Under the pieces are notes generated by a model. That model saw only the letters and a program-made list of their open reading frames with translations, was not told where the DNA came from and did no database searches. A stretch of 24,640 nucleotides of DNA, taken from positions 89,667,800-89,692,439 of the forward strand of contig NC_057718.1 of the NCBI RefSeq assembly GCF_004010195.1. The letters are read 5' to 3'. The DNA comes from Chiloscyllium plagiosum. Lineage: Eukaryota. Both the position numbers and the translations under genes were made by a program. Of this stretch, positions 1 to 24,640 are shown in pieces. The first letter of the stretch is position 1. Every line of letters begins with the position of its first letter.

Positions 1-429
1 AACAAGATCTCTGTCCAGGTAAAGGTAGTGGGAACGCCATCAAAGCTGCAGGATCAATCAGAGTTCTTCCAGTAGAAGGTGACAGCAAGTAAGTAAAGGG
101 TGAGGGATGGCAGGCGGGCACTTTAAGATCTATCATCAAAGATTCTGCAGCAGGGGCCATCACCCCGAGTGGCAGATCCTGTCGTCAGGGTAACGTGGGA
201 CTGTTTCTGCACTGGGGCCTACCTCGAGGAACAGGCCCCTGTCAGCACATTGAGCTGGATAGCAACTGAAAAATCTCACCCTGGCATCTGATCCCAGTCC
301 CAGAGAGAGCTGAAAATCTGAACTTCAGGCCCAAACACAACAGCAGCACAAAATGTCAGAAAAAACAAACGATAACGCAACGCATGTCATCTGCTTATCC
401 GCTGGAAGGAGGTGTGAAGTGACACTCAC

Positions 430-608
430 TTTCCCACAGTGTAATGCACCCATTTCAGGAGAGCCTTCTTGGCACTGCCCTTGAATTTGGTGACGACCTT
501 CCTCTTGGACGGGGGGCTCCCAGTCTCAGAGTTGGCAGTACTGTCCACGGAGGAGGTGCTGCCGGAAAGCGATGACAGCAGCGACAGATTACTGGTCAGC
601 TCCTCGAT
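430..608 (-). CDS. SYNE1: Nesprin-1 coding exon: CH1-CH2 linker and start of CH2 (179 nt, phase 0 to 2)
   Basis: Translates to IEELTSNLSLLSSLSGSTSSVDSTANSETGSPPSKRKVVTKFKGSAKKALLKWVHYTVG(K). This closely matches recalled human nesprin-1 IEELTSNLPQLQSLSSSASSVDSIVSSETPSPPSKRKVTTKIQGNAKKALLKWVQYTAGK. AG acceptor at 609-610; GTGAGT donor at 424-429. Confidence 0.95.
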
Positions 609-710
609 CTGTGGGTTGGAAGAGAAACCATATTGAAAATAACACTGGTCCCAGAACACACAGCTGCTCAGTCAAAAATGGGGTGGTGTAAAGAGACCCA
701 GAATTCCAAC

Positions 711-803
711 CTGGAAGTACAAGATGATGGTCCAGATCAAACCCAGCACAATCGATGGCCTCCCATCAACGATGTCAGTGGAATTGATGTTGACCAGTTT
801 AAT
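711..803 (-). CDS. SYNE1: Nesprin-1 coding exon: C-terminal part of CH1 (93 nt, phase 0/0)
   Basis: Translates to [31 protein letters not shown], the spectrin-family CH1 signature. Acceptor tttttcttacag; donor CAG|gttgga. Missed by the ORF track. Confidence 0.96.
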
Positions 804-967
804 CTGTAAGAAAAATGCAGCTTGTTTTCAACATCCCATTGTGTAATTCACAAATCCTCCACAGAGTGAACTTAATACATCATACCATAACTTCCGTCTT
901 TATCAAACTCATCTCCATGACTGCTATCTTTGCTCCTTCACACACCAATGAGCTCCGATGGAAGTAG

Positions 968-1350
968 TTGGAGGCTGAGAGCTGAGGTTTACAAAATCAC
1001 TAGGGACATGGATAGGGTGAACAGACAAGGCCTTTTCCCCAGGGTAGGGGAGGCCAAAACTAGAGGGAATAGGTTTAAAGTGGGAGGGGCAAGATTTAAA
1101 ACGAACCTATGTTTTTACTCAGATGGTGGTGTGTGTATGAAATGAGCTGCCAGAGGAAGTGGTGGAGGCTGGTACAATCACAGCAATTAAAAGGCATCTG
1201 GATGGGTACATGCACAAGAAGGGTTTAGAGGGATACGGGCCAAGTGCTGGCAAGTGCGACTAGATTACTTTAGGATATCTGGTTAGCATGGACAAGTTGG
1301 ACCAAAGGGTCTGTTTCTGAGCTGTACGTCTCTATGACCCCATGACTCTA
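968..1350 (+). mobile_element. HER1/CR1-clade LINE 3' fragment
   Basis: Encodes RLR..EVYKITRDMDRVNRQGLFPRVGEAKTRGNRFKV, typical of the CR1 ORF2 C-terminus. Followed by a 3' UTR and a ctctatga-type tail. Confidence 0.9.
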
Positions 1351-1601
1351 GGAAATGGTCTTGCCTCCTCTGGCCATTGTTAAAAAATAGAATGAAACAC
1401 TGTTCATTTACATAGCACCATTAGCAACATCAGGACATCCCAAATGACTTCGCTACCAATGAGGTAAACTGTCCCGCTGCCCACCCACAAGGTGAATGTG
1501 AGGGATCCCATGGAATCCTACAGGGGAGATCAGTCCGGTCACCTCGCAAATTACTTCATTAGAAGTCTTAATTTAATTGTTGTTTGTGGAAGTTTTACTG
1601 A

Positions 1602-2205
1602 TGTGACGATGCTGTGGTTTTAAGAGGGGCGTTTTGTCCTGGTTTATTTTACAGAGAGAGTGAGGAACAGGCGCTGAGCAGCTCTGAGAAGATAAACAGC
1701 TTACAACGTCTTGGGTGTTTTTCAGTCAGAACAATAGAAGCAGCCTGAATGGGTGTGGTCGAGTGCTCACAGAACCAGAATTTCTGGTTGCTCTCGCGGT
1801 CTTGAAGGGGTGGAAGCTATTTTTTCTCTCTCTCATTTACAGCCAAAACTGAGTGTTCTCTGCCTGCTATGGGAGTCGCATGTGAGACAATCTGTTTTCT
1901 GAATTTGCCTTTTGCCAAGGGTGTGCTTATGAGATGTTACTAGATTGGAACAGTTAATTAGTAATAGGTCCTGTATCTATTACGTTGTCAAGTTTTTCAA
2001 TAGCGTTGTTATTCCAATTCCTTCTTTCTTTTGTTGTATTTTAACTATAGTGAATAAATAAAAGTATGTTTTATCTTAAATCTGCAGTTTAACCAATTGA
2101 ACCGCAACTGGAACACAACACCTTATATTTACCTTTAAAATAAAAAAAGATTAGGGTCTAGACTATCTCCTGAATACTTTGAAGGGGTTGGTCTGGTCTC
2201 TAACA
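1602..2205 (+). mobile_element. Solo LTR (probably Gypsy-type), 604 bp
   Basis: Begins TGTGAC and ends TAACA (TG...CA). Near 4-bp TSD ctga (1598-1601) / ctgt (2206-2209); AATAAA at 2053. It splits a Deu-SINE-like tail motif (tgtttgtggaagttttactg|...|gcagaatatgg). Confidence 0.7.
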
Positions 2206-2245
2206 CTGTGCAGAATATGGATCTGTATATGCCACATCATATACA

Positions 2246-2582
2246 GCGACATGGTGGCTCAGTGGTTAGCACTGCTGCCTCACAGCACCAGGGTCCCAGG
2301 TTTGATTCCAGCCTCGGGTGACTGTCTGTGTAGAGTTTGCACATTCTCCCCGTGTCTGCGTGGGTTTGCTCCAGGTGCTCCGGTTTCTTCCCACAGTCCG
2401 ACGATGTGCAGGTTAGGTGAATTGGCCATGCCAAATTGCCCGTAGTGTTCAGGGATGTGCAGGCTAGGTGCATTACTCAGGGATAAATGTAGAGGAATAG
2501 GGAAGGGGTGGGTTACTCTTCAGAGGGTCGGTGTGGATTTGTTGGACCAAATGGCCCATTTCCACAGTGGAGGGATTCTATT
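2246..2582 (+). mobile_element. HE1-type tRNA-derived V-SINE
   Basis: A box GGTGGCTCAGTGGTTAGC, B-box-like GGTTTGATTCC, V-domain core GAGTTTGCACATTCTCCCCGTGTCTGCGTGGGTTT and a CR1-like tail ending gggattcta. Confidence 0.92.
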
Positions 2583-2596
2583 ATCTTCTAAAACAT

Positions 2597-2801
2597 AAAG
2601 TCACCTCAGCAGATCATACAGCTGCTCTCTCACAGCAGAGAGAAAGAGAGGACGGATGGTGGTTTCACCCGAGGGTCACTGCACCTTAGATGAGGGGAGA
2701 GGTTGAGAGGGAGAGTCCTTCATGGTAACCTCAGCTGGTGTGGGAATTGAACCCACGCTGTTGGCATCCCTTTACATTGCCAACTGAGCTAGCCGAGCCC
2801 C
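2597..2801 (-). mobile_element. tRNA-derived SINE (non-HE1 family)
   Basis: Minus strand starts gggggctcggctagctcagttgg (A box) ... gtgggttcaattccc (B box), followed by a non-tRNA body. Confidence 0.65.
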
Positions 2802-3524
2802 CTTTGCTACATTACAATGGTTCAAAAATACTACATTGGCTTTAGGACCAAGGTGGTGAAAAGATGTGATAAAAATGCAATTATACGAGCCTGACTCTTC
2901 CTTTCAAAGTTATCTCAAAGTAAAAAAAAAATTAAAACACATCTGAAAGCTCATCTTCCTAAATAAAAAGAAAATTGCCATCAGCAAACAAACGCAGAGC
3001 GCTATGTTCCGAGATTGTTTGAAGGCATCTGTCAAAGAGAGTACTAAATTAACCAAGGAGGTTTCAGTGAGGAGGAGGCCTGTTCTGCTAATGGTAACTG
3101 CTGACAAACCTTGTACACTAGAGGAAGAGATGCTGAAGGAAGCTAGGCCAGTAATAGCACTCAGCAGTGAAACAATTGTGCATTTCAACATCTCAAACAG
3201 CAATTAAAATAAACAACACTCAGTCAGCGCTGGAAATATTCGAAAAATAGCAGCAAGTTTGATCAAAGAGGTAAATTTTGAGGCGGAGAGGTTTCTAGAG
3301 GGCATTTCAGAGGGTGGGGTGTGGGTGGTGAAAAACTGATGTTAAATTTCAGGACATGTGTAAATTTCCACTTGAAAGACAATGACACATGCGAGATTCC
3401 ACTTAATGAACAGCAGGAAATGAGTATTTGTGTATTGATGATTTGCCACAGATGGAACACATGAAACAGCAAACAGACACAACCAGGCTGGAAAAACGAG
3501 TTTTGTGATGTTGAGATCACTGAC

Positions 3525-3545
3525 CGGTGATCCTCTGTAGACCGA
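3525..3545 (-). CDS. SYNE1: Nesprin-1 21-nt alternative microexon (SVYRGSP, phase 0/0)
   Basis: Minus strand reads ttctttttgtcacgctgccag|TCG GTC TAC AGA GGA TCA CCG|gtcagt. It fits in frame between ...LEGRR and IKLVN..., and resembles the SMHRGSP insert I recall at the same position in a human SYNE1 isoform. Confidence 0.85.
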
Positions 3546-3618
3546 CTGGCAGCGTGACAAAAAGAATTAAAGAGAATGTGTGTTTGGTTAGTCAAATGCT
3601 TTGCTCTGTCTGCATGCA
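3546..3618 (-). promoter_or_regulatory. Splicing signals upstream of the microexon: UGC motif, branch point/QKI-like ACUAAC, RBFOX-type UGCAUG
   Basis: On the minus strand: TGC immediately before the CAG acceptor, a pyrimidine tract, GACTAAC at 3587-3593 and TGCATG at 3613-3618. Motifs are seen directly; the factor assignments are inferred. Confidence 0.55.
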
Positions 3619-4243
3619 ACGCAACCGTTAGCTGTACCATCCCAACTGTTTACAAAGGTCTATGTCTTCGGTGTTAATTTCACAAGTGAATCTGTGAGCT
3701 CTCGTGAGCTCCTCTCAACTTGCAACAAGACCCTTTTACTTTGCAACATCTTTCGTGTACAGCTTCCTACCAGCAATGTCAGTTCATGAATACTTAACAG
3801 TTTCGTATGATATTCCTTCTTCCATGATTCAAGCTCAGACCCTTAACCTGTTTGCTTCAAATGCATTAACCTTCAGGAAGCCAACAGCAGCACAGAAAGG
3901 GGAAGTCAGTCAGCCTGTCAGCCTTGCTCTGTAATTCAATTAAATCCAGGTGGATCTGTACTCCAACTCCATTTGCCAATGCTCTACCTTACCTAACAAA
4001 TATCCATCGAGCTCACTCCAGAAAGCTCCATCTGACCATCAACTACAACAACCATCTGGTGGACAGCATTCCAGACTTCCACAATTTGGATCAATATGTG
4101 GTCATTCCTGAACAGTTTAGTTCTAATTTCAAGATGGTCATCCCTTGTCCTGAAGTCCCGCACCAGAGGATATACTTCCTCTGGGTCTGCTCTTTCGATT
4201 CGACTTTTAACATTTTAAACATCTCAATCTACCTTCTTGAAAG

Positions 4244-4695
4244 AAAAACAGAAATTGTTGGAAAAGCTCAGCAGATCTGGCAGCACCTGTGGAGGGAAAT
4301 CAGCATTAATGCTTCAGCTCTGGTGACTCTTCCTCAGAACTGGGTTGGGGCGAGATTTGGAAACTGGTGAAGTCGATGTTGATGGCGTGTGGTTGGAGGG
4401 TTCCAAGGTGTTCTCTCCCCAGTTGTCAGGTGGCTTGGATTTGTCAGTGGAGGAGGTCCAGGACTTGTGTAGTGGAGGAGGTCCAGGACGATCGTATTCC
4501 CAGCGTCCCTCCCCCAAATCCCCTCCCCCCTACCTTTTATCTCAGCCCACCTGGCACACCAGCCTCATTCCTGAAGAAGGGCTTATACCCGAAACGTCGA
4601 CTCTCCTGCTCCTCGGATGCTGCCTGGCCTGCTGTGTTTTTCCAGCATCACATTTTTCAACTCTGGTCTCCAGCATCTGCAGTCCTCACTTTCTA
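4244..4695. mobile_element. Composite Penelope-like fragments: minus pLTR end, inverted GIY-YIG piece, plus pLTR with hammerhead core
   Basis: 4340-4470 is the reverse complement of 5272-5402. 4490-4695 contains cctgaagaagggcttatacccgaaacgtcga and the tail ccagcatctgcagtcctcactttct, which is shared with other copies in the window. Confidence 0.8.
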
Positions 4696-4864
4696 CAAGC
4701 TATGTTTACATAACCGCTTCAGAATTTAACTGTTTAAGCCCATTATATCATTCAGGCTGGAATGATAAAACATTGTGATTTTAGTTATAAAATGGTGGGT
4801 ATCCAGGCCTACACTTCAACCATTATTTTGAATTTAATCTGTGTTGGACAAGTTTCCTGGCTCT

Positions 4865-5182
4865 CTCAGCAGGAGTTTTTTTTTTATTCATTCACATGAT
4901 GAGGGCAGCTCTAGCGAGGCCAGCATTTATTGCCCACCCCTAATTGTCCAGAGGGCAGTTAAAAGTCAACCACATTGCTGTAGGTCTAGTGTCACATGTA
5001 GGCCAGACCAGGTAAAGATGGCAGATTTCCTTCCCTGAGGGACATTACTGATCCAGGTGAGCTTTTTCAACAATTGACAATGGATTCGTGGTCATCCCTA
5101 GACTTTTAACTCCAGATATTTATTGAATTCAAATCCGACCATCTGCCTTGGCAAGATTCGAACATGGGTCCCCAAAACACTA
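4865..5182 (-). mobile_element. tRNA-derived SINE with LINE-type tail (second copy at ~6985-7270, +)
   Basis: On the minus strand: B box gttcgaatc, and a 3' tail gggcaataaatgctggcct...tgaatgaataaaaaaaaa. Shares motifs (tgtggttgactt, ccatctttacc-like) with 6985-7270. Confidence 0.7.
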
Positions 5183-5183
5183 A

Positions 5184-5710
5184 CTGGAGCGTTTCAGGGA
5201 ACACCTCGGGGACACATGCACCAAACAACCCCACCGTCCTGTGGCCGAACCATTTCAATTCCCCCAAGGACACACAAGTCCTGGACCTCCTCCACTGACA
5301 AATCCAAGCCACCTGACAACTGGGGAGGGAACACCTTGGAACCCTCCAACCACACGCCATCAACATCGACTTCACCAGTTTCCAAATCTCGCCCCAACCC
5401 AGCTCATCCCAGGTCCAACCCTCCAACTCGGCACCGCCCTCTTGAACTATCCTACCTGTCCATCTTCCTTCCCACCAATCCGCCTCACCCTCCTCTCTGA
5501 CCTATCGCTATTAACCCCCAACTGCATCCACCAATGGCCTTCACAAATAGCTTTTCCCTGAGCCCCAACACCATCCCCATTTACCTCTCAGTCCCCCTTC
5601 CCCCTCAATATTCCTGATGAAGGGTTTATGTCCAAAACATCGACTGTCCTGCTCCTCGGATGCGGCCTGATCGGCTGTGCTTTTCCAGCACCACACTTTT
5701 CGTCTCTGGA
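5184..5710 (+). mobile_element. Penelope-like element 3' part: decayed GIY-YIG endonuclease C-terminus plus pLTR
   Basis: Frameshifted translation ERFREHLGDTCTKQPHRPVAE/HFNSP..KDTQVLDLLH*..LGTLQPHAINIDFTSFQIS. Then a C-rich stretch and a degenerate hammerhead core ctgatgaagggtttatgtccaaaacatc (5614-5641). Confidence 0.8.
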
Positions 5711-5889
5711 TTAACAGTCCAGAGATAATACCATGAGGAGATAAATGCCATTTCACTTACCTGATGGATCCAATTTACTCTGAGCGAATCCCCTAGCCCC
5801 ACAGCAGCAATTTTATGTATTATTTTCACCATCCACATTGCTTTATTTGTCATCTCATGCTAAATGTCATCGTAATAAGTTATGACTTG

Positions 5890-6340
5890 CAGGAGCCGGT
5901 GTTGGACTGGGGTGGACAAAGTTAAAAATCACACAACACCAGGTTATAGGTCAGATTACTTTCCAGTGTGGAAACAGGCCCTTCGGCCCAACAAGTCCAC
6001 ACCGACCCCCTGAACAGCAACCCACCCAGACCCATTCCCCTATGTTTACCCCTTCACCTAACACTACAGGCAATTTAGCGTGGCCAATTCACCTAACCTG
6101 CACACTTTTGGATTGTGGAAGGAAACCTGAGCACCTGGAGGATACCCACACAGACACAGGGAGAATGTACAAACTCCACACAGGCAGTTGCCTGAGGCGG
6201 GAATTGAAGCCGGGTCTCTGGCGTTGTGAGGCAGTGGTGCTAACCACTGAGCCACCGTGCATCCATAGTCCAACAGGACTCTATTTAGAAGCTTTCAAAT
6301 AAACCTGATGGATTCTACCTGGTGTTGTGTGATTTTTAAC
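5890..6340. mobile_element. Palindromic Penelope-derived repeat interrupted by an HE1 SINE
   Basis: Arms gttaaaaatcacacaacaccagg ... cctggtgttgtgtgatttttaac match the intact copy at 19351-19555. The empty site ggttatagtccaacag is split, with atag duplicated. Confidence 0.75.
5950..6264 (-). mobile_element. HE1-type V-SINE
   Basis: Reverse complement of the HE1 head (ctaaccactgagccaccgtg), core and tail. Confidence 0.92.
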
Positions 6341-6984
6341 ATCGTAATAAGTAATTATTTCACCTTTATTTCTGAAAAGAGCTTTCGCATTCCTTTGTTA
6401 TTTCCTCCCAATCTTTCTCTGTTATCTTTTTTTGCACATTTTATTCTATGGAGTCAGCACCAAAAACGTTACCAAGGCAACTGCCTTCAAGGTGATACAA
6501 TGCGCAGCAGCATGAAGCAGTAAATCTACAGCAGTGCAAAGTCATTCGATTCCCCACCAGATACTCCTGGTGTGGGAAGCTGGGGGGGGAATAGAAAAAT
6601 GGGGCACCAGGGATTTCAACCCCATCCTGCCCCCAAGCAAGAATTCCAACAAGGTGAAGGAGAAAGGGTTGGAGTGGGACACACAGTGAGTTCCTTTTGG
6701 GGACTCGGTCGCAGAGACTGACATTAGGAAACCAGCATTTTCACTGAAGATGAGTGCAGGTCAGAAACAAAACTGAACCTTTGACCCAATTTGGCAACAT
6801 TGGCATAACCCTGTCAAACGGTTATTACAAGCAGAATGGTGCCAGAGATGGTAAACATCCAGTTGGAGGATGAACCTTCAGATAATGGGACTACATCCAC
6901 TGGAGGGGAGAACAGCAAGTGTTTTTTTAAATAGGTACATTTTTAAAATAACATTCAGTTTAATGGGGAAAGGTTATTTCCTCT

Positions 6985-7267
6985 GGGGTATTGATAATGT
7001 CACTGGACTAGTAGTCCAGAGATTCAGGCTAGTGCTGGTGGGATTTAAATTCAATTAATAAACCTTCAATACAAAGCTAGTCTCACTAATGGTGACCATG
7101 ACAACCATTAGCAATTGGTACATAAGTTCATTTAGTTCACTCATGTCCTTTAGGGAAAGTAATCTGCTGTATTTACCTTGTCCTCAAATGTGGTTGACTT
7201 GCTTTCCTCCTACCCTCCTACATAAGCCACCCAGTTTGAGGGCCAAAAAGGGATGGGTAGCAGATAA
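6985..7267 (+). mobile_element. Degenerate SINE, same family as 4865-5182
   Basis: Contains gtcactggactagtagtccagag...tttaaattcaat...ggtgaccatga...tgtcctttagggaaag...tgtggttgact...gggatggg. Confidence 0.6.
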
Positions 7268-7534
7268 ATCATAGCAGAATCCCTATAGTGTGGAAGCAGG
7301 CCCTTCAGCCCATACCAACCCTCTGAAGAGTAACCCGCCCCCATTCCCATTATTCTGCATTTCCCATGGCTAATCCACCTACCCTGCACAGATTTGGACT
7401 GTGGGAGGAAACTAGAGCACCCAGAGGAATCCCTCGCAGAATGTGCGAACTCCACACAGACAGTTGCCCAAGGGTGGAATCAAACCCAGGCTCCTGTGAG
7501 GCAGCAGTGCTAACCACTGAGCCACCGTGTCACC
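7268..7534 (-). mobile_element. HE1-type V-SINE (internally deleted)
   Basis: HE1 head, core and tail on the minus strand. Confidence 0.9.
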
Positions 7535-7639
7535 TGAAATGCTGGATCAGCAGTGCCACACACGGCACCTGTAAGACACAAGGATAAAGAAAGCACAGTC
7601 CTGTTCTCATTCAATGGCCTCAGCCGTGGTTCATGCTGT

Positions 7640-7835
7640 TAAAAAAAAACGAAAGAATTGTGGATGCTAAAAATCAGAAACAAAAACAGTAATTGCTGGA
7701 AAAGCATCTGTGAAGAGAAATCAGAGCTAATGTTCCAGGTCCAGTGATCCTTCTTCAGAACCCGAAACGTTAACCCTGATTTCTCTCCACAGATATTGCC
7801 AGACCTGCCGAATTTCTCCTGCAATTTCTGTTTTT
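7640..7835. mobile_element. Palindromic Penelope-like pLTR fragment
   Basis: Inverted arms aaaaacagtaattgctggaaaa / tttctcctgcaatttctgttttt and atctgtgaagagaaatcagag / ctgatttctctccacagat. Hammerhead half-motifs (ctgaagaagg on minus, cccgaaacgtt on plus) lie at the centre. Confidence 0.65.
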
Positions 7836-7947
7836 GATAGTGCTACAGCGCTGGCCTGATTTGTCACCCCCTCAGTTGTTGAGGCTTACTCCTGCACCAA
7901 CAATGAACCAGCAGCAAAAGTTCGGGGGGGGGGGGGTCGAAACTTTG

Positions 7948-8298
7948 AGTGGCATGATGGGTAAGTGGTTAGCATTGGTGCCTCATAGCGCCAGGGACCC
8001 AGGCTCAATTCCAGTGTCAGGTGACTGTCTGTGTGGAGTTTGCACATTCTCCCCAAGTCTGTGTGGGTTTACTCCGGGTGCTCCTGTTTTCTCCCACAGT
8101 CCAAAGATGGGCAGATTAAGTGGATTGGCCATGTTAAACCGCCCATAGCGTCCAGGGATGTGCAGGCTAGGTGGGTTAGCCAAGGAAAATGCAGGGCTAT
8201 AGAGGTAAGGTGGGTCTGGGTGGGATGCTCTTTGGAGGGTCAGTGTGGACTCAATGAGCCAAATGGTCTACTCTCAGACTTAGGGATTCTATGATTCT
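7948..8298 (+). mobile_element. HE1-type V-SINE
   Basis: Head gtggttagcattggtgcctcatagc, V core and tail gggattctatgattct. Confidence 0.9.
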
Positions 8299-8630
8299 GG
8301 TCCATGTTTCAAATCCGAGTAGATATTTAAACCCACACAGATGAGGTACATCCATCAGCGAGAAGTCCGTGTCCTGAAGGATCACTCCTTGTCTAAGAGA
8401 TTCAGGTAAACAGTCCCTGAATATTTGACACACCGATAAATATAGTTATTGCCACCAAAGTCATACCCAATCCCATAAGCTCTGGTTTGAGTCACACTTC
8501 CAGTTTCGATAAGCACTTGCTTAGCCCCAACCGGATGTATTTGTGATCACTGAAAAGCTGTCCCGAAGTGAAGGATTTCACACAGAAATGTGACACTGCA
8601 GAAGCAGGAAGAGCTGATATTCACACTTAC

Positions 8631-8714
8631 CCGTCTGCCCTCCAGAAATGTCAAAGCTGTTCCAATGTTGCTCACCCAGTGGATGCGTTTTGACTTACGC
8701 CCCTGTTCACAAGG
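8631..8714 (-). CDS. SYNE1: Nesprin-1 coding exon: middle of CH1 (84 nt, phase 0/0)
   Basis: Translates to PCEQGRKSKRIHWVSNIGTALTFLEGRR (recalled human PCEQGRRMKRIHAVANIGTALKFLEGRK). Acceptor tgttctggttttgcag; donor CGG|gtaagt. Confidence 0.95.
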
Positions 8715-8914
8715 CTGCAAAACCAGAACACAGATTATTCACAAGTACATTTCCCACCAAAACTATTACATTCAATACCCAACTGGCAAGGCATAATGTA
8801 ACGAGCTTGATAAATCACTTTGGAGCCTTTGACCTTTATCCTCAACTTTGCAAACTCCAGGGCGCTGAAGAAAATAGTGGCTTTCATCAAATATCCTTCA
8901 GCCTCTAATGTGCA

Positions 8915-9435
8915 GCTGACACTTCCAATGACAGTCAATGGCATTGCCATCATTGAAACCCCCACTATCAATGTCTTAGGTGCTGACCATTGACCAGACA
9001 ATAGGTGGGACAAACTATAAAATACTACATCAGAAGAGTACAGCAATCTGGATATGCTGTGTTGAGTAACTCATTGGCTGACTCCCCTTACTGTCGTTAA
9101 AGTGGCACCAGGAGTGTAACGGAGTAATCTTTATTTGCCTGGATGGGAACAGCGCCAACAACACTCAAGCAGCTCGATCCGGTCCAGGATAAAGCAACTT
9201 GGCTGAAAGCCCAAATATCCATTTCCTGATCTATTCCCTCCAGCATCAACACTCCTTTGCTGCAGCGTGTATACCATCTGTGAGGTATATTATAGCAATT
9301 TGACAAGGCTTGGCTTTAGCACTTCCAACCCTCAAACTGTAGAAAGACCAGGACAGTAGGTGCACAGAAACACCTCTGCCCTTAATTTCCCCTCCACATC
9401 CCACACACCTCACTTTGGAAATACACTGCCTTCAC
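8915..9435 (+). mobile_element. Old CR1/L2-group LINE 3' ORF2 remnant
   Basis: Degenerate translation PMTVNGIAIIETPTINVLG..DQ...RSV.E...AWMGTAPTTLKQLDPVQDKA, typical of the region after the RT domain. Confidence 0.7.
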
Positions 9436-9609
9436 GAGTGCATCTTTGGAGCAGTCGGACAGGCAGAGCTGTATGAGACTCGAACATCAGACCAAAGTGG
9501 GCACACTGTCACTGTGAATCCAAGGAGGAACTGGGTTCATGACTCAGCATTGGGCCTGTCATGCCCACTCTCTATGGCTGTTCTCAGAAGCAAAAAGATA
9601 CATTGACAG

Positions 9610-9908
9610 ACAGGGTGGCACAGTGGTTAGCACTGCTGCCTCACAGCACCAAGGGCCCATGTTCGATTCCACCTTTGGGTGACTGTGTGGAGCTTGCACA
9701 TTCACACCATGTCTGGGTGGATTTCTTCCCACAGTCCAAAGATGTGCAGGATAGGGCATGCTAAATTGCCCATGGTGTCCAAGGATAGATAGATTAACCA
9801 TGGGAAATGCGGGGTTTCAAGGATTGGGTGGGAAGCTCTTCAGAGGGGCAGTGTGGATGTAATGGGCCGAATGGTCTGCTTCCACACTGTAGGGATTCTA
9901 TGATTCTA
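9610..9908 (+). mobile_element. HE1-type V-SINE
   Basis: A box, B box GTTCGATTCC, core and tail gggattctatgattcta. Confidence 0.9.
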
Positions 9909-10164
9909 ATATGAAAGGCTGAAGCATCCTCTCATCATCTTCCTCCTGAATAGAGTCCAACCTTACAAGAACCAGCTAGTGCCTGGTATTTCAGCTCAAT
10001 GGCATTGAGTTGAGCTGTGGTAGGCAGCATCTGATGGCTATTTATCTATGGGTGCACTGTGATCAAGCTTTATTATATCTTAATGTTAACATCCTCACAT
10101 GCAATTCTGGTGGTGCTTCCTGGAAGCTGAGCAAGAATGGGAATGTCAGCACAATTCTAAGAAG

Positions 10165-11115
10165 CACTCAGATACCGAGGGGAGCAAGGGCACGTATCTC
10201 TGTGATGGTGACGAGAGGAATTCAGTAGGCTTTTCAAATATAAGCGTTCAGGATCCGTTGAGTTTACAAAATAGGCATCATCCATAAAGCCAAAGAAATT
10301 GTGCTAAAACTTTGCCTATCACTGCCCATCATGAGTTGGAGTACTGTGCCCACATTCTAGGGAAGACGTCAAAGCCTTGGAAAGAGATTTATTAAAGTGG
10401 AGGAAGTGATGACGGGCTTACAGTTCCACGGAGGGACTGAAAAAACTAGAGCTTTTCTCCTCAGACGGAGAAGGTTAAGGGGAGACTTCACGGAGTTGTT
10501 CCGAGGGTTTTGACAAGGAAACAGGAAGAGACAGTTCCCACTGGCAGGTGGGCCAGGATTCAAAGGACAGAGGACAGGATTTTAGGACAGAGATGAGGAG
10601 AAACTTCTTCACCCAGAGAGTGGTGGCTGTGTGGAATGCTCTGCCCCAGAGGGCTGCGGAGGCCCAGTCTCTGGATTCATTTAAGAAAGAGTTAGATAGA
10701 GCTCTCAAAGATAGTGGAATCAAGGGTTATGGAGATAAGGCAGGAAGAGGATACTGATTAGGAATGATCAGCCATGATCATATTGAATGGCGGTGCAGGC
10801 TCGAAGGGCTGAATGGCCTACTCCTGCACCTATTGTCTATTGTCTATTGTCTATTGTCAAAGGACAAGGGGTGAAGATAATTGACAAATGGGTCAGAGGA
10901 GAGTTGAAGGTGGCACAGAGCGTATTAGGATCTGGAATGTACTGTGTGTGTGAAGGGATAGTGGTGGCACATATTTAGCAGCAACTTCGGAAGCAGAATA
11001 TTTGAAAAGGAAACATGTACTGAAGGAACCAGGATATACGGTCGAGTGAGTTGGCTCTCTTAAAGAGCAGGCGCGGACATGAAGGAATGAACAGCCTCCT
11101 TGCACTGTATGATTT
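10165..11115 (+). mobile_element. Old CR1 LINE 3' remnant (host of a younger insertion)
   Basis: Motifs LEYCAH.., LEKLELFS...RRLRGD; continues after 10866 to a 3' UTR-like end. Confidence 0.7.
10570..10857 (+). mobile_element. Young CR1 LINE 3' end with (CTATTGT)4 tail and 10-bp TSD
   Basis: Intact frame FRTEMRRNFFTQRVVAVWNALPQRAAEAQSLDSFKKELDRAL. TSD tcaaaggaca at 10560-10569 and 10857-10866. Confidence 0.9.
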
Positions 11116-11272
11116 TAGGTATTCCCTCTTCAACCCAGAGAATGCACTGACAGTATTTGTACCACAATCCTGCTTGGATCAGATTGGAATTGTAACTCAT
11201 TGTCCAGCTGCTCACTGACCAGTTGGCAGGACAGATGGTGGCACTGCACTGGTTTCAAGCTGATAAACTCAC

Positions 11273-11368
11273 CAGATTCTGTCCCGAGAGAACTTCCAAG
11301 AGGGCAAGTAGCATTACACCATCCTTGATATCTTCGAACAGATCATTGACTATAATTGGGGGATTGCG
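11273..11368 (-). CDS. SYNE1: Nesprin-1 coding exon: N-terminal half of CH1 (96 nt, phase 0/0)
   Basis: Translates to RNPPIIVNDLFEDIKDGVMLLALLEVLSGQNL (DLFED.KDG..LL.LLEVLSG CH1 motif). Acceptor (ct)n-tctgtttcag; donor CTG|gtgagt. Confidence 0.96.
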
Positions 11369-11378
11369 CTGAAACAGA

Positions 11379-11394
11379 AGAGAGAGAGAGAGAG
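11379..11394. repeat. (AG)8 microsatellite forming the polypyrimidine tract of the 11273-11368 exon
   Basis: Read directly; it is (CT)n on the transcribed strand, 10 nt from the exon. Confidence 0.85.
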
Positions 11395-11473
11395 ACACTT
11401 AGTACTGGGTCTTAACCAGGGTAGGTTAGATAGGCAGAGGGGTCAGGGGACTGGAGTATCAACTTGATCAACA

Positions 11474-11753
11474 GTAGCTCAGTGGTTAGCACTACTACCT
11501 CACAGCAGTAGAAATCTGGGTTTGATTCCACCCTCATGCAAATGTCTGCATGGAGATTGCAAATTTCCCTGTGTCTGTGTGGGCTTCCTCCCACGTTCCA
11601 AAGTCGTGCAGGTGAGGGTGGATTGGCCATGCTGAATTGCCCACAGTCTACAGGCTAGCCATGGGCAATACAGGGATGGGGTGGGTCTGGGTGGAATGCT
11701 CTTCAGAGGGTTAGTGTGGGCCAAATGGCCTGCGTTTGCACTGAAGGGTTTCA
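11474..11753 (+). mobile_element. HE1-type V-SINE (diverged)
   Basis: gtagctcagtggttagcact head, core and tail. Confidence 0.88.
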
Positions 11754-11960
11754 ATCTTTTTCTTTAAAAAGCTTGGCTGCTCGTTGAAGATGGAAGGGCT
11801 GAGTAAACTGTATTCAGATGCCTCAGCTATTAGTGGGAAGGTGAGGGAGGTCTGACCTCAGATCTCAGGGTGTTGCTCTCATTGCAAGGAGATGGTTCCA
11901 TTCTGCAACTCGAGAGCAGAACTCAACTCTACCCCTTCCCTCATTAAAGCACAAATGTTT

Positions 11961-12292
11961 GGGGTTGTACAGTGGCTCAGCGGCAAGCACTGCTTCCTCA
12001 CAGCACCAGGGACCCAGGTTCAATTCCAGCCTCGGGCGACTGTCTGTGTGGAGTTTGCACGTTCTCCCCGTGTCTGTGTGGATTTCCTCTGGGTGCTCCA
12101 GCTGCCTCCCACAAATCAAAGTTGCATTGGTTAGGTGAACTGGCCATGGGAAATTACCCATAGTGTCCAGGGATGTTTAGGTTAGTTGCATAAGTCAGGG
12201 GTAAATATAGGTTAGGGGAATGGGTCTAGGTGGGATACTCTTTGAAGGGTCAGTGTGGACTTGTTAGGCACACTGTAGGGATTCTATGATTC
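11961..12292 (+). mobile_element. HE1-type V-SINE
   Basis: Head, B box ggttcaattcc, core and tail gggattctatgatt. Confidence 0.9.
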
Positions 12293-12482
12293 ATTTGGAT
12301 TACAATGGGCATCCAATGGGTAACAAGATGGGCCCAACTCCATGCAATAGAGAAGCCTGATGAGCTGAGATGAGGCACTGCTGTTTCTCCTGACCCACAA
12401 GCAGTGCTGCAATGTTTCTCCCCCTTCTCACCTCACAATCAGGCTTTCTGAGGCCTGGGAAAGCCTGATGGCCAATGGTATC

Positions 12483-12610
12483 GAATCATGGATAGCCTAC
12501 AAGAGCAGATGGAGGCCATTCGACCCATCGAGTCTGCACCACCCCTCCCAAGAGCATCTTACCCTGACCCAGCTCCTCCCCAACCCACCCTATCCCTGCA
12601 ACCCCGTATT
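12483..12610 (-). mobile_element. HE1/CR1-type 3' tail fragment
   Basis: ggaggccattcgacccatcgagtctgcacc...caccctatccctgcaaccc is similar to 22925-23040. Confidence 0.65.
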
Positions 12611-13394
12611 TATCAGGAAAATGTTTCTCTACAAAGTCGGTGAGCTCAGTGGCATTAAAACAGCATTAAAAACCAGCAGCATTACAGTGGTTAAACTGCC
12701 AACTCAGCTCCTGGAAGCAGTTTGGCTGGCCATCCCTTTGTCCAGCATCCAGTTAAACCCAAAATGGTTCCAGAACATCCCTTTAAATATGCAAATACAA
12801 AAACTCAGAGTCTGACCCTTCCCAGAAGCATTGACTCAGAGCTGCAGCAAAGGTAAGAGAGCACAGTCTGAGCAATAAATGCCCAGAGTGAACAACAAAG
12901 CCAATAATTGTTAATAAACTCACTTCTGGACACTTTGTACTGTCTTTGTCAAGTACATGGCAAAGAGGTAGTATTCTGATAGGAGATTATACGCACAGTT
13001 ATCACTCAAACGGGGAATGAGCATGTCCTGAAGATTGTACCAACTGTGAGTCAGTCAATCACCCAACATTTTCTTTTTGTGAAACAACAGACTCCAGCTA
13101 CTTTCAGAGTACCTACTATAAATACCTTCCAGGGAAGTGCTCAAAGAAATTGAATCGAGCAGTGACCCACCCCCAGTTGTCCAGACAGCTAGAAAGGTCA
13201 AGCAGTTAATGGCAAGAACATGTCGTATCACATTCACCTACTGAGCTGTCAATCAACAGCAGAACACAGGTCACTCTGCCCCCTCCAGGTCTGTTGTGAC
13301 ATTCAGTTACATCATTGCTTCGTGTTGTTTGATGGTTTTTGCCCATTAAGTGTAATAGATCCAGCACATCCAAAAATGCAGCACTCCCTCCGTA

Positions 13395-14192
13395 TTAGGC
13401 TACAGTCTCATCTCTCCTCATATCGTTCTGAGTTCAAGTCCCACTCCAACATGTGAGCATAAAAACCATGGCTCTGTCTGCCTGTTCCCAGCTTGCTACT
13501 AAAGACGCTACTACTCTGAATAAAAGCTTTTTTTTTAATCCCATGAGTCTACACCAATATTAATCCCTCAATTAACAACACAAAAATACAAATCATGGGA
13601 AAATTAACAAACAGTGAAATTCACAACTAATCTTGGAGGAACCTGTTTGGGTGAAGTTCACAGCACAGAATCAGGTAAGTTAATTGTTGTTTTAAATTGT
13701 TGTTGTTGTTTTAAGTGTGTCCAACAGAAAGGCTGCAGTAGTGAGTAGAGTTGGTTCTTTCTTGATTATCTAGAGGGCATAGGTTTAGGGTGAGAGGGAA
13801 GGATATTAAAGAGACCTAAGGGGCAACCTTTTCACACAGAGGGTGGTACGTGTATGGAATGAGCTGCCAGAGGAAGTGGTGGAGGCTGGTACAATTGCAA
13901 CATTTAAGAGGCATTTGGATGGGTATATGAATAGGAAGGGTTTGGAGGGATATGGGCCGGGTGCTGGCAGGTGGGACTAGATTGGGTTGGAATATCTGAT
14001 CAGCAAGAACGGGTTGGACCCAAGGGTCTGTTTCCATGCTGTACATCTCTGTGACTCTATAACATCTGGCTATAACGTTCTGTGCATGTTTCCTATTTAA
14101 CACCAGCGAATTTCCAAAGAAATAAATTGGCTGGAAAGCTCCTTGAGATACCCAATGGGAATGAAAAGCCTGATACAAATGCAAGTCTTTCT
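13395..14192 (+). mobile_element. Deu-SINE-like (SacSINE1-type) element interrupted at ~13597-14060
   Basis: Head gagttcaagtcccactcca, body ccaatattaatccctcaattaacaacacaaaa, and after the insert the tail gtttcct...attggctggaaagc...aaatgcaagtcttt. Family name recalled, not searched. Confidence 0.55.
13770..14060 (+). mobile_element. Young HER1/CR1 LINE 3' end
   Basis: RGHRFRVRG..Y.RDLRGNLFTQRVVRVWNELPEEVVEAGTIATFKRHLDGYMN; highly similar to the inverted copy at 24345-24640. Confidence 0.92.
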
Positions 14193-14372
14193 CGCTTTTT
14201 CCCTTTGCAAGTGTCATGGGTGGGATTCGATCCTGCAACCTTTTGACGCAAAGTACCATCTGCTGCGGGGAGTAAGAATGGTTCTGCACTGGTCCAAGGA
14301 TCAACAAGAGGTAGACACTTTTCTACAGACACCGTGCTTTAAAGGGTAAAGTCTGGGCAATCTTTTACAGGA

Positions 14373-14465
14373 GGAGAAAGTGAGGTCTGCAGATGCTGGA
14401 GATCAGAGCTGAAAATGTGTTGCTGGAAAAGCGCAGCAGGTCAGGCAGCGTCCAGGGAACAGGAG
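14373..14465 (-). mobile_element. Penelope-like pLTR 3' fragment
   Basis: Reverse complement of the 4603-4694 tail (ggagaaagtgaggtctgcagatgctggagatcagag...). Confidence 0.8.
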
Positions 14466-15950
14466 TCTGAGCAACATGGATGATGGCAACACATGTGGCA
14501 ATGTCAGCCAAGCAGCCCAGCAAGGCCTGCCAAGATCATCTTGGGTTACCCGAGGCGGCACAGCGAGATTTTCATCTCGTTCATCTTCTGTTTCCCATCG
14601 TACAACGTCGAGAAGACCCGAGGCGGGAAGTGGGAACGGGAGCCTGGCGAATCCCACTCACGACTACTCCAAACGTTGGGCACCAGGCACCAAACCCTCA
14701 GGGCATGGTCCATGGGTACCATACCCATGTCCCTTACGTCCACTGGCATTGGTGGAGCAGGCTGAAAGAGCTAAATGCCCTGCTCTCACTCCCAGTGTCT
14801 ACTTCTCTAGTGACAGGAGCCTTCAAAGTGCACCTTGGAGGGAAACAGGAACTATCACTGTACTGTCGCAACAAGGACACTGTGCTCTCAGGGACACACG
14901 TCCAGCTCACAGATTGGACCAGGACACAGCCTCAGGCTCTTCAGTTTCTCTCTCTGAGCCCACCTGGATGCTGACAGAAGCCCTGCCTTGCCTTTTTGGG
15001 CTCTAGACCCCTCAACCAGAGATACCTGGTCCATATGCCTTCTGTCTTGCCTCATAGTTTAGCACGGACACTACGCCCGGAAACTTCTCACAGCGATCAG
15101 CATGATGCGGTCAACGCAAAAGGTGGCAGCCTTCGATTGGTGGGGGATCTAGGCACATTTAAGTTAAGGGCAAATTCCGATGCCCATCCAGGGGCTTGAA
15201 CATGGTCAGTGGGCCACTCGACGAGGGTCAGAGTCAGGACGCTCTCCACACAATGGTTGAGGGGCCTTATATCGGCTCAGCCCATTCCCTATGACTCTTT
15301 CTGCCCTCTTGGGAGGCTGTCTCCCTCCTGGAATGCGAAAGATGGGCAGGTGTTAAGGGAGGCGAAAATGGGTGGCACAGACATGATTTTCCATGCCAAT
15401 GGGGATGTGTTCCAAGGGAGCAGACAGCGCAGAGGGCACGCAGGGTTAGTGCTATCGGGAGCTGGAGTGGACCTCAGCAAATGAGGGAAGACGCTGCATT
15501 AGTCGGAGTGGTGAGAGCACGGGTCTCGGTGGGAGGTGGACGCAGTAGCAGAGGCTGAGAGAGTGTAAGGTGTCGGAGAGAAGACGGCAGGGCACTTACA
15601 CTGTCGGAGTGGAGAAGGATATGGACGTTCCCTGCGACAATCCGTGCTTTCTCCAGATGACAGAGGCTGCCCTGATCTGGACGGCAACCTTGCACCAGGC
15701 TGGCTTGGCATAGTCAGGTGTCTGGAGCTCTCCTGCTGCTCCTGGGGGAAGAGGAAGTCCTGCCTCTTTACCACCCTGTCCCAGAGGGAGCTCAGGAACA
15801 TCAGGAATGGTGCAGGGCAACTCCTGACTTAACAGCGCTCGTCTAGGTGCACAATGGGCTTTCAAAGATGGCACGGGCACCAGAGATGCCAGCAAATCCT
15901 GGACAATCTGCTGAGTGGCAAGTGGGAAGGGTAGAACCAAGCATGACACA
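14466..15950 (-). pseudogene. Decayed intron-containing Myb/SANT-like ORF, probably from a PIF/Harbinger DNA transposon
   Basis: GC-rich block. Joining minus frames at ~15600-15830 gives L.DRVVKRQDFLFPQ...RHLT/KPAWCKVAVQIRAASVIWR/TDCRR../LLHS|gtaagt (donor 15594-15599). An acceptor at 15328-15329 is followed by ...ADIRPLNH/ERV-like residues. This pattern resembles NAIF1/MSANTD-type Harbinger ORF1. Multiple frameshifts and stops. Confidence 0.55.
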
Positions 15951-16129
15951 TGCCATAGGTATAAGGTAGGTTAAATAACGCAGCCAGTTTGATAAGATAT
16001 GGTGAGGAAACTCGGAGGGCCTTGCAATATAAATCCCTCCAAAACTTTAGACGTAACTCACCCTTAGCAAAGGAAATATTAAGATTTAGTCCCCTGAAGT
16101 GATGTTACTTTAGTCAGACTCTGGCCTCC

Positions 16130-16420
16130 TGACCTTCTAGGAGTTAGGCCACTCAGGACTGAGGTAAGGAGGAAATATTTCACTCAGGGGGAGGAGAAGT
16201 TTTGAAAGTGGCTACTCCAGGGGGTTGTAACAATTCAATCATTCAAGACAGAAACTGATAGTTCTCCAACTATTAAAAACATCAAGGGATATGGCAATTG
16301 TGCAGGAAAATAACACTGAGGTAGAAGATCAGCCACGATCCAGTTGCATGACTGAACAGGTTAGATGGGCTGAATGGCCTGCCCTTGCTTCTGATTCCTA
16401 TGTTCCTGTGTTCTTAGTTT
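16130..16420 (+). mobile_element. Old CR1 LINE 3' end
   Basis: RPLRTEVRRKYFTQG...; 3' UTR gatcagccacgatc...gggctgaatggcct...cctatgttcctgtgttc. Confidence 0.8.
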
Positions 16421-16796
16421 CTTGCACTTCTGCTGGCAACTCCCATGGGACAATGGGTCCTCAAGTTTGCTGTCAGAATTGGATCTCTGGTTCCAATACA
16501 TACAAGCCTCCAACAGCAATGCCTTCACCTGAGGAGCAGTGAGAAGGATATGGGTAGCATCGCAGTGAGAACACCACTATGCCAAGTCATATACCAGCCT
16601 TTGTGAATAAGGGTCTTGCATTGGCGGTTTCCCAATCCTCTGGAATTTTCTCCAGAATCTAAGGATTCTTGGAAGATTACTATCAGTGTATCTACTACCT
16701 CTGTGGCTACTTCCTAGATACATCCCATCAGGTCCAGGGCAATTATTGGCCTTTAGCCCTATTAGTTTCCCCGTACTTTTTCTGTTATGATACCTT

Positions 16797-17127
16797 ATCA
16801 GATGATTTCCCTACAGTGTGGAAACAGACCCTTCGGCCCAACAAGCCAACACTGACCCTCTGAAGAGTAACCCACCCAGACCCATTCCCCTACCCTATAT
16901 TTACTCCTGGCTAATGCATCTAACACTGTGGGCAATTTAGCATGGCCAATTCACCTAACCTGCACATCTTTGGACTGTGGGAGGAAACCGAAGCACCCAG
17001 AGGAAACCCACGCAGACACGGGAAGAACGTGCAAACTCCACACAGACAGTCGCCCGATGCTGGAACTGAACCCGGGTCCCTGGCGCTGTGAGGCAGCAGT
17101 GCTAACCACTGAGCCACCACGCCACCC
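16797..17127 (-). mobile_element. HE1-type V-SINE, full length, low divergence
   Basis: Starts gggtggcgtggtggctcagtggttagc; many CpGs retained; full tail. Confidence 0.93.
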
Positions 17128-17883
17128 ATAAATATATCTATTGTATTTATTTCTGTCCCCCCTTTGAGTATTTAGTAATTTTGGAATATTATCAATGTCC
17201 TATACCATGAAGACAGATGCAAAGTATTTATTCAGCGCCCCTACAATTCACTGGTTCTCCATTATTATTTTACCAGCCTCATTCGAAAGGGGCCAAATGG
17301 CCTCTCTCATCCTTTTCATTTGTTAAAATAGTTTTACTGTCTGCTTTGATACTCCTTCCTAGTTTGCCTTCAAAATTTATTTTTGCCTTCTTTACATTTT
17401 GGTCATCTTTTGTTTGATTTTTAAAATGCTCCCAAATACTTAGCAACAATCTTTTCCACATTTTACGATTTATTTTCTTTCAATGTGAAACTATCCTGAA
17501 CTTTTTTGGTTAACGATGATTAGTTTAGCACTATCCCAGAATCGTTCTTCCTCACTGGGCTGTGTCCTTTTTGTGAGGCATAAACTATTTTCTTAAAGGT
17601 TTCTTCTGCTACGCTCCTTTTTCCAATCTCTTCAATCAACTCCACCCTCATACCTTTGTAATTGCCCTGATTTCAGTTTAACGCAGTTGTTTCCAAACCA
17701 AGTTTCTCACTCTCCATCTGAATGCCAAACTTGACTATATTACTGTTTTCGAGGGGGTCTTTGAGATGATTCAATAAACCTGCCTCTTTACACATTACCA
17801 GATCCAAAATCCACATCTCTGGTTGGATCCACAACAAATTGCTTGAGGAGAATATACGCTATGAATTAATTCTAAGATGAGAG

Positions 17884-18078
17884 GAGTCAAAGAGGCGTAG
17901 AGACGTACAGCATGGAAACAGACCCTTCGGTCCAACCTGTCCATGCCGATCAGATATCCCAACCCAATCTAGTCCCACCTGCCAGCACCCGGCCCATATC
18001 CCTCCAAACCCTTCCTGTTCATATACCCATCCAAATCCCTTTTGAATGTTGCAGTTGTACCAGCCTCCACCACTTCTG
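17884..18078 (-). mobile_element. HER1/CR1 3' end
   Basis: Same sequence family as 24345-24530. Confidence 0.9.
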
Positions 18079-18225
18079 GGTAATCCAAGATGGAGGACAG
18101 GAAGAATTCCTGGCTGCAACAGCTGCTCCTTTTTTGAGGTATTTTAGGTGCTGGAGGTGATTTCCTCGAATTCCAGGAGCAGCAATTACTGTTTTATATG
18201 CTGTTGCATTGTTTTGGAACTTTTT

Positions 18226-18497
18226 GAGGTTGAGGAGAAAAAATATAAAAGGGAGCTGAGGGGCAACACTTTCACATGGGGGGAGGGGGTGGCTTGTGTG
18301 GAAAGAACTGCCAGAGGAAGTGGTAGTTGCAGCTTTTGTTGCAAAATTTAAAACTCATTTGGACAGGCATGTGAACAGGAAAGATTTAGAGCGATATGGG
18401 CCAAGCACAGGCAAATGGGACAAGCTAATTTGGGGAACGGGTCGGCATGGGAGAGTTGGACCGAAGGGTCTGTTTCCATGTTGTATGACTCTTTGAC
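18226..18497 (+). mobile_element. HER1/CR1 3' end
   Basis: KYKRELRGN.F...WKELPEEVV.A..VAKFKTHLDRHVNRK; tail ggaccgaagggtctgtttcc. Confidence 0.88.
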
Positions 18498-18760
18498 GTC
18501 CTCCTTGCTACTTCTTCCATTCAGATTTTCCTAATCTACATGGAGATTAACGGCATCCATGATGAACATCCTTGCCCTTTTTTTACATGCCGTCATTATT
18601 TCCTGATATATTCTCTCATCAGTGTCCTTTTCTGCTTGTTTTGGCTTACCTCCACCCAAATGGATTCTAGATGTTCCATTCCAAAAGCAATTGCTACTAT
18701 CGAACTTGGTCCATCTCATTCTAACAAAGCTTTTCCACCATCCTTTCCTTCTTGCCTGTC

Positions 18761-19070
18761 CATAAGACCATAAGGTAAAGGAGCAGAATTAGGTCATTCG
18801 GCCCATCCATCTGCTCTGACTGATATGTTTCTCAATCCAATTCTCCTCATAATCCTTGATCCCCTCATTCATCAAAAACCCTATCTACCTCTGTCTTTAA
18901 TATCCTCAATGACTTGACCCCCCACTACCATTTGCAGCAATCAGTTCCACAGATTCACCACCTTCTGGCTGAAGAAATTCCTCCTCATCCCAATTCTAAA
19001 GGGTCATCCCTTTATCTGAGGCCGTGCCCTTGGGTCCTAGTCTCTCTTCCTCATGGAGACTGTTTCTCCA
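18761..19070 (-). mobile_element. CR1 LINE 3' end
   Basis: cataagaccataag tail, gttccacagattcaccacc and gaagaaattcctcctcatc (RRNFF..VVNLWN on the minus strand). Confidence 0.85.
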
Positions 19071-19350
19071 TCCAAGTCTCTTGGTCCTTTCGAAAAGTCA
19101 CATACCATGGAATATTTGGTACTTAGCTTTGATCTTTGATGATAATTGGTGTCCTCCATGAGTAAATAAGAAAATTATAAATGACCCTGTTGCAAAAAGT
19201 CATGTAGATGGTACTCAATCCTCATTATAGTTGGTTTTTGCCCATGCTGGACATGGTCCACTCATTCCACAGCAAACCCCCAATGCAGAACAAGTGGAGG
19301 ACTGTATGTACACACTTGTCTCAGTAAACCTAAGTTAACAGTCATGATTT

Positions 19351-19555
19351 AGAGCTGCCGGTGTTGGACTGGGGTGGACAAAGTTAAAAATCACACAACA
19401 CCAGGTTATAGTCCAACAGATTTATCTGGAAGCATTAGCTTTCGAAGCGCTACCCCTTCATCACAATCACCTGATGAAGGACCAGCGCTCCGAAACTTAG
19501 TGCTTCCAAATAAACCTGTTGGCCTGTAACCTGGTGTTGTGTGATTTTGACTAAG
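19351..19555. mobile_element. Palindromic Penelope-derived element with two divergent hammerhead cores
   Basis: Long imperfect inverted repeat centred at ~19467. Plus core ctgatgaagg...ccgaaac at 19471-19496; degenerate minus core at 19437-19464. Confidence 0.8.
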
Positions 19556-19590
19556 TTAACAGTATATTTCTCTTCCACTTCCATGGAACT

Positions 19591-19593
<3 letters not shown>

Positions 19594-19631
<38 letters not shown>
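19594..19631. repeat. (AC)19 microsatellite
   Basis: Read directly. Confidence 0.97.
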
Positions 19632-19632
<1 letters not shown>

Positions 19633-19864
19633 AGGTAGCTACCAGAGATAGCAGCCTGTCTAAAACAGCACCCTTCCCCCTTCTCGGCTGGAGGGAGGCC
19701 CATGAAACGTGATTATTCTGTCAGTCCAGCATTGTCTCTCTCAGTGACACCACGATAGTGTAACAATGCACAGCAAGAAACTGCAAGCTCCATTGTTATA
19801 AGGTGTGATATCTTACTATTTCCCACCGCTACTGTATGAACATTATCACAGAATCTGTCTCACT

Positions 19865-20240
19865 ATAGAACCATGGAATCTTACAACTCTAAAGGACACT
19901 ATTTGGCCCATCGAGTCTGTACTATAAAGAAACTATTCGGTTAGCTCCTGCTCCCCTGCTGCTTCCCAGAGCCATGCTAACCTTCTCATTTCAAATACAG
20001 TATACAACTATATCCATCTCTCCCTTAGAAGTGAAATCAGCTTCCTCAACTCTGCTGGGCTGTGAACCCAGGGTAAACCGTGTGAAAAAATATCTCACTC
20101 CCCTCGTTCTTTTGCTGGCTGATTTCGATCTGTGTCCTCTGCTTACTGACTGTCCTATTGCTGAAAGCAAACTCTTTCCTTATCTAATCGATCAAAACAT
20201 TATCAACAGTTCCATTAAATCTCCTCTGACAGGCAATTTC
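19865..20240 (-). mobile_element. Highly diverged CR1 3' end
   Basis: atagaaccatggaatc tail, tttggcccatcgagtctg and gtgtgaaaaaa (FFT on the minus strand). Confidence 0.55.
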
Positions 20241-20304
20241 ATTTGGAAGCTTCTAGAGCGCTCATGTCATTTGTATCATCAGCAGACACAGGTGAAGTGC
20301 CCGA

Positions 20305-20689
20305 GGAGCAGGAAATTCGACCTTTCAGGCAAAAGCCCTTCATCAGGCATTCCTGCTCCTCGGATACTGCCTGATGAAGCGCTTTTCCAGCACCACTCTA
20401 ATCGAGATTCTGGTTTTCAGCATCTGCAGGCCTCACTTTTGCCTAGTTGATTTTAACCTTACTGTGAATCCTCTGGCAAGGATGCCGACCTTGAAGAAGT
20501 TCTCCTCCTCTCTCTACAAGAATCTCAGTGAGTCTCTCTCTCACTGCAACCCCCAGAGTATTCCTGATGAAGGGCTTTTGCCTGAAACGTCGATTTTCCT
20601 GCTCCTCGGATGCTGCCTGACCTGCTGTGGTTTTCCAGCACCGCTCTAATCTAGACTCTGGTTTCCAGCATCTGCAGTCCTCACTTTTG
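20305..20689 (+). mobile_element. Penelope-like insertion (inverted 5' stub plus partial tandem pLTRs) with 18-bp TSD
   Basis: cacaggtgaagtgcccga is duplicated at 20287-20304 and 20690-20707. Hammerhead cores on minus (20318-20346) and plus (20564-20591). The tail ccagcatctgcag..ctcacttttgc occurs twice. Confidence 0.88.
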
Positions 20690-21058
20690 CACAGGTGAAG
20701 TGCCCGAAGATTGGAGGATGGCTAATGTTTTGCCATCATTTAAGAAAGGCTGTAGGGAAAGGCTGGGGAACTAGAGGCCGAAAGCCTGATGTCTGCAGTG
20801 GATAAGTTGTTAGAGGGGATTCTGAGAGACAGGATCTAGAGGCATTTGGAGAGGCAGGGACTCATTTGGGATAGTCAGCATGGCTTTGTGCATGGGAAAT
20901 GGTGTCTCATGAATTAGACTGAGTTTCTTGAAGGGGTGACCAAGAAAGTAGATGACAGCAACACAATGGATGTTGTCTGCACGGACTTTAGCAAGGCCTT
21001 TGTCAAGGTACTGCATGGTAAATTGTTGAGTAAGGTTAAGTTACGTGGGATCCAGGGA

Positions 21059-21237
21059 CAAGGTCAGAGGTCAGACGGCACCAGGTTCAATCACCTGACG
21101 AAGGAGCAATCCTTCACAAGCTTTTGAAGCGTTGCCCCTTCATCAGGTGATTTCTAATAAACCTGCTGGACTATAACCTGGTGTCATCTCACTTCTGACC
21201 TTATCCACCCCAATCCAAAACCAGCACCTCCACATCA
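21059..21237. mobile_element. Penelope-derived palindromic insertion with 13-bp TSD
   Basis: tgggatccaggga at 21046-21058 and 21238-21250. Contains tcacctgacgaagg...ccttcatcaggtga and is related to 19351-19555. Confidence 0.82.
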
Positions 21238-22202
21238 TGGGATCCAGGGAGAACTAGCCAATTGGATACAAAATTGGCTTGACGGTAGGAGACAGAAGGT
21301 GATGGTAAGGGGGTTGTTTTTCAGACTGGTGGCCTGTGACCAGTGGTGTGTCACAGGGATCGGGGCTGGGCCCATGGTTGTTCATTATTAGATAAATGAT
21401 TTGGATGGGAATTTAGAAGGCATGGTTAGGACGTCTGCCAAGATTGGTGGCATGGTGGACAGTGAAAAAGGTTATCTGGGAATGCAGCGAGATCTTGTCC
21501 AACAGGGCCAGTGGCTGAGGAATGGCAGATGGAATTTAATTTAGATAAATGAACGGTGTTGCATTTTGGTAAAGCAAACCAGGGCTGGACTTACACAGTC
21601 AATGGTAGGGCCTTGAGGAGTGTCATAAAACAAAAAAATCTAGAAATGCAGGTTCATAGTTCCTTGAAAATGGTGTTACAGGTAGACAGGGTGTGAGGAA
21701 GGCTTTTGGTATGTTTGCTTTTATCGGTCAGAGCATTGAGGAGAGGAGATGGGACATCTTGCTGCAGCTGTATAGGACATCGGTGAGGCCACATTTGGAA
21801 TACAGTATGCACTTCAGATCACTCTGCTACAGAAAGGATATTATTAAACGAGACAGGTTTACTAGGGTGCCAGCTGGACTGGAAGGTTTAGGTTATAAGG
21901 AGAGGTTGGATAGACTGGGACTTTCTTCCCTGGAGCATGGGAAATCGAGAGATGACCTTATAGAAGTTTATAAAATCATGAGGGGCACAGATAAGGTAGA
22001 TAGCCAACACCTTTTCCCTGTGGCAGGGGAATCTAAATCTATAGGTTTAAGATGAGAGGGGAGAGATACGAAAGGATTGAGAGGGTCAATTTTTTCACAC
22101 TAAAGATGGTGAGGGTCTGGAACAGGCTGCCAGAGGTAATAGTGGAAGCGAGTACAACTTCATCATTTAAGAAATATTTCGACAGGTACATGGATGGGAC
22201 AT

Positions 22203-22265
22203 GCTGAAAATGTGTTGCAGGTCAGGCAGCATCCAGGGAACAGGAGAATCGACGTTTTGGGCATA
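22203..22265 (-). mobile_element. Short Penelope pLTR fragment within the LINE 3' end
   Basis: gctgaaaatgtgttgc..aggtcaggcagcatccagggaacaggagaatcgacgttttgggcata matches 14408-14465 and the reverse complement of 4585-4660. Confidence 0.75.
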
Positions 22266-22921
22266 CATACCAAAGCAAATAGGACTAGCTTAATTGTGAA
22301 AACTGAGTGGTACAGGCAAGATGGGCCGAAGGGTCTGTTTCCATGTTGTAGACCTCTAGGACACTATGACTATGGGTGATGCTGCAATGACAGGAGACAC
22401 TGTCAGTTAGGCCATACAGATCCAAGTGGTCAACGTGGTCAAGTCTAGATTGCTGTGTTGCTTAGCCTCTTTGGTAGGGCACACCAAAGGAGAGAATTTT
22501 ATATCGCTGCAGCTAATACTCCTGCAGGCAGCACTCTGAAACCCGCAGGATTTCCCACTGTAGAGAGTTTCTCACAAGGGAGGGAACGCCATCCACCCTT
22601 CCCAAGCCCAATGACAGGCAAGGGACAGAACTCCATGTGAGGGTGGTTCAATTACCACAGAAGCTTGCAGTTGGTTGTGTCAAAGATACTTGCCCAATCA
22701 GACCTAACGGACAGTCCCTAACCACGCAGACATGATTCCTACTCCCCACTGTCAACTTTTTTTGTAAAAGCTCATCTGTGTCATTTAGTGATGTTCCAGA
22801 TACTTAGCAAATGCTACACACTACTCAGACCCAGCAGCTCTATACAAGATTCACTGGTTGGTCTTTGTGCACTGAATTTGTAGTGAAGAAGACAGCATAT
22901 GGGGCAGAAATGAGAATCAAC

Positions 22922-23348
22922 AATTATAGGATCTCTACAGGAAGCAGGCCATTCGGCCCACCGAAACCACACCAACCGTCCAAAGAGCATCCCACTCAGA
23001 CACAGCCCCTCTCCACCCCCACCCTATCCCTGTAACCCTGAATTTCCCATGGCTAATCTACCTAGCCTGCACATCCCTGGACGCTACAGGGCAAATTAGC
23101 ATGGCCGACCCACCTGACCTGCACATCTTTGGACTGTGAGAGGAGACCTGAGCACCTGGAGGAAACCCTTTCCAAGCCCAATGATGGGCAAGGGGCAGAG
23201 CTCAACGTGAGGGTGGTATATCTGCCCCAGGAGACACAGGGAGAGTGTGCAAACTCCACACAGACAGTCGGCAGAGGCTGGGGCTGGAATCAAACTCGGG
23301 TCCCTGGCGCTGAGGCAGCAGTGTTAACCACTGAGCCCACCGTGCCGC
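22922..23348 (-). mobile_element. HE1-type V-SINE carrying a ~60-nt foreign insertion
   Basis: HE1 head, core and tail; the consensus ggaaacccacgcagacac is interrupted at 23169-23230. Confidence 0.9.
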
Positions 23349-23907
23349 AAAAGTGGAGGGAATGGGTGTGATGGGGTATAGGATATGACCTCTGTTGAAA
23401 TGCTGCTTGCCTCTCCTATACCACCTTTCCCTGAAGGGCACTGTGATGGTGTGGTACTGTTTCCTTTCAACTCCTAAGGTGCAACTTGAACACATCCTAA
23501 GGCCCAGTCTTCTGACAGCTTTTCAACAGGAAATGGTCCAATTGTATGTTGTGTATATTTTAAAATTCAATTTATGTTCACTTCCTGTCTACAAAGCCTT
23601 ACTGCCTGTTGTTATTTTCTGGCAGACCTCTGTGTCAATTTTTCTCCCCTATAAATTCATATTTCCACATTTATAATGGAAACTGCCTATGTAAACATGT
23701 CACACTGCAATTACACCCTCTCACCAGCAGTGGCTCTACAGGACTTCAGTCTCTCAGCTCCTCAGCCTATCCTAGAGAAAGACTCCTAAACCTCTCATCC
23801 TGTCCAATATTTCCTGGTTTAACCAATAGTAGCGATAACCTGATGATGACACTTGTCCTGCACTCGGGATTGCTACAAATGTACAAACAGACATAAAGAT
23901 CAAGTAA

Positions 23908-24141
23908 TGGATGCTGCCTGTCCTGCTGTGCTTTTCCAGCACCACTCTAATCTAAAGATCAAGTCAGTCAGGCCAAAAGAGGAAGGAATCCAGTCATTTA
24001 AAAGGCATCTGGATGGGTTTGGAGCCTTATGGGCCAACTGCTGGCATATGGGACTCCATTAATTTGGGATATCTGGTCGGCATGGATGCGTTGGACAGAA
24101 GGTCTGTTTCCGTGCTGTATACCTCTATGCCTCTATGACTT
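23908..24141 (+). mobile_element. Penelope pLTR scrap (23908-23953) plus HER1/CR1 3' end (~23980-24141)
   Basis: ggatgctgcctgtcctgctgtgcttttccagcaccactctaatcta, then SFKRHLDG and tail ctctatgcctctatgact. Confidence 0.75.
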
Positions 24142-24344
24142 ACTGAGGCAACATTGACTATCTAAAATGTAGCCTGCTCTCCACTCAACAGCCTGGCTTA
24201 TGAGAAACACCACAGTAGTTCAGATCATCACGGTATAATTTGTTTGGGCTCACTTGGGGTTTTACTAGAAGTGACAATGAGCCAACTCTCTAATCATCAC
24301 TCACGCCACATAGGGAAGTTAATGGCAGCAGAAACAATGGAACT

Positions 24345-24640
24345 GTCATAGAGTCATAGAGATGTACAGCATGGAAACAGACCCTTCGGTCCAACCCGTC
24401 CATGCCGACCAAATATCCCAACCCAATCTAGCCCCACCTGCCAGCACGCAACCCATATCCCTCCAAACCCTTCCTATTCATATACCCATCCAAATGCCTC
24501 TTAAATGTTGCAATTGTACCAGCCTCCACCACATCCTCTGGCAGCTCATTCCATACAAGTACCATTCTCTGTGTGAAAAAGTTGCCCCTTAGGTCTCTTT
24601 TATATCTTTCCCCTCTCACCCTAAACCTATGTCCTCTAGT
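24345..24640 (-). mobile_element. Young HER1/CR1 LINE 3' end (runs off the window)
   Basis: RGERYKRDLRGNFFTQRMVLVWNELPEDVVEAGTIATFKRHLDGYMNRKG; tail (ctctatga)n. Confidence 0.93.

Follow-up and report, generated by a model that had tools for sequence, protein, structure and literature searches.

In an intron of the SYNE1 gene of the shark Chiloscyllium plagiosum, we found a 21-nt segment encoding SVYRGSP that is, with near certainty, the orthologue of human nesprin-1 exon 6′ and probably a functional, alternatively spliced cassette microexon. Judged from the sequences, the shark and human exons are orthologous. The exon lies in a 24,640-nt stretch of DNA that was analysed as a whole (hereafter, the window), and it would insert seven residues into the CH1 domain of nesprin-1, just before actin-binding site 2 (ABS2).

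The microexon, its junctions and its host gene

The exons and splicing signals discussed below are the following, in the direction of transcription.

11273..11368, minus strand: earlier SYNE1 CH1 exon, 96 nt
8631..8714, minus strand: upstream SYNE1 exon, CH1 helix ending in LEGRR, 84 nt, donor GTAAGT
3613..3618, minus strand: TGCATG at -73, one of three in the intron (from sequence)
3587..3594, minus strand: branch-point-like TGACTAAC, branch A at 3588 (-43) (from sequence)
3559..3576, minus strand: polypyrimidine tract upstream of the microexon (from sequence)
3546..3551, minus strand: 3' splice site TGCCAG of the microexon, with UGC at -6 (from sequence)
3525..3545, minus strand: cassette microexon of 21 nt (SVYRGSP), orthologous to exon 6′ of human SYNE1 (from sequence, homologues and literature)
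3519..3524, minus strand: 5' splice site GTCAGT of the microexon (from sequence)
3314..3508, minus strand: downstream YCAY cluster (from motif counts)
711..803, minus strand: downstream SYNE1 exon IKLVN..YFQ, ABS2 and the end of CH1, 93 nt
430..608, minus strand: next SYNE1 exon, CH1-CH2 linker and the start of CH2, 179 nt

Read on the minus strand, window positions 3545..3525 are TCG GTC TAC AGA GGA TCA CCG (SVYRGSP), with GCTGCCAG directly on the 5' side and GTCAGT directly on the 3' side. The donor deviates by a C at +3 from the donor consensus GTRAGT. At the acceptor, the closest upstream AG is at -55, with none between there and the splice site. The microexon has phase 0 and AG/GT bounds and sits inside a CH1-coding intron of 7,827 nt, also of phase 0, between the LEGRR and IKLVN exons. 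Both the skipped and the included joins were open, and every junction was in phase 0; the frame-preserving, AG/GT-bounded 21-nt exon of the earlier note was thereby confirmed in the sequence.

The intron held 304 open in-frame AG..GT segments of 3-51 nt, so that AG/GT bounds alone are weak evidence for an exon; a filter on donor and pyrimidine content was passed by 5 of the 304. Under a mononucleotide model, a segment coding for S[VMIA][YH]RGSP was expected 2e-4 times in the intron, and 9e-7 times when AG/GT bounds were also required. The peptide match therefore excluded chance. A search with the 401 nt around the microexon, which passes over very common words, returned a single match in the 3.56-Gb assembly, namely the query itself, and the remainder of the intron contained many interspersed repeats. 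Separately, an inverted repeat of 134 nt was observed at window positions 4337-4470 and 5272-5405 (99% complementary, 801 nt apart), ~0.8 kb upstream of the microexon in the transcript direction; it may represent the terminal repeats of a young element, or else a pre-mRNA hairpin.

The four flanking exons matched 32/32, 27/28, 31/31 and 58/59 residues of a Chiloscyllium punctatum protein (P0060) and 32/32, 27/28, 31/31 and 57/59 residues of a Hemiscyllium ocellatum protein named 'nesprin-1-like' (P0001). With 96-100% identity to shark nesprin-1 models, these exons place the microexon in SYNE1/nesprin-1 rather than in SYNE2 or calmin, and a distinct SYNE2-like locus was present on contig C10. 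The acceptor of exon 803-711 reads ...TTACAG, followed by IKLVN, and the exon matched positions 78-108 of the 109-position Pfam CH model. The intron at 609-710, between two SYNE1 exons, has 102 nt, against kilobases for its neighbours. A tblastn search of window positions 11369-24640 revealed no additional exon for the N-terminus of nesprin-1, placing the next upstream SYNE1 exon more than 13 kb away.

An equivalent exon was also sought at the matching position of the SYNE2-like gene, and this candidate was rejected because the intron there, with only 103 nt, is unable to hold a spliceable exon. That intron (L011:395-293, minus strand, on G000:C10) nevertheless echoes the SYNE1 arrangement, with TGCCAG, an open 21-nt segment encoding SYNPNYS, and GTAATG; an exon there would leave introns of 55 and 27 nt on its two sides, lengths that do not permit splicing. 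In shuffles, some open AG-21-GT segment occurred in 3427/20000, and one also preceded by TGCC in 7/20000 (a post hoc count). The SYNPNYS segment may be a chance occurrence or a decayed relic; in the latter case, it would date the exon before the SYNE1/SYNE2 duplication.

Orthologues and age of the exon

Human nesprin-1 exon 6′ was listed as a cassette exon, from the single EST CF552114, in the part of Rajgor 2012 that describes it (PMC3388047). According to the same text, it is known from database clones only, and its splicing did not show up when U2OS and smooth-muscle cells were assayed by PCR. Isoform 4 of UniProt Q8NF91, as quoted in PMC10236026, carries the change K103 > KSMHRGSP. The human isoform with SMHRGSP at this site, which the earlier note had cited, is therefore real on both of these sources. 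The human and shark exons share the gene, the junction at the end of CH1, the length of seven residues and 5/7 residues. The shark peptide has V-Y where the human one has M-H, and as SVYRGSP it is the peptide of many birds, lizards and teleosts.

In a first set of 59 homologues, 52 spanned the junction as judged by a motif that was absent in 7. Among these 52, S[VMI][YH]RGSP was present in 27 (one by eye) and skipped in 24, and one held a four-residue artefact. The second set contained the insert in 20/61 proteins (one by eye), with 39 skipped and 2 having other text. Carriers included human and other mammals, birds, squamates, tuatara and teleosts, and both insert-containing and skipped forms were present among the nesprin-1 proteins of bony vertebrates. 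Both teleost duplicates apparently carry the insert, judging from Astyanax and Cyprinus models named 1a and from killifish and swamp eel, where a second type was assigned by its flanking sequence. Across 389 proteins, a pattern search picked out 53 inserts of seven residues, and 52 of them read S-x-[YH]-R-G-S-P; in this count, isoforms of one species are separate entries and related species are not independent. Part of this conservation could come from constraint on the codons by splice signals.

We also aligned the CH1 loop of 322 proteins, 314 of which were covered; the alignment is biased to one representative per cluster, and a few fragment rows may be misaligned. It took in named nesprin-2, plectin, dystonin, dystrophin, spectrin, MSP-300, echinoderm and hemichordate proteins, as well as unnamed representatives of calmin size. 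No insert was present in 278 of the covered proteins, the seven-residue insert was present in 28, all of nesprin-1 type, and the other 8 differed in loop length by -1, +1 or +4. Thus, none of the nesprin-2, calmin-like, plakin, dystrophin and invertebrate proteins examined carried the insert. The insert-like texts VGLV (P0045), VSFR (P0030), VR (P0360) and VKVQGRP (P0356) were rejected as model artefacts; these 2-7 unrelated residues at the junction are probably mis-predicted substitutes for the microexon.

None of the four nesprin-1 models from cartilaginous fish (Hemiscyllium, Chiloscyllium, Callorhinchus and Pristiophorus) contained the insert. The longest protein in the second homologue set was 7,901 aa, within a range to 9,219, so that full-length isoforms of ~8,800 aa were probably out of its reach; full-length isoforms of cartilaginous fish may already annotate the exon. 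The earlier statement that gene predictors often miss such exons holds here for these 4/4 cartilaginous-fish models alone; in bony vertebrates, the exon is widely annotated. Among nine Logan nesprin-1 proteins (assembled from sequencing runs) that spanned the junction, one (P0329) included the exon. Because the introns are kilobases long, this protein most likely reflects a spliced transcript. Since position, phase and peptide are common to this shark and bony vertebrates, the exon originated before the two lineages split, in agreement with the age that the earlier note had proposed. A name look-up of 20 proteins turned up no nesprin from lamprey or hagfish, and hence the origin could be older than jawed vertebrates.

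The insert in the CH1 domain

AlphaFold models of a protein with the insert (P0008, mean pLDDT 76.9) and one without it (P0327, mean pLDDT 79.4), which are two different vertebrate proteins, neither of them from shark, agreed in their CH1 helices. With the insert, the loop that follows the long third helix of CH1 increased from 9 to 17 residues, and the pLDDT of the insert loop was ~80 vs 91-97. These models suggest that inclusion would leave the CH1 fold intact and lengthen the loop just before ABS2. A fold search returned the actin-binding domains of plectin, MACF1, dystrophin, utrophin, actinin and filamin, all of them expected CH1-CH2 structures, and no nesprin structure was among the matches listed.

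The junction between the insert and the next exon reads S-P-I-K, which fits S-P-x-K and the CDK consensus S/T-P-x-K/R. Inclusion would thereby create a putative S-P-x-K motif for proline-directed kinases across the junction.

The first residue of exon 803-711 aligned to residue 112 of the alpha-actinin-2 chain 7ank_A. ABS2 of alpha-actinin-2 is given as L114-I138 in the relevant part of PMC13055992; this range maps to residues 3-27 of exon 803-711, which likewise run from L to I. On that definition of ABS2, the insert ends two residues before the equivalent of the site, and the proposal that the exon adjoins ABS2 was upheld.

The human protein P0028 (AFN44378.1, 494 aa) carries the exon 6′ insert and, from its size and domains, is probably the p56CH clone of PMC3388047. 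As described there, p56CH was seen on stress fibres and at focal adhesions in fibroblasts, and in the nucleolus of another cell type. If P0028 is p56CH, the insert therefore does not abolish actin association, and the localisation published in that paper describes an insert-containing form, despite the exon having escaped PCR in two cell types.

A comparable arrangement is known from plectin, whose exons 2alpha and 3alpha are short, in-frame, optional and tissue-restricted exons in a CH1-CH2 actin-binding domain; according to a review (PMC8464768), exon 2alpha raises actin binding. In keeping with an exon of 2alpha type, the shark insert sits in CH1 beside an actin-binding site. However, plectin is another gene, and because the plectin and dystonin proteins examined were without an insert at the nesprin junction, plectin 2alpha and 3alpha are analogues, not homologues.

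Splicing signals and candidate roles of the exon

The putative branch point of the microexon contains an ACTAAC that occurs nowhere else in the 7,827-nt intron and also fits the QKI motif. The TGCATG at -73 is an RBFOX motif, and a GCATG was present at +133 downstream of the microexon. YCAY, the NOVA motif, occurred 11 times in 250 nt downstream vs a mean of 5.2; a count of 11 was reached by 0/135 overlapping background windows and by 163/5000 shuffles, a modest enrichment that was assessed post hoc. YGCY, an MBNL-like motif, was at background (4 vs 3.7).

Neural microexons were reported to have a median branch-point distance of 45 nt vs 34 (PMC12871342), and UGC was reported between the branch point and AG in 74-79% of SRRM3/4 targets (bioRxiv 10.1101/2024.09.17.613571). 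As the class is described in these sources, SRRM3/4-dependent neural microexons are no longer than 27 nt and frame-preserving, with a long distance from branch point to AG and UGC near the 3' splice site. The shark exon shared these features, being 21 nt long (within the range of 3-27) and frame-preserving, with UGC at -6 and the branch A at -43. The class is also described with a strong 5' splice site, whereas the donor of the shark microexon is non-consensus (bioRxiv 10.1101/2024.09.17.613571). Taken at the level of sequence, the flanks resemble those of a regulated and probably neural microexon.

No 21-nt exon was listed under SYNE1/syne1 in the supplements of PMC12626424 (12 files), PMC7821500 (8) and PMC12868881 (1), or in those of PMC7935315 (12/19 files), PMC9303857 (12/18) and PMC12626420 (12/13). 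This search went by gene name, which some tables may not use, and some of the files were lists of SRRM3/4 targets. The SYNE1 exons found in these supplements were only those of 59, 69, 135, 141, 156 and 169 nt, and TOGA2 mentioned SYNE1 for its exon count only. On the whole, we consider neural control of the microexon fairly probable, with control in muscle or elsewhere having a sizable chance that falls short of even.

In the mechanism that we propose, and to which we give an even chance, regulated inclusion, most likely neuronal, makes the CH1 domain of nesprin-1 bind actin differently and renders it phosphorylatable at this place. Skipping would be the default, and only some tissues, with neurons the likeliest, would turn the exon on. 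The switch would be thrown by SRRM3/4, through the UGC beside the 3' splice site and the distant branch point, with NOVA helping via the downstream YCAY. Inclusion would then lengthen the loop before ABS2 while keeping the CH1 fold, and the next exon would complete the S-P-x-K kinase motif. The most likely effect would be that the grip of CH1 on F-actin is tuned, not abolished, possibly under the control of phosphorylation.

The same exon could instead be switched in striated muscle or heart by QKI, RBFOX and MBNL and would then affect the actin-binding loop in much the same way; we consider this somewhat unlikely. The ACTAAC branch point, the TGCATG at -73, the GCATG at +133 and the four downstream YGCY would suit such control, and the neural and SRRM3/4 supplements searched did not list the exon. 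However, YGCY did not exceed background, and three features are in line with the neural class as it has been described, namely the long branch-point distance, the YCAY cluster and the UGC at -6. Plectin 2alpha, on the side of muscle, was characterised in skeletal muscle according to the review cited above (PMC8464768).

Actin affinity might also be unchanged, with the insert serving as a surface loop for docking or phosphorylation that alters the partners or the localisation of CH-containing isoforms, for example nuclear vs actin-bound. The AlphaFold placement of the insert in a loop, with the core unchanged, is consistent with this, as are the invariant residues S, R, G, S and P, which are not bulky contact residues, and the reported presence of p56CH, a probable insert carrier, on stress fibres and, in another cell type, in the nucleolus. 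We nevertheless regard this role as unlikely: the insert lies two residues from ABS2 as defined in alpha-actinin-2, in a loop that hardly varies in length across the superfamily, and some effect on actin binding is therefore likely. We consider it highly improbable that splicing no longer includes the shark copy, be it a vestige or a chance match. The omission of the exon from all four cartilaginous-fish models would agree with disuse, but birds, lizards and teleosts have the identical peptide, the branch point, tract and both splice sites are intact, the chance expectation is 9e-7, and unused sequence would have decayed since the split.

A bolder and unlikely reading extends the neuronal mechanism. 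Of the CH1-CH2 proteins examined, nesprin-1 would be the only one to have acquired, in jawed vertebrates, a microexon specific to neurons, and this microexon would form a CDK5-type S-P-x-K site at the edge of the actin-binding face, completed by the next exon. Splicing and phosphorylation would then form a clutch on the coupling of the neuronal nucleus to actin, conserved from shark to human and relevant to SYNE1 ataxia.

A full-text literature search, to which most subscription papers were outside scope, returned no study of the function, tissue pattern or conservation of exon 6′. The human exon itself and its annotation in bony vertebrates were known before, as was the conservation of microexons as a class from shark to mammal, reported in the text of bioRxiv 10.1101/2024.09.17.613571; the surprise is therefore small. 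The present analysis adds the shark copy, which dates the exon to the ancestor of jawed vertebrates or earlier, and shows that an exon on record since 2012 encodes a nearly invariant peptide. The exon would complete the shark gene models seen here, all of which are without it, and it stands beside the actin-binding site of a disease protein. Nesprin-1, which anchors the nucleus, thus has an optional seven-residue insert as old as the jawed vertebrates.
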